Assembly: GCA_965226545.1 (NCBI GenBank)
Contig: OZ245364.1
Span: 2,170,397-2,234,396 of the forward strand
DNA from: Candidatus Poriferihabitaceae bacterium
GTDB taxonomy: Bacteria > Pseudomonadota > Gammaproteobacteria > Arenicellales > Poriferihabitantaceae
Direction: 5' to 3'
Length of the DNA stretch: 64,000 nt
Shown here piece after piece: positions 1-64,000 of the stretch. A program made the position numbers and the translations under genes. Positions within the stretch are counted from its first letter, which is position 1, and every line of letters begins with the position of its first letter. The notes under the pieces are model-generated. The model made no database searches, was not told where the DNA came from, and saw only the letters and a program-made list of their open reading frames with translations.

Positions 1-263
1 AACCGACACACCTCGCGCAATAAATCGCGGCTGTCAGCGTCGCGATACTGCACATCGGAAGAGGGGAAAAACGCGCCCAAATCGCCCAAACACGCCGCCC
101 CCAAACAAGCGTCGGCGACGGCATGCAACAATACATCGGCATCCGAATGCCCGACCAAGCCAAGCGGATAATCGACCCGTACCCCGCCGAGAATCAAGGC
201 GCGATTGGGCGCGAGGCGATGCGCATCAAAGCCCGCGCCAATGCGAATATCGGGGAGGTTCAT
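1..263 (-). CDS. ispF: 2-C-methyl-D-erythritol 2,4-cyclodiphosphate synthase (IspF), N-terminal part; the gene runs off the left edge
   Basis: Absent from the ORF track because there is no stop in the window. Reverse-strand translation from the ATG at 263 reads [70 protein letters not shown]. This closely resembles the IspF N-terminus (GFDxH, HSDGD, LGAAxLGDIG). Confidence 0.85.
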
Positions 264-310
264 AAGGGCAAGCCCGCGGGAAAGCGCGAAGGCAACGCGA
301 AGAAAAGCGC

Positions 311-605
311 GCGGCAGTGCGCGATTGCGGGGCTATAGGAGGTGGGGGGCGATTGCGCCCCGCTTGTGTCCGCCCCCGCAACCGCTCGCAGACAACTGCC
401 AATGCCTGTCTAACTCGCGGACTCGATGGGTTATAGCGAATCACGGCAACGGTGTCAAGCGGCAGTGCGCGATTGCGGGGCTATAGGAGGTGGGGGACGA
501 TTGCGCCCCGCTTGTGTCCGCCCCCGCAACCGCTCGCAGACAACTGCCATGCCTGTTCCTAACGCGGACCGTGGGGTTTATAGCGAATTGCGGCGGTGGC
601 GTCAA
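311..605. repeat. Two tandem copies (148 and 147 bp) of a GC-rich structured element in the ispD-ispF spacer
   Basis: 311-458 and 459-605 both start GCGGCAGTGCGCGATTGCGGGGCTATAGGAGGTGGGGG. They stay near-identical for about 95 nt and then diverge moderately. Each copy carries the hairpin GGGGCG-ATTG-CGCCCC (1-nt bulge in copy 2). Confidence 0.85.
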
Positions 606-887
606 GGGTGGCGGCGTTCGCAATCGCCGAATGCAAACCAATGTCGCAGGTGGGATGGCGGCTTGGGTTGCCGGCAACGGCGTGGGGGGATTGGTAAACA
701 TACCGAGGGCTTTGAACCGAATCTTTGCCGGGCGTGACCGGGCAACCGTGAGGTTGCGCCAACGCAATCGTTTTTTCATGCGCTTCGTCCAACCTGTCGT
801 TGGTTGTGCCGATATAACAAGACATCATCAGCAAGCCGGCATCGCCGCCGCGTCATTAAAACAATCACCACGCCGGCGATTATCGCG

Positions 888-1586
888 TCAACCGCCGCGC
901 ACCAGCCGTTCGGCGCGCGCCAAATCCGCGCGCACGGTGATTTTAAGGTTGTCGGCGTCGCCGACCACCAGCGCGCCATGCACGCCGCGCCATTCCATCG
1001 CTTGGGTTTCATCGCGCGGGTGGCGTTGATTGTCGAATGCGGCGGTTAACGCGTCGTGCAATGCGCCGAGTCGATACATCTGCGGCGTCAATGCGCGCCA
1101 CAATGAATCATCGTCGATGCTTTCGGCGCGACCGTCGGCGCGCGCGCGTTTGAGGGAATCATGCAACGGCGCAGCCAACAATGCGCCGTCGCCGTGTTGG
1201 CGCGCCGCGTCGATTAACTTATCCAAATCGTCCGCGCGCAAACACGGGCGCGCGGCGTCATGCACCATCACCCAATCCTCGCGCGGCGCGCCGTCGCGCA
1301 ACAAGGCATCGAGCGCGTTATGCACGGTGGCGGCGCGCGTCTCTGCCCCGCAAAATTCGGCGCGCAGTTTTGCATGGCGATGCGGTTGCGCGCGCCAATG
1401 CGCATCATCGGCGGCGACGGCAATCAACACTTCGACAATCTCTCGATGCGCGCACAACGCCGCCAATGCATAATCGACCACGCGCACATCGCCCAACGGC
1501 AAATATTGCTTCGGCAATTCCGCGCCCATCCGCGCCCCGCTGCCGCCGGCGGCCACCACCGCTCGAATCGATGCGCGCACGGTCAT
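888..1586 (-). CDS. ispD: 2-C-methyl-D-erythritol 4-phosphate cytidylyltransferase (IspD)
   Basis: 232-aa ORF. The N-terminal AVVAAGGSGARMGAELPKQYLPL matches the IspD nucleotide-binding motif, and it has the classic upstream-of-ispF position. Confidence 0.9.
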   Translation of the reverse strand: MTVRASIRAVVAAGGSGARMGAELPKQYLPLGDVRVVDYALAALCAHREIVEVLIAVAADDAHWRAQPHRHAKLRAEFCGAETRAATVHNALDALLRDGAPREDWVMVHDAARPCLRADDLDKLIDAARQHGDGALLAAPLHDSLKRARADGRAESIDDDSLWRALTPQMYRLGALHDALTAAFDNQRHPRDETQAMEWRGVHGALVVGDADNLKITVRADLARAERLVRGG

Positions 1587-1810
1587 TGTGCGGTTTGTGT
1601 TTTGTGATGCGGTTTGTGTTGCATTTGATTTTGCACTTTGTTTTGCACTTTGTTTTACAGTTTATTTTGCAGTTCGTTTTGCATTTTATTTGCAAGTTGT
1701 TTGCACGTTGTTCGCACTTTGTTTACGCGCGCGTCGTTTTGCATCTTGCGATGCATAGTGCATGCACTGATTGTTCCATCGAAGTTCAATCGAAGTTCAA
1801 TCCGAATCGG
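1587..1810. repeat. Intergenic simple-sequence tract (TTTGCA/TTTGTG-type, hexamer-periodic) between ispD and mfd
   Basis: Reads ...GTTTGTGTTTTGTGATGCGGTTTGTGTTGCATTTGATTTTGCACTTTGTTTTGCACTTTGTTTTACAG..., ending with GAAGTTCAATCGAAGTTCAATCC. It is AT-rich relative to the flanking genes. Confidence 0.8.
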
Positions 1811-1930
1811 CGCGATATTTTAACCCAAGCACACGCATCGATTGGCGTACAATGCGCCGCTTAAATCGCAATGCGATTGTTAACTTATTTTCCATTCCGT
1901 TGATTACCCCAACGCATCAACCCGCGGCAA

Positions 1931-4900
1931 ATGCCGAATTGTTTCGTGTCTGATTCACCGCCGTTTTTGTTGGAGCCGCCGGTGCCGCCGCGCGCCGCCG
2001 GGTTGCGTTGGCAACGACTGCATGGCGCGGCGTTTGCGCTGGCGATAGCCGAAGCCGCGCGCAAAACCGACGGCGCCATCATCGTCGTCGCCGACGACCA
2101 ACGACAATTGGATTTGCTGCTGGCGGAACTTCATTTTTTTGTCGGCGATGTTGAAGATAATGCGGGCGACGGTGACCGGGGAAGTAACAGTGACGGTGAC
2201 AACGCAAGTGAAAGTGAAAGTGCAAGTGACGGTAACAATGCAAGTGCAAGTACAAATGCAAGTACAGGCACAAATGCAAACACCACCGTCAACTTGACTC
2301 AAAAAAGTAACGACGCCGACCAAAACAAAATCCACATCCGCGAATTCCCCGCTTGGGAATGTCTGCCTTACGACATCTTCTCGCCGCACCCCGACATCAT
2401 CTCCAAACGCCTGCAGATTCTCGCCAACTTGGCGCGCATGCAGCGCATCGACCGCGCCGAGCGGTTAATCTTGTTGACCACCTGCGCCAATTTAATGCAA
2501 CGCTTGGCGCCGCGCGAATACATCGCCGCACACGCCTTTTCATTGCGACAAGGCGACACGATTGACCGCGATGCATTGCGCGCGCAAATGATTGAGGCGC
2601 ATTATGCGGCGGTGAAGCAAGTGATGGCGCCGGGCGAATTTGCGTTTCGCGGCGGCTTGATTGATGTGTATCCGATGGGCGCGGACGCGCCGTTTCGCTT
2701 GGATTTGTTTGACGATGAGATTGAATCGATTCGTCGATTCGATGCCGACACCCAACGTTCGGTCGATGCGGTCGATTCGATAGAACTGTTGCCGGCGCGC
2801 GAATTCCCGATGAACGCTGCCGGCATCGAACGGTTTCGCGGCGCGTTTCGCCGCCACTTCGAAGGCGACCCGCGCGCGCAACGCGTCTATGCCGAAATCA
2901 GCGCCGGGGTGGCGCCGCCCGGCGCGGAGTTTTATCTGCCGCTGTTTTTTGAACGCACCGCAACGTTGTTCGATTATTTACGCGACGATGCATTGTGGGT
3001 GGTCGGCGACAACTTCGCCGAAACCGCCCGAGTGCACGCCGCCGAGATTGAAGACCGCCGCCAACACGCCGATTACGACCGCACGCGCCGCGTGTTGCCG
3101 GCATCGATGCTGTATCTCGACGCCGATGAAATCACCGCGCGCATCGAATCGCAACGCCGCATCGTGCATGTTGGCGCCGGGCAACCCGGCGATTGGCGCG
3201 CGCCAACTTCGCCCGGCAAAACCTTCGCGGTCGATGCGCGCGAAGCCTCGCCGTATCAAAAATTCCTCGCGCACATCGAACCGGCGTCACCCCAACGGCG
3301 AATATTAATCGCCACCGAAACCGCCGGACGCCGCGAGGCGATGGACGGTTTGCTGCGCCATCATCAACTGCAAACCGCGTCATGCGAAACCTTCGCGCAG
3401 TTTGCGCGCGACGCAACCTTAACCCGCGCGTTGTGCGTGCATCCGCTCGAGCGCGCATTGTGTTTGCCCGCATTGGAAATCATCTGCGAGAGTCAGTTAT
3501 ACGGCGAACGCGCGATGCATAACCGCCGCCGAAGACGCGGCGCACAAGACCCCGAATCAATTATCCGTTCGCTGGCTGAGTTGCATATCGGCGACCCGGT
3601 CGTGCATATCGACCATGGCGTCGGGCGGTATTTGGGGTTGCGCGCATTCAACACCGGCGGATTAAGCGCGGACGGCGAATCCAATCGACAATCGAATGGG
3701 CAATCGAACGGTCAATCGAGTGAATCGTCGAGAGATGAATCGAACCGTCAATTGGACGGTAAATCGAAAACGGAATCGCAAACTGAAGCACAAACTGAAT
3801 CGCACATCGAATCCGAGCGACACACCGGCGAATTTTTGGCGTTGGAATATCAACACGGCGACAAGTTGTATGTGCCGGTGTTGTCGTTGCATCTAATCAG
3901 CCGATTTGTCGGCGGCGACCAACAACACGCGCCGCTGCATCAACTCGGCGGCGAACGTTGGCAAAAGGTCAAGCGCAAGGCGCGCGAAAAGGCGCATGAT
4001 GTCGCGGCTGAATTGCTCGAGGTTGCGGCGTTGCGCGGTGCGCGCAAGGGCGTTGCGATGACGCCGCCGGGCGATGAATATCAATCGTTTGTCGGGCGGT
4101 TTGGGTTCGATGAAACCCCGGATCAACAGCGCGCGATTGACGAAGTGCTCGCCGATTTAAAAAGCGACGCGCCGATGGAACGATTGGTGTGCGGCGATGT
4201 CGGCTTTGGCAAAACCGAAGTTGCATTGCGCGCCGCGTTTGTCGCCGTGCATAACAATCGTCAAGTCGCATTGCTGACGCCGACCACGTTGTTGGCCGGG
4301 CAACATTATGAAACCTTCACCGACCGCTTCGCCGAGTTGTCGGTCAGCATTGGAATGTTGTCGCGATTCAAAACCAAAAAACAAGCCGCTGAATTAATCG
4401 CGCAATTAAAAACCGGACAACCCGACATCATCATCGGCACGCATCGACTGCTGCAAAAAGACGTTAACTTTAAGCGACTTGGTTTGTTGATTATCGACGA
4501 AGAGCATCGCTTTGGCGTGCGTCAAAAGGAGCGCATCAAACAACTGCGCAGCCAAGTCGATTTATTAACCTTGACCGCAACGCCGATTCCGCGCACCTTA
4601 AATCTCGCGCTGTCCGGCTTGCGCGACATTTCATTAATCGCCACCGCACCGCAACTGCGCCTGTCGGTCAAAACCTTCATCCGCGAATGGAGCCATGCAT
4701 TGGTGCGCGAAGCCTGCCTGCGCGAAATTCGGCGCGGCGGACAGGTGTATTTTGTGCATAACGAAGTGCGCACGATGACGCGCTTTGTCGAGCAACTTTC
4801 CGAACTGTTGCCCGAGGCGACGATTCAATTTGCGCACGGACAACTCGGCGAAGTGCAGTTGGAGCGGGTGATGCAGGATTTTTATCATCGACGTTTTAAT

Positions 4901-5944
4901 GTGCTGGTGTGTTCGACCATTATCGAAAGCGGTTTGGATGTCGCCTCAGCCAACACGATTATCATCAACCGCGCCGACCGCTTTGGCTTGGCGCAATTGC
5001 ATCAACTGCGCGGACGCGTCGGGCGTTCGCATCATCAGGCGTTCGCCTATCTGTTGGTGCCCGAAGGCGCGCCGTTGCGCGGCGATGCGCGCAAGCGACT
5101 CGATGCATTCGAAAAAATGGATGAACTCGGCGCCGGCTTTGCATTGGCGTCGCATGATTTGGAAATCCGCGGCGCCGGCGAATTGCTCGGCGAAACCCAA
5201 AGCGGCTTAATCGACGAAGTCGGTTTTTCACTGTACGGCGAATATTTAAAATTGGCGGTTGCCGATATTAAAGCCGGCGACAATGCCAACGACCGACAAG
5301 TGCAACTGTATGGCGACCGTGTCGTCGACGACAGTGTCAGTATCAACGGTAACGGTAAAAGTAAAAGTGACAGTGACAGTCACGGTGACCGTGCATCGAA
5401 AGTAACATCGAGTTCGAAGTCAAAGTCGAAGTCGACATCAACTTCGACATCACCATCGCCCTTCGCCGATGAACGCCTGCGCGCACCGACGATTGATTTG
5501 CACATCGCCGCGTTGTTCCCTGAAACTTATCTCGGCAATCCGCATGCGCGGTTGGTGTTGTATAAACGCATCGCGCACGCGCCGGATTTGCACGCCTTGT
5601 ATGAATTGCAAGTCGAAACCATCGACCGTTTTGGTTTGTTGCCCGAAGTCGGCAAAAATTTGTTTCGCTTGACCGCGTTGCGATTGTGCGCGCAACAACT
5701 CGGCGTGCGCACAATCGATGTTGGCGAACAAGGCGGCGTGATTGAATTTTCGTCAACGCCGCGCATCGACGCCGAAGTGGTGCTGCAGTTGGTGCGCGAC
5801 GAGCCGCAACGTTATCAATTAAACGGGCCGAGCGGCGTGCGCATCGAAGCCGATTTGTCGGATTCACAAACGCGCATCGAATGCATCGAACAATTGCTCG
5901 AGCGATTCGGCGCGCGCGCTGTGCTACACTGCGCAACGTCGTAA
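1931..5944 (+). CDS. mfd: Transcription-repair coupling factor Mfd, with three low-complexity in-frame inserts
   Basis: 1337-aa ORF with Mfd hallmarks: FPAWECLPYDIFSPH (UvrB-homology region), HIDHGVGRY...KLYVPVLSLHLISRF (RNAP-interacting region) and superfamily-2 helicase motifs GDVGFGKTEVA, DEEHRFGV, TATPIPRT, QLRGRVGRS. Confidence 0.95.
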   Translation: MPNCFVSDSPPFLLEPPVPPRAAGLRWQRLHGAAFALAIAEAARKTDGAIIVVADDQRQLDLLLAELHFFVGDVEDNAGDGDRGSNSDGDNASESESASDGNNASASTNASTGTNANTTVNLTQKSNDADQNKIHIREFPAWECLPYDIFSPHPDIISKRLQILANLARMQRIDRAERLILLTTCANLMQRLAPREYIAAHAFSLRQGDTIDRDALRAQMIEAHYAAVKQVMAPGEFAFRGGLIDVYPMGADAPFRLDLFDDEIESIRRFDADTQRSVDAVDSIELLPAREFPMNAAGIERFRGAFRRHFEGDPRAQRVYAEISAGVAPPGAEFYLPLFFERTATLFDYLRDDALWVVGDNFAETARVHAAEIEDRRQHADYDRTRRVLPASMLYLDADEITARIESQRRIVHVGAGQPGDWRAPTSPGKTFAVDAREASPYQKFLAHIEPASPQRRILIATETAGRREAMDGLLRHHQLQTASCETFAQFARDATLTRALCVHPLERALCLPALEIICESQLYGERAMHNRRRRRGAQDPESIIRSLAELHIGDPVVHIDHGVGRYLGLRAFNTGGLSADGESNRQSNGQSNGQSSESSRDESNRQLDGKSKTESQTEAQTESHIESERHTGEFLALEYQHGDKLYVPVLSLHLISRFVGGDQQHAPLHQLGGERWQKVKRKAREKAHDVAAELLEVAALRGARKGVAMTPPGDEYQSFVGRFGFDETPDQQRAIDEVLADLKSDAPMERLVCGDVGFGKTEVALRAAFVAVHNNRQVALLTPTTLLAGQHYETFTDRFAELSVSIGMLSRFKTKKQAAELIAQLKTGQPDIIIGTHRLLQKDVNFKRLGLLIIDEEHRFGVRQKERIKQLRSQVDLLTLTATPIPRTLNLALSGLRDISLIATAPQLRLSVKTFIREWSHALVREACLREIRRGGQVYFVHNEVRTMTRFVEQLSELLPEATIQFAHGQLGEVQLERVMQDFYHRRFNVLVCSTIIESGLDVASANTIIINRADRFGLAQLHQLRGRVGRSHHQAFAYLLVPEGAPLRGDARKRLDAFEKMDELGAGFALASHDLEIRGAGELLGETQSGLIDEVGFSLYGEYLKLAVADIKAGDNANDRQVQLYGDRVVDDSVSINGNGKSKSDSDSHGDRASKVTSSSKSKSKSTSTSTSPSPFADERLRAPTIDLHIAALFPETYLGNPHARLVLYKRIAHAPDLHALYELQVETIDRFGLLPEVGKNLFRLTALRLCAQQLGVRTIDVGEQGGVIEFSSTPRIDAEVVLQLVRDEPQRYQLNGPSGVRIEADLSDSQTRIECIEQLLERFGARAVLHCATS

Positions 5945-5970
5945 CCGGCCCGCGCTTTTCATTTCATCCC

Positions 5971-6897
5971 GTGCGTTTTCCCCTTTTGCGTTTTTCATTT
6001 TACTCCGCCGCGCGCATCGCCTTGTTGGCGACGCTTGCCTTGAGCGCCATCGATGCGCGCGCCGAACGCGAATACCGCGTCGAGGTCATCGTATTCGAAC
6101 GCGAAACCGAACCGCGCGCACAGGATGCATTCGATAACGTTAATAACAACATTGATGACAACGCCGCTGAAAATGTTGATGAAGAATCCTCGGACCGCGA
6201 GCAATGGGATTTCGCCTCGAAGCGCACGGTCGCGTTGCGCGAAGAGATGGATGCATTGGCGGCGCGCATCACCGATTGGCCAAACGAAACCGAGTTGTAT
6301 GAATTGGCCGGCGCGCGCGAAGAACTGCGCGCCTCCGGCTATCGCATTCTCGATGCGCGCAGTTGGCGTCAGCCGCCGAGTTTGTATCAAGAGGCGCCGT
6401 TAATCGGTTTGGGACGCGCCGCAACCGGCCTCGACACCGATTTGTTTTTTGATTGGAGCGATGATTTTGACAGCGGCGATTCGCAATGGCAGGCGCAAAC
6501 CGACCAACGCGACGAACGGCTGCGCGGCTTTGTGCGGGTGTATACCACCGCACTGATTTACACCGACCTCAACTTGCAGTTAACCGTGCGCGAATCCGAC
6601 GCCGATGAATTTGCGGATGTTGCGGCTGTGCCGGATGAACCGCAAAGTTGGCTGGCAAAACGTCGCGCACAAAAACGCGCGCGGCAACGCAATCGCAAAA
6701 CCTTGGATGCGCGCGCCGATGAATTATCCCGCCCCGAACCGACTGAGGATTTTTTCATCGCCGAAAAACGCCGTCTGCGATTCAATCAAATTCATTACTT
6801 CGACCATCCAATGTTCGGCGCATTGCTCGGCGTTTGGTCGGTCGAAATCGAAGAGGAAGGTGACGGTGACGGCGACAACAATTCATCCGGCAATTAA
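5971..6897 (+). CDS. Secreted protein, possibly CsiV/DUF2803 family
   Basis: The ORF frame opens at 5881 but overlaps the mfd end. The GTG at 5971 gives a signal-peptide-like start, VRFPLLRFSFYSAARIALLATLALSAIDARA, followed by EREYRVEVIVFERE. The position directly after mfd recalls Vibrio csiV. The family assignment is from memory only. Confidence 0.5.
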   Translation: MRFPLLRFSFYSAARIALLATLALSAIDARAEREYRVEVIVFERETEPRAQDAFDNVNNNIDDNAAENVDEESSDREQWDFASKRTVALREEMDALAARITDWPNETELYELAGAREELRASGYRILDARSWRQPPSLYQEAPLIGLGRAATGLDTDLFFDWSDDFDSGDSQWQAQTDQRDERLRGFVRVYTTALIYTDLNLQLTVRESDADEFADVAAVPDEPQSWLAKRRAQKRARQRNRKTLDARADELSRPEPTEDFFIAEKRRLRFNQIHYFDHPMFGALLGVWSVEIEEEGDGDGDNNSSGN

Positions 6898-6996
6898 ACT
6901 TAAACTTAAATTAAAACTCAAACCAAAATTAAAAAATCAACCGCAACAAGAATTAATGATTGACGCGGCATGCATCCACCGCACATTAATCGCACA

Positions 6997-7713
6997 TTAA
7001 TAACGCGCAATAATTTCCAACACCGCCGCGCGCGACGCAGTTAAGTTTTCACCAATCGCGCGCATATCGAGTGCCTCCTCGCTTTGCCCGGCGGCGTAAT
7101 TAACCACGACCGCAATCGCCGCATACTCCATCGCCAATTCGCGCGCCAACGCGGCTTCGGGCATTGCGGTCATACCGACAATATCGGCGCCGTCGCGCGC
7201 CAACCGCACAATCTCCGCGGCGGTTTCCAATCGCGGGCCTTGCGTAACTGCATACACGCCGCGCGCGTTCACCGACACTTTGGCGCGGTCGGCCGCGGCG
7301 ATTAATCGCGCGCGCATCGAAGGCGAATACGGCGCGGTGAAATCGATGTGGCGCACTTCATCGTCAAAAAAAGTGTGCGCGCGTCCCCAGGTGTAATCGA
7401 TAAGTTGGTCGGGGATGACAATCGCGCGCGGCGCAAGATGCGCGGCGATGCCGCCGACCGCGGCGATGGAAACAATTTCGGTGACGCCGAGTTGATGCAA
7501 TGCATGCAGGTTGGCGCGATAGTTGATGCGATGCGGCGCAATCGAATGGTCGCTCGAATGGCGCGGCAAAAAAATCCATTCGCGCGCGCCCAATGCGCCG
7601 CGCATCGGCGTCGCCGACGGCGCGCCATACGGCGACGCCAACGCCGCACGACAAGGCGCAAACCCGTCCAACACATCGAAACCGCTGCCGGCAATTATCG
7701 CGCGCACACTCAT
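6997..7713 (-). CDS. 5'-methylthioadenosine / methylthioinosine phosphorylase family (PNP class)
   Basis: MSVRAIIAGSGFD...FLPRHSSDHSIAPHRINYRANLHALHQLGVTEIVSIAAVGG...GVYAVTQGPRLETAAE...GADIVGMT matches MTAP-family motifs. The start at 7713 (ATGA overlap with the upstream gene) is preferred over the longer ORF start at 7785. Confidence 0.85.
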   Translation of the reverse strand: MSVRAIIAGSGFDVLDGFAPCRAALASPYGAPSATPMRGALGAREWIFLPRHSSDHSIAPHRINYRANLHALHQLGVTEIVSIAAVGGIAAHLAPRAIVIPDQLIDYTWGRAHTFFDDEVRHIDFTAPYSPSMRARLIAAADRAKVSVNARGVYAVTQGPRLETAAEIVRLARDGADIVGMTAMPEAALARELAMEYAAIAVVVNYAAGQSEEALDMRAIGENLTASRAAVLEIIARY

Positions 7714-8585
7714 TGCGCGCACACAATATGCAGCGCATTGTCGCGCTGATAACCAAGATGAATCGCCGCCAATGAATCCGCGCAAGCCGCGCGCGCCAAT
7801 ACGCCGTTGTCGTAAAACGCAATCATCGGCAACCGGTTCATTAATGTCACATCATCCGTCGCGACGGTGTTGTCGCACCCGACATTTTTATTGTCGACAA
7901 CTTTTACCGTGTCACTTGCAAAGTTCACCGTGTCATTCACTGCACTTACATTGTCGCGCACGACATCGACCGTGTTAACTGCAACGTTACCCGCAACACT
8001 TTCCTCATCGGCAAACAACAACCGCGCCCCTTTCTTCCTGTCGACACAAGCGCGAATAACTTTATGCACCGCCGCCGCCGACTCCCGCGTCATCGCCGCC
8101 ACCGCATCGACGCATAACAACGCAATCGAATGGTCGCCAACAAACTCCGCGGATAAAAAAATCGCGCGCGGCAAATCCAACGGGTCGGCAAGCAGATAAG
8201 CGAGATGCATGCCGTCATTGGCGTCGCCGCTTGCATCGTTACTTTCATCGTGACTAGCATTGTCATTGACATCGTCACTTGTACTTGCACTTGCACTTGC
8301 ACTTGCACTTGCACTTGTACTTGTACTTGTACTTGTACTTGTACTTGTACTTGCACTTGTACTTGCACTTGCACTTGCACTGTCACTTACATCGTCACTT
8401 GCACCGTCATTTACACCGTCATTTACACCGTCATTCACAACATCACCAAACGCGGCTTGCAACAACGCGACATCGCAAGGCGCGGCGATGAGCAATGCAT
8501 CGGCAATGCGCGCGGTGCGCAATAAAATTAATGCGCGGCGCACCGCATCGACATCGGCGCGATTGCACGGCAGCAACGCTTTCAT
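7710..8585 (-). CDS. Hypothetical protein with a central (Ala/Thr-Ser)n tract
   Basis: 291-aa ORF. Its stop overlaps the MTAP-family start by 4 nt (ATGA), which suggests translational coupling. I recognised no family. The centre is encoded by a 19-unit hexamer microsatellite. Confidence 0.55.
   Translation of the reverse strand: MKALLPCNRADVDAVRRALILLRTARIADALLIAAPCDVALLQAAFGDVVNDGVNDGVNDGASDDVSDSASASASTSASTSTSTSTSTSTSASASASASASTSDDVNDNASHDESNDASGDANDGMHLAYLLADPLDLPRAIFLSAEFVGDHSIALLCVDAVAAMTRESAAAVHKVIRACVDRKKGARLLFADEESVAGNVAVNTVDVVRDNVSAVNDTVNFASDTVKVVDNKNVGCDNTVATDDVTLMNRLPMIAFYDNGVLARAACADSLAAIHLGYQRDNALHIVCAQ
8276..8389. repeat. Hexanucleotide microsatellite (CACTTG/TACTTG) x19 inside a CDS
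   Basis: Uninterrupted run cacttgtacttgcacttgcacttg...tacttgcacttgcacttgcac. It is open in many frames (ORF-track entries 8090-8386, 8205-8525, 8260-8649, 8279-8491). Confidence 0.95.
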
Positions 8586-8594
8586 CGGGTTGGA

Positions 8595-9620
8595 TTACGA
8601 CTCGGCGGGTTGCGCTTCGGACAACTCGGCTTGCATTTGCGCGACATAGCGGGCGACGCCGTGCGCGACATCGGCGAACGGCGCAACGTAGCCGGCGGCG
8701 CGCAATTGAGTTAAATCGGCGCAGGTGTAATTTTGATATTTGCCGCGCAGGGCATCGGGCATCGGGATGTATTCGATGGCGCCAACCGCGCGCGCTTGGT
8801 CGAGTGTGTATGGCGCATCATCGCGCAGGCTGTTAATCACCGTGAGCGCGACTTCGTTAAAACTGTAACTTGCGCCGCTGCCGGCGTTGAACACGCCGCT
8901 TTGTTTCGGCTGGTCGTAAAAATGCAAATTGACCGCAACGATGTCGTCGACCGCGACAAAATCGCGGCGTTGTTCACCGTCGGCGCAGCCGTCTCCGCCG
9001 GCAAACAAGCGCACGCATTGTTGCGCGCGGTATTGATTAAAAAAATGCCGCGCCACCGACGCCATTCGGCCCTTGTGTTGTTCATAATCGCCATAGACAT
9101 TAAAATAACGCAAGCCGATGCATTGGCAATGAATTTTTTGTTGACTGAATTGCGCGCGCACATATTCATCGAACTGCAATTTCGAACGCGCATAACCGTT
9201 TAACGCCGATTCATATTGCGGCGATTCGATAAACACATTGCCGCCGCCATACACCGACGCCGACGAGGCGTAAAGATATTGCGCGCCGCAATCATTGCAA
9301 AAATGCAGCAGCGTTTTCGAATACTCCAAATTGTTGGCGCGCAGATAATCCTCATCGAGCATCATCGTGTCCGAACACGCGCCTTGATGAAACACCGCCG
9401 TGATGTCGCTGCGCGACGTCGAGGTTGCAGTTAACCCGCGCTGCGCCATCGTTAAAAACGAATGCTTATCGATGTATTCGGCGAATGATAACTTCGCAAG
9501 ATTCGGATGGTCGCGCGCATCGACCGAATCGACCGCGATGATGTCGGCAACGCCGCGCCGGTTTAACGCGGCAATAAGATTGGCGCCGATGAATCCGGCC
9601 GCGCCGGTAACGACAATCAT
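8595..9620 (-). CDS. hldD: ADP-L-glycero-D-manno-heptose 6-epimerase
   Basis: MIVVTGAAGFIGANLIAALNRRGVADIIAVD... parallels E. coli HldD/RfaD ([31 protein letters not shown]). Length is 341 aa. Confidence 0.9.
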   Translation of the reverse strand: MIVVTGAAGFIGANLIAALNRRGVADIIAVDSVDARDHPNLAKLSFAEYIDKHSFLTMAQRGLTATSTSRSDITAVFHQGACSDTMMLDEDYLRANNLEYSKTLLHFCNDCGAQYLYASSASVYGGGNVFIESPQYESALNGYARSKLQFDEYVRAQFSQQKIHCQCIGLRYFNVYGDYEQHKGRMASVARHFFNQYRAQQCVRLFAGGDGCADGEQRRDFVAVDDIVAVNLHFYDQPKQSGVFNAGSGASYSFNEVALTVINSLRDDAPYTLDQARAVGAIEYIPMPDALRGKYQNYTCADLTQLRAAGYVAPFADVAHGVARYVAQMQAELSEAQPAES

Positions 9621-10597
9621 CGCGCCAATCCGCCGAGCACTTCATCGACCGATGCGGTCGCCGCGCCGAGTTTGGAGACGACGATGCCGGCCACCGTGTT
9701 CGCCAATTCCAATGCATCATCATCGCCGAGCCCGACCGCGGCTGCCATCGCCATCACCGCCACCACCGAATCGCCGGCGCCGCTGACATCGAACACTTCG
9801 CGCGCGCGCGCGCGTTTGTAAATCGCATCGCTGCGCGAAAACAACGCCATGCCGCGTTCGCTTAATGTCACCAATAATTTATCCAGTTGACAGGCATCGA
9901 TTAACTCGAGCGCGCGGTTGCGCATCGCGTCGTCATCTTCGACCGTCGCGCCGACGGCTTGTTCGAATTCCTTGCGGTTGGGGGTGACCAAACTTGCGCC
10001 GCGATAGCGCGAATAATCGCCGCCTTTGGGGTCAATCAACACCGGCAACTTGCGCGCGCGACATTGCGCAATCCATTTTGCGGCAAAGCGCAAATTGCCC
10101 TTGCCGTAATCCGACAGCACGACGACATTGCATTGCGCCAACTTTGCCGCGAATTTTTCGGCGGCGGTTGCAAGCGCATCATCGCTCGGCGTCGATTCAA
10201 AATCGGCGCGCAACAACTGTTGTTTTTGCGCAAGCACGCGCAGTTTAATGGTGGTTTGCGCGTTGCGGTCGGCGATTAACTGCGCATCGATGCCGGCGTG
10301 TTCGGCGCGCGCGGTTAAGGTGCGCCCGGCGTCGTCATCGCCGACCACCGACAACAACGTACATTGCCCGCCGAGCGCGATGATGTTGCGCGCGACATTG
10401 CCGGCGCCGCCGAGTTGTTCATCGGTATCAGTCACGCCGACAATCGGCACCGGTGCCTCGGGCGAGATGCGATTGACTTCGCCAAACCAATATCTATCCA
10501 ACATTGCATCGCCCGCGACCAGCGCGCGCACGCCGCGCAACCGACCGAGCGCGTCGGCGAGATTCGATGGCGTTGATTTAGTGGCGGCCGATGCCAT
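9617..10597 (-). CDS. hldA: D-glycero-beta-D-manno-heptose-7-phosphate kinase (RfaE domain I only)
   Basis: 326 aa. ALVAGDAMLDRYWFGEVNRISPEAPVP and the C-terminal DVSGAGDSVVA are ribokinase-family/HldE kinase-domain motifs. There is no adenylyltransferase domain. Confidence 0.85.
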   Translation of the reverse strand: MASAATKSTPSNLADALGRLRGVRALVAGDAMLDRYWFGEVNRISPEAPVPIVGVTDTDEQLGGAGNVARNIIALGGQCTLLSVVGDDDAGRTLTARAEHAGIDAQLIADRNAQTTIKLRVLAQKQQLLRADFESTPSDDALATAAEKFAAKLAQCNVVVLSDYGKGNLRFAAKWIAQCRARKLPVLIDPKGGDYSRYRGASLVTPNRKEFEQAVGATVEDDDAMRNRALELIDACQLDKLLVTLSERGMALFSRSDAIYKRARAREVFDVSGAGDSVVAVMAMAAAVGLGDDDALELANTVAGIVVSKLGAATASVDEVLGGLAR

Positions 10598-11909
10598 CGT
10601 AAATCAGCCCGGCGTCGCGCGCCGCTTGCGGTGCATACAAGTTGCGCCCGTCAATCAGCAACTTGCCGCGCATGCATTGCGCGATGCGGTTTAAATCGGC
10701 GGCGCGCAACATCCGCCATTCGGTCACGACGATTAACCCGTCGGCGTCGCGCAAGGCGTCGTATGGGTCGTCGGCAAACAATTCCAACGCCGCATGCGCG
10801 CCGTATAATTCGCGCGCGCGCGGCCCGGCGACCGGGTCGAATGCGCGCACCCGCGCGCCGCGTTGCCACAACGCCTCGAGCACCGTGCAACTCGGCGCTT
10901 CGCGCATGTCGTCGGTGTCGGGTTTGAACGCCAGCCCCCACAAGGCGAAGGTCTTGTCGGATAAATCATCGCCGTAATGCGCGGTGACTTTGTCAATCAA
11001 TTTGTTTTTTTGCGCGTGATTAACCGCTTCGACCGCGCCCAACAATTGCGCGTCGTAGCCAACCTGCGCGCCAAGATGGCGCAAGGCGCGCACATCCTTC
11101 GGCAGACACGAACCGCCGTAGCCGCAGCCGGCGTAGATAAATGAATAACCGATGCGCGGGTCGGCGCCGACGCCGCGCCGCACCGATTCGATGTCGGCGC
11201 CAAGTCGTTCGGCCAAATTCGCCATTTCATTCATGCAGGAAATTTTGGTCGCGAGCAGGGTGTTGGCGGCGTATTTGGTCATCTCGGCCGAGGCAATGTC
11301 CATTGCAATCACGCGTTCATGATTACGATTGAACGGCGCATACAAGCCGCGCATGATTTCGAGGTCGCGGTCATTTTGTGCGCCGATGATGATGCGGTCC
11401 GGTTTCATAAAATCCTCGACCGCCGCGCCTTGCTTTAAAAATTCGGGATTGGCGACCACGCCGTAATCGATGCGCGCCTTGCGTTTTGCCAACGCCGCAT
11501 CAATCGCTTCATGCACTTGTTGCGCGCCGCCGACCGGCACGGTGGATTTGGTCGCGATGATGCAATAAGAATCCGCGCGCAATCGTTCGCCAATCGCCGC
11601 AGCCACCGTCAATACATGGCGCAAATCAGCCGAGCCGTCTTCGTTCGGCGGCGTGCCGACCGCGATGAAGATGACTTCGGCGTCGGCCATGCCGTCGTCC
11701 AACGCGGTCGAAAATCGCAGCCGCGTCAACGCCGCATTGTCGGCGACCAATGCATCCAAGCCCGGTTCATACATCGGCAATTGCCCGTCGCGCAAGCGGT
11801 CGATTTTGTCGCGGTCGTTATCGATGCACACCACCGCATTGCCCATCTCGGCAAAGCACGCGCCGGTCACCAAACCGACATACCCGCAACCGACCACGCA
11901 AATGTTCAT
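10578..11909 (-). CDS. ugd: UDP-glucose 6-dehydrogenase
   Basis: MNICVVGCGYVGLVTGACFAEMGN (Rossmann fold) and the catalytic GYGGSCLPKD motif. Length is 443 aa. Confidence 0.9.
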   Translation of the reverse strand: MNICVVGCGYVGLVTGACFAEMGNAVVCIDNDRDKIDRLRDGQLPMYEPGLDALVADNAALTRLRFSTALDDGMADAEVIFIAVGTPPNEDGSADLRHVLTVAAAIGERLRADSYCIIATKSTVPVGGAQQVHEAIDAALAKRKARIDYGVVANPEFLKQGAAVEDFMKPDRIIIGAQNDRDLEIMRGLYAPFNRNHERVIAMDIASAEMTKYAANTLLATKISCMNEMANLAERLGADIESVRRGVGADPRIGYSFIYAGCGYGGSCLPKDVRALRHLGAQVGYDAQLLGAVEAVNHAQKNKLIDKVTAHYGDDLSDKTFALWGLAFKPDTDDMREAPSCTVLEALWQRGARVRAFDPVAGPRARELYGAHAALELFADDPYDALRDADGLIVVTEWRMLRAADLNRIAQCMRGKLLIDGRNLYAPQAARDAGLIYDGIGRH

Positions 11910-11995
11910 TGGATTTAGGTTGTTAATTAAGTTAATTAAATTAATTAAGTGAATTAAGTTAACTAAGTTAATTTAATTAACTTAACCAACGTCAA

Positions 11996-13360
11996 TTACG
12001 CCGAATGCGGCATCTTGCCGGTGACGCTGACGCGTTTTTGCACCGTACCCCAGCCTTTGCATCCCGGGCATTGCCAATGCAATGCACTGCTGCAAAACCC
12101 GCAAGTGCGACAACAATACCCGCGTTCGCGCCGCGCAACTTCGGCAAGCAATTCAGCCAGCAATGCAAAATCTTTGCGTTCGCTTTTAACATTGTTGGTC
12201 GCGTCGCTTGCAGTGCGCCTTGCATTGTGCACGGCAGTGTGACTTGCAATGTTACTTGCAGGGTCACTACTTGCAACGTCACTTGCAACGTCACTTGCAA
12301 CGTTACTTATAACGTCGCTTGCCACATCACCGCCAACCTTATCCGCCGCGTCACTTTTAACAGCGCCGCCACCGCAACGATGCGCGCCGCATTCATCGCG
12401 CGCGCGCGCATTGACCAATTCGCACAAGCCTTCGATGCTCGGATAATTGCGCACCAATTCCAACAACAACGCGCGCCCGGCGCCGTGCTGTTCACGCTCG
12501 GCCAGCGCAACCAACGCGGTGATGATGCGCAAATCGGGATTTTTTTTCAGCGCGGTGCGCAAAAATTCGCGATAGTTTTCGGTGTCGCCGAGTGCGGCGT
12601 AACTGTTGGCGAGATGTTCGACCACTTCGCCGAGCGATTGCGGCGACCATTGTTCGAGTTGCCGCCAAATTGCAATCGCGTTGTTGTGATTGCCGCGCAT
12701 CGACGCCAGCCGCCCGCATTGAATCACCGCGCGCACACAATGCGCATCATGGCGCAACGCTTCATCCAAATGCGTTTGCGCGCGCGTAAATCTGCCTTCG
12801 GTAATCGCTTGCTCGGCCAATTCGCAACAATATTGCGCCAACGCATTGGCGGTGTCGGCGCCGCGTCGCGCCAGTTGTTCGCCGATACCGAGCGCGCTGC
12901 GCCATTCCTTTTCCTGTTCGTAAATCTGCAGCAAAAAACGATTGGCTTGTTCGTTGTGCTCTTTGGATTCGCGCAATTCTTGAAACAGATTTTCGGCGCG
13001 GTCCAGCAATCCGCTTTTGAAATAATCCTGCGCCAATTCGAACAACGCAAGCAAACGGAATTCCTCATCCAAATCGGCGCGCGCGATTAAGTTTTGATGG
13101 ATGCGCGTGGCGCGCTCAATCTCGCCGCGGCGGCGAAACAAATTGCCAAGCGCAAGATGAATCTCGACCGTCTCGCCGTCCATCTCGGTCGCCTTAAGAA
13201 ACACCTGCAGTGCCTTGTCCGGCTGTTCATTAAGCAAAAAGTTTAAGCCCTTAAAATACGCCGCAGGCAATTTGCGCGCGCGCGCGCGTTCGCGTTTGGC
13301 CATCAGCCAACCGCCGGCCGCGGCGCACGGCAACAGCAACAACAACCAAACCGGGTCCAT
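11996..13360 (-). CDS. lapB: Lipopolysaccharide assembly protein B (TPR plus rubredoxin-like zinc finger), with a low-complexity insert
   Basis: N-terminal TM segment MDPVWLLLLLPCAAAGGWLMA, TPR repeats, and the C-terminal YCCRTCGFCSSALHWQCPGCKGWGTV (LapB/YciM CxxC...CxxC). The start at 13360 overlaps the lapA stop (TGATG). Confidence 0.9.
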   Translation of the reverse strand: MDPVWLLLLLPCAAAGGWLMAKRERARARKLPAAYFKGLNFLLNEQPDKALQVFLKATEMDGETVEIHLALGNLFRRRGEIERATRIHQNLIARADLDEEFRLLALFELAQDYFKSGLLDRAENLFQELRESKEHNEQANRFLLQIYEQEKEWRSALGIGEQLARRGADTANALAQYCCELAEQAITEGRFTRAQTHLDEALRHDAHCVRAVIQCGRLASMRGNHNNAIAIWRQLEQWSPQSLGEVVEHLANSYAALGDTENYREFLRTALKKNPDLRIITALVALAEREQHGAGRALLLELVRNYPSIEGLCELVNARARDECGAHRCGGGAVKSDAADKVGGDVASDVISNVASDVASDVASSDPASNIASHTAVHNARRTASDATNNVKSERKDFALLAELLAEVARRERGYCCRTCGFCSSALHWQCPGCKGWGTVQKRVSVTGKMPHSA

Positions 13361-13581
13361 CAGCGTCGCCGCCAGTTGCGCGACACAACGCGCAATCGCG
13401 CGCCAAGCCAGCCAAGCAACACGCCGCAGGCAAACGCGGCAAACAACATCAACGGCAATTCGGCGCGCCAATCGACGCCAAAATAATACTGCACCGCGAC
13501 TTCTTGACGGTTCTTGTAACTAAACGTCATGCCAAACAAGGCAACCGCGCTGATGAAAAATGAATAGGCGAATTTTTTCAT
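13360..13581 (-). CDS. lapA: Lipopolysaccharide assembly protein A (small two-TM protein)
   Basis: 73 aa with two hydrophobic helices, immediately upstream of and overlapping lapB, as in the yciS-yciM (lapA-lapB) operon. Confidence 0.8.
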   Translation of the reverse strand: MKKFAYSFFISAVALFGMTFSYKNRQEVAVQYYFGVDWRAELPLMLFAAFACGVLLGWLGARLRVVSRNWRRR

Positions 13582-13842
13582 TGCGGTGGATGGGTGGAGG
13601 TTGATAGTGTGATTGGTGATTCGTAACTTGCAACCGTTAACTTGTTAATGTGCACTTGCACGATGCACTTATAACACGCAACTTAACTTTGCAATGTAAC
13701 TTTGCAATGTGCGATTTGCAAATTATGATTTACCATTTGCAAGGCAACTTATAAATTGTAATTGTAATTGTAATCCCCGCATCATCGACCAAATTGTCGA
13801 CCACGTTTTATGGCGCACTTGACGACACATCAAACCAAAGCG

Positions 13843-14184
13843 TCACTTCGCCCCACGTTCACGTTTATGCGCACGGTCAACCCGCGCCCGCAACTTGCCG
13901 CCGGGTTTAAAATGCGGCACAAAGGTCTCGCCGACCTCCACCACCTCGCCGCTTTTTGGATTGCGCGCGCGGCGCGGCGGGCGATAGCGCAGCGATAAAC
14001 TGCCGAAGCCGCGAATCTCGACGCGTTCGCCGGCAATCAACGCCTTTTGCATGTGCGCAAGCAAACTGCCGACCGCCTCTTCGACCGCGCCGGCGTCGAG
14101 TTCCGGTTGCGCCTTAATAATCCGCGCAATCAATTCCGACTTGGTCAGCGTTGGGCGCGGCGGGGTTGTGCCTGCGGGCTGCAT
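13843..14184 (-). CDS. ihfB: Integration host factor beta subunit
   Basis: From the ATG at 14184: MQPAGTTPPRPTLTKSELIARI...GERVEIRGFGSLSLRYRPPRRARNPKSGEVVEVGETFVPHFKPGGKLR, a HU/IHF fold signature. It follows rpsA as in many gammaproteobacteria. Confidence 0.9.
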   Translation of the reverse strand: MQPAGTTPPRPTLTKSELIARIIKAQPELDAGAVEEAVGSLLAHMQKALIAGERVEIRGFGSLSLRYRPPRRARNPKSGEVVEVGETFVPHFKPGGKLRARVDRAHKRERGAK

Positions 14185-14194
14185 CGGTTGCGCC

Positions 14195-15868
14195 TCAATC
14201 GCCTTGACCGAATTTTTCCTTAAGTTTGTCGCCCAATTTCGCGCTTTCCATGCTGGCTTCGGGCGCGTATTCCTGCGCGGCTTCGCCGCCGAGTTCGGCT
14301 TCGCGCTGTTTCTTCGATAAACTGATGCGTTGTTCCTTGCGGTCGACGCCGATGATTTTGGTGTCGACGACATCGCCGGGCTGCAATGCATCGCGCGCGT
14401 CTTCGGTGTGTTCGCGGGCGATTTCGGCGACGCGCAAATAGCCGCGCACGCCCGGCGCCAATTGAATGGTCGCGCCTTTGGCGGTCACCTCGGCGACTTC
14501 GCCGCTGACCGCATCGCCTTTGTCGTACTGTTCGACGTATTCGACAAACGGGTCTTCGCCGGCTTGTTTCAGCCCGAGCGAAATGCGTTCGCGGTCGGCA
14601 TCCACGGTCAACACGACCACGGTCAACTCATCGCCCTTTTTGAAATCGGTCACCGCTTCTTCGCCGGGGCGTTCCCACGACAAATCCGACAGATGCACCA
14701 AACCATCGACGCCGCCATCGACGCCGATGAACACGCCAAAATCGGTAATCGAACGAATCCGCCCGCTGATGACATCGCCCTTTTTGTGATTGTCGGCGAA
14801 TGCCTTCCACGGATTCGCGCGGCATTGTTTCATGCCGAGCGAGATGCGGCGGCGTTCGGCTTGAATATCCAGCACCATCACCTCGACTTCATCGCCGACA
14901 TCGCACACCTTGCCGGGGTGGATGTTTTTGTTGGTCCAATCCATCTCGGATAAATGCACCAAGCCTTCGACGCCCTCTTCAATCTCGACAAACGCGCCGT
15001 AATCGGTGAGGTTGGTGACCTTGCCAAACAATCGCGCACCGGGCGGATGACGGCGACCCAAATCCAGCCATGGGTCTTCGCTCAGTTGTTTGATGCCGAG
15101 CGAGACGCGACAGGATTCGCGGTCGAATTTTAACACCCGCGCCTGCACTTCGTCGCCGATGTTCAGCACGTCGGACGGATGCTTGACCCGCCGCCACGCC
15201 ATGTCGGTGATATGCAACAATCCGTCGAGCCCGCCGAGATTGACAAACGCGCCGTAATCGGTGAGATTTTTGACGATGCCGGTGACGACCATTCCCTCTT
15301 CGATGGTGTCGAGCAGTTTTTCGCGCTCTTCGCCGAGTTCGTTTTCGACAATCGCGCGCCGCGACACCACGATGTTGTTGCGGTGTTGGTCGAGTTTGAT
15401 GATTTTAAAATCGAGTTCGCGCCCTTCCAAATAATCGACTTCGCGCAACGGACGCACATCCACCAACGAACCCGGCAAAAACGCGCGCAAGCCGAGCATA
15501 TCCACGGTAAAGCCGCCTTTGACCTTGCCGGTAATCATCCCGCACACCACTTCGCTTTCTTCGTACGCCGCGGTTAATTTCGCCCAGGCGCGCATGCGCA
15601 TCGCCCGTTCGCGCGACATGCGCGTTGCGCCGTTGCCGTCCTCGACCGCCTCGAGCGTTACTTCGACTTGGTCGCCGACTTGTACGGTTAATTCGCCGAC
15701 TGAGTTTTTAAATTCCGCCGCCGGAATTTCCGCATCGGATTTTAAGCCGGCGCTGACGATGACATAATCGTCGTTGGCTTCGATGACATCGCCCATAATC
15801 AACTCGCCGGGACGCATCTCCACATCCTTGAGACTCTCCTCCAATAACATCGCAAAATTTTCAGACAT
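14195..15868 (-). CDS. rpsA: 30S ribosomal protein S1
   Basis: 557 aa with six S1 domains (repeated G.V..(I/V)TD(Y/F)GAFV motifs). The start [13 protein letters not shown] resembles E. coli MTESFAQLFEESL. Confidence 0.97.
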
Positions 15869-15961
15869 CGTTAATGTTCAAAGCCGCGCGCTGCGGCGCG
15901 ACCGCCTCGTTATGTTACAGTTGTCATTCACGCCGCGATTGCGACGCACCTGTGTTGCATA

Positions 15962-16633
15962 TCAATCCAACCCGCACGCCGATTTAACCCGCGCCAACGC
16001 CAACGTCAAGGTTTGTTGCACATCCAAGTCGGTGGTGTCCAATTCGAATGCATCGCGCGGGCGTTTGAGCGGCGAAGCGGCGCGATTCGAATCGCGTTCA
16101 TCGCGCGCGCAAATCTCAGTCAGCAACGAGTCAATGTTAACATTTATCCCCTGCCGTTTCAATTGTTGTTGCCGCCGCTCGGCGCGCGCGCGCGCATCGG
16201 CGGTGAGATAGATTTTGCACGCCGCCTGCGGAAACACCACCGTGCCCAAATCGCGCCCATCGGCAACCAGCCCCGGCGGACGCGCGCAATTGCGCTGCCA
16301 CGCCTTCAACACATCGCGCACCGTCGGCAACACCGCCACCCGCGCGGCGCGTTCGGCCGCTTGCGGGGTGCGAATCTCATCGCCAATCGCCGCGCCGCGA
16401 TGCCACACCACCCCGTCGCGAAAGGTCAATTCCAATTGCGCCGCCAACGCGGTCAATGCCTCGACATCATCCAATGCAATTTCATTGCGCGCCGCCAACA
16501 ATCCCAACACCCGATACAACGCGCCGCTTTCCAAATAATGCCAATCCAATTCCCGCGCCAACGCCTGGGCGATGGTGCCTTTGCCGGAACCGCCGGGGCC
16601 GTCCAAGGTGACGATGGGCGCATGGTCGTTCAT
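15962..16633 (-). CDS. cmk: Cytidylate kinase
   Basis: From the ATG at 16633: MNDHAPIVTLDGPGGSGKGTIAQALARELDWHYLESGALYR (P-loop). The upstream part of the longer ORF is simple-sequence translation. Confidence 0.9.
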   Translation of the reverse strand: MNDHAPIVTLDGPGGSGKGTIAQALARELDWHYLESGALYRVLGLLAARNEIALDDVEALTALAAQLELTFRDGVVWHRGAAIGDEIRTPQAAERAARVAVLPTVRDVLKAWQRNCARPPGLVADGRDLGTVVFPQAACKIYLTADARARAERRQQQLKRQGINVNIDSLLTEICARDERDSNRAASPLKRPRDAFELDTTDLDVQQTLTLALARVKSACGLD

Positions 16634-16886
16634 TGGGCGAGGTGACGAAGTGGAAGTGAAAAGTGCAAAGTGGAAGTAAAAGTGAAAGTGAAAATTCGAA
16701 GTCGAAGTCGAAGTAAAAAATAAACAAATAAACTTAACCAACAACTTAACGGCGCGGCATTGTACGGCATTTGCCAAACTTGATGAAACTTTTTCTTAGT
16801 CGACAACATTCGTTAACAATGTCCGTTAACGATGTCCGTTAACGATGCATAAGTTAAACGACGGATGCATATTAACGACTCGTGAT

Positions 16887-18272
16887 TTACGACTCCGCCA
16901 CCTCGACAAACAACCCCGCCGCCCGCGTACTCTCGACAAATTGCGGAAACGATGTCGCAATGTTGGCGCAATCGCGCACCTCGACCGCATCGACGGCGGC
17001 GACGCCGGCCATCGCAAACGCCATCGCCACGCGATGGTCGCCGTGCGAATCGACTGCGCCGCCGCGCAATTGTCCGCCGTGTATGGTCATGCCGTCCGGA
17101 TGTTCATCGACCGCAATGCCGAGTGCGCGCAATGCATCGACGACACCGCGAATGCGGTCGCTTTCCTTAACGCGCAATTCACCCGCGCCGCGAATTTCGG
17201 TTGCACCGCGCGCACACGCCGCGGCGACCGCCACCGCCGGGATTTCATCTATCGCCAATGCAACCGCATCGCCATCGATGCGACAGCCGCGCAATTCGGC
17301 CGCGCGCGCGCGAATGTCGGCGACCGGTTCACCGCCGATTTCGCGTTCATTAATCAATCGAATATCCGCGCCCATGCGCGTCAAGATGTCGAGTACGCCG
17401 TTGCGACTCGGGTTGACGCCAACGCCGCGCAAGGTAACATCGCCGTCGCGCGCAATCGATGCGCCCACCAAAAAAAACGCCGCAGCCGACAAATCCGCCG
17501 GCACGGTTAACGCAAGCGGATTAAGTTGCGCCGCCGCGCGCACGCCGACAACGCCGTCGGCAACATTAATCTTTGCTCCGCATGCGCGCAACATTCGTTC
17601 GCTGTGGTCGCGCGTCGGCGCGGGTTCATGCACGCGGGTTTCACCGTCGGCGTATAAACCAGCCAGCAATAAACAGGATTTAACCTGCGCACTTGCAATC
17701 GGCATCGCATACTCAATCGCGCGCAATCGCGCACAAGGCGAAATCCGCAACGGCGGTTTGTCATCCTCGCCTTCGCCGCTTGCTTTACCGCTTGCTTTAC
17801 CGCTTGCTTTACCGCTTGCTTCGCCGCTTCCTTCGATGCGCGCGCCCATTTGCCGAAGCGGCGCAATGATTCGCGCCATCGGTCGCGCGCGCAATGACTC
17901 ATCGCCGGTGACGACCGACGCCCACGGCTGCGCGCACAACACCCCAGCCAACAATCGCATCGCCGTGCCGGAGTTGCCAAGGTCGAGCGGTTGCATCGGC
18001 GCGCACAATCCGCGCAAGCCAACGCCATGCACAATTAATTCATCGCCGTCACTGTTACTGTTACTGTCACCGTCGCCGCCGTCCTCCATCACCACGCCCA
18101 TTTGCCGCAACGCGCGCATCAACGCCAACACATCCTCGCCGCGCAACACATTGCGCAATCGACTCGCGCCATCCGCCAACGCCGCCAACAACACGGCGCG
18201 ATGCGATATGGATTTATCCGCGGCGATATCGACATCGCCGCGCACGCCGCCGCCGCGCACAATTAATTTCAT
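16887..18272 (-). CDS. aroA: 3-phosphoshikimate 1-carboxyvinyltransferase (EPSP synthase), with low-complexity inserts
   Basis: 461 aa: DKSISHRAVLLAALA, LGNSGTAMRLL, and class-II-like EPSPS motifs. The insert EGSGEASGKASGKASGKASG is encoded by five 12-mers at 17775-17834. Confidence 0.92.
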   Translation of the reverse strand: MKLIVRGGGVRGDVDIAADKSISHRAVLLAALADGASRLRNVLRGEDVLALMRALRQMGVVMEDGGDGDSNSNSDGDELIVHGVGLRGLCAPMQPLDLGNSGTAMRLLAGVLCAQPWASVVTGDESLRARPMARIIAPLRQMGARIEGSGEASGKASGKASGKASGEGEDDKPPLRISPCARLRAIEYAMPIASAQVKSCLLLAGLYADGETRVHEPAPTRDHSERMLRACGAKINVADGVVGVRAAAQLNPLALTVPADLSAAAFFLVGASIARDGDVTLRGVGVNPSRNGVLDILTRMGADIRLINEREIGGEPVADIRARAAELRGCRIDGDAVALAIDEIPAVAVAAACARGATEIRGAGELRVKESDRIRGVVDALRALGIAVDEHPDGMTIHGGQLRGGAVDSHGDHRVAMAFAMAGVAAVDAVEVRDCANIATSFPQFVESTRAAGLFVEVAES

Positions 18273-18359
18273 TGTTTCATCTTTATCGTTATCGCTTCAC
18301 TGCGCGCATTTAACTTAACGCGTCGGCATTATGCCAACCGCCAATTAAAACGACACGCA

Positions 18360-19247
18360 TCACGCCCCCTTCCGCCGCTCCGCAATCCGCCGCCGCGTCT
18401 GCTTGGCGGCGGTAAACACTCGGTCAAGCGCATCACCGTCGGCGTGGTCAATCATCCGCCGCAACCGCGCAAGCGTATCGGTAAATGAATCCAATCGCGC
18501 CAGCAGCGGCTCGCGATTCATTAAGCAAACATCGCGCCACAACGCCGCATCGCTCGACGCCGTGCGGGTGAAATCATAAAAGCCGCCGGCTGACATATCG
18601 CGCGCAAATTCCACCTCAGGGGCGGCGGCGAAAACATCGACCATCGCATACGCCAACACATGCGGCAGATGGCTGGTCAACGCCAACACATGGTCGTGCA
18701 ACCCGGCGTCCATTACATGCACGCTTGCGCCAACGGCGCGCCACATCTTCGACACCAACGCCACCGCATCGATGTCTGTGTGCGCGGTTGGCGTTAGCGC
18801 GACGCTGTGATTAACAAACAACTCGGGTGCGGCAAAACGCACGCCGCTTTTCTCCTTGCCGGCGACCGGATGCCCGGGCACAAACCGCGAATGCCGCGCG
18901 CCGAGCCGAGACGCTTGCGCGCAAATCGGCGCCTTGACGCTGCCGACATCGGTAATCACCGCGCGCGCATCGACATGCGATTTAATTTCATCGAACAATT
19001 CGCCGGTGACGCCGACCGGGGCGGCCAACACCACGACATCGGCGCGCGCAACCGCATCCGCGGCGGTGTCGGCGATTTCATCAATCGCGCCGAGTTGTTG
19101 CGCCAATTGCAGATTATCGCGCGCGCGCCCGGCGCCGATGATGACATCGACCGCATTGCGCGATTTGAGCGCAAGCGCCAGCGAGCCGCCAATCATGCCG
19201 ACGCCGATAATCGCCAAACGCGCGCAAAGTTTATCGGGCGCGTTCAA
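18360..19247 (-). CDS. tyrA: Prephenate dehydrogenase
   Basis: 295 aa. LAIIGVGMIGGSLALAL (Rossmann fold) and the HPVAGKEKSG active-site region. It lies in the aromatic amino-acid cluster. Confidence 0.85.
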   Translation of the reverse strand: MNAPDKLCARLAIIGVGMIGGSLALALKSRNAVDVIIGAGRARDNLQLAQQLGAIDEIADTAADAVARADVVVLAAPVGVTGELFDEIKSHVDARAVITDVGSVKAPICAQASRLGARHSRFVPGHPVAGKEKSGVRFAAPELFVNHSVALTPTAHTDIDAVALVSKMWRAVGASVHVMDAGLHDHVLALTSHLPHVLAYAMVDVFAAAPEVEFARDMSAGGFYDFTRTASSDAALWRDVCLMNREPLLARLDSFTDTLARLRRMIDHADGDALDRVFTAAKQTRRRIAERRKGA

Positions 19248-20329
19248 CTCGACACCGGATACGAGCCGAGATTTTTATACAAGCCGGCTTCGCTTTTGAG
19301 TTCGGTCAACGCCGCGCCTATCGATGCGTCATCCTGATGCCCGGCGATATCGACAAAGAAAATGTAATCCCACAAGCCAACGCGCGACGGACGCGATTCG
19401 ATGCGCGTCATATCGACATCGTGTTCGAGCAGCGGCTTTAATAAATGAAACAACGCGCCCGGACGATTGCGGCACGACAACAACAAACTGGTTTTATCCG
19501 CGCCGCTCGGCGGGGTTGGGCGATTCGAAAAAACCAAAAACCGCGTGGTGTTGCCGGGCTGGTCTTCTATGCCTTGTGCAAGCCGCGTCAATTCATAACG
19601 CGCGGCCGCGCGGTCGCCGGCAATCGCGGCAATCGCGGAATCATCGCGCGCCAATTGCGCCGCATTGGCGTTGCTGCCGACCGCGCGCAATTCGACGCCG
19701 GGCAAATTGCGCTCGAGCCAACGTTTGCATTGCGCCAACGCCTGCGCATGCGCGGCAACGCAACGCACCGCCGCCAAATCCGCGCCGCGCCCAAGCAGAT
19801 GATGATGAATGCGCAAATTAATCTCGCCGCAAGCGGTCAATGATGTCGTCACCAACCGTTCCAACGTGTCGCTGACGCCGCCTTCGGTCGAGTTCTCGAC
19901 CGGCGCCACCGCAAAATCAGTGCGCCCGCTTTCGGCCGCGGCAAACACTTCGTCGATGCTCGCAAACGGCGCAATCTCAATCGCCGCGCCAAAATGCCGC
20001 CGCGCCGCAACTTCGCTGTAGGTCCCCAACGGCCCCAAAATCGCCGTAGACAACGCGCCCTCGGCATCGCGCGTTATCGACATAATCTCACGAAACAAAA
20101 TCTCCAACGCCGCATCATCCAACGGCCCCTGATTCATCTCACGCAACCGCCGCAACACCCGCGCCTCCCGCTCCGGCCGATACACCGCCGCCGCATCCAA
20201 CGCCAACTTAATCGCCCCAATCTTGCGCGCCTCGCCAACCCGCCGATTCATCAACGCCAATATCTCAGCGTCAATCGCATCGATGCGCTCACGATGCACA
20301 GCCAACTTGGATTCGTGGTTGTCGGTCAT
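19244..20329 (-). CDS. pheA: Bifunctional chorismate mutase / prephenate dehydratase (P-protein)
   Basis: 361 aa with an N-terminal CM domain (LAVHRERIDAIDAEILALMNRR), a PDT domain (TRF..., ESRPS) and an ACT domain. Confidence 0.9.
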   Translation of the reverse strand: MTDNHESKLAVHRERIDAIDAEILALMNRRVGEARKIGAIKLALDAAAVYRPEREARVLRRLREMNQGPLDDAALEILFREIMSITRDAEGALSTAILGPLGTYSEVAARRHFGAAIEIAPFASIDEVFAAAESGRTDFAVAPVENSTEGGVSDTLERLVTTSLTACGEINLRIHHHLLGRGADLAAVRCVAAHAQALAQCKRWLERNLPGVELRAVGSNANAAQLARDDSAIAAIAGDRAAARYELTRLAQGIEDQPGNTTRFLVFSNRPTPPSGADKTSLLLSCRNRPGALFHLLKPLLEHDVDMTRIESRPSRVGLWDYIFFVDIAGHQDDASIGAALTELKSEAGLYKNLGSYPVSS

Positions 20330-20967
20330 TTCGCCGGGCTCGGTTGTAACCGGGCGATTTCATCCCGGATTTCATCGACGACTTGCGGATTGCAAATTTC
20401 TTTCCGCCCGTCTCGTTTAGTTGAGTATACGTAAAACACTTGTCCGCCAAAATCGTTTGTGAATCGTTGGATGGACTCTTGCTGCTGTTCGCGCACTTCG
20501 GGGTTATGGTCAAGATACGCTGCGTAACTTTCCGGCTTGATTTGAAGCCCGATAAATTTATCGCCAACCGCGATGAAGAAGTCGACATTGTAACTCCGGT
20601 CCCATTCATCGGATGCGGCGGTTATTTCACAATCAAGTTGTCCGGCAAGTTCGTGTACGAGTTGAATTTCGGTTTGATAACCGTCAAACGTTTTGCTAAT
20701 CACCAAATTAACAATGTAGTCGATGCAATCTTGCTCGGTGATTTCGCCAATTTCCGACATAACCACTTCGGTGATTTTTTCGTAAAGTGTCCGCCCCAAC
20801 GCCTCGAGGTGTGCGCGGCTTTTTACCTCACTAAAATAATACTGTTGCCATTCCTGTTCGGTTTGGGGGACGCAGTTCCTAATCGCTTTGGACACTGCAC
20901 CGACGCTACGCGCACTGTTCAACCTAAACCGATTGGTGGCTTTATTCAAAACCCATTCCTTAGGCAT
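20326..20967 (-). CDS. Putative type II restriction endonuclease (PD-(D/E)xK-like)
   Basis: 213 aa from the ATG at 20967, 4 nt after the methyltransferase stop. Its stop overlaps the pheA start. YNVDFFIAVGDKFIGLQIKPE looks like a D...[E/Q]xK nuclease core. It is AT-richer than its neighbours. The family resemblance (MjaI-like?) is only a recollection. Confidence 0.55.
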   Translation of the reverse strand: MPKEWVLNKATNRFRLNSARSVGAVSKAIRNCVPQTEQEWQQYYFSEVKSRAHLEALGRTLYEKITEVVMSEIGEITEQDCIDYIVNLVISKTFDGYQTEIQLVHELAGQLDCEITAASDEWDRSYNVDFFIAVGDKFIGLQIKPESYAAYLDHNPEVREQQQESIQRFTNDFGGQVFYVYSTKRDGRKEICNPQVVDEIRDEIARLQPSPAK

Positions 20968-22330
20968 CTTGACAACCCCGCTGATAATTAACAAACCGTT
21001 CAAGGTGACGATGCTCGGCGGTTTGGTCGGCGATGGCTAAGCCGGATTTAATCAGGTGCGCGTTGAGAAACGTTTTGTTGGCGAGATACACATAACAAAG
21101 CGGATTGCCGTCTTCGTCGTAGCGTTCACGGTCGCGTTTAATGAACACCTTGCCGCCGGCGGTTTTTGCGCGCACAAATGCAATTGCATCGGCGGCGCGC
21201 GCCGACACCGGCTTGACGCCCAACAAGCGCACGGTCACACCGTTGCTCAACTGCAGTTTGTCGGCGGCGACAATCGTGCGCACCGCATACAATTGGTCGT
21301 CGCGCCGCCCGCCGCCCTTGGCGTCAATCTTCGAACCAAACGCGAATTTTTTCGGGTCGACTTTGCGTTCGAGTTTAACCGGGTCTTTAAACATAAACGG
21401 CAATTTTTTCATCAAGCGCAAACATTGCTCCGCCGTCAGCGGTGCATTGGCGTCGGCCTGGAATTCGATTTTGGCGGGGTGCAGCAGGCTTTCATTTGCG
21501 CCCAATTTTTGTTCAATCACCGCGCGAAAATCCGGGTTGATTTCATAGCCGATGGAATTGCGCTGCAGATTCATTGCGCTTAATGAAGTGGTGCCGCTGC
21601 CGACAAACGGGTCGAGCACCGTCTCGCCGACAAACGAGAACATTTTAATCAGGCGGTTGGGCAACTCCGGCGGAAACACCGCGATGTGTTTATCCTGTTT
21701 TGCGCCGGCAAAATTCCAATGTCCGGAAAAAAACGTGTTCCATTCGCGCGCGGTTAATTTGGAGCGGGCTTTTGATTCGGCGCCGATGCGTTTGCCGGAC
21801 GGCGCGCCGATTTTTTTAAACAACAAAATCGATTCATAATCAATCTTGACGATACCGTTGCGCGGATACGGAAACGAACCCATGACCGCGCCGCCGCCGC
21901 TGGCGTTGGCGGTGGTTTTTTTTTGCCAAATGATTGCGCCCATGTAATCGAAACCGATGGTTTCACAAAAGCGGATGATTTCGGTTTTAATCGGCACGAC
22001 TTTATATCGCCCATAATACGCCGCGCGCGCAAATTGGTCGCCGATATTGATGCATAAACGACAACCGCTTTCGAGCGCGCGATGGCATTCCGCCCAAACC
22101 AGATTAAGATTGTTGATGTAGACCTCGTAGGAATCGTCATAGCCGATTTGATTCGCCGCGCCGTAATCTTTCAGTTGCCAATACGGCGGCGAAGTAACCG
22201 CCAACTGCACCGAGTTGTCCGCCACCGAATCCATTCGCCGCGCATCGCCGATGATGATTTGATGCGCGCTGCCCGGCAATGCGCGCGCCGCGCATTCGAA
22301 ATGTGATTCGCCGACTTGCCCGCCCATCAT
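20960..22330 (-). CDS. DNA amino-methyltransferase (N6-adenine or N4-cytosine, beta class) with a C-terminal SNase-like OB-fold domain
   Basis: Motif IV VTSPPYW precedes motif I LDPFVGSGTT (N6_N4_Mtase order). The C-terminal ~120 aa (VTVRLLGVKP...GNPLCYVYL...LNAHLIKSGLAIAD) follows the thermonuclease fold pattern. The start MMGGQ at 22330 lies 1 nt from the gyrA stop. Confidence 0.85.
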   Translation of the reverse strand: MMGGQVGESHFECAARALPGSAHQIIIGDARRMDSVADNSVQLAVTSPPYWQLKDYGAANQIGYDDSYEVYINNLNLVWAECHRALESGCRLCINIGDQFARAAYYGRYKVVPIKTEIIRFCETIGFDYMGAIIWQKKTTANASGGGAVMGSFPYPRNGIVKIDYESILLFKKIGAPSGKRIGAESKARSKLTAREWNTFFSGHWNFAGAKQDKHIAVFPPELPNRLIKMFSFVGETVLDPFVGSGTTSLSAMNLQRNSIGYEINPDFRAVIEQKLGANESLLHPAKIEFQADANAPLTAEQCLRLMKKLPFMFKDPVKLERKVDPKKFAFGSKIDAKGGGRRDDQLYAVRTIVAADKLQLSNGVTVRLLGVKPVSARAADAIAFVRAKTAGGKVFIKRDRERYDEDGNPLCYVYLANKTFLNAHLIKSGLAIADQTAEHRHLERFVNYQRGCQDA

Positions 22331-22331
22331 A

Positions 22332-24947
22332 TTAATGAATCGCTTCGCTCGGCGCATCAGTGGCGGCGTCACCGTCGCCGTTGTCGTCGCCCGGGTCATC
22401 GACCTTGCCGACGCTGACCAGCCGTTCGTCTTCCTTTAAGCGAATCAACCGCACGCCTTGCGTGTTGCGGCTGACGGTGGACACTTCATGCAAGCCGGTG
22501 CGCACCAACATTCCGCCGTCGGTAACCAACATCACTTCATCGCCGTCGCCGACCAGCAATGCGCTGACCACTTTGCCGTTGCGCTCGGAGGTTTTGATTG
22601 CAATCACGCCTTTGCCGGCGCGTCCTTTGCGCGGGAATTCGCTTGTGGCGGTGCGCTTGCCGTAGCCGTTTTCGGTGCTGACCAATATTTCGTCTTCGCC
22701 GGCGGCTGCGCCCGCGGCGGTTGGCGCGGGCACGATGATTAACGCAATCACGGCATCGTCTTTGTCCAAGTTGATGCCGCGCACGCCGATGGAACCGCGT
22801 CCGGCCACGCGCACTTTTTGTTCGTTGAAACGCACCGCCTTGCCGTTTTTGCTGAACAGCATAATGTCGTCTTCGCCGTCGGTCAGCGCAACATCCACCA
22901 AATAATCGTCCGCGCGGAATTTAATCGCCTTTAACCCCGACGGACGCGGGCGCGAAAATTTCTCCAAACCGCATTTGTTAATGGTGCCGCAAGCGGTCGC
23001 CATGACGATGGATTTGGCGGCGTCAAAATCCTTTATCGGCAAAATCGCGGTCACTTGTTCGCCCTCATCAAGCGACAACAAATTCACCAGCGGTTTGCCG
23101 CGCGCTTGGCGGCCGGCTTGCGGCAGTTGAAATGCGCGCAACCAATACACTTTGCCGCGATTGGAAAAACATAAAATCGTGTCATGCGAATTGGCGATGA
23201 ACATCCGCCCGACAAAATCGGCTTGTTTGGTGCGCGTGGCGATGCGTCCCTTGCCGCCGCGGCGTTGCGCGCGATAATCGTCGACCGGCTGCGATTTGGC
23301 GTAGCCGGCATGCGACAAGGTGACCACCAATTCGGCTTCGGGGATTAAATCTTCGGCTGACATATCGACTTCGCCTTCGATGATTTCGGTGCGGCGCGGG
23401 TCGGCGTATTGACGGCGCAATTCGCGCAACTCGTCGGCGATGACTTGCATCAGGCGTTTGGGGTTTTGCAAAATTTCGCCGAGCGCAATGATTTGTTCAA
23501 TCAATGCAGCGTATTCATCGTGAATTTTTTTCTGCTCGAGCCCGGTCAAGCGATGCAGCCGCAAATCCAAAATCGCCTGCGCCTGCGCCGGCGACAATCG
23601 ATAGCCGTCTTTGACCGCGCCGTATTTTTCATCCAAGTTGCGCGGACGCGACAAGTTGGCGTCGGCGCGGGTTAACATTTTTTCCGCGGCGCCGGCGCGC
23701 CAAGTGGCGCTCAGCAATCGTTCTTTTGCCTCGGCCGGGGTGCGCGCTTTTTTAATCAGCGCGATAATTTCATCGATGTTGGCGAGCGCCACCGCCAAGC
23801 CTTCCAACAGATGCGCACGGTCGCGCGCCTTGTGCAAATCGAACAACGTGCGCCGCGTCACCACTTCGCGGCGATGATTGATGAATTCTTCGAGAGTCTC
23901 CTTTAAGTTAAACAATCGCGGCTGGTTTTTGCCGAGCGCGACCATGTTGATGCCAAACACGTTTTGCAACTTGGTGTGTTGATACAAATTGTTTAACACC
24001 ACTTCGCTTTGTTCGCCGCGCTTGATTTCAATCACCATGCGCATGCCGGATTTGTCGGATTCATCGCGCAAGGCGGCCACGCCGTCCAACTTTTTGGCTT
24101 TAACCAACTCGGCGATTTTTTCCAGCAACTTGGCTTTGTTGACTTGATACGGCAGTTCATGCACGGCGATTAATTCGCGTCCCGAGGGCGCGGTTTCAAT
24201 CGCGCAACGCGCGCGCACCACCACCCGCCCGCGCCCGCTGTGATAGGCGTTGCGAATGCCGTCGCGCCCGACAATCACCCCGGCGGTGGGGAAATCCGGG
24301 CCGGGAATATGCGTCATTAATTCATCGATGCTGCAGTCGGGGTTTTTAATTAACGCCAAGGTCGCATCCACAGTCTCGCCGAGATTATGCGGCGGCACAT
24401 TGGTGGCCATGCCAACCGCAATGCCGGAGGAGCCGTTGACCAATAAATTCGGCGCGCGCGTCGGCAGCACCAGCGGTTGGGTTTCGGTTTCGTCATAATT
24501 GGGGCCGAAGTCGACCGTATCCTTTTCCAAATCGGCGAGCAGTTCATGCGCGATGCGCGCCAAACGGATTTCGGTATACCGCATCGCTGCCGGCGCATCG
24601 CCATCGACCGAGCCGAAGTTGCCTTGCCCATCGACCAACGGTTGGCGCATCGAAAAATCCTGCGCCATGCGCACAATCGCGTCGTATACGGCGGTGTCGC
24701 CGTGCGGATGATATTTGCCGATGACATCGCCAACCACGCGCGCCGATTTTTTATACGGCTTGTTGTAATCATTATTCAACACGCTCATCGCATACAACAC
24801 GCGTCGATGCACCGGCTTCAATCCGTCGCGCACATCCGGCAAGGCGCGCCCGACAATCACGCTCATCGCATAATCCAAATACGAACTGCGCATCTCGTGC
24901 TCGAGATTGGCGGGCACGGTCTCCTTGGCAAAACTGGTTTCGTTCAT
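22332..24947 (-). CDS. gyrA: DNA gyrase subunit A
   Basis: 871 aa: [21 protein letters not shown], the QRDR-region [20 protein letters not shown], and active-site AAMRYTE. Confidence 0.98.
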
Positions 24948-25432
24948 CGGTGCACGGGGGCGGAATGATTGGCGGTGCAGCGGCGGGGTTAATCAGGCGT
25001 GGGTTAAGGCGACGGTGACAATGTCGTACATCGGATGCCGTACATCGAATCGCGTTGCATCGATGCGGCATCGACATACTCGATATGCCATCGATACGCC
25101 ATCGACATCATCGACATGCCGATGCCAAGTATAGCACAACCCGCGCCTTGCCCGGCGACGGTTGCCTTGTGCGCGGGCTTGTGCTATGGTTTGCGCATCG
25201 GTGTCGGCATGCCGAATGCCAAAGAAGTTTGCCAAGTGCATCGCCGCACTCCGCGCTTTTGTATGCGCACTTTTAACGACACATTGTTGCGCGGTTTTTG
25301 TTAAAGTATTGTTGTGAGTGTTGTCAATGTTGGGCTGTTGAGAATGTTGTGACGATTGTTGTACGTTTTGGGGTAGTGCATGGCGGTTAATGTGCATTTT
25401 TGTTAAAACATTTCCATAATCAGGTGAACACA

Positions 25433-25750
25433 ATGAATCAGCAAAAAGGAATGGCGCTGCAGGATCCTTTCTTGAATGTCTTGCGCAAAGAAAGAATCCC
25501 GGTGTCCATTTTTCTGGTCAACGGCATCAAACTGCAAGGGCAGATTGAATCGTTCGACCAATTCGTCGTGCTGTTGCGCAACAGCGTCAACCAAATGATT
25601 TACAAACACGCGATTTCCACCGTGGTGCCGGCGCGTCCGGTGCGCATCCCGTATGAAGATCGCGTCGAAGATCGCATCGAAGACCGCGCCGAAGAAAGCG
25701 TCGAAGATTTCGCCCAAGAATCGCGCGGCGAACAGCGGCCGTCGTATTAA
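25433..25750 (+). CDS. hfq: RNA chaperone Hfq with an acidic repetitive C-terminal tail
   Basis: [66 protein letters not shown] is near-canonical Hfq. The tail is [19 protein letters not shown]. Confidence 0.95.
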
Positions 25751-25798
25751 GCGCCGCCCGCTTTTGCGCTTGGTCTGCGCGCTGCGCGCGGCGAATGC

Positions 25799-27067
25799 AT
25801 GAGTGAACGGGCGATTTTGGTTGCGCAATTGGCGCGTCGCGCGTCGGGCGACGCGCCGCTTGGCGAACTCGCCGAGTTGGCGCGTTCCGCCGGCGTGCGG
25901 GTGTGCGCGCAATTGGTGGTGCGCCGCGACAAACCGGTCGCGGCGACTTATCTCGGCGCGGGGGTGGCGCGCCAACTGCATGACTTGGTGGTCGCGCACG
26001 ACGCGCATGTGGCGATTTTCGACCACGCCATCTCGCCGATTCAAGAGCGCAATTTGGAAGGCATCGCGCAATGTCGGGTGCTCGACCGCACCGGATTGAT
26101 TCTCGACATCTTCGCCCAACGCGCGCAATCCAGCGAAGGCAAACTGCAGGTCGAACTTGCGCAGTTGCGTCATCTGTCGACTCGCTTGGTGCGCGGTTGG
26201 TCGCATTTGGAACGCCAAAAAGGCGGCGTCGGTTTGCGCGGTCCGGGCGAGACGCAATTGGAAACCGACCGCCGATTAATCGGCGCGCGCATCAAATCAT
26301 TGCGCCGCGCATTGACGCGCATCGAATCACAACGCACCTTGCGGCGTCGCGCACGACAACGTGCGCCGATTCCCACCGTGTCGCTGGTTGGCTACACCAA
26401 CGCCGGCAAGTCATCGTTGTTTAATCGCTTAACTTGCGCCGGCGCGCGCACCGCCAATCAATTGTTCGCCACCTTGGATACAACGATGCGCCGCGTGCAT
26501 GTCGCGCAATACGGCGCGGTGGTGTTGTCGGATACGGTCGGTTTCATCCGCGACCTGCCGCATGATTTAATCGCCGCGTTTCATTCGACTCTCGAAGAGT
26601 TAACCTGCGCCTCTTGTTTATTGTTGGTCAACGATTGCGCCGACGCCAACCGCGCCGAGTTGCGCGACGCGGTCGAAGGCGTGCTCGAGGAAATCGGCGC
26701 GGCCACGGTGCCGCGCATCATCGTCAACAACAAAATCGACCTGTGCGATGAAACGCCGCGCATCCGCCGCAACGCCGCCGGACAAATCGATGCGGTTTGG
26801 TTGTCGGCGCACAGCGGAGACGGCGTGCAGTTGTTGGACGCCGCACTCGGCGAATTGCTCGGCGCCTCGCGCCGCCGTTATCGATTGCGCATCAAACCCG
26901 AAGCCGGCGCGTTGCGCGCTTGGCTGTATCGCCGCGCCGAAGTGCTCGGCGAACAAATCGCCGACAGCGGCGAAATCCAACTCGATGTCGCAATGGAATC
27001 CGCCGCGCGCGGCGCCCTCGAATCCAAACGCCAATTCGCCGGATTGTGGTCGGAGGCGCGTGAGTGA
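25799..27067 (+). CDS. hflX: GTPase HflX
   Basis: 422 aa: HflX N-domain, then G1 VGYTNAGKSSLFN and G3 DTVGF. It has the conserved position after hfq. Confidence 0.92.
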   Translation: MSERAILVAQLARRASGDAPLGELAELARSAGVRVCAQLVVRRDKPVAATYLGAGVARQLHDLVVAHDAHVAIFDHAISPIQERNLEGIAQCRVLDRTGLILDIFAQRAQSSEGKLQVELAQLRHLSTRLVRGWSHLERQKGGVGLRGPGETQLETDRRLIGARIKSLRRALTRIESQRTLRRRARQRAPIPTVSLVGYTNAGKSSLFNRLTCAGARTANQLFATLDTTMRRVHVAQYGAVVLSDTVGFIRDLPHDLIAAFHSTLEELTCASCLLLVNDCADANRAELRDAVEGVLEEIGAATVPRIIVNNKIDLCDETPRIRRNAAGQIDAVWLSAHSGDGVQLLDAALGELLGASRRRYRLRIKPEAGALRAWLYRRAEVLGEQIADSGEIQLDVAMESAARGALESKRQFAGLWSEARE

Positions 27068-27512
27068 ACTTTCCATGCCGCGCGTATTGTGAAAGTATAT
27101 TTGTTAAAGTACATTCGTCAAAACAGTCGCGCAGTCGTCACAAAATACGCTGTCGAATGTAACGCCAACTGCGCTGCCATTAATATACAAACCGCGCCTT
27201 CGCCGCACCGCTTGCGTTTTGCGGCGCGATTGGTTAACAATGCGCACCGCTTGGCGACGACGACAATGTCGACGATGTCGGTAACGACAGTGCGCCGATA
27301 CAATGTCGCAATTGCTTACCAACGCCTCGACAACACCTCGCCAACGCCCCGACAAAGTTAACGCCATTATCGACCTGTTAATAGTGACTACTTAATTCAT
27401 TAATATAGTGACTACCGCAACAAGTTAACCGACTCATTATATTAAGCGCGAATTAAGCGCGAATTAAACGTAACCGCAACCAACCCCGCCGACTCTCACC
27501 CCGCATAAACCA

Positions 27513-29168
27513 ATGCCCCGCAACAAATCCCGCCGCCGTCAAAAATCGCGCGCGCGCCCGCCCGCCGCCGCACCGCAAACCGCCGTCGTTAACAACGACG
27601 CCGCCGACGCCAACGTTAACGCCCCAGTGTGGCGGCATTTATGGTGGATATTAATCTTGGCGTGGATTGCGCGCGTAGCCGTGGCGTTGAGCGGCGATTT
27701 TGTGTTGCACCCGGATGAAATCATGCAATACTTGGAGCCGGCGCATCGCTTGGTGTTCGGCAACGGCGTGATGTATTGGGAATACTTTTACGGCGCGCGT
27801 TCGTGGTTGGTGCCGGGCATGGTCGCCGGCGTGTTGAAGGCGTGTCAATTGCTCGGCTTGGATTCACCGACCGCGTATGTCGCCGCGGTCAAAATCGCGT
27901 TTTGTACGCTGTCGCTGTTGATACCGCTCAGCATGTATTTTTTCGCGCGCGCGCAATTTAATGAAACCGCGGCGCGGTTTGCGTTGCTCGGCGGGGCGTT
28001 TTGGTATGAACTGGTCGGCTTTGCGCACAAGCCGATGACCGAATTCGTCGCCGCCGCCTTGTTGATGATGCTCGCCGCGATGTTGGTGTCAACCCGCGCC
28101 GACACCCGCGCCACCGCGCGATTTGTTTGGTTGATTGCATTCCTCTCGGTGTTGGCGGCGGCGGTGCGATTGCAATACGCGCCGTTGGCCGGGTTGATGT
28201 GGATTGCGTTTTTTTTCCATCTGCCGATGCGCGCGAGATTGCATTTGTTGATTGCATCGACGCTGTTTTTCATCGCCGTCGGCGTGTTCGACGGCTGGAG
28301 TTGGGGCGGTGCGCCGTTTCATTCCTATCTCACCAACTTGCGCTTTAACTTCGCGCTGGATGAATACGCCAACCGCGTCAATCCGGCGATGGTGTATTTT
28401 GTCCGCGCGTTGTTGGCCGGCTGCGGCTTGAGCATAATCACAATCGCGCTTGCGTTTGGCGCGCATCGCCGCTATCGATTGCTGTTGATTGCCATCGGCG
28501 TGGTGCTGTTGATTCACGCGATGCAGGCGCATAAGGAATATCGCTTCATCTTCATCTTCATTCCGCTGTGGCTGTTAATCGGCGCGGATATGCTGGCGCG
28601 CGCGCGCGTCATCCGCGCACCGTTGATTGGCGGCGTCGCGCTTATCATTTCACTCGGCGGGATTTTGAACCTGTTGCCGCTGCAGGCGAAAGTGTATGAA
28701 AGCGATTCGAATGAGACCGGCATCGTGCAATTTATCCGCGCCCAAGACCCAATCTTCGCCGCCTATCGTTATCTGCAAAGCAATCCCGAAGTGCGCGGCG
28801 TATGGCAAAGCGACCGACCGTATTTCAACACGCCCGGCTATTATTATCTGCATCACAAACTGCCGTTCTACGATGCCCACACCATTCGCGCCAACGCCGC
28901 CAGCCTGCAGGACATCCCGCAATTGGTCACGCACATCGTCGGTCAAGCCGCGAAACCGCCGTTGCCCGGCTATGTGCTCGACCGTCAATTCGGCGATTTG
29001 CGCATCTGGCAACGCGCCGCCGAGACCAATGCCGCCGGCGCGATTCGCCAATGGCGCGACTATGCGCCAACCTCGACCGGCGAATTGGTCGACAACATCA
29101 TCCGCCGCATCAACCCCAACGCCCCAACGCCGCCGCCCAATGATGGGATTCAGTTTGTCGATGAATGA
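27513..29168 (+). CDS. Polytopic GT-C glycosyltransferase, Alg9/PIG-B-like (GT22-type) mannosyltransferase
   Basis: 551 aa with many TM helices. The N-terminal loop motif HPDEIMQYLEPAHRLVFG resembles the HPDExFQxxE signature of GT22 enzymes. The subfamily assignment is from memory. Confidence 0.6.
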   Translation: MPRNKSRRRQKSRARPPAAAPQTAVVNNDAADANVNAPVWRHLWWILILAWIARVAVALSGDFVLHPDEIMQYLEPAHRLVFGNGVMYWEYFYGARSWLVPGMVAGVLKACQLLGLDSPTAYVAAVKIAFCTLSLLIPLSMYFFARAQFNETAARFALLGGAFWYELVGFAHKPMTEFVAAALLMMLAAMLVSTRADTRATARFVWLIAFLSVLAAAVRLQYAPLAGLMWIAFFFHLPMRARLHLLIASTLFFIAVGVFDGWSWGGAPFHSYLTNLRFNFALDEYANRVNPAMVYFVRALLAGCGLSIITIALAFGAHRRYRLLLIAIGVVLLIHAMQAHKEYRFIFIFIPLWLLIGADMLARARVIRAPLIGGVALIISLGGILNLLPLQAKVYESDSNETGIVQFIRAQDPIFAAYRYLQSNPEVRGVWQSDRPYFNTPGYYYLHHKLPFYDAHTIRANAASLQDIPQLVTHIVGQAAKPPLPGYVLDRQFGDLRIWQRAAETNAAGAIRQWRDYAPTSTGELVDNIIRRINPNAPTPPPNDGIQFVDE

Positions 29169-29411
29169 TTTAATGGTTGACGATTAATGCGTGGCGTTGC
29201 AAGCGGATTTTTATTCGACTGTTATTTGTTAATGTATTTGTAACTATATTTGTAACTATATTGGTAAAAGTTTTTGTAAAAGTATTTGTAAAAGTATTTG
29301 TAAAAGTAACTGTCACTTGTAACTGTTATTTTTACTTTTGCGTTACTGCCACTCGTTACTTTTACTGTCACTTCGCACTGTCACTATCCACCGTCCCCGC
29401 CAAACCGCACA

Positions 29412-30326
29412 ATGAAAATCCTCCTCACCGGCGGCGCCGGTTTTATCGGCTCGCATGTCGCCGACGCCTTGTTGGCCGACGGGCATCAACTGCTGATTAT
29501 CGACGACTTATCCGGCGGCGACCGCGCCAATCTGCCGCACGGCGCGGCGTTTGAACAAATCGACATCCGCGACCGTGAATCATTGGCGCGCGCGTTTGCG
29601 CAATTTGCGCCGCAGGCGGTCAATCATCACGCCGCGCAAATCGATGTGCGCGCCTCGACCCAAGACCCGCAAACCGACGCGCAAATCAACATCATCGGCT
29701 CGTTAAATCTGCTCGAGTTGTGCGCCGAACATCGCGTGCAACAGTTTATCTTTGCATCGAGCGCGGCGGTGTATGGCGAACCGCGCGACTTGCCGGCGCG
29801 CGAAGACGCGCCGCTTGCGCCGGCGTCGCCGTATGGCATCGCCAAATTGTGCGTCGAACATTATGCGGCGTTTTTTGCGCACACCCGCAACATCGCGTTT
29901 AGCGCATTGCGTTATGCAAATGTATACGGCGAACGCCAAGCCACCGACCGCGACACCGGCATCCTGTCGATACTGTGCGGCAATCATCGCAACGATGCGC
30001 CAAGCACTTTGTTCGGCGACGGCAAACAAACCCGCGATTATGTGCATGTCGCCGATGTCGCGCGCGCCAATGTGCTGTGCCTGCGCGCGCCGTGTCAGGT
30101 ATGCAACATCTCGACCGCGCAACAAACTTCATTATTGGATTTGGTCGAGCAATTGACGCATGCATCGAAACGTGCGGTGAAGATTAACCACGCCGCCGGC
30201 AAGCCCGGCGATGTCGCCAACATCAGCCTATCGAATGCGCGCGCCGCCGATGCACTCGGCTGGACGCCGCAAATCACCCTCGCCGCCGGCGTTGAGCGGG
30301 TGTGGCAATGGGCGCAGGCGAAGTGA
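29412..30326 (+). CDS. NAD-dependent sugar epimerase (UDP-glucose 4-epimerase-like, short-chain dehydrogenase fold)
   Basis: MKILLTGGAGFIGSHVADAL (GxxGxxG) and the catalytic SPYGIAK (YxxxK). Length is 304 aa. Confidence 0.8.
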   Translation: MKILLTGGAGFIGSHVADALLADGHQLLIIDDLSGGDRANLPHGAAFEQIDIRDRESLARAFAQFAPQAVNHHAAQIDVRASTQDPQTDAQINIIGSLNLLELCAEHRVQQFIFASSAAVYGEPRDLPAREDAPLAPASPYGIAKLCVEHYAAFFAHTRNIAFSALRYANVYGERQATDRDTGILSILCGNHRNDAPSTLFGDGKQTRDYVHVADVARANVLCLRAPCQVCNISTAQQTSLLDLVEQLTHASKRAVKINHAAGKPGDVANISLSNARAADALGWTPQITLAAGVERVWQWAQAK

Positions 30327-30349
30327 CGCGCATGGTGAATCGATGGCGC

Positions 30350-30503
30350 ATAACTTTATCGACGCGACTTTGACCGGCGCGACTTTATCGAATGACTTTA
30401 TCGATTTATCGAACGACTTTATCGCGCGAATCGAACGACTTTATCGCGCGACGTTACCGAATGAATTCATCGAACGAACTCATCGAATTTATCGAACGAC
30501 TTG
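30350..30503. repeat. Array of GACTTTATCG-type decamers upstream of the DUF4212/symporter operon
   Basis: At least 5 close copies: aactttatcga, gactttgacc, gactttatcga, gactttatcga, gactttatcgcg, gactttatcgcg, then a weaker aatttatcgaacgactt. Confidence 0.75.
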
Positions 30504-30701
30504 GTTGACCGTATATGCGGAAAAAGTGCATACAAAGTGCATACAGTATGCGCAAAATGTGACTCGCATGCACCTTGAAATCGCGCGCGGCGTTTGACAG
30601 CGGCGACAAAATTGGCTACATTTGCGCCCGCCGCAGTTGTGTAATTGCGGCGCAACAAAAATCTTTCAACTTTCATTCACTTTAAAGACGAGAGGATTAT
30701 C

Positions 30702-30962
30702 ATGACTGATTCCCAGCGCATCCTGCACTGGCAACGCACCAAACGCCTAATGGTGGTGACCTTGGTGTTGTGGGCGGTGTTTTCGTTTTTGGTGCATTGG
30801 TTTGCATCCGCGCTTAACGCTTTCACCTTCATCGGTTTCCCGCTTGGCTTTTACATGGCCGCACAAGGCTCGGAAATCATCTTCGTGCTGCTGCTGTTTT
30901 GGTTTTCCCGCACGCAGCACAAAATCGATGTCGAAACCGGCTTTGCCGAGGAGAACGCATAA
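30702..30962 (+). CDS. DUF4212 small membrane subunit of a sodium:solute symporter
   Basis: 86 aa from MTDSQRILHWQRTKRLMVVTLVLWAVFSF...FIGFPLGFYMAAQGSEIIFVLL. Its stop overlaps the symporter ATG (TAATG), the typical DUF4212-SSS pair. Confidence 0.8.
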   Translation: MTDSQRILHWQRTKRLMVVTLVLWAVFSFLVHWFASALNAFTFIGFPLGFYMAAQGSEIIFVLLLFWFSRTQHKIDVETGFAEENA

Positions 30963-32785
30963 TGAAAATGCAAGGCTCTTTCATTGACAACCTGCCGAAA
31001 ATTTACGGCTTGTACACCGGCGGCTTCATCATCTTCACGCTGCTCATGGCGGTGTTGGAGAAGATGGGCGTTGCCGCAAGCACCATCGGAATTTTATTCG
31101 TTGCGTTCACTTTGGTGATTTACGCCGGCATCGGCGTGCTGTCGCGCACGATGCAAGTGGATGCCTATTATGTCGCCGGTCGACAAGTGCCGGCGGTGTT
31201 CAACGGCATGGCCACCGCGGCCGATTGGATGTCGGGCGCATCATTTGTCGCCTTGGCCGGCGGCATCTATTTTGGCGGGCACAGTTATCTCGCCTTGGTG
31301 GTCGGCTGGACCGGCGGCTACATTTTGGTGTCGACGTTAATGGCGCCGTATCTGCGAAAGTTCGGCTGCTACACCGTGCCGGATTTCATCGGCACGCGCT
31401 ACGGCGGCAATCTGCCGAGGTTTTTTGCCGTGGTGGTGTTGGCGGTTGCGTCGTTCACTTATGTAACCGCGCAGATTAACGCCACCGGCACAATCGCCGC
31501 GCGCGCGTTGACGATACCGTTCGAATGGGGCGTGTGGTTCGGCTTGGCCGGCATTTTGCTGTGCTCGATGCTCGGCGGCATGCGCGCGGTCACTTGGACT
31601 CAAGTGGCGCAATACATCGTGCTCATCATCGCCTATTTGGTGCCGGTGTTTTGGATGTCCAATGTGCAGGATTTCGGCTTGATTCCGCAATTCTCCTACG
31701 GCGAAGCCGTGGTGCGCATCGGCGAACTCGAGCAAACGCTCGGCGTCGGCACTGCACCGCTGGAAAAAGTCGGCGGCTTAAAAGTGCTGACCACCTTGCA
31801 CAACGCCCCGCAGGACAGCGCGTTATACAGTTGGAAATTCATCACCTTGGTGCTTTGCATGATGGCCGGCACCGCATCATTGCCGCACATCCTGATGCGT
31901 TACTTCACGACTCCGTCGGTGCAAGCCGCGCGTCAATCGGTCGCATGGTCGTTGTTCTTCATCTTCCTGCTGTATTTCACCGCCCCGGCTTTGGCGACAT
32001 TCACCAAACTGCAACTGCTCGACCCGAATCTTGCCACCAGCGTCATCGGCAAATCGATCGCCGAGGTGCAAGCCTTGGATTGGGTGCAGAAGTGGAGCGA
32101 GGTGAAGATGCTTGCGGTAACCGACGGCAACGGAGACGGCATTTTGCAAATCAACGAGTTCTTCATGCGCCCGGATATCGTCGTGCTGGCGACTCCGGAA
32201 ATCGCCGGCTTGCCGTATGTCATCTCCGGATTGGTTGCAGCCGGCGGCATGGCCGCGGCGATGTCGACCGCGGACGGCTTGTTGTTGGCGATTGCCAATG
32301 CGTTGTCGCATGATTTGTATTACAAAATTATCGACCCCAAAGCCGACACCAAGCATCGCCTGATTGTTGCGCGCGTTTTGTTGTTGCTTATCGGCGCAGC
32401 CGGCGCACTTGTGGCGAGTTTGCAACTGACCGGCATATTGGGCTCGGTGGTCTGGGCGTTTTGTTTCGCGTGTAGCGGATTATTCTTCCCCATCGTGCTT
32501 GGCATCTGGTGGAAACGCGCGAATCGTGCGGGCGCAATCGCTGGCATGGTTTTTGGATTCCTGTCAGGCACCATGTATCTGTATATGGTGAAATTCGCTG
32601 ACCCAGTGATGACTCCGTGGTTGGGCATAAACGACTTCCGCTTTGGCATGATTGGCATGCCGGTGAGTTTGATTGCGATGGTTGTCGTAACGCTGATGAC
32701 CGCGGAACCCGACGCCGAAACCAAGGCAATGGTCGACGAAATCCGCGTACCGCGCGGCAAAACCGTGCTGGATGCAAACCATTAA
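30962..32785 (+). CDS. Sodium:solute symporter family permease (VC_2705-type, partner of DUF4212)
   Basis: ~607 aa from MKMQGSF. It has 13-14 predicted TM helices and SSS-like segments (GGMRAVTWTQVAQY, MSTADGLLLA). Confidence 0.85.
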   Translation: MKMQGSFIDNLPKIYGLYTGGFIIFTLLMAVLEKMGVAASTIGILFVAFTLVIYAGIGVLSRTMQVDAYYVAGRQVPAVFNGMATAADWMSGASFVALAGGIYFGGHSYLALVVGWTGGYILVSTLMAPYLRKFGCYTVPDFIGTRYGGNLPRFFAVVVLAVASFTYVTAQINATGTIAARALTIPFEWGVWFGLAGILLCSMLGGMRAVTWTQVAQYIVLIIAYLVPVFWMSNVQDFGLIPQFSYGEAVVRIGELEQTLGVGTAPLEKVGGLKVLTTLHNAPQDSALYSWKFITLVLCMMAGTASLPHILMRYFTTPSVQAARQSVAWSLFFIFLLYFTAPALATFTKLQLLDPNLATSVIGKSIAEVQALDWVQKWSEVKMLAVTDGNGDGILQINEFFMRPDIVVLATPEIAGLPYVISGLVAAGGMAAAMSTADGLLLAIANALSHDLYYKIIDPKADTKHRLIVARVLLLLIGAAGALVASLQLTGILGSVVWAFCFACSGLFFPIVLGIWWKRANRAGAIAGMVFGFLSGTMYLYMVKFADPVMTPWLGINDFRFGMIGMPVSLIAMVVVTLMTAEPDAETKAMVDEIRVPRGKTVLDANH

Positions 32786-32828
32786 ATCAGGTTTGTTCAG
32801 CACCCGCGTCGGCTTTATCCGACGCTTG

Positions 32829-32857
32829 GCCGGGGCGATGATTCGCCCCGGCTTTTT
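32829..32857 (+). terminator. Rho-independent terminator after the symporter operon
   Basis: GCCGGGGCG-atgatt-CGCCCCGGC followed by TTTTT. It is preceded by a second hairpin, GCGTCGG-cttta-CCGACGC. Confidence 0.85.
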
Positions 32858-33158
32858 ATTGCCCGATTGTGGCGATTGCGGGTAAAATTAACTTGTAGCG
32901 GCTTGCGGTGAAGTGCCGTGACTTACAGTGACTTACAATCACTTGCACTTTGTCCGCACTGCACTTTTGTATCGGCGATAAGTAGACGATAAGTAACGTT
33001 GTTGTTGTTACCGTGTTGTGACCATACGGCGACTGTCACTGTTTACTGTTGCCGCGATTGTCGCAACAAACGCATTGACATCGACGTCGACATCAATATC
33101 GACATCGACAACTTAACCCGCAACCCAAATCGAAACTTATCTCGAAACCGAAGCCGCA

Positions 33159-33515
33159 ATGTTCGAAGCATTCCCCTTATGGATATTGGCGTTGGATTAC
33201 CTGCTGGGCATGGTGATGTGGACGCTCATCGGTCGTTTTGCGATGAATATCTTTTTGCGCGAAGACAGCGATTTTTTCTTTATGCGTTTTTTTGTGCGCA
33301 GCACCGACCCGTTGCTTAAACTATTCGCGCCGATTACGCCAAAATTTTTGGTGCGTCCAATGGTGCCGTTATTCGTCGCTTGGTTTTTTTACATCATTCG
33401 CTTTTATCTGATGCCATTGCTGCTCGGCTATTCAGTGCTGGGAATGTTGTCCTTCCCCCTCGAAAGCGAACTCGCCGCCGCGATTGCAAAATTGTTTGGC
33501 ATGTTTGTTAATTGA
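33159..33515 (+). CDS. YggT-family small membrane protein (tentative)
   Basis: 118 aa with 3-4 hydrophobic helices. The central FVRSTDPLLKLFAPITP recalls the YggT TdPxxxPxR segment. Confidence 0.5.
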   Translation: MFEAFPLWILALDYLLGMVMWTLIGRFAMNIFLREDSDFFFMRFFVRSTDPLLKLFAPITPKFLVRPMVPLFVAWFFYIIRFYLMPLLLGYSVLGMLSFPLESELAAAIAKLFGMFVN

Positions 33516-33740
33516 TTTGTTAATTTGTTGATTTGTATTTGTTAAGTTGAGTTTGTTACTTTGTAAAGTTACTTTGTAAAATTACTTTGGAAAGTTACTT
33601 TATTAAGTGCATTTACAAAATTACTTTATAAATAACTTTGTAACATTAACTTGGCAAGTTACTTTGTTAAATTACTGTATAAAGTTATCTTGTAAAGTTA
33701 CTTCGTAAAGTTACTTCGTAACGTTACTTTTACAGTTGCA
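33516..33740. repeat. Intergenic AAGT/ACTT-cored simple sequence (GTTACTTTGTAAA-type units)
   Basis: ...gttactttgtaaagttactttgtaaaattactttggaaagttactttattaag...gttacttcgtaaagttacttcgtaacgttactttt. It is strongly AT-rich and periodic. Confidence 0.9.
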
Positions 33741-33782
33741 TAACCGCCACAATCCCCCCAACCCAAACCCGACTCACACACA

Positions 33783-34610
33783 ATGTCCCCCACCGAACTC
33801 GAAGCCGTCATCACCCGCGCATGGCAACATCGCAACGACGCGCGCGCCTTAACCGTCGCCCCGACCTTGCGCGCGATTGAACAAACCCTCGCCCTGCTCG
33901 ATTCAGGCGAAGTGCGCGTCGCCGAACCGCACAACGGCGAATGGCGCGTGCATCAATGGTTAAAAATGGCGGTGCTGTTGTCGTTTCGCGTCGGCGATAA
34001 TCGCGTTATCGACGCCAAAGCCACCCGCTATTACGACAAACTGCCGCTCAAATTCGCGCGCTACACCGAGCGCGATTTCGCCGCCGCCGGCGTGCGCGTC
34101 GTGCCGCCGGCGCATGTGCGCTACGGCGCGCATATCGCGCGCAATGTCGTGTTGATGCCGAGTTATGTCAACGTCGGCGCGCATGTCGGCGCCGGCACAA
34201 TGGTCGACACTTGGGCGACGGTCGGTTCGTGCGCGCAAATCGGCGCGAATGTGCATCTGTCCGGCGGCGTCGGCATCGGCGGCGTATTGGAGCCGCTGCA
34301 AGCCGCGCCGACAATTATCGGCGACAACTGCTTCATCGGCGCGCGCTCCGAAATCGTCGAAGGCGTACAAGTCGGCGACGGCGCCGTCATCTCGATGGGC
34401 GTCTACATCGGGCAAAGCACGCGCATCTACGACCGCGCCAACGGCGAAGTGCACTACGGCAAAATCCCGCCCGGCGCAGTGGTCGTATCCGGCTCACTGC
34501 CGGCAAAAGACAACTCACACAGTTTATATTGCGCCGTCATCGTCAAACGCGTCGATGAAAAAACCAAAAGCAAAGTTGGCATTAATGAATTGTTGCGTGA
34601 GGCGCAATAA
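33783..34610 (+). CDS. dapD: 2,3,4,5-tetrahydropyridine-2,6-dicarboxylate N-succinyltransferase
   Basis: 275 aa with hexapeptide-repeat region [49 protein letters not shown]. Confidence 0.92.
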
Positions 34611-34798
34611 CCGCGCGCATTTGATTCGTGTTGCGTTTGGGTTGCACTTTTAGTTAACCCGCATTGATTTGTGTTTATGTTTAAACTTGAACTTGAACTT
34701 TCATTTTCACTTGTGAACTTGCACTTGCACTTGCACTTAATTTGACCCACACTGAATTCATTGCACTTGCAACTTAATGAAACCATTAAACTTCGCCG

Positions 34799-34848
34799 CC
34801 GCCAACGCCTCGTCAATTTTGCGCGGAATCAATGCGCGTTTGAAAGCG
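34799..34848 (-). pseudogene. Decayed duplicate of the radA 3' end
   Basis: 34799-34824 matches radA 34949-34974 with 1 mismatch. 34825-34848 matches radA 35026-35049 (~20/24). The fragment therefore equals the radA 3' end with a 51-nt internal deletion bounded by GCGC. It lies 87 bp beyond the radA stop. Confidence 0.7.
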
Positions 34849-34934
34849 CGCGTCGAGAGTAAGTTTAAGGCGGGGTGTCGAAATATCGACGCTGAACATT
34901 AAGCGTCACACCCGCCAACATTAACCCACACGCC

Positions 34935-36293
34935 CTACTCCCCAAACACCGCCAACGCCTCATCAATTTTGCGCACGGCGGTCACCTCCATCCCCTTCAC
35001 CTTTTCCTTCGGCAGATTGGCGCGCGGAATCAGAGCGCGTTTGAAGCCGAGTTTTTGCGCTTCGCGCAGGCGTTCCAACCCGCGCTGCACCGGGCGCAAT
35101 TCGCCGGACAAACCGACTTCGCCAAACACCACCCACTCGCCGCCGAGCGCGCGGTTTTGTACGCTGGATACAATCGCCGTCAGCAGCGCCAAATCGGCGC
35201 CCGGTTCGACTACGCGCACGCCGCCGGCGACATTGGCGAAGACATCGCAACGACCGAGCGCAATGTCGGCGTGGCGGTTGGCGACGGCGAGCAACATCGC
35301 CAGCCGATTGTGTTCCAAACCGACGCACAGCCGGCGCGGATTGGCGAGCGCGCTTTCATCGACCAACGCCTGCACCTCGACCAACAACGGGCGCGTGCCT
35401 TCCTGCGTCGCCAACACCACGCTGCCGGGGCGCGATGCGCTTTGTTTGCCGACAAACATCGCCGACGGATTGGCGACATCGATTAACCCGTGTTCGCCCA
35501 TCGCAAACACGCCGATTTCATTCACCGCACCGAAGCGATTTTTGATTGCGCGAATCAAGCGAAACGAACTCGCGGTGTCGCCTTCGAAATACAACACGCA
35601 ATCGACCATGTGTTCCAAAATGCGCGGCCCGGCAATCGCGCCCTCTTTGGTGACATGCCCGACCAACAACACCACGCAGCCGCTTTGTTTTGCATACCGC
35701 ACCAATCGCGCCGCGCATTCGCGCACTTGCGAGACGCTGCCCGGCGCCGAGCCAACCGCTTCGGCGTACAACGTTTGTATCGAATCGGCGACCAACACCT
35801 TGGGCGATTCGCGCGCCGCCACCTCGAGCACCGATTCGAGACGGTTCTCCGCCATCACCCGCAATTGCGCGCCGCGCAAATTTAATCGCTTGGCGCGCAT
35901 CGCCACCTGCTCGGCGGACTCTTCGCCGCTGACATACAACACCGGCATGCGCGCGCCGATGTCGACCAAATGCTGCAGCAATAAAGTGGATTTGCCGATG
36001 CCCGGGTCGCCGCCCAACAACACCGCCGAACCATGCACCAACCCCCCGCCCAACACACGATCAAACTCCGCACTTTGCCCGCCAATGCGCCGCACCTCAC
36101 GCACATCAATCCGCGCCAAATCCCGCACCATTGATGACGGCGCCACCCCGCCAAACCGACCAGCCCCGCCAACATCAACCCGCGCACTTTCCTCCAACGT
36201 ATTCCACGCACCGCATTCACCGCACTGCCCGGCCCATTTCGCAACCTGCGCACCACATTCGCTGCAACGATAATTATGTTTGGGTTTTGCCAT
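34935..36293 (-). CDS. radA: DNA repair protein RadA/Sms
   Basis: 452 aa: N-terminal zinc finger YRCSECGAQVAKWAGQCGECGAWNT, Walker A GGDPGIGKST, KNRFG motif, and a Lon-like C-domain. Confidence 0.95.
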   Translation of the reverse strand: MAKPKHNYRCSECGAQVAKWAGQCGECGAWNTLEESARVDVGGAGRFGGVAPSSMVRDLARIDVREVRRIGGQSAEFDRVLGGGLVHGSAVLLGGDPGIGKSTLLLQHLVDIGARMPVLYVSGEESAEQVAMRAKRLNLRGAQLRVMAENRLESVLEVAARESPKVLVADSIQTLYAEAVGSAPGSVSQVRECAARLVRYAKQSGCVVLLVGHVTKEGAIAGPRILEHMVDCVLYFEGDTASSFRLIRAIKNRFGAVNEIGVFAMGEHGLIDVANPSAMFVGKQSASRPGSVVLATQEGTRPLLVEVQALVDESALANPRRLCVGLEHNRLAMLLAVANRHADIALGRCDVFANVAGGVRVVEPGADLALLTAIVSSVQNRALGGEWVVFGEVGLSGELRPVQRGLERLREAQKLGFKRALIPRANLPKEKVKGMEVTAVRKIDEALAVFGE

Positions 36294-36742
36294 TGGGTTT
36301 ATGAATTAATGTTTGTGTTTAATAAATTGTGCAGGCTACATTGGTTAATTGACGAAGCCGCTCTTTTGCATCGGCGGTGTTAAATCACCATTCCCATCCC
36401 TTCAAAAACAACGAAAAATCCTCCACGCAATGCCGCTGATGTAATTGCAACCATCGACAAAACAATCGCCGTGGTTGACGCAACCACGCATAATTCGAAT
36501 CAGTATACACGACACTTTACGACTTGACGCACTCGCGAATAATCGACGACAAACACGCCGCATTGCCCGCTGTTCGCCATAATGACTTCGCGCAACCGAT
36601 GAAAATAATGCCCGCACCGTCGCACCAACAACAAACAACTCGATAAGACGACATTACTTCGACCAACTTGGATGCATACTTTATTTTGCATTATCCATAC
36701 GCCCCTAAAATTGTTGCATAGCAGCCGCCTTACAAAGATGCG

Positions 36743-38686
36743 GTTTTGATTCCCCCCGCTTTTCCAGCGTGTTAAAATACCCATAACGGCGTGACCAATT
36801 AACCAACCGTTTTGATTCCCCCCGCTTTTCCAGCGTGTTAAAATCAGAAGTTTGCGGTCTTCAGGTTTCATTGTGTTTTGATTCCCCCCGCTTTTCCAGC
36901 GTGTTAAAATTAATTGTTAACACCGCGCGCCGCATGCTTGGTTTTGATTCCCCCCGCTTTTCCAGCGTGTTAAAATGAAGCGGTGGCGACATTGACGGCG
37001 TTAACAGTTTTGATTCCCCCCGCTTTTCCAGCGTGTTAAAATCTTTGCCAGCAGAAAGCCCCACCAGAAGCGTTTTGATTCCCCCCGCTTTTCCAGCGTG
37101 TTAAAATGATTTGGCAAAGGCGTCGATATAAAAATCGTTTTGATTCCCCCCGCTTTTCCAGCGTGTTAAAATTGAAAGGTGATTTACATGACTTACATAC
37201 ACGTTTTGATTCCCCCCGCTTTTCCAGCGTGTTAAAATCGCCAAAATGTCGGCAAAGGCAATGGGGCGGTTTTGATTCCCCCCGCTTTTCCAGCGTGTTA
37301 AAATACCGTCTACTCGCGCCTGCGCCTTGCGACCGTTTTGATTCCCCCCGCTTTTCCAGCGTGTTAAAATGACGCGCTTGATTTCGCAAGCAAGACAAAC
37401 GTTTTGATTCCCCCCGCTTTTCCAGCGTGTTAAAATCACATTTGGATTTACTGCCGCGCCCATCATGTTTTGATTCCCCCCGCTTTTCCAGCGTGTTAAA
37501 ATGGAAAAAACGAAAGATGCCGTCAAGAAAGTGTTTTGATTCCCCCCGCTTTTCCAGCGTGTTAAAATTGCGCGCGAATCGATTCTCCTGCTCCGCCAGT
37601 TTTGATTCCCCCCGCTTTTCCAGCGTGTTAAAATAATACGCGAAGGTGTAAATGATTGGTATATGTTTTGATTCCCCCCGCTTTTCCAGCGTGTTAAAAT
37701 GCGAATCCGAAAACGTTGCCGCGCATGCTTGTTTTGATTCCCCCCGCTTTTCCAGCGTGTTAAAATGTTCCCACCGTGATTCGTGCCACTTGGCTTGTTT
37801 TGATTCCCCCCGCTTTTCCAGCGTGTTAAAATCGCGCCGGTAAAGTAATGCGAACACACCTGTTTTGATTCCCCCCGCTTTTCCAGCGTGTTAAAATCCG
37901 CCAACGCATACCGCGAACTGTTTGGACGTTTTGATTCCCCCCGCTTTTCCAGCGTGTTAAAATTATAGCCAAAGAATCCCAACCCCACGCATGGTTTTGA
38001 TTCCCCCCGCTTTTCCAGCGTGTTAAAATGGCGTCCGCTTGTGCCGAGAAACATAACCGTTTTGATTCCCCCCGCTTTTCCAGCGTGTTAAAATAATGCC
38101 GCCTACTTCGCGCAACCGCCTTGGTTTTGATTCCCCCCGCTTTTCCAGCGTGTTAAAATTTTTCTGCTACGGCTTGCGCCGGAGATTTGTTTTGATTCCC
38201 CCCGCTTTTCCAGCGTGTTAAAATGTATCGCCGCATTTTGTTGTAAAGCGATTCGTTTTGATTCCCCCCGCTTTTCCAGCGTGTTAAAATCAAACCGGTT
38301 GGTTTATCATTGACCCGACCGTTTTGATTCCCCCCGCTTTTCCAGCGTGTTAAAATAAAGTTGATTCGGTTGCTCGTTGTCAAATTGTTTTGATTCCCCC
38401 CGCTTTTCCAGCGTGTTAAAATGCCATCAAAAATACTGCACCAGTTGGTGTCGTTTTGATTCCCCCCGCTTTTCCAGCGTGTTAAAATATTTGATGAGCC
38501 CGACCCGTTGGATGATGTGTTTTGATTCCCCCCGCTTTTCCAGCGTGTTAAAATTCGGCGGCGATTGATTATCTAATGCAATTCGTTTTGATTCCCCCCG
38601 CTTTTCCAGCGTGTTAAAATTACGCCGACCCGCCATACTTAATGGAAACCGTTTTGATTCCCCCCGCTTTTCCAGCGTGTTAAAAT
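36743..38686 (+). CRISPR. CRISPR array: 30 identical 36-bp repeats GTTTTGATTCCCCCCGCTTTTCCAGCGTGTTAAAAT and 29 spacers (23 of 30 nt, 6 of 29 nt)
   Basis: Repeat starts were read one by one (36743, 36809, 36875, 36941, 37007, 37072, 37137 ... 38585, 38651). The arithmetic 30x36+23x30+6x29=1944 equals the array length. The + strand orientation is chosen from the GTTTTG...AAAAT polarity and the promoter in the repeat 3' end. Confidence 0.98.
38678..38686 (+). promoter_or_regulatory. Extended -10 promoter TGTTAAAAT formed by the last 9 nt of the repeat (terminal copy shown; present in all 30 repeats)
   Basis: TGnTAAAAT compared with the extended -10 consensus TGnTATAAT. It sits at the same position as the TGCTACAAT repeat-embedded promoter described for the Neisseria meningitidis type II-C array. 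Confidence 0.6.
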
Positions 38687-38808
38687 ACGTGGGAAACGCG
38701 GTTCAGAAATTGATATATTTGACCTTGGCACCCCGGGTAGCCGACCTATGCAATTCGCAAGATTGGGGAATCTTAACTAATTGGCGACTACCCGGGCACT
38801 GCTTTTTT
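38687..38808 (+). ncRNA. tracrRNA candidate A: an anti-repeat abutting the terminal repeat, plus a structured tail and terminator
   Basis: 38687-38701 pairs with repeat nt 14-28 (12 WC, 1 GU, 2 mismatches). 38706-38716 pairs with repeat nt 1-11 (6 WC, 3 GU, 2 mismatches). The tail has nested hairpins and a T6 run. Placement (array - tracr - cas2, opposite strand to cas) is as I recall for Campylobacter jejuni. Confidence 0.45.
38728..38808 (+). terminator. Long compound hairpin plus T6: terminator for + strand (array/tracr) transcription before it enters cas2 antisense
   Basis: GCA/TGC (38728-30 / 38800-02) and CCCGGGTAG/CTACCCGGG (38732-40 / 38788-96) enclose the inner hairpin AAGATT-GGGG-AATCTT (38759-74). 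TTTTTT at 38803-08 follows directly. Confidence 0.7.
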
Positions 38809-38814
38809 ATCGCA

Positions 38815-39138
38815 TTACCAATTCTCGAAGATGCTTAACTGATGCGGCTCGTCGGTTTTTTTCCGTTTTCGGTAGTCCTCGCTGATGATGGCGATGGATT
38901 TCACCCATTGTTTTTCCGTCACCAATAGCGCCCGGATATTGCCGCCCTCCGGGGCGTACGCTTTTAGTCGGCGTGCGTGTTTTTGCATTCGGTCCCAAGA
39001 AGCGCACGAGCGCATGTACACCGAAAACTGCAGCATGTTGTAGCCGTCATCCAGCAGTTTTTTGCGAAATCGGGTTGCCCGGTCGCGTTCGCGTTTGGTG
39101 CCGACCGGCAAATCAAACAACACCAACATCCAACCCAT
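38815..39138 (-). CDS. cas2: CRISPR-associated endoribonuclease Cas2
   Basis: MGWMLVLFDLPVGTKRERDRATRFRKKLLDDGYNMLQFSVYMR is the typical Cas2 beta1-alpha1 N-terminus. The start at 39138 lies just after the cas1 stop (alternative upstream start at 39168). Confidence 0.9.
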   Translation of the reverse strand: MGWMLVLFDLPVGTKRERDRATRFRKKLLDDGYNMLQFSVYMRSCASWDRMQKHARRLKAYAPEGGNIRALLVTEKQWVKSIAIISEDYRKRKKTDEPHQLSIFENW

Positions 39139-39140
39139 CC

Positions 39141-40037
39141 TTAATGTGCTGGGAGTGTTGGCAGCCATAAATGACTGGCGTCATTTTTGCGCAGCGCTTT
39201 GGCGACGGAACGCACATACACATCGACGGCGTCAATCAGTTTAAATTTGCTTTGTTTGTGCGTCACCTCAATCGTATTCCAGCAGCCTTGCGAAAACACC
39301 ACCCACTCCCGCACCGTCCGTTCGCCCGCCTCGTCGCCGGTCAGATGGCGATACAACTGACTGTCAATAAATGGCCGCAACGGCTCAATCAAATCGTAAA
39401 CAAAAGGGTGGTTGTGAAAATTCGCGCGATGATGCACGCCGAACAGCGGGCTCATTCCATGCGCAACAATTGAGCGGTGACAAATCGCCGCCAACACCGC
39501 ATAGGCGTAGTTGAGCATCAGGTTAACTTCGTTTTCGTCGTCGTGCCGTCGGGTCAGCCCGGACATGCCGCACTGTTTAAAATACTCCCGCCAATAATAA
39601 CGCGCGCAAGCGGATTCGTTAAGGACGGCGTTTGTCAGCCTTTTTTCCAAATACAAATGGCGCGCGCCGATTATTTTCAGCAATATCCGTTGGTTGTCAA
39701 TTTTGGCGCGCAACAACCGCCGCCAAATTTCCGACTGCAGTTTTTTGGTGCAGCGCGCCTGACAATACGCGACATCGCGCTTAATAATTTTCGGCAACGG
39801 TTCGGTCAAGCCGATGGGACGGTATTTTTTGTCGCAGTGCAGAATAAACGCGCCGTTTTCCAACAGCGCTGATATCAACGCATCGGTCAACGTTACCTTT
39901 TCGGTCACAATCACCACACCGCGAATATCCTCCAACGGCAATTGCCGCCGCTCATCGCCACGTTCATAGCGCAACAATCCGCGCCGCTTGTGCAGGCGGA
40001 TGTCGGGCGACATCAGATGGAGCAGGTAGTAACTCAA
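39141..40037 (-). CDS. cas1: CRISPR-associated integrase Cas1 (type II)
   Basis: 298 aa of Cas1-like architecture. The start overlaps the cas9 stop (ATGA). The conserved acidic/His region is ...NYAYAVLAAICHRSIVAHGMSPLFGVHH. Confidence 0.9.
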   Translation of the reverse strand: MSYYLLHLMSPDIRLHKRRGLLRYERGDERRQLPLEDIRGVVIVTEKVTLTDALISALLENGAFILHCDKKYRPIGLTEPLPKIIKRDVAYCQARCTKKLQSEIWRRLLRAKIDNQRILLKIIGARHLYLEKRLTNAVLNESACARYYWREYFKQCGMSGLTRRHDDENEVNLMLNYAYAVLAAICHRSIVAHGMSPLFGVHHRANFHNHPFVYDLIEPLRPFIDSQLYRHLTGDEAGERTVREWVVFSQGCWNTIEVTHKQSKFKLIDAVDVYVRSVAKALRKNDASHLWLPTLPAH

Positions 40038-43000
40038 TTTTGTTTGTCGATGGGTTTGGCGAGCGCAAGGATTTTGCTGTTGACGTTGTAAATTACGCCA
40101 TTTTGACCAATTAAGTTGACCCTCGCTGCATTACTTTCAAATCCCTTAATAATGTAAATGTCCGCAGGAATAACCTGGTGTTGAAGGCCGTCCGCCGTTG
40201 CTTTTCGAAGATACAAAAGATGAGCGCCGTTGATTTCGAACACGTCATTTTCCGCGAGTTCATTAACCCACTGTTGTTTGCAGAGGTGCAGCACCAAATT
40301 AGTGAAATTAATCAACTCTTCCTTGTTGGTTTTTGTGCTGACGATGGCAAAATTCTTAAAACTTTGCCGAGATTCTTTTACCAGGTAATCGCCGTTCAGT
40401 TCGACGTCTTTATTGACCTTGAAACCGTCCAAATGAAACGGTTTCTTGTCAATTAACAGTTTGTTGCAAGTCGCAATGCTTTTAATGTTGGCAAGCGGCA
40501 TGCGGTATTTACGCCCGAATTCGTCGGCATCGACTTTGCCGCGCAGAGAACGCATGAAAGCAATTACGGTTGCTTGCGCGTTAACTTTGACGATTTTGTA
40601 TTCACCAAAATCCAACCGTGCACTTCGCCCGAATTGGGTTGCGGTAATTTTGTCTTGCTTCGGCAGGCGAATGCTTTCCTTTGCGCGAAACAAGCCAATA
40701 ATTTCAAATTCGCTTTTCTCTATTTCTTTTCGCACATTATAAGGCGAGCGAAAACTGTGAATGGTTTTGGCATTCACTTTGCCTTTGTCGTCTTTGTAAA
40801 AAAGGTAGCCGTGTTGACGAGTTCCCTCGCCTTCCACCTTTTTGTTTGTGTACCACTGCCCGCCTCGCTCATCCGGGTCTTTGCTGATATTCTTGATTTC
40901 ACCCTGGCGAATTCGCTTCGCCTTCGCCATCTGCCGGGTGATTTTGCGGGCACGGTCCGCCTTAAATTCCTCCGGCTTATCGGCAATCGCCGGGCGCACG
41001 CGGGTGATGTAGCGCGGATACACGCTTTGCAGTTGTTTTGCAAAGTAGGCGGCGTCGATTCCCTTGGGGAATTTAAAAAATTCGGTTTTCTTGGCGTCGC
41101 GCGCCCATTCGCGCAAATAACTAATCACCATCGCATCAAGTGCATGGTGACGATGGTCGGAACGGTCTTTTTGGTATTCCATTGAACCGTCGCCGAGTGC
41201 GGTGTACAGTTTGTATTTGCGCGCAACCTTGCTGGTCAACCCGCCGCTGAACGTGAACACTTTTTGTTGTTTACCTTTTTCGCCCGGTTGCCAACCAAGG
41301 CGCAGGCATACAATATCGCGCGCTAATCTGGCGATATACGCGGTTCCGGATAAGCCGGTGTATTTTTCAATTAACTCACCAGCCTCTGCGCGCGTGCCGG
41401 CCAACAACAACCGCTTTTTGTTTCGGCTTAGCGGCAGATCATTGACCCGCTTCTTATAACCTTTCCAACATTTGTTGATAAATTCGCATTCGCTGGGCAA
41501 TTTATCGTCTTTATCGCCGTTGGTTTTGCGAGTAGTCAATACATAGTTGTATAGCGAATTTGGTCCGCCGGCATTGCGCGGATAAATGTGGTCGCATTCG
41601 TAACTTTCGAGTTTGGTGACATCCAACGCATCGCCAGTGTATACGCACTGTTTACTTTGTTCGTTAAACAAACGATAGCGAAGCACATTCCCCTCGCTTG
41701 CGGAAATCCCGAATTCTTTTAATGCATTTATTGCATCTTGACGTTCTTTGCGACCAGTGTTGGCGCGCGTAGTGTATTTGTTTTTTGCTTTTGTGCCGAG
41801 AAAATCCTCGCGCACAAATTCCAAATGCACGGCATGCGGTGCGCCGAATTGGTCAATCATGTTGACCAATTGTTTGTAAAACACATTTAACCGATGACGC
41901 AACTCAGGCCAATTGCATGAGTTAATAACCTTGTGAACCGCGCCGTCAATGTCGCCGTCTTCGGTTAAGCCGTATCTTTCGGCCAAACCGACGGCTTGAA
42001 TCGAAATAGATTCGCGCCGCTCGCCCATTTGCGCAAGAAACTTAATGTCGTCGTCGCGATACTTGTACGACGCATCGGCAAACAACTGATGCCCAAATTG
42101 CGCGTTGCGGTTTTCCCGCCGCTTTGCGGCGAGCGATTGCGACAATTCATCGTAAAACGCCTTCGGCGTTTTTTCGGAAAGGATTAACTTCTTTAACAAA
42201 TACAACGACGGTTGGCTAAATCGACTCCGCCCACGGCATTTGCCGGCATCGATTGTTTCATGCCCGACTTTTTCGACGCCGCCGTGTTCCCTCGCCAACT
42301 TTTTAACTTGAGTGGGCGTTAATTTAAAACACACGGCATACTTCTTGGCGTCGTATGGCGCGTTTTTCTTGCGCCATTTTTCCGCGCACTCATCGAACAC
42401 CGCCTTTATCTGCGCGCCGGTCAACGCGCAAACTTGCTTTTCGCCGTTTCCGGCGTCGCGTTCATAACGCCAGTTAATCAACTTCATTAAAAAAGTCGCC
42501 TCAATCGCCAACGGTTTTTCCGCCTTGCATGCGTTGCGTTTTGGACTTAACGCACATTTGGAAACAATGCGATTTTCAAAGCGCGGATATTTCTGCCCCA
42601 ACAATCCGTCGATATTGCCGGCCGACGGATAGCGTTGAGTGATTGCGTTTTGCTGGTCGCCGTACAGCGTGTTGCGCAACCCGTTGTCGTTGGCAAGATG
42701 TTGCTGAAGTCCGGCAACCTGTTTTGCGGCCTGCTCGAGCAGGCGAGTGAGTTCTTCGGTGACCAATTTTCGTGAAGGCGTATAGCCGCGCGCTTGGTCT
42801 TTTTTCTTTTGCGGCGAACGCTGCGGTTGACGAATATGCGCAATTTTTTCGGTTTTGTCGTCCCACATGCCCATCCGCCATGCGTCGTAATAACAGGGCA
42901 GTTGACGCTTCGGGTTGGCGGTCATCGCCGCCAGACGCTTGTCAAAATCGCCCGCCTTCGTTTGGGATTCTTTGGCTTCGTCATCCTCCTCCCGACTGCG

Positions 43001-43459
43001 CCACGGCACCTCCGCGTCATAACCGCGCCGTTGAATCGCGGCATGCAGCGCCTTGTAGATTTGCCAATCCTGCAGCGGCGCGCCTTCCAGCAACATAATG
43101 CGCAACAGCGACGATGCGTATACCGTGTCGTCGCCCTTTGCCGGAAATTCACGCTCCAATCGTTGGTCGGCGGCGGTTTTGATAAATTTGCGTCCGCGTT
43201 TGCCGTCCGGGTTTTTCTCAAAACGTTTGCGCTGCAGCGGGGTTTTGCCGACCGCGCGCCATAGATTTTCCAACGCGCGTTCGCGCGCCTTGTGCGCTTG
43301 GCGGGTGCGATATTGGCGCCGCCGTTCGGATTGCGCCTGCACCGAGCCGGCTTCGGCGTGCATCAACAGCACATCGGCGTGGATGATGTCGCCGTCGGTG
43401 TTGACGGCAACGCCGAGCGAGGTCATGCCGACGTCAAAGGAGAAATTGGTGTTCGTCAT
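40034..43459 (-). CDS. cas9: Cas9 (type II-C-like, 1141 aa)
   Basis: RuvC-I FSFDVGMTSLGVAV (D9); Arg-rich bridge helix SERRRQYRTRQAHKARERAL; RuvC-II HAVHLEFVRE; HNH YECDHIYPRNAGGPNSLYNYVLTTRKTNGDKDDKLP; RuvC-III DHRHHALDAMVISY. Confidence 0.95.
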   Translation of the reverse strand: MTNTNFSFDVGMTSLGVAVNTDGDIIHADVLLMHAEAGSVQAQSERRRQYRTRQAHKARERALENLWRAVGKTPLQRKRFEKNPDGKRGRKFIKTAADQRLEREFPAKGDDTVYASSLLRIMLLEGAPLQDWQIYKALHAAIQRRGYDAEVPWRSREEDDEAKESQTKAGDFDKRLAAMTANPKRQLPCYYDAWRMGMWDDKTEKIAHIRQPQRSPQKKKDQARGYTPSRKLVTEELTRLLEQAAKQVAGLQQHLANDNGLRNTLYGDQQNAITQRYPSAGNIDGLLGQKYPRFENRIVSKCALSPKRNACKAEKPLAIEATFLMKLINWRYERDAGNGEKQVCALTGAQIKAVFDECAEKWRKKNAPYDAKKYAVCFKLTPTQVKKLAREHGGVEKVGHETIDAGKCRGRSRFSQPSLYLLKKLILSEKTPKAFYDELSQSLAAKRRENRNAQFGHQLFADASYKYRDDDIKFLAQMGERRESISIQAVGLAERYGLTEDGDIDGAVHKVINSCNWPELRHRLNVFYKQLVNMIDQFGAPHAVHLEFVREDFLGTKAKNKYTTRANTGRKERQDAINALKEFGISASEGNVLRYRLFNEQSKQCVYTGDALDVTKLESYECDHIYPRNAGGPNSLYNYVLTTRKTNGDKDDKLPSECEFINKCWKGYKKRVNDLPLSRNKKRLLLAGTRAEAGELIEKYTGLSGTAYIARLARDIVCLRLGWQPGEKGKQQKVFTFSGGLTSKVARKYKLYTALGDGSMEYQKDRSDHRHHALDAMVISYLREWARDAKKTEFFKFPKGIDAAYFAKQLQSVYPRYITRVRPAIADKPEEFKADRARKITRQMAKAKRIRQGEIKNISKDPDERGGQWYTNKKVEGEGTRQHGYLFYKDDKGKVNAKTIHSFRSPYNVRKEIEKSEFEIIGLFRAKESIRLPKQDKITATQFGRSARLDFGEYKIVKVNAQATVIAFMRSLRGKVDADEFGRKYRMPLANIKSIATCNKLLIDKKPFHLDGFKVNKDVELNGDYLVKESRQSFKNFAIVSTKTNKEELINFTNLVLHLCKQQWVNELAENDVFEINGAHLLYLRKATADGLQHQVIPADIYIIKGFESNAARVNLIGQNGVIYNVNSKILALAKPIDKQN

Positions 43460-43567
43460 TTTTCGATGCCCATTGGGTTGGTGTTACAACATCGGCGTTT
43501 GCATCGGTCGTTGCGATGCATCCGCCAATCGCTTTTTACGGTTACCCGCGCTTTTTGTCAAATGCCG
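43460..43567 (-). ncRNA. tracrRNA candidate C / repeat-like relic in the cas9 5' leader
   Basis: The + strand at 43540-43555 is identical to repeat nt 6-21 at 13/16 positions. It is flanked by TTTT (repeat nt 2-5, after a 3-nt insertion) and GT-AAAT (repeat nt 29-36), so the minus-strand RNA carries an anti-repeat. A minus-strand TAAAAT box lies at 43574-79. Hairpins lie at 43494-43526. There is no U-tract before the cas9 ATG. Confidence 0.3.
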
Positions 43568-43586
43568 CCGGGTATTTTAGGCGGTG

Positions 43587-43697
43587 GCGGTGCTACAATA
43601 CGCGATTATTTTGCGTCGTGCGCGGCGTTTATATTTCACAAAAACTTTGCTTTGGCTTTATGCGGCTGATTAAATTACAGATTTCCGGGTTTAAATC
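43587..43697 (+). repeat. Inverted-repeat copy A: smc promoter region plus the first 38 nt of smc
   Basis: 111 bp matching the reverse complement of 63359-63473. There are 3 substitutions and one 4-nt indel upstream. The copies are identical from ~10 nt before the ATG through MRLIKLQISGFKS. Confidence 0.9.
43591..43599 (+). promoter_or_regulatory. Extended -10 promoter TGCTACAAT upstream of smc
   Basis: TGnTACAAT lies 61 nt upstream of the smc ATG (43660), inside the duplicated segment. Copy B has TGCTACAAC. Confidence 0.5.
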
Positions 43698-46600
43698 GTT
43701 TGTGGACCCGACCGAAATTCGGTTGCCGGCGAATTGGGTGGCGGTGGTCGGGCCGAATGGTTGCGGCAAATCCAACATTATCGACGCGGTGCGTTGGGTG
43801 ATGGGCGAGGCCTCGGCGCGCAATTTGCGCGGCGACCAGATGGTCGATGTGATTTTTAACGGCTCGACTACGCGCAAGCCGGTGGGCAAGGCGTCGGTCG
43901 AGTTGGTGTTCGACAACAGCGACGGCGCGATTGGCGGCAACTTCTCAAAGTTTGCCGAGATTTCAGTGCAGCGCACCTTAAGCCGCGACGGGCAATCCAA
44001 CTATTACATCAACCGCATCAAAACCCGGCGCAAGGACGTGTTGGATTTGTTTCGCGGCACCGGCTTAGGGCCGCGGTCGTATTCGATTATCGAGCAGGGA
44101 ATGGTCAGCCGCATCATCGAAGCGCGCAGCGAGGATTTGCGATTGTTTGTCGAAGAGGCCGCCGGCACCTCGCGATATAAAGACCGCCGCCGCGAAACCG
44201 AAACGCGCATTAAAAACACCCGCGAGAATCTCGAGCGCGTCGATGATTTGCGCGATGAACTCGGGCGTCAATTGCGCCGACTCAAACGTCAAGCCGGCGC
44301 GGCCAAACGCTATCGCGAACTTAAAGCCGAACAACGTTTGGTCAACGGACAATTGTTGCTGTTGCGGCTCACCGAGTTGGAGGACGACATGCAACAGCAC
44401 GACCGTCAATCGGCGCAGCATGAAAACAATTTGCAAAGCGCGATTGCCAAGGTGCGCGAAAACGAAGCCAAAGTCGAAACCTTGCGGCGCGAACAAGACG
44501 AACTGCATGAAACGCACGGCAAAATCGACCGGCGTTTTTACGATTTAACCGCGCAAATCACCAACACCGAACAGCGCATCGAACATCTCACCGAAACCCA
44601 ACAACAGCGCGACGAACAAATCGACCGATTGCAGGACAGTTGCGAACAACATCAACAACAATTGGACGCCGACTCGGCGCGGTTAAACAAACTGCAAAGC
44701 GAACGCGCGCAATTGGCCGGCGAATTGGAGGCGGTCGGCGAACGCCGCACGCGCGCTGATGCGCAACTTGCCGAAGCCGAACAATCTCTCGATGAATGGC
44801 GCAGCGCGTGGGAAACATTTAATCAACAACTGCAAACCCCGGCGCGCGAACGCGATGTGCAGCAATCGCGCATTGTGCAATTGGAACAACATTTAAAGCG
44901 CACCACCGACCACGCCGCAAAGTTAAAGGACGAACGCGACGCATTGCAAACCACCGTGGCTGAGATGAACATCGATGCGGTGCGCGCGGATGTGCGCAAG
45001 CACGATGATTCCTGCGAACAAAACGAACGCGAACTGCGCGGCTTCGAGGAACAACTGCAAACGCTCGAACAAACCATCCAACAGGAACGCGACCGCGCCG
45101 CGCAACTGCGCGAACGCGACCGCGAAATCGAATCGCGCGGCGAATCATTGCGGCAGATACAAACCGCCGCCTTGGGCGGCGACGACGAAGCGTTGCGCGA
45201 ATGGTTGAGTCGCCATCAACTCAGCGATGCGCCGCGATTGGCGGCGCGGGTGCGCGTTGCCGACGGTTGGCAGCGCGCCGCCGACCGATTGTTGAACGGG
45301 CATCTCGGTGCGTTATGCATTGCGCAACATCCGCAGGCGGCGTTGCGCGCGCGACCGGATTGCGCGTTCTCACTGTTGGTCGAACGTCCGGTCAAGGGCG
45401 CGGACGACAACAACAAACGCGCGCGGTTGTTGGACAAGGTCGAATCCGGCGCGGCTGATTTAACCGCGTTGCTCGGCGGCGTGTATTTGGCCGAAACATT
45501 GGACGATGCAATCGCGATGCAGGGCGATTTGCGTGGGCGCGAATGCGCGGTGACGCGCGACGGCGAATTGGTCGGCGCCAATTGGATTAGTTTCGCCAGC
45601 CAAAGCCAGATGGAAACCGGCGTGTTGGTGCGCGAAGAGGAAATCCATCAATTGCAGCAACAACTTGCGCAACTGCAGAGCGAACTTGCCGAACGTCAAA
45701 CGCAAACCGAACAACTCGAATCCGAACGCTCGGATTTGCGCGAACGCGCCAAACGTCAACGCAATACAAACCAAAAACTGCGCGCCGACAACACCGCCAA
45801 GCACGGCGATTTGGGGCGCATCGAGGCGCGCCATTTGGAAACAACGCAACGCATCGCCGCGATTGAAAAGGAATTGGCGTCGCTCGGCGAACATCAACAA
45901 ACCGACCACGGCGAAATCGCCAAGGCGCGCGAATTGTTAAAGGACGCAACCAGCCGTCAATCGACGCTCGAAGCCAAACGCGAACTGTTGTTGGCCGACA
46001 AGGCGCAAAGCGAACAACGAGTCGAACGATGCAAAACCGAATCGACTTCGGCGAATGAACACGCACACGGGCTTGCGTTAACCCAACAACGTCTCGATGC
46101 CGAGGGCGAGTCGCTTGAGTTTTCGGTCGAGCGGTTGAAGCGACAATTGCGCGATGATGGCGCGCAACTGCAGCAATTGCGCGGCGGCGTGCGCGAATCC
46201 GATTCGGTCGATGAAATCAAACGGCAACTGCAGGCGATGTTGACGCGCAAAACCGACGCCGAACAGGAACTTGCGCAAAGCCAACAGGCGGTCGGCGCGA
46301 TTGACAATCGCATCGATGAATCCGTCTCGCGTCAAAACCAACTGCAAAAAAGCGTCAGCGAATTGCGCGAGGCGCGTCAACAACACGAACTTGAGCGGCA
46401 GGAAACATCGGTGCGTCTGCAAACCCAACTCGAAGAGTTTGACCGCCACGGTTATGAACGCAAGGCGCTCGCCGAACAATTGCCGGATGATGCCGACGCC
46501 GACAAGTGGGTCGCGCGCAGCGAACAATTGACGCAACAAATCGACCGCATCGGCCCGGTGAACTTGGTTGCGATTGAGGAGTTTGACGAAGAAAGCGAAC

Positions 46601-47163
46601 GCAAACAACATCTCGACAAACAGCGCGATGATTTAACCGAGGCGTTGGACACCTTGGTCGGCGTGATACAAAAAATCGACCGCGAAACCCGCACGTTGTT
46701 TCAAGACACCTTCGAGCGACTCAACAAAGGCTTCGGTGAATTTTTTCCGCGTTTGTTTGGCGGCGGCAAGGCTTCGCTGCAGTTAACCGGCAAGGATTTG
46801 TTAAGCGCCGGCGTCGAGGTGATGGCGCAACCGCCGGGCAAACGCAACAGCACGATTCATCTTTTATCCGGCGGCGAGAAGGCGTTGACTGCGGTGGCGT
46901 TGTTGTTTGCGTTGTTTCAATTAAACCCGGCGCCGTTTTGCATGCTCGACGAAGTCGATGCGCCGCTCGACGACGCCAATGTCGCGCGCTATTGCGAAAC
47001 GATTAAGACGTTGGTGAAGGTGAGCCAAATGATTGTCATCACCCACAACAAAATTACGATGGAATCCTCCGAAGTGCTGCTCGGTGTTACAATGGGCGAA
47101 GCCGGCGTGTCGCGATTGGTGTCGGTGGATATTGATGAAGCGGTGCGTTTGGCGGCGAGTTAA
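43660..47163 (+). CDS. smc: Chromosome partition protein Smc
   Basis: From MRLIKLQISGFKSF...VVGPNGCGKSNIIDA (Walker A), through long coiled coils and a hinge, to the C-terminal LSGGEKALTAVALLFALF (signature) and CMLDEVDAPLD (Walker B). Confidence 0.95.
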   Translation: MRLIKLQISGFKSFVDPTEIRLPANWVAVVGPNGCGKSNIIDAVRWVMGEASARNLRGDQMVDVIFNGSTTRKPVGKASVELVFDNSDGAIGGNFSKFAEISVQRTLSRDGQSNYYINRIKTRRKDVLDLFRGTGLGPRSYSIIEQGMVSRIIEARSEDLRLFVEEAAGTSRYKDRRRETETRIKNTRENLERVDDLRDELGRQLRRLKRQAGAAKRYRELKAEQRLVNGQLLLLRLTELEDDMQQHDRQSAQHENNLQSAIAKVRENEAKVETLRREQDELHETHGKIDRRFYDLTAQITNTEQRIEHLTETQQQRDEQIDRLQDSCEQHQQQLDADSARLNKLQSERAQLAGELEAVGERRTRADAQLAEAEQSLDEWRSAWETFNQQLQTPARERDVQQSRIVQLEQHLKRTTDHAAKLKDERDALQTTVAEMNIDAVRADVRKHDDSCEQNERELRGFEEQLQTLEQTIQQERDRAAQLRERDREIESRGESLRQIQTAALGGDDEALREWLSRHQLSDAPRLAARVRVADGWQRAADRLLNGHLGALCIAQHPQAALRARPDCAFSLLVERPVKGADDNNKRARLLDKVESGAADLTALLGGVYLAETLDDAIAMQGDLRGRECAVTRDGELVGANWISFASQSQMETGVLVREEEIHQLQQQLAQLQSELAERQTQTEQLESERSDLRERAKRQRNTNQKLRADNTAKHGDLGRIEARHLETTQRIAAIEKELASLGEHQQTDHGEIAKARELLKDATSRQSTLEAKRELLLADKAQSEQRVERCKTESTSANEHAHGLALTQQRLDAEGESLEFSVERLKRQLRDDGAQLQQLRGGVRESDSVDEIKRQLQAMLTRKTDAEQELAQSQQAVGAIDNRIDESVSRQNQLQKSVSELREARQQHELERQETSVRLQTQLEEFDRHGYERKALAEQLPDDADADKWVARSEQLTQQIDRIGPVNLVAIEEFDEESERKQHLDKQRDDLTEALDTLVGVIQKIDRETRTLFQDTFERLNKGFGEFFPRLFGGGKASLQLTGKDLLSAGVEVMAQPPGKRNSTIHLLSGGEKALTAVALLFALFQLNPAPFCMLDEVDAPLDDANVARYCETIKTLVKVSQMIVITHNKITMESSEVLLGVTMGEAGVSRLVSVDIDEAVRLAAS

Positions 47164-47237
47164 GTCGCGCTTGGCGCACTTATCGATTTGCATTAACGCA
47201 ACACGGTGGTTCGGGCGTTTATCACGCGGGGGATGCG

Positions 47238-48998
47238 GTGAATCTGCTGTTGAATCTAAGTTTGCAAACGGTGTTGTTGCTCATCGGCGTCGGCATCGTC
47301 GCGGTGATTTATTTGGCGGCGCGCCTGCCGCCGCGCAAGATGCGCGTACATTCACGCGGCGCATCGCAACGCACCCCGCGCCGCCCGAATGATTGGGATG
47401 AAGAGGAGGAGGCGTTGTTGTGGGATGACCATCCGCAACGCGCGGATGAGTATGGATATGATGATGACGACGACGATGGCAATGTTGATGGCGAAGATTA
47501 CGATGATGGTGACGGTGAACATGACGACGACCGTGACCGTGACGGGTTGGACGACAACCGTGCGTTACGCGACATCGATGATGTTGACGAGGTTGACGAT
47601 GGCATTGACGCGGACGACGAAGTCGATATGTTGGACGATGTCGGCGGTGTCGACAATGTCGACGATGATGTCGACGATATTAATAATGCGAACAATGCCG
47701 CCGCCGGTTTGCGCGGCGGAGTAACCAATGCATTGGACGATGAGTTGGATGACCGATTGGATGACGGCTTGGACGACCGGTTAAATGAAAAGTTGGACGC
47801 GCGATTGCCCGGTGATTTGCCGGACGACTTGCCGGACGAACTTCCCGATGACTTGCCTGATGAATTGGATGACCCGCTCGATGACCCGTTGGACGACCCG
47901 CTCGACAACGGGTTGGACGATTCACTCGACAACTCATTGGACAACGCCGCCACCCCCGCCACACCGCGTCTCGATGCGCGCGCCGATGCGCCGTTGCGCG
48001 CGGCGGCGATTGCCGACGCCGACCTTGGCGTTTGCGCCGAAGGGTTTGAGCGGTTGAGCCAGATTGATTATTGGGTGCGCATCACCGGCGAGCGCGATGT
48101 TGGGCGTGAAACGGTGTTGGCGATGTACCGCGAAGGCGCGGGCGCGTTGAGCAAAACGCATTGGATACACGGATTACAAACGCCGCAGCGCACTTGGTGC
48201 GATGTCGAGCGCATCGATGAGGGTGCGCGGTTTGCCGATTTGGTGTTGACGCTGCAACTCGCCGATTATCGCGGCGCGGTCGATTCTGATGAGATGCGGC
48301 GGTTTTCGCAATTGGTCGAGCGGCTGTCCGAAGGCACGCGGCGCGAATTTAATTTTATGACCACGATTGACAATGCGCTGGCGCAAGGCGAAGCGTTGCA
48401 TGCCTTTATCCGCCGATTCGACGGCTTGGTTTCGGTGCAGGTTGCGCCGCAAACCGGCGAGATGTTTCAAGGCGCGGCGATTGCGCGATGCGCCGCGCAA
48501 ATTGGATTGGAACAACATCAACAATGTTTCGCCCGATTTAAAAGCGCCGGCGGCAAAAAGATTCAACTGTATACATTAACCAATCTCGGTCGCGCCGACT
48601 CGGCGGCGGACTCATCAGCCGATTCATCGATTGCGCCGTTCGATTTCGCCAACATTGCCGGCTTCGCCACCGGCGGCGTGGCGTTCTGCACGCGTCCGGC
48701 GATGCATCAAATGCCCGGCGCGGTGTTTGCCGAGATGTTGGACAGCGCGCGCGCGTTTGCCTCGAGATTGGGCGGCGAAGTTCGACGCGGCGATGCGCCG
48801 CGCCATTACGCCGAAGTGCAGCACGATGAAGTACGACGCGCCGAAATACGACGCGCTGAAATACAACGCTACGAAATACAGCACGCCGATTTGGATTCGA
48901 TGCGCGCGGTGATTGAACAAAACGCCGCAAAAATGAAACAATGCGGCATCGCCGCCGGCGCAGACGAAGCGCGCCGCATTTTTGCGCGCACTTCTTAA
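47238..48998 (+). CDS. zipA: Cell division protein ZipA with an extremely Asp-rich linker
   Basis: GTG start. It has an N-terminal TM anchor LLLIGVGIVAVIYLAA, a ~190-aa acidic repeat linker, and a C-terminal globular domain. It lies in the conserved smc-zipA-ligA synteny. Confidence 0.7.
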   Translation: MNLLLNLSLQTVLLLIGVGIVAVIYLAARLPPRKMRVHSRGASQRTPRRPNDWDEEEEALLWDDHPQRADEYGYDDDDDDGNVDGEDYDDGDGEHDDDRDRDGLDDNRALRDIDDVDEVDDGIDADDEVDMLDDVGGVDNVDDDVDDINNANNAAAGLRGGVTNALDDELDDRLDDGLDDRLNEKLDARLPGDLPDDLPDELPDDLPDELDDPLDDPLDDPLDNGLDDSLDNSLDNAATPATPRLDARADAPLRAAAIADADLGVCAEGFERLSQIDYWVRITGERDVGRETVLAMYREGAGALSKTHWIHGLQTPQRTWCDVERIDEGARFADLVLTLQLADYRGAVDSDEMRRFSQLVERLSEGTRREFNFMTTIDNALAQGEALHAFIRRFDGLVSVQVAPQTGEMFQGAAIARCAAQIGLEQHQQCFARFKSAGGKKIQLYTLTNLGRADSAADSSADSSIAPFDFANIAGFATGGVAFCTRPAMHQMPGAVFAEMLDSARAFASRLGGEVRRGDAPRHYAEVQHDEVRRAEIRRAEIQRYEIQHADLDSMRAVIEQNAAKMKQCGIAAGADEARRIFARTS

Positions 48999-49005
48999 AC
49001 GCTGA

Positions 49006-51480
<2,475 letters not shown>

Positions 51481-51582
51481 CGACGGTCGATAGTGACAGT
51501 CGATAATGCCGTTCGATGTTCACGGTTGCATAAGCAAGTGCAGTGCAAGTGACAAGTTAAGTGCCAACGCAATTTAATAAAC

Positions 51583-51616
51583 AAAAAGCCCGCCGTGTTA
51601 TGCAACAACGGCGGGC
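51583..51616 (-). terminator. Rho-independent terminator downstream of the autotransporter gene
   Basis: GCCCGCCGT-11 nt-ACGGCGGGC. On the minus strand the hairpin is followed by TTTTT (+ strand aaaaa at 51583-87). Confidence 0.8.
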
Positions 51617-51676
51617 GCGACAGTTTAAGTTTTGTACTCTTGTATAACGCTTGTATAAGTAACTTAACAAGTCACC

Positions 51677-54600
51677 TCAAAACCGCACCGCCCCCCGCAA
51701 CAACACCCGCCGTTCATCAACCGCCTTATCGTGTCGTTCGCCGGTAAGGTTCAAATCAAAATACCGATGCGGCGACCAATCGACGCCGAGGCGATAAAGG
51801 TCATCGTCGCCGGTGACGGCATCGAAGAACGGCGCGAATAATCCGCCTTGACTTTGGATGCCGTACGACAGCCGCGATTCGCTGCGCCAGCGATAATCAT
51901 CCGCGACATTGTCGTTACCGTCGCCGCCGTCAATATCATCCAACGATTCGGCATTCCACACCCCGCCGACCGTGCGCGCCGCTTCGCCGTAACTTGGGCG
52001 CAATCGCAACGCCAATCCCTGTCGGTCGCCGCCCGCGCTGATGCGCAACTGCCCATACGCGCCCCATTCTTGATACTCGGAGCGCCCCATTAAGCCGTGC
52101 GCGCCGATTTCGAATCGGGTGCGTTTGCCAAAATAATTCCACTTCGCCGCGCCTTCCAAGGCGGTGCCGGTGTCGCCGTCTCCGCCGTCTTGGCGCATGC
52201 CGAATTCGAAGAAGGCGGTGTGCGGGTCGGCGGCGGGGCGCATGCGCCATTTGAGCGCGAGACGCGCGGTGGTGGCGCGGATGGTTTGGGCGCGCAGGAT
52301 GTATTTGCGATTGCCGACGAGGGTTTCGAAGTCGTCTTCGATTTCCAACGCACCGCCATGCCATTCGCCGCGCACTTGCAGTTGCGGCGTGAGGTCGTCG
52401 CTTGCGCCGATGCCGGCGGCGGTCATATCGAGGTTGCTTGCAAGTTCACCGCCATCTTCGCGGCGGATGGTTAATTTGCCGTCGCCGACGCCGCTGCTCA
52501 GCCACAAATTAAAATCGCCGTGTTGCCAATTAAGATATTGGTATTGGCTATCGATGTTGATGCGGTATTCGCCGGTGGCGTCGTATCCGTCTATGGCGTT
52601 GCCGTCTTCGTCGATGGCGAATTGGTCGTCGAGTTCATAATCAATCACCGTGTCGTTCTTGGCGAAGGCGACGCCGAGCAGCAAATTATCCCATTGATAA
52701 TCGACGCCCAAATGCACGCCGTCCATTTCGCCGTGCCAATCGACGACATCGCTTTGCGATTTCATTTTGCGAAAATGCGCCCCGCCCCACACCGCCCCGC
52801 CATTGCGCGAAGGCGTTTCAGTTTGCAATGGCCATACAAAATGGCTGTCGTTTAATAGTTGTTTTTCATCCAGCACACCGTCCACATAGGCTTTGGCGGT
52901 GGTTGCCAACGCCGCCATCGGGTCTTGATGTCCGCCGATGCTTGCACTCGGCGTTTGGTTTGTGCGAAGTTTGGCGACTTCGATGCGGTCGGTGATTGCA
53001 TTCATCGCCGCCCCAACCATCACCGCCGCGACTTTGGATAATATCTCGACATTGGCTTCGGTGAATTCGTCAATCGCTTTGCCGCGGCCGACGGTTAACA
53101 TTAATGTCTGCGTCGCTTCGCCGATTTTATTATTTTGCATCATCAGGTTGGCGGTTAGCGAATAGGTTAACCCTTCGACATCAACCAGCCGACCAAACTC
53201 TTCATCGCTGATTAAGGTTTGGGTGGCGGCGTCATAACTTAACCCGGCGTCGCTCGGCGGTGGCGTAAATTCATAACTCAATGAAACGTTGCCGGCGGCA
53301 TAAGTCAAGCCCAAGTCCGGCGTGTTGGTTAATGAATACGTGGCGGCGACGCCGGCGGTGAAAAGTAATTCGCGGGTTGGTGCAACGGCAATCGGCAGGA
53401 TATCCAAGGTGAACACAGCCGTCACGCCCGCACCGTTTTTGTCGGTGGCGATATAGGTTAACAGCGGCGACAGTTGAGATGCGAAGGTGATGGTCAACGG
53501 CCCATAAATCGTGCGGTCAAATTCGTAATCGCCATCGTGCGCAAACTTGTTAAAGGTCAATTGCCGAGTCAAACCATAGAGTTCACTAATGTACGGCGCC
53601 CACCCGCCGCCGGCTTTCGGCAATTCCAATTCGCCTTGCCCGACGGTGTAGGTCAACGGCGAATCAACCGTCAATGCAATCGCTCGATGAATGCGGAAAG
53701 TAATCGGCAACATCGCCGATGCACCGTGGCGGTCAGTCGCAATCATCGTCAATAGGTAAGTTCGCTCGACTTCGGTGCCGCTATAAGCGCCCGGCGTACC
53801 GTCAATGCGCGGCGGGCTGTTCAGCAACGTCAATCCATCCGGCGGGTTGGGTTGCATCGAATAAGTTAACCCGCCAAAACCGTCGCTCGCTTGCGGCAAG
53901 GTGCCGCTGAAGGTATGTCCGACGGTGGCTTCCAACTGCTCCGCCGTAGTCGTAAAGGTCGGCGGCGGCACGATATGCACCATCAACGCAAAGGTGAACA
54001 TCCGCGCATCGACATCGGTCACGATTCGTTCGTAGGAATAATCGCCGATGCTGCGCGGGATTCCGCTGATGACGATTCTGTTGTCGGCGAGTTCGGTCGA
54101 GATGAAATCCGCCGGCAAGGTGTCGATGCCGCTGTGATACGACAACATCCCGATGCCGCCGGATGCATTGGGCAAGGTTAATGAATCGTTGCGATTGCCG
54201 TTTGCGGTGAAGGAGATTGCGCCGACGGTGTATGTCGCCGCCATCACCCCGGCCGCGAATTCAGGTTGGAAGATGCCGAAATCGAAGGTTGCGCTTGCGC
54301 TGGTCGAATCGAATGCATCGGTTGCGGTCAACACCAATCGCGTGCTGAATCGAGTTGGCGGGGCAACGCCGCTGAGTTGGTTGGCGGTGGCGTTATAGGT
54401 AACCCCGTTCGGCAAGGTTGGCCCGCCGCCGCCGACATCGGTCAAGGTATACACAATCGTCGGGTCGATGTAGTTCACCGCCCGGCCGAGCGATACGCTA
54501 AAGGTTGCGTTGGTGCCATAGCGCAATTCGCCCTGCGCGATTTGCAACGGCTCGGTTACATAAAATGCGGTGTTTTGTGCGGTGGTGGCGTTATGCGCAT

Positions 54601-56761
54601 CTCGGGCGTGATATGCCATTGCGTGCGTTGCCGCCGCCACCGGCGTGCCTGTAACGGCGCGCGTATTTTCTTCGAATGTGAATCCATTGGCGGCGAATGC
54701 CGGGTCGGTGAATGCCGAATATGTGCCGGCGGTTAGGCGATAGGTTAATGGGGCGGATGGCGTTATCGGCGTGCCGCCGGTGGCTTGCGGCAAGGTGATG
54801 TCGCTGATGGCGGTGCCGCTGCGGAAGGAATAGCCGACGGTGGTGAGTCGCGTAATATCCCCGGCGGCGAATGCCGGCGGGGTGACCAGGGCGATGGTGA
54901 AGGTGAGTTCGGCGATGCCGCCGAGTCCGTCTGATGCGACCAAGGTTACTTGTCGTTCGCCGGGGTTTGCCGCACCGCCGAGATAGCGCAATTCGCGGCT
55001 GTTGGGGTCGAATTGCAATGGCGAAGGCAACAGGGGGATTGCGTACGCCAACGGCAATCCGCTCGGCGAATCGGCGGTTGGCAAGGTGTATTCGGTGGCG
55101 GTGCCGATGCTGTAACTCAATGCGCTTTGGGTTGCCGTGAAGGTCGGGGCGGCGACGATGGTGAAGGTTAAATCGGCGAAGCCATAGCCAAGGCTGGGGG
55201 TGCTGCGCCGGGCATAAGCGGCGAGTAATCGCGCCGCATAACCGCTTAATAATCCGGCGGATGCGCGGCTGGCTACGGTTATCGGGTAATGGGTGTCGTC
55301 TGGGATTTCAACATCGAAGCCGTTGGCATCGAATGCGCTAAGTGCGGCGGCTTGGTCTGAGGTGCTCGCTTCGATTACCGAATAGATCACCACTTCCGGC
55401 GGCGCATCGCCTGTGGATTGCGGCAGGGTTATTGTGCGGGGTGCGCCTTGTACGAAGGTGAAGTTATAGCCGCTTGGCGTGAACCCCGGCGGGTCGGCGG
55501 TCACTTGTATCCACACTTGTGCGCTGTCGGTGTCGCCGTTGGTGTCCGTCACTGTGATGGTGTGTTCGGTTAATGGCGTGGCGGCGGCGGCGCCGGTTTG
55601 TTGGATGGTGTAGGTTAGCGGGGTGGAGCCGGTGGAGATTATGTCCAATCCGCCCGGCAACGATGGGGTGGCGGTAGCGGTGACAGTGCCGCTGCCGCCG
55701 GTGATGTCGAAACTATGTACGCCGGATGCGCCGCTTACATATACGAATGTGCCGATGTTTGCGACGGTGAATTCGGGTGGGTTATGCGCCGATATGTTAA
55801 ATGTTGTGGCGGCGGTGCCAACGTCGTTGGTGGCGGTTAGGATGTAGTCGCCGTCTGCGTCTGTGCCGATGGCGTCGGTGGCGATGAGTTCACGAGTGGC
55901 TTCATCGAATGTTAACGCCGCCGGGAAAGTGCCGGTTTCGCGGGTTAATGAGTAGGTTACGTTGTCGCCGGTGGCTTCTACGAGTGTGAATGCACCGGCT
56001 ACGCCGGCTTCGAATGTTAAGTCGGGTTGTGGGGTGGTGAAGTTTACTGGGGTGACGACAGAAAACCTGAGTGTGGACTGAGAGATGCCTGTGCCGATAG
56101 AAGCGTCTAAACTGAAGAACGCGCTTATTACATGGCTGTATTCAGAAATCCCTGCGCTTGTCCTGCTGGTTACAGTAATCGGGTAAACCCCGGGACTCGC
56201 GGAAAGTTCGAAACCGCGATTGTTAAATTCGTCGGCGACGGGGGTACCTGAGGCATTCGCCGAAATTATGTAACTTAAGGCGTTCATCGCATCGCCTTGC
56301 GCTTGTGGCAGTGTAACTGACGACACTGTGCCTTGCACGAAAGTGAAATGTATATTCGCAGCGGTAAATGTCGGCGCAGTGGCAAGCACTTGCATTTCAA
56401 CCGAAGAAGTGTCGCTGTCGCCGTTGGCATCGGTAATCGTCATCGAATAAGTCGACAACGCCGTCACCGTCGCCGCACCGGTTTGCGTGAAAGTGGCCGG
56501 CGTACCGTGCGACACCGTCAAACCACTCGGCAAAGCGGGGGAAAAGGAATAAGTTAAAACGCCGACGCCGCCGGTTACGGTGAATCTATGCGTACCGCCG
56601 CCGTCAGTAACCCAAACAAACGGACCCAACGAAGCCGCCACAGAAGGCCCAGTTTGCGCATTGGCATGCGGAATACAAACCATACACAACAACACCAGAC
56701 AACCCCAATAAAACAAAAACCCGCGACAAACCGAATTGGCGGCGGCGAGCGGTGCGGGCAT
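51677..56761 (-). CDS. Giant autotransporter adhesin with tandem Ig-like (He_PIG/cadherin-like) passenger modules
   Basis: The signal-like start MPAPLAAANSVCRGFLFYWGCLVLLCMVCIPHANAQ at 56761 is preferred over the TTG at 56914. More than 10 modules of ~95-100 aa recur with LTYS(L/F)T...LP.GLT motifs. The C-terminal ~280 aa is beta-barrel-like and ends LLRGAVRF. Confidence 0.8.
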   Translation of the reverse strand: MPAPLAAANSVCRGFLFYWGCLVLLCMVCIPHANAQTGPSVAASLGPFVWVTDGGGTHRFTVTGGVGVLTYSFSPALPSGLTVSHGTPATFTQTGAATVTALSTYSMTITDANGDSDTSSVEMQVLATAPTFTAANIHFTFVQGTVSSVTLPQAQGDAMNALSYIISANASGTPVADEFNNRGFELSASPGVYPITVTSRTSAGISEYSHVISAFFSLDASIGTGISQSTLRFSVVTPVNFTTPQPDLTFEAGVAGAFTLVEATGDNVTYSLTRETGTFPAALTFDEATRELIATDAIGTDADGDYILTATNDVGTAATTFNISAHNPPEFTVANIGTFVYVSGASGVHSFDITGGSGTVTATATPSLPGGLDIISTGSTPLTYTIQQTGAAAATPLTEHTITVTDTNGDTDSAQVWIQVTADPPGFTPSGYNFTFVQGAPRTITLPQSTGDAPPEVVIYSVIEASTSDQAAALSAFDANGFDVEIPDDTHYPITVASRASAGLLSGYAARLLAAYARRSTPSLGYGFADLTFTIVAAPTFTATQSALSYSIGTATEYTLPTADSPSGLPLAYAIPLLPSPLQFDPNSRELRYLGGAANPGERQVTLVASDGLGGIAELTFTIALVTPPAFAAGDITRLTTVGYSFRSGTAISDITLPQATGGTPITPSAPLTYRLTAGTYSAFTDPAFAANGFTFEENTRAVTGTPVAAATHAMAYHARDAHNATTAQNTAFYVTEPLQIAQGELRYGTNATFSVSLGRAVNYIDPTIVYTLTDVGGGGPTLPNGVTYNATANQLSGVAPPTRFSTRLVLTATDAFDSTSASATFDFGIFQPEFAAGVMAATYTVGAISFTANGNRNDSLTLPNASGGIGMLSYHSGIDTLPADFISTELADNRIVISGIPRSIGDYSYERIVTDVDARMFTFALMVHIVPPPTFTTTAEQLEATVGHTFSGTLPQASDGFGGLTYSMQPNPPDGLTLLNSPPRIDGTPGAYSGTEVERTYLLTMIATDRHGASAMLPITFRIHRAIALTVDSPLTYTVGQGELELPKAGGGWAPYISELYGLTRQLTFNKFAHDGDYEFDRTIYGPLTITFASQLSPLLTYIATDKNGAGVTAVFTLDILPIAVAPTRELLFTAGVAATYSLTNTPDLGLTYAAGNVSLSYEFTPPPSDAGLSYDAATQTLISDEEFGRLVDVEGLTYSLTANLMMQNNKIGEATQTLMLTVGRGKAIDEFTEANVEILSKVAAVMVGAAMNAITDRIEVAKLRTNQTPSASIGGHQDPMAALATTAKAYVDGVLDEKQLLNDSHFVWPLQTETPSRNGGAVWGGAHFRKMKSQSDVVDWHGEMDGVHLGVDYQWDNLLLGVAFAKNDTVIDYELDDQFAIDEDGNAIDGYDATGEYRINIDSQYQYLNWQHGDFNLWLSSGVGDGKLTIRREDGGELASNLDMTAAGIGASDDLTPQLQVRGEWHGGALEIEDDFETLVGNRKYILRAQTIRATTARLALKWRMRPAADPHTAFFEFGMRQDGGDGDTGTALEGAAKWNYFGKRTRFEIGAHGLMGRSEYQEWGAYGQLRISAGGDRQGLALRLRPSYGEAARTVGGVWNAESLDDIDGGDGNDNVADDYRWRSESRLSYGIQSQGGLFAPFFDAVTGDDDLYRLGVDWSPHRYFDLNLTGERHDKAVDERRVLLRGAVRF

Positions 56762-57034
56762 TGGCGGGGAAAGAGGGCGATAAGACACGGGATAATCATC
56801 GATAACAAACGCAACGAAACTGACAAAACAGCGGCGGCAATAATCACAAATGCAAACAACCGCAAACCAATCGCATACCAAACGCAAAATACCCTGCTTG
56901 GCGGAAGATGTCAAGGGGTTTTTTTGGGGAATGTGTGGTGGGGTTAATGGAAATGTTGGGGGTTTATTGTGGTATTAACACGAGTGAAAACGATGCCGCC
57001 CGCAACCGGTTAAGGTGGTGCGGGCGGGGATGGA

Positions 57035-57526
57035 TTAGTTAAAAATGTTCAGGATGCCCAAAACGGCAACCACTGCGCCGATAATCCCAAGCACTGTGCC
57101 GATAATCCCGAGAAACCACGAAAAGTTGCGATGAAAGCGAGCCGATTCCTCATCACGCCGCCGCTGGTCCTCACGATGCCGCTTGTCAGCCGCCGCCATC
57201 TCCTCGCGATGTCGCCGCTCATCTTCACGCCGCCGCTGCGCATCCACAGCACGCTCGGCACGACGACGACGCTCCTCGGCGGCACGTTCATTCCGCCAAC
57301 GTTTCTCGGCATCCGCCAACATCTTCGCCGTGGATTTGTCGTTCTTCGCCATGACTCGAGCGATGGCGACTTCCAAACTTTCCGTCGCAACCAAATTCGC
57401 CTGCGCATTCCGCAAGGCAACAACAATCGCCTTCGCCAACTCATCCGGCATACCGGCATTGGCAATTTTGTCGGATTCTTGCAAAGTGTCGAATTCGGGT
57501 TTCGGGGGTTTCGTTGAGGGTTTCAT
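57035..57526 (-). CDS. DUF1640-like tail-anchored coiled-coil protein, paralogue 1
   Basis: MKPSTKPPKPEFDTLQESDKIANAGMPDELAKAIVVALRNAQANLV..., then an Arg/Glu-rich coiled coil and the C-terminal TM WFLGIIGTVLGIIGAVVAVLGIL. GGAG lies 7 nt upstream of the ATG. Confidence 0.8.
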   Translation of the reverse strand: MKPSTKPPKPEFDTLQESDKIANAGMPDELAKAIVVALRNAQANLVATESLEVAIARVMAKNDKSTAKMLADAEKRWRNERAAEERRRRAERAVDAQRRREDERRHREEMAAADKRHREDQRRRDEESARFHRNFSWFLGIIGTVLGIIGAVVAVLGILNIFN

Positions 57527-57566
57527 TGGTGACTCCGTCAAATTGAGGTTAAGGATGATAAACCAA

Positions 57567-57583
57567 TGCAATATCAAATTGCA
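57567..57583. promoter_or_regulatory. Palindrome TGCAAT-atcaa-ATTGCA upstream of paralogue 1 (variants occur upstream of the other paralogues)
   Basis: The identical 17-mer recurs at 59008-59024 (upstream of paralogue 3). The degenerate forms GGCAacatcaaaTGCC (~58305-58320) and TGCAATATCAAACTGCC (~59676-59692) lie upstream of paralogues 2 and 4. Each is ~40-65 nt from its ATG. Confidence 0.4.
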
Positions 57584-57615
57584 CAAATGTCAAGCCGCAC
57601 AAGCGTTGATGCGGA

Positions 57616-58239
57616 TTAGCCGAAAATTTTCAGTACGCCCAAAACGGCAACCACTACGCCGATAATCCCGAGCGCTGTGCCGATAATCCCGAGAAACCAC
57701 GACAAAGTGCGATGAGCGCGATCCGAATCTTTGGCGCGCTGCTGTTGGTCCTCGCGATGCTGCTTGTCGCGCGCCGCCATATCTTCCTTATGACGTTGCT
57801 GCTCTTCACGACGAAGTTTTTCATCCGCAGCACGGTCTTCACGCCGACGCCGCTCTTCGGCGGCGCGTTCTTCGCGACGACGTTGTTCATCGGCGGCGCG
57901 GTCTTTCTGCCGACGTTGCTCTTCGGCGGCGCGGTCTTCCCGCCAGCGTGCTTCGGTGGCAGCCATATCCTCGCGATGAATTCGTCTGGCTTCAGCCATC
58001 GCCGCTTGAAAGCGATGTTCGGCATCCGCCGACCTTTTCGCCATGGATTTGTCGAATTTCGCGAATACTTTGTCGATATCGCCTTCGAGACGTTCCGTAG
58101 AGACCAAATTCGCCTGCGCATTCTGTAAGGCGACCACAATCGCCTTCGCCAACTCATCCGGCATGCCGGCATTGGCAATTTTGTCGGATTCTTGCAAAGT
58201 GTCGAATTCGGGTTTCGGTTGTTTCGTTGAGGGTTTCAT
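57616..58239 (-). CDS. DUF1640-like tail-anchored coiled-coil protein, paralogue 2
   Basis: Same N-terminal 45 aa and same C-terminal TM as paralogue 1. The 3' ~200 nt is nearly identical to paralogue 3. It has four 11-aa (E/D)RAA(E/D)E(Q/R)RR-type units. Confidence 0.8.
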   Translation of the reverse strand: MKPSTKQPKPEFDTLQESDKIANAGMPDELAKAIVVALQNAQANLVSTERLEGDIDKVFAKFDKSMAKRSADAEHRFQAAMAEARRIHREDMAATEARWREDRAAEEQRRQKDRAADEQRRREERAAEERRRREDRAADEKLRREEQQRHKEDMAARDKQHREDQQQRAKDSDRAHRTLSWFLGIIGTALGIIGVVVAVLGVLKIFG

Positions 58240-58376
58240 TGGTGACTCCATCAGGATTGAATAAAGAATGAAATACGATTTACAAAGTTAAGGATAACAA
58301 AAAGGCAACATCAAATGCCTCGCCAAAAATACCGCGCAACGCCCGCGCCGTCAAGCCGCGTGGGGGTTGATGCGGA

Positions 58377-58967
58377 TTAGCCGAAAATTTTCAGTACGCC
58401 CAAAACGGCAACCACTACGCCGATAATCCCGAGCGCTGTGCCGATAATCCCGAGAAACCACGACAAAGTGCGATGAGCGCGATCCGAATCTTTGGCGCGC
58501 TGCTGTTGGTCCTCGCGATGCTGCTTATCGCGCGCCGCCATATCTTCCTTATGACGTTGCTGCTCTTCACGACGGCGTTGCTCATCCGCGGCGCGGTTTT
58601 CGCTGTGGCGTTTCTCTTCGGCGGCGCGGTCTTTCTGCCGACGTTGCTCTTCGGCGGCGCGGTCTTCCCGCCAACGTGCTTCGGTGGCCGCCATATCTTC
58701 GCGATGAAGTCGTCTGGCTTCAGCCATCGCCGCTTGAAAGCGATGTTCGGCATCCGCCGACCTTTTCGCCATGGAGTTGTCGAATTTCGCGAATACTTTG
58801 TCGATATCGCCTTCGAGACGTTCCGTAGAAACCAAATTCGCCTGCGCATTCTGCAAGGCAACAACAATCGCCTTCGCCAACTCATCCGGCATGCCGGCAT
58901 TGGCAATTTTGTCGGATTCTTGCAAAGTGTCGAATTCGGGTTTCGGGGGTTTCGTTGAGGGTTTCAT
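58377..58967 (-). CDS. DUF1640-like tail-anchored coiled-coil protein, paralogue 3
   Basis: As above, with three 11-aa Arg/Glu units. The GGAG-N7-ATG start context is conserved. Confidence 0.8.
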   Translation of the reverse strand: MKPSTKPPKPEFDTLQESDKIANAGMPDELAKAIVVALQNAQANLVSTERLEGDIDKVFAKFDNSMAKRSADAEHRFQAAMAEARRLHREDMAATEARWREDRAAEEQRRQKDRAAEEKRHSENRAADEQRRREEQQRHKEDMAARDKQHREDQQQRAKDSDRAHRTLSWFLGIIGTALGIIGVVVAVLGVLKIFG

Positions 58968-59056
58968 TGGTGACTCCGTCAAATTGAGGTTAAGGGTGAT
59001 AAACGAATGCAATATCAAATTGCATAGCCGCCAAGCCGCGCAGGCGTTGATGCGGA

Positions 59057-59626
59057 TTAGCCGAAAATTTTCAGTACGCCCAAAACGGCAACCACTGCGC
59101 CGATAATCCCGAGCGCTGTGCCGATAATCCCGAGAAACAGCGACAAAGTGCGATGAGCGCGATCCGCATCTTTGTCGCGCCGCTGTTGGTCATCGCGATG
59201 CTGCTTGTCGCGCGCCGCCATATCTTCCTTATGACGCCGCTCATCCGCGGCGCGGTTTTCGCTGTGGCGTTTCTCTTCGGCGGCGCGTTCTTCGCGGTGG
59301 CGTTGCTCTTCGGCGGCGCGGTCTTCGCGACGACGTTGTTCATCGGCGGCGCGGTCTTCCCGCCAGCGTTTTTCGATTGCCGCCATATCCTCGCGATGAA
59401 GTCGTCTGGCATCAGCCAACATCTTCGCCATGGATTTATCGCTTTTCGCCAAGATTTTGTCAATATTGCCTTCGAGACGTTCCGTAGAGACCAAATTCGC
59501 CTGCGCATTCTGCAAGGCGACCACAATCGCCTTCGCCAATTCATCCGGCATGCCGGCATCGGCAATTTTGTCGGATTCTTGCAAAGTGTCGAATTCGGGT
59601 TTCGGGGGTTTGGTTGAGGGTTTCAT
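59057..59626 (-). CDS. DUF1640-like tail-anchored coiled-coil protein, paralogue 4
   Basis: As above, with four Arg/Glu units. The start context and TM tail are conserved. Confidence 0.8.
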   Translation of the reverse strand: MKPSTKPPKPEFDTLQESDKIADAGMPDELAKAIVVALQNAQANLVSTERLEGNIDKILAKSDKSMAKMLADARRLHREDMAAIEKRWREDRAADEQRRREDRAAEEQRHREERAAEEKRHSENRAADERRHKEDMAARDKQHRDDQQRRDKDADRAHRTLSLFLGIIGTALGIIGAVVAVLGVLKIFG

Positions 59627-59749
59627 TGGTGACTCCATCAAGATTGAATAAAGAATAAAATACGATTTACAAAAATGCAATATCAAACTGCCACGCCAAA
59701 ATACCCCCAAACACCCCCGCCGTCAAGCCGCGCGGGCGTTAATTGCCAA

Positions 59750-60259
59750 TTAGTCGATAAAAATCAGCCCGAGTGTGAGATAAACCACAAAAATAAACGC
59801 CGTCCAAATCGCCAAATCGCCGACCGAAACGGAATCCATAACAATACGCCACAAGTCGACTTCCGTAATTATTAACGTCACCGCCATCGGTGCCGCCATA
59901 AACGCAACCGCGGAACACATGATGAGCGTTCCTACGTAGACGCTCGTCGCTTTGTGGTTGCCGGCATAAGAGAGCAACCATGCGAGACGGCTCAAACCGA
60001 TAAACCCAATCGCCGCCACCATTGCCAATTGTGGATTGAAATGAATGCTGAGCGACACCACGCCAATGACCGCCGCCGTAAACGCCGTCAACAAAACGGT
60101 CGCCGCCACCGCAATGAAATACACGCGCAACAACCGTTGACCGTAACGATTCGAATCGCCGACGTACGCCTGATTAATCGCAGACGCCGCTTGTTCCGCT
60201 TGTTCAGCGGACAAACCGGCATCGCGCAAAATTTCCAAAGTCGAGTGCGCGGGGTTCAT
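59750..60259 (-). CDS. Four-TM membrane protein with an N-terminal helix resembling the paralogue head domain
   Basis: From the ATG at 60259: MNPAHSTLEILRDAGLSAEQAEQAASAINQA, then four hydrophobic helices. It is on the same strand, directly upstream of the paralogue array. Confidence 0.6.
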   Translation of the reverse strand: MNPAHSTLEILRDAGLSAEQAEQAASAINQAYVGDSNRYGQRLLRVYFIAVAATVLLTAFTAAVIGVVSLSIHFNPQLAMVAAIGFIGLSRLAWLLSYAGNHKATSVYVGTLIMCSAVAFMAAPMAVTLIITEVDLWRIVMDSVSVGDLAIWTAFIFVVYLTLGLIFID

Positions 60260-60457
60260 CGATAATGCCTCGTTAATATAAGTGACAATATAGTGACAAC
60301 TATTCAGCAAAGTATAAAATAATCGTCAAGCAATCGTCAAACAAATGTATTGCGCGCGGCATTGGCGCGGGCGACGGTGCGATTTGGTTTCTGCTACACT
60401 TATCGACCCGCCGCCATCGCCGCAACCGACTCGCACTTCATCGCAACCGCCATCGTC

Positions 60458-61861
60458 ATGCCCGCCATCGCCGAATTTCCCGCGCGCAACGCCGAATTCG
60501 AATCGCGCGCGCCGCGCTTGCCGCCGCAGGCGTTGGAAGCCGAGCAATCGGTGTTGGGCGGGTTGTTGTTGGATGGCGACAAATGGGATGAAGTCGCGGG
60601 CGAAGTCGGCGCGGAGGATTTTTATCACAACAATCATCGATTGATTTTTAGCGCGGTCGCCGGGCTGCAGCGCAACGGACAGCCGGTCGATTTGGTGACC
60701 GTCGAACAACAACTGCAAACCGAAGGGCATCTTGCGCAAATCGGCGGGCTGGCGTATTTAAGCACGCTCGCCAACAACACGCCGAGCACGGTCAACTTGG
60801 CCGCGTATGCAAAAATTGTGCGCGAACAGGCGGTGTTGCGTTCGCTCATCGCTGCGGCCAACCGCATCGCCGAAAAGGCGTATACGCCGCGCGGGGTTGC
60901 GCCGAATGAAGTGCTGGATTTTGCCGAACAACAAGTGTTTGCAATCGCCGAACGCGACGGGCGGCGGCGGCGCGGCTTTGCCGAATTGCGCGAATTGGTG
61001 ACGCATACGATGGATTATGTCGAGGATTTGCATGAACGCAACGACCCAATAACCGGCGTCGCCACCGGCTTCGCCGATATCGACGCCAAAACCGCCGGGC
61101 TGCAGCGCGGCGATTTGGTCATCATCGCCGGGCGACCGTCGATGGGCAAAACTGCGTTGGCGTTGAACATCGCCGAATACGCGGCGATACAAAAGAAAAT
61201 GCCGGTGGCGTTGTTTAGCATGGAGATGTCCGGCGAACAATTGGCGATGCGAATGTTGGCGTCGATTGGGCGCATCGATTCGAACAAAGTGCGCACCGGA
61301 CGACTCGACGACGCCGATTGGCCGCGATTGGCGGCGGCGGCGAAGATGCTTAACGACGCGCCGATTTATGTCGATGATTCGAGCGGCTTGAATCCATTGG
61401 AATTGCGTTCGCGCGCGCGCGACTTGGCGCGACAACAGCAACAGCCGCTTGGGTTGGTGATTGTCGATTATCTGCAGTTGATGCAATCCGGCGACAACAA
61501 TGAAAACCGCGCGACTGAAGTATCCAACATTACGCGCTCGCTAAAGATGTTGGCGAAGGAATTAAATGCGCCGTTGATTGCATTGTCGCAACTTAATCGC
61601 GGGCTGGAAAATCGCCCGAGCAAACGACCGCAGATGGCCGATTTGCGCGAATCCGGCGCGATTGAACAGGACGCCGATGTGATTTTTTTCATCTATCGCG
61701 ATGAAGTGTATAACCAAGACAGCGACGACCTCGGCGTCGCCGAAATCATCATCGGCAAACAACGCAACGGCCCAATCGGCACAACCAAATTAACCTTCCT
61801 CGGGCAATTCACCCGCTTCGAAGATTATCAAGCGCCAACCGATTCGCCGTATCCGACTTAA
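60458..61861 (+). CDS. dnaB: Replicative DNA helicase DnaB
   Basis: PPQALEAEQSVLGGLLLD (DnaB N-domain), Walker A GRPSMGKTALALN, and RecA-like C-domain motifs. The start at 60458 is preferred over the ORF start at 60350. Confidence 0.95.
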   Translation: MPAIAEFPARNAEFESRAPRLPPQALEAEQSVLGGLLLDGDKWDEVAGEVGAEDFYHNNHRLIFSAVAGLQRNGQPVDLVTVEQQLQTEGHLAQIGGLAYLSTLANNTPSTVNLAAYAKIVREQAVLRSLIAAANRIAEKAYTPRGVAPNEVLDFAEQQVFAIAERDGRRRRGFAELRELVTHTMDYVEDLHERNDPITGVATGFADIDAKTAGLQRGDLVIIAGRPSMGKTALALNIAEYAAIQKKMPVALFSMEMSGEQLAMRMLASIGRIDSNKVRTGRLDDADWPRLAAAAKMLNDAPIYVDDSSGLNPLELRSRARDLARQQQQPLGLVIVDYLQLMQSGDNNENRATEVSNITRSLKMLAKELNAPLIALSQLNRGLENRPSKRPQMADLRESGAIEQDADVIFFIYRDEVYNQDSDDLGVAEIIIGKQRNGPIGTTKLTFLGQFTRFEDYQAPTDSPYPT

Positions 61862-62077
61862 GCGGTTGGGTTTACTTTAACTTCGCGGTTGCCGTTTTGA
61901 TTGATTTTTATTTTTAGTTTACTTTACAGTTTACTTTTATAGTTTACTTTTATTTTATTTTTTTAGTTAACATTAACTTGATTCACTTTAAGTTGATAAC
62001 TTGTTAACTTATTAACGCATTAACTTCTTAACCCACCCGCATTACCCCATCGCTTATTTAACTTGAGCCAATCAACC

Positions 62078-63289
62078 ATGCCCCCCGATTGGCGTGCGCG
62101 CGCCTTGATTGACATTGGCGCATTGCGGCGCAATCTTGATGCGGTGCGCGAGAAAGCGGCCGGGTGTGCGGTGATGGCGGTGCTCAAAGCCGATGCATAC
62201 GGACACGGCATCGATGCGGTGTGTCGCGCGGTGCGCGGGCGAGTCGATGCCATCGCCGTGGCGACGATGGATGAAGCGTTGGCGTGTCGGGCGATTTGTG
62301 ATGAACTGCATATCTGCGTGTTGTCGCCCGGCATCGAGCGCGATTGGTTGGCGTTGTGCGCACGGATGCGATTGACGCCGGTGCTGCACGATTTTGCGCA
62401 ATTGCAGGCGGCGCAACAGTATGCAGGCGCGGCGTTGGAGGTGTGGCTGAAAGTGGACAGCGGAATGAATCGACTCGGCATCGCCTTCGATGACGCACAA
62501 ACCGCATTCACCCAACTGGCGCGCAATGCGCAAATTAACATTGTCGGCGTGATGTCGCATCTGGCAAATGCGGAAGTGCGTAATGTTAATGCAACTGTCG
62601 ATGCAACCGGCGCTGTCGTCGGCAATGCAATCAACGATGAAACTTGCAATGTAACTTGTGATGCAATCGACGATGCAACCGACGATGTAACTTACGATGT
62701 CACCAACGACATAACGCGCATACAAACCGAACGGTTTTTGCACAGCACCGCGCACTGCAATCGCCCGCGCAGTTTAGCCAACTCGGCGGCGGTGTGCGCG
62801 CATCCGTCAACGCATTTGGATTGGGTGCGTCCGGGGTTGATGTTATACGGCGCATCGCCGTTTGCGGATGTCGATGCGCGCGCCTTGGGATTGTCGGCGG
62901 TGATGAAATTGCAGACGCGATTATTGGCGGTCAAACAAATTGCGCGCGGCGCGCGGGTTGGCTATGGCGGCGCGTTTGTTGCGCGCAAGGCAATGCGAAT
63001 TGGCGTCGCCGGGCTGGGCTATGCCGACGGCTATCCGCGCCTGCCGGGCGTCGATGCATTCACCTTGGTGCGCGGCAAACGCGCGCCGATTGTCGGGCGG
63101 GTATCGATGGATATGATGACGTTGGATGTATCGAAGTGCGGCGCCGTCGAAGTCGGCGATGTGGTCGATGTGTGGGGCGATGATGCAACCCTCAACGTTG
63201 AACAAGTCGCCGCCGCCGGCGGAATGATTGCGCATGAGTTGCTGTGCCGAGTCGGCGCGCGAGTCGGGCGGGTGTATTTGGATTCGTGA
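62078..63289 (+). CDS. alr: Alanine racemase with a ~45-aa low-complexity insert
   Basis: MPPDWRARALIDIGALRRNLDAV..., the PLP-lysine region AVLKADAYGHG, and the conserved dnaB-alr neighbourhood. The insert is at ~62575-62715. Confidence 0.9.
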   Translation: MPPDWRARALIDIGALRRNLDAVREKAAGCAVMAVLKADAYGHGIDAVCRAVRGRVDAIAVATMDEALACRAICDELHICVLSPGIERDWLALCARMRLTPVLHDFAQLQAAQQYAGAALEVWLKVDSGMNRLGIAFDDAQTAFTQLARNAQINIVGVMSHLANAEVRNVNATVDATGAVVGNAINDETCNVTCDAIDDATDDVTYDVTNDITRIQTERFLHSTAHCNRPRSLANSAAVCAHPSTHLDWVRPGLMLYGASPFADVDARALGLSAVMKLQTRLLAVKQIARGARVGYGGAFVARKAMRIGVAGLGYADGYPRLPGVDAFTLVRGKRAPIVGRVSMDMMTLDVSKCGAVEVGDVVDVWGDDATLNVEQVAAAGGMIAHELLCRVGARVGRVYLDS

Positions 63290-63358
63290 ACTTGGTTGCG
63301 GGTGACGTTGTTGTTAACGTTAACGGTCAATTGTCGTGCATACTGATTCGCATCAAAT

Positions 63359-63473
63359 GATTTAAACCCGGAAATCTGTAATTTAATCAGCCGCATAAAG
63401 CCAAAGGCGCCAAAATTTTTGTGAAATATAAACGTCGCGCACGACGCAAAATAATCGCGTGTTGTAGCACCGC
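63359..63473 (-). repeat. Inverted-repeat copy B: orphan copy of the smc promoter and first 13 codons, pointing into the alr 3' end
   Basis: The reverse complement reads GCGGTGCTACAACACGCGATTATTTTGCGTCGTGCGCGACGTTTATATTTCACAAAAATTTTGGCGCCTTTGGCTTTATGCGGCTGATTAAATTACAGATTTCCGGGTTTAAATC. The ORF-track entry 63031-63486(-) contains MRLIKLQISGFKSF. Confidence 0.9.
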
Positions 63474-63700
63474 TTAATGAAAACACATAATCCCAAATAT
63501 TAATGGGTAAGCAAAACTAAATCGAAAACCTCGCCCAATTCCAACCCCCCGCACGCAAGCGGCGGTTACTTTGGTGAGATGATGGGGTTCGCTACAACCA
63601 AACTTTGCGGTAGCCATCGACATTACCGGGAAAATGTGCTAATACTGTCTGTAAGCGCATTGTCGCCCTGGATTAAACTTTTAACTCGAGGAAAATACTC

Positions 63701-64000
63701 ATGCCTGATTCTGAATGTTATCCCTACAAAGATAGTTGGCCTATTGAAGGTTTCACCATGGCTGAAAACCAATTTGTTCAATTCCGAATTAGGGGGCCGA
63801 TAGTACAAGCGCGCCCACCGCAAAAGGATTACCCACCTGACCAAAAAGGGTTTTCTACCCGACAGTCAGACTTCACTTATACGTGGCATGAAATACATGT
63901 CTCGTTTAACCTGGGTGCCCCTGCCGGAAATCCGTATGCCAACCCCGATGGTAAATATGCGGAAGTGTATGCAAAGTCGACGCGAAAACTTAAGCCAAAA
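63701..64000 (+). CDS. Hypothetical protein, N-terminal part; runs off the right edge
   Basis: Not in the ORF track (no stop). ATG at 63701 with GAGGA 10 nt upstream. It stays open for 100 codons: MPDSECYPYKDSWPIEGFTMAENQFVQFRIRGPIVQARPPQKDYPPDQKGFSTRQSDFTYTWHEIHVSFNLGAPAGNPYANPDGKYAEVYAK. Its AT-richer codon usage differs from the backbone. Confidence 0.5.
   Translation, partial: MPDSECYPYKDSWPIEGFTMAENQFVQFRIRGPIVQARPPQKDYPPDQKGFSTRQSDFTYTWHEIHVSFNLGAPAGNPYANPDGKYAEVYAKSTRKLKPK

Follow-up and report, generated by a model that had tools for sequence, protein, structure and literature searches.

Tail-anchored proteins with variable charged repeats and remote similarity to DUF1640/CCDC90, encoded in tandem arrays beside giant surface-protein genes of a sponge symbiont

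Introduction

In the genome of an uncultured gammaproteobacterial sponge symbiont, four genes with closely similar products lie head-to-tail on the minus strand, directly upstream of a gene coding for a giant surface protein. The locus raises the question of what these proteins are, whether all of them are real, and whether their position next to a putative adhesin means anything. The array locus of the window, i.e. of the whole stretch of 64,000 nucleotides, was compared with the equivalent loci of co-occurring strains. To our knowledge, no function is known for the bacterial relatives of DUF1640/CCDC90, the family which the proteins recall, and the mitochondrial MCUR1 and CCDC90B are only now being recast as membrane scaffolds. 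The lineage can be regarded as a natural experiment, in which the head of the protein is strongly conserved, the length of the stalk is free to differ between co-occurring strains and the linkage to an adhesin is reproducible. It thereby offers testable hypotheses, namely that the head would be a binding module, the stalk a spacer, and the partner a component near the adhesin pathway.

Results

The array and its genes

The paralogues A (57035..57526), B (57616..58239), C (58377..58967) and D (59057..59626) are minus-strand open reading frames of 163, 207, 196 and 189 amino acids, containing two, four, three and four units of 11 residues, respectively. Their start-to-start periods, recomputed from the reading frames, are 581, 761 and 680 bp, as given in the first-pass annotation, which had proposed four tandem paralogues. 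The near-identical head of 45 residues that it described was found, apart from one or two changed residues in each copy (B has Q7, D has D23 and A has R39), the 33-nt units in two to four copies were recovered by TRF as well, and the final 197 nt of B and C differ by one mismatch, as it had noticed. One small detail required correction: the GGAG upstream of the start codon is present, but with the spacing GGAG-N6-ATG instead of N7. The C-terminal transmembrane (TM) tail agrees with the description, except that in D it begins with LFLG.

The array genes are real, and their features go beyond chance. Over 17 genes from five strains the head has a pN/pS of 0.13 (pS 0.17), which indicates that the reading frame is under selection; the start codon, the ribosome-binding site and the TM tail are kept in these genes, and all frames are intact. 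The suspicion of an assembly artefact, voiced at the outset, does not stand: contigs of one sample, ranging from 34 kb to 2.7 Mb, yielded the arrays in independent assemblies, and the five co-occurring strains have five different arrays, so that the locus is hypervariable. The flanking genes are of the housekeeping type (alr, dnaB, ligA, smc), and no phage or integrase genes were found among them. Long mirror ORFs are present on the opposite strand and in other frames; together with the repeats, they may make gene callers prone to miss such loci. The exact paralogue products are absent from a collection of 15 billion proteins in which neighbouring products of the same contig are present, and no member of the family was found outside the host lineage among 15 billion proteins.

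Protein architecture

All paralogues are built in the same order, with a conserved head of ~45 residues (consensus FDTLxESxKIxxAGMPxELAKAIVVALxNAQANLV), a short amphipathic coiled-coil neck, a predicted helical spacer of almost nothing but Arg, Glu, Asp and Ala that consists of two to four hendecads (the 11-residue Arg/Glu units), a juxtamembrane motif which is conserved among the paralogues, and a Gly-rich C-terminal TM helix. The single hydrophobic stretch, of 17–25 residues, lies within the final ~30 residues, and neither a second hydrophobic segment nor a signal peptide was found in the paralogues. The repeats are visible at the DNA level (all on the minus strand), as a 33-nt tandem repeat in D (59239..59359; TRF period 33, 3.7 copies, 85% matches) and in C (58573..58688, from the TRF rows 58573-58667 and 58616-58688), a 33/66-nt repeat in B (57803..57960, TRF rows in this range), and two 33-nt units in A coding for ERAAEERRRRA and ERAVDAQRRRE (residues 80-101, at 57224..57289 as computed from the gene start). 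A different duplication, of 21 nt, affects the TM-coding part of A (57067..57109, TRF period 21) and of D (59095-59134); its product, LGIIGTx LGIIGxV, is a Gly-zipper-like TM segment, and strain variants of 157 and 168 residues without this duplication have a shorter TM segment.

The AlphaFold2 monomer model of B predicts one long helix from residue 28 to 206, with pLDDT >90 at residues 90-160. Charged residues make up 60-80% of the repeat zone and bulky hydrophobic ones 0-5%; in the proteins of the present array (type I), a crude count gave up to 81% charged residues per 21-residue window and, at i+3/i+4, 16-19 pairs of opposite charge against 5-7 of like charge. This composition suits a classical coiled coil no better than it suits a charged single alpha-helix or an Ala-stripe hendecad, and a classical trimeric coiled coil is doubtful because the zone is without a hydrophobic core. 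The single-helix reading is not general either, as the favourable i+3/i+4 salt-bridge pattern is not present in the type II repeats (P0006) of a second array, described below.

Spacers and transcription signals

The intergenic spacers, likewise read on the minus strand, are of two types. The long-type spacer upstream of D (59627..59749) contains the promoter-like sites TTGACG-17-TATTTT and TTGATA-18-TATTTT ahead of GGAG-N6-ATG, and its final 60 nt are 96% identical to those of the spacer upstream of B. In the latter, the long-type C/B spacer of 137 nt (58240..58376), a U-run comes after each of the terminator-like hairpins (58334-58348 and 58302-58321), and a TTGACG-17-TATTTT resembling a promoter lies at 58354-58326. 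Between D and C there is a short-type spacer of 89 nt (58968..59056) without strong RNA structure, of which the final 60 nt are 95% identical to those upstream of A, where spacer comparison identified another short-type spacer of 89 nt (B/A, 57527..57615). The array ends in a strong hairpin followed by CAUCGUUUUC (56996..57027; RNA fold -22 kcal/mol, z -4.5), and 0 of 200 shuffled sequences folded as well; this is likely an intrinsic terminator closing the array. The giant gene has a promoter-like site of its own at 56914-56886, and these terminator- and promoter-like sites suggest that it is transcribed apart from the array.

Strain variation and concerted evolution

Five haplotypes were found among the strains, with products of 189-196-207-163 (the present array), 189-196-163, 189-196-168-188, 294-196-168-188 and 157-207-188 amino acids, the flanks being 93-97.6% identical among strains. 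The proposed variability in copy number and length is thus borne out, with three to four copies of 157-294 residues. Individual copies have close counterparts in other strains or contigs: an identical 189-aa protein to D is present in strain L003 and one with a single conservative change (E for D) in L004, A has a 163-aa orthologue in L004 differing by one residue, and C is nearest to P0001 (196 aa), which is present on three other contigs. A is the most divergent copy, with 72-80% nucleotide identity to the others outside the head and 93-97% within it.

The paralogues evolve in concert. The first-pass annotation had proposed recent duplication or gene conversion, and recent gene conversion or recombination is supported by a clear mosaic: in the upstream regions the matching pairs are D/B and C/A (95-96%), in the coding 3' parts it is C/B (98%). 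Synonymous divergence amounts to 0.50 in the stalk compared to a pS of 0.17 in the head, which indicates that the head is homogenised in addition to being under purifying selection.

Relation to DUF1640/CCDC90

The proteins had been described as DUF1640-like, a description which is supported in the sense of remote similarity but not as a match to the Pfam family. PF07798 (gathering threshold 33.5 bits) was not matched by the four paralogues at E ≤ 1, by the isolated head at E ≤ 10 or by P0006, and a phmmer search of the head against 1.84 billion representatives reached, besides P0006 and the clade of the array itself, no more than three short tail-anchored proteins. A head profile search gave 30 short tail-anchored proteins, a third of which (10/30) have a precomputed PF07798 match, and 15 of the 19 members of the alignment A3 match PF07798 at E ≤ 0.01. 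For these bridging proteins PF07798 (positions 2-37) is the sole Pfam match at E ≤ 0.001, at 22-32 bits and hence below the cut-off. The head of the array clade aligns with 16 such proteins at an hhalign probability of 95.6% (E 1e-8, 68 columns), and B is 38% identical to P0011 over 66 residues by BLASTP. The top PDB match of the head profile is CCDC90B (6h9m), which is not significant (E 0.017-0.085) and aligns with the head as FDT..L..LE..G....A..IV.AL.

The DUF1640 beta-layer motif at the start of the stalk has been given as [aliphatic]-A-T-K-[polar]-[D/E] (PMC4786415). The corresponding residues are V-A-T-E-S-L in A and V-S-T-E-R-L in B, C and D, so that three to four of the six positions agree, while K and D/E do not. 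As in PF07798 proteins, a single C-terminal TM anchor follows a long stalk, which is helical in the AlphaFold2 model. We read the relationship as probably remote and transitive via the short proteins, and not as formal membership.

The neighbouring genes and a second array

The array had been placed between a giant autotransporter and a related membrane protein, all on one strand. Position and strand are correct, whereas the relatedness of the upstream multi-TM protein (59750..60259, minus strand, 169 aa) is weak, the comparison of its N-terminus with the head profile A7 giving an hhalign probability of 52.6%. This protein has a short polar N-terminus, MNPAHSTLEILRDAGLSAEQAEQAASAINQAY, followed by about four hydrophobic segments; it is present at the locus in all strains (orthologues in L001-L004, phmmer E 1e-68) and has no match in Pfam, NCBIfam, PHROG or PADLOC. 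The giant protein (51677..56761, minus strand, 1694 aa) carries, besides a Sec-type signal peptide (…LLCMVCIPHANA/QT), Ig-like repeats of the He_PIG family (E 6e-9) and an autotransporter-like outer-membrane beta-barrel at its C-terminus. No PF03797 or NCBIfam match was found in the giant protein itself, but P0044 and P0046, which are homologous to its last 424 residues (E 1e-18 and 1e-14, 27-28% identity over 97-98%), pass PF03797 Autotransporter (cut-off 26 bits) with scores of 43 and 41 bits. The AlphaFold2 model is an all-beta barrel (pTM 0.61) with more strands than the classical 12, and Foldseek matched it to outer-membrane barrels including EstA and BrkA. The designation as a giant autotransporter is supported in the sense of a giant outer-membrane barrel protein with homologues passing the Pfam model.

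A search for further copies and for conserved linkage, as had been suggested, gave both. At another locus of the same genomes, between acs and guaB, lies a second, diverged array (type II). It too stands immediately upstream of a giant gene (2728 aa), which is a paralogue of the first, likewise autotransporter-like and with He_PIG. There are thus at least eight array paralogues per genome in two arrays. The type II heads are 34-53% identical to the type I heads, and the array keeps the same architecture despite this divergence; one copy at locus 2 is truncated. Between the giant proteins of the two loci identity is 33% over 1750 residues, and between their barrels 46%. No array was found at a third He_PIG locus, and in JGI metagenomes the surroundings of 24 related barrel genes contained no head-like gene.

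Discussion

A possible scaffold and its alternatives

The reading which we favour, and in which we have about even confidence, is that of a concertedly evolving family of tail-anchored inner-membrane proteins, remote relatives of DUF1640/CCDC90, which would form oligomeric stalks in the cytoplasm and be linked to an adhesin. The array proteins would most likely act as an oligomeric scaffold of the inner membrane that faces the cytoplasm and includes a rigid charged spacer, with a possible coupling to the giant adhesin. The bulk of each protein would lie on the cytoplasmic side, given the missing signal peptide and the positive charges ahead of the TM segment. This matches MCUR1, the coiled coil of which is directed towards the mitochondrial matrix and which joins CCDC90B in hetero-oligomers that form a membrane scaffold (bioRxiv 10.1101/2025.10.14.682030); by analogy, the stalks may be homo- or hetero-oligomeric. 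They would present the conserved head, a likely binding module, at ~15-30 nm from the membrane, and slippage and recombination among 33-nt units and gene copies would shift stalk length and copy number between strains. We infer a functional tie to the making, localising or regulating of the giant surface protein from the fact that arrays accompany giant genes in two anciently diverged modules of one genome. Against such coupling, it is not obvious how a stalk in the cytoplasm would act on an outer-membrane protein. The third He_PIG locus and the JGI barrel genes without arrays, the unrelated island contexts of the short relatives and the apparently separate transcription of the giant gene also speak against the favoured reading, as does the absence of a PF07798 match above threshold in the array and bridging proteins.

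The array could instead be a Bdr-like passenger of a hypervariable island, that is, a self-propagating and recombination-prone family, like bdr on the cp32 prophages of Borrelia or DUF1640 genes in prophage remnants, adjacent to the adhesin gene through co-residence in a variable host-interaction island. Its genes would then act on a path of their own, such as phage-related exclusion or a part in membrane or stress physiology. We consider this unlikely, if deserving of attention. In its favour, the array and the giant gene seem to be separate transcription units, the third He_PIG locus is without an array, and the short DUF1640-like relatives occur in unrelated island contexts, amid toxin-antitoxin, integrase and restriction-modification genes. 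DUF1640 genes have also been reported in prophage regions of Liberibacter (PMC5291501), and Bdr proteins share both the plan and the adjacency to surface-protein genes (PMC10016077, PMC3303823). However, the housekeeping surroundings of the present array are free of phage and integrase genes, searches of PHROG and PADLOC matched nothing with a known function, and homology between Bdr and the head is undetectable (hhalign 0.2%). The array-plus-giant arrangement is also retained in two modules diverged to 33-53% identity, which is difficult to account for unless the linkage is under selection.

A periplasm-spanning strut would account directly for the linkage to an outer-membrane protein: with the N-terminus outside, a helix of ~22 nm would cross the periplasm in the manner of Lpp or the stalks of trimeric autotransporter adhesins (TAAs), the head would touch the giant protein at its barrel or in its periplasmic part, and length would tune envelope spacing. 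A helix of ~150 residues, as in the AlphaFold2 model, corresponds approximately to the width of the Gram-negative periplasm, and DUF1640 proteins have been compared to TAA stalks via the beta-layer motif (PMC4786415). We regard this as very unlikely, since the signal peptide is absent and the ~175 N-terminal residues are 40-80% charged. We know of no translocation of highly charged N-terminal segments without a leader; moreover, the TM segment has Arg/His residues ahead of it and no more than 4-5 residues behind it, which by the positive-inside rule favours an N-in orientation, and the matrix faced by the coiled coil of MCUR1 is the equivalent of the cytoplasm. That the genes do not code for functional proteins at all, being decaying or spurious frames in a GC-rich repeat tract or an artefact of assembly, is scarcely credible. 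The mirror ORFs, the exact products missing from a collection which contains those of the contig neighbours, and the truncated copy at locus 2 would agree with it; the pN/pS of the head, the maintenance of start codon, ribosome-binding site, TM tail and frame, the independent assemblies and the diverged type II array of the same architecture all stand against it.

The cytoplasm-facing scaffold could be taken one step further, to an unrecognised accessory system for giant autotransporter-type adhesins, in which paralogues with differing numbers of rigid Arg/Glu hendecads would co-assemble into inner-membrane stalks that serve as adjustable rulers or platforms. The heads, kept at set distances from the membrane, would draw in the giant pre-protein during its synthesis, its mRNA and ribosomes, or else the export machinery, and through recombination between units and copies the system would be tuned differently in strains of the same sponge. 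This extension is speculative, and we think it quite improbable.

Comparison with known systems

Compared with the DUF1640/CCDC90 family (MCUR1, CCDC90B, yeast Put6/Put7 and uncharacterised prokaryotic members), the array proteins are similar in a small N-terminal head with the motif FDT..L...L...G....A..IV.AL, a predicted helical stalk after a T-containing junction (here V-A/S-T-E-x-L, in partial agreement with the beta-layer motif), one C-terminal TM anchor that leaves most of the protein on the matrix side or, as predicted here, on the cytoplasmic side, and the coexistence of paralogues. They differ in that the stalk is replaced or extended by nearly core-less Arg/Glu hendecads of variable copy number, in the organisation in tandem arrays of three to five genes linked to a giant autotransporter-like gene, and in the restriction to one uncultured lineage in the searches made.

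Charged single alpha-helices (ER/K motif; myosin VI/X, caldesmon) serve as rigid spacers, and the stalk resembles them in its 60-80 residues with 60-80% D/E/K/R and few bulky hydrophobics, in its wealth of opposite charges at i+3/i+4 and in its confident prediction as an isolated helix. Unlike the ER/K motif, it has an Ala-Ala stripe every 11 residues, and the type II repeats are without the favourable charge pattern. Because of this stripe and its site between a putatively oligomerising neck and the Gly-zipper TM segment, the stalk may pack as a hendecad bundle and not as a monomer. The ElaB, YqjD and YgaM proteins of E. coli (DUF883) are small inner-membrane proteins with one C-terminal TM segment and several paralogues per genome, which is similar to the array proteins; their cytoplasmic N-terminal part is helical without repeats, their genes are not in tandem, and DUF883 is unrelated to the array family and was absent from all search results.

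A counterpart in design is the Bdr family of Borrelia, with a conserved N-terminal domain, variable 11-residue repeats and a C-terminal anchor in the inner membrane, encoded by many paralogues beside surface-lipoprotein genes and of unknown function (PMC10016077, PMC3303823). The array proteins have the same plan, and in both families the number of 33-nt repeats differs among paralogues and strains, and recombination has moulded paralogous genes adjoining surface-protein genes. This is an analogy only: the KID repeat (PF02524, model length 11), which Bdr of cp32-1 matches at E 9e-21, is not matched by the array proteins, and hhalign detected no homology between the head profile and Bdr. Bdr repeats are of the KID, hydrophobic heptad-like kind, those of the array consist of Arg, Glu and Ala; bdr genes are dispersed on plasmids and prophages of a spirochaete, whereas the arrays are chromosomal and belong to a gammaproteobacterial sponge symbiont. 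The arrays represent a second, independent Bdr-like design, a tail-anchored protein with variable 11-residue repeats next to surface-protein genes, and its independent recurrence suggests a convergent solution in host-associated bacteria.

Array layout and protein architecture

The region 57035-59710 of the window carries four open reading frames arranged head-to-tail on the minus strand, A (57035-57526, 163 aa), B (57616-58239, 207 aa), C (58377-58967, 196 aa) and D (59057-59626, 189 aa), which confirms the tandem array of four paralogues described in the first-pass annotation. The spacings reported there (581, 761 and 680 bp) were recovered as direct-repeat families and the 33-nt repeats as Tandem Repeats Finder tracts in B, C and D; the same program found a 21-nt duplication in the TM-coding part. 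As had been proposed, the aligned proteins share a near-invariant head, MKPSTK(P/Q)PKPEFDTLQESDKIA(N/D)AGMPDELAKAIVVAL(Q/R)NAQANLV. It is followed by an amphipathic segment of lower conservation, a stalk of 11-aa units, a juxtamembrane motif kept across A-D, RH(K/R)E(D/E)MAAxDK(Q/R)HR(E/D)DQ, and the expected C-terminal TM anchor, a single hydrophobic tail reading (W/L)FLGIIGTxLGIIGxVVAVLGxL. The units, (E/D/N)RAA(E/D)E(Q/K/R)R(R/H)x(E/K), are present in two copies in A, three in C and four in both B and D, within the range given earlier. The shared start context held as far as GGAG and ATG are concerned, but the gap between them is of six nucleotides and not seven.

Every paralogue is also traversed by long mirror ORFs (120-170 aa) on the plus strand or in other frames (e.g. 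plus strand 57183-57665, 58473-58958 and 59153-59617). The exact products of A-D were not found in a collection of 15 billion proteins, which does contain the flanking gene products of the same 2.67-Mb contig; one possibility is that gene callers mis-handle the array.

Host lineage and strain variation

The DnaB protein of the window has at most 68% identity to any of 185,579 GTDB species representatives, and its best matches are from sponge-symbiont MAGs (Candidatus Spongiihabitans, Poriferihabitaceae, Arenicellales). A search of 5.8 billion protein clusters returned only four clusters related to the array proteins, all from the ENA assembly ERZ25073868, on contigs of up to 2.74 Mb. Pattern scans with the family alignments gave no relatives in GTDB genomes, JGI metagenomes or IMG/VR, tblastn gave none on plasmids, and in 80 related genomes the region within 10 kb of dnaB contains neither array homologues nor a counterpart of the upstream membrane protein.

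Within the lineage, the locus was found in four related strains (L001-L004), with flanks 93-97.6% identical in nucleotide sequence to those of the window and the common order alr, dnaB, 4-TM protein, array, giant He_PIG gene, ligA. The composition of the array differs at every one of these loci: 189-196-207-163 aa in the window, 189-196-163 in L004, 189-196-168-188 in L003, 294-196-168-188 in L002 and 157-207-188 in L001. The 157- and 168-aa variants have a shorter TM type, and in the 188-aa variant the juxtamembrane motif is duplicated internally. In the 294-aa copy, the first array gene of L002 (9112-9996), the head is degenerate (KLEFDTSNDSP…, without the AGMPDELAKAIVVAL helix) and the 11-aa units are of other kinds (ERNQAAATAAD four times and KQRREDRAAAE three times); it has a C-terminal TM segment and gave no Pfam match. 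Contigs from 34 kb to 2.7 Mb in length independently yielded arrays of three to four copies, which argues against an assembly artefact, and the suggested variability in copy number and length is thus real between strains.

Beyond alr, past the right end of the window, L001 (117-3114) and the equivalent regions of L002-L004 carry genes matching PF12139 (APS-reductase beta subunit) and an FAD-binding flavoprotein family. These look like aprBA, which would fit a sulfur-oxidising lifestyle. The alr gene itself (62063-63289, plus strand) contains a 12/24/36-nt tandem repeat at 62625-62715 encoding an Asp/Thr/Asn/Val-rich insert (…NVNATVDATGAVVGNAINDETCNVTCDAIDDATDDVTYDVTNDITR…) in alanine racemase; the called Alr lengths are 371 to 399 aa in the related strains and 408 aa in the window. 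Between dnaB and alr, at 61907-61968, is a 13-nt tandem repeat (TTTACTTTTATAG, 5.2 copies).

Selection and concerted evolution

For the 17 copies of the window and the four related strains, pN/pS is 0.13 over the first 50 codons, which indicates that this frame is under purifying selection. Synonymous sites have diverged by 0.17 in the head compared with 0.50 in the membrane-proximal stalk, so that the head has been homogenised as well. Identity between the paralogues of the window is mosaic. The heads of all four are 93-97% identical; in the 60 nt upstream of the genes D pairs with B (96%) and C with A (95%), with only 66% identity across the pairs, while in the coding middle and 3' end C and B are 98% identical, D is intermediate and A is the outlier (72-80%). 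The recent duplication or conversion noted earlier is borne out by the 3' 197 nt of B and C, which differ by one base. Such a pattern is the signature of a two-gene unit that was duplicated and later overwritten by gene conversion or unequal crossing-over. Predicted transcription signals are consistent with this unit structure, with D-C and B-A as putative transcripts: consensus matches place promoter-like sites in the long spacers 5' of D and of B, and folding predicts U-tailed hairpins in the spacer after C and, 3' of A, a strong hairpin (-22 kcal/mol, z -4.5) followed by a U-run. The giant gene has a separate promoter-like site, TTGACA-17-TATTTT, also by consensus match.

Family assignment of the head

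The proteins had been described as DUF1640-like, which holds for remote similarity of the head but not for a direct PF07798 match. Neither the full-length proteins A-D nor the head gave anything other than low-complexity noise against Pfam (PF07798 included), NCBIfam, PHROGs and PADLOC, and the full-length profile, searched against PDB sequences, matched nothing but charged-helix noise. An exhaustive phmmer search of the 83-aa head against 1.84 billion representatives retrieved, apart from the head's own cluster, a single sister cluster (P0006; 53% identity, same architecture), three short tail-anchored proteins (E 1e-5 to 7e-4) and two long repeat proteins. A profile search then gathered 30 short proteins (76-122 aa), 10 of which carry a precomputed PF07798 annotation; in our own scans, 15 of the 19 members of the short-protein alignment match PF07798 at E ≤ 0.01. 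For ten of them it is the sole match at E ≤ 0.001, always at model positions 2-37, and all ten score below the gathering threshold (22-32 bits vs 33.5). Profile-profile comparison (hhalign) links the clade of the window to this group with a probability of 95.6% (E 1e-8, 68 columns), and B is 38% identical over 66 residues to P0011. Among PDB entries, the head profile has its best match in human CCDC90B (6h9m; E 0.085, or 0.017 with a longer profile), in which a stretch aligns to the head motif FDTL…AG…AKAIVVAL at the former value. The beta-layer motif of the PF07798 family at the head-stalk junction, [aliphatic]-A-T-K-[polar]-[D/E] (PMC4786415), is matched only in part, by VATESL and VSTERL. 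The head is thus very probably a remote DUF1640/CCDC90-type head, although by sequence A-D are outside formal PF07798 membership.

The stalk

AF2 modelled B as one helix (residues 28-206) with pLDDT above 90 at positions 90-160; the head is poorly resolved, with low pLDDT, because the alignment is shallow, and Foldseek found no match for this monomer model. The repeat zone consists of 60-80% D/E/K/R and 0-5% bulky hydrophobic residues, and its i+3/i+4 pairs are 16-19 of opposite charge vs 5-7 of like charge, a composition which, judged from sequence, is that of a charged single alpha-helix. There is however an Ala-Ala stripe every 11 residues, and the diverged type II relatives described below keep the 11-residue period, as (E/Q)RAADKKE(H/R)A(D/E) and DQRAADQQRLA, without the favourable charge pattern, so that the helices could alternatively pack as an Ala-cored hendecad bundle. 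The amphipathic spacing of residues 45-100 is ordinary, and this segment may be an oligomerising neck.

The neighbouring genes and a second array

The gene downstream of the array (51677-56761) codes for a giant protein of 1694 aa with He_PIG Ig-like repeats. The protein, earlier designated an autotransporter, gave no Autotransporter match in a direct search, but two homologues of its last 424 residues (E 1e-18 and 1e-14) both pass PF03797, AF2 models the C-terminal part as an all-beta barrel (pTM 0.61), and Foldseek relates the model to outer-membrane barrels including those of the autotransporters EstA and BrkA. On these indirect grounds “autotransporter-like” is reasonable, but the barrel may be other than the classical 12-stranded type. 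Upstream of the array, the 169-aa membrane protein (59750-60259, minus strand) has about four hydrophobic segments, and its N-terminus shows a weak likeness to the head (hhalign 52.6%).

The P0006 sister cluster lies on a 316-kb contig of the same sample, where four full-length paralogues and one truncated copy are found directly upstream of a giant He_PIG gene, on the same strand, between acs and guaB. This type II array, of 4-5 paralogues including the truncated copy, was located at 9341-12205 of L085 and 5890-8623 of L090. Its copy structure differs between strains, being 194-165-216-(98)-201 in the second strain examined, L090, where it is followed by a giant protein of 2728 aa with a clean signal peptide. 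A 21-nt repeat tract lies between the array and its giant gene (L085 12249-12551, L090 8667-8948); its open frame would encode MHL(D/G)G(V/A)x heptads, and this stretch immediately preceding the giant gene is probably non-coding repeat DNA. That L085 belongs to a separate lineage is ruled out by cluster membership and by tetranucleotide signature, its correlation with the window being 0.96-0.98, equal to that of the window's own strains. Exact-sequence look-ups placed type II paralogues of 205, 194, 227 and 201 aa on a 2,672,430-bp NCBI/ENA contig which also bears the upstream membrane protein and giant protein of the window, and type II paralogues are found on the L001 and L002 contigs as well (2.37 and 2.74 Mb). 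Together, the tetranucleotide match and the shared contigs indicate that each genome of this lineage contains two modules.

Possible role and comparison with known systems

The main argument for a functional link between array and giant gene is that their order has survived deep divergence. It is kept at two loci with unrelated flanks, while identity between the two giant proteins has fallen to 33% over about 1750 residues (46% in their C-terminal domains), and that between array proteins of types I and II to 26-34% overall (up to 53% in the head). Substantial weight has nevertheless to be given to the array being a mere passenger of a recombination-prone island, comparable to bdr of Borrelia. 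A third He_PIG barrel-type giant gene of the same sample (L091 4046-9953, apparently split into ORFs of 1056 and 650 aa) has no array in front of it; the gene in that position codes for a 168-aa protein with a match to Pfam PF24838 (8xMP). The neighbourhoods of 24 related barrel genes from JGI metagenomes, where flanks are of limited extent, contained no head-like ORF. In addition, the short DUF1640-like relatives that bridge to PF07798 (96-101 aa; L086 8001-8306, L087 8001-8291) are single genes in island-like contexts, among toxin-antitoxin pairs, an integrase, a type I R-M methylase or a 1309-aa RTX protein. A phage or defence origin of the array itself is rejected, as its flanks are housekeeping genes and no defence-model matches were obtained.

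Beyond the documented architecture, head selection, concerted evolution, variability, remote homology and duplicated linkage, a functional model can be outlined. Sequence rules and the topology of MCUR1 (bioRxiv 10.1101/2025.10.14.682030) suggest that the proteins would be tail-anchored N-in, C-out, with head and stalk in the cytoplasm. MCUR1 and CCDC90B hetero-oligomerise (bioRxiv 10.1101/2025.10.14.682030), and by analogy, together with the Gly-zipper TM segment, the stalks may form homo- or hetero-oligomers. From its composition, the stalk could act as a stiff spacer whose length changes by 11-residue steps of about 1.6 nm each, and the linkage points to a role connected with the giant adhesin, although it is not evident how a cytoplasmic stalk would act on a protein of the outer membrane.

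Among known proteins, the closest homologous family is DUF1640/CCDC90, by remote similarity and without formal membership, while the closest analogue is Borrelia Bdr, to which homology was tested and is not detectable. Bdr and the array proteins are alike in having a conserved N-terminus, variable 11-aa repeats, an inner-membrane C-terminal anchor and an unknown function, and their genes in being multi-copy and adjoined by surface-protein genes. What is new here is the Arg/Glu hendecad spacer, the occurrence of two chromosomal tandem arrays in each genome, their conserved pairing with giant He_PIG autotransporter-like genes, and the confinement of the family to one uncultured sponge-symbiont lineage.
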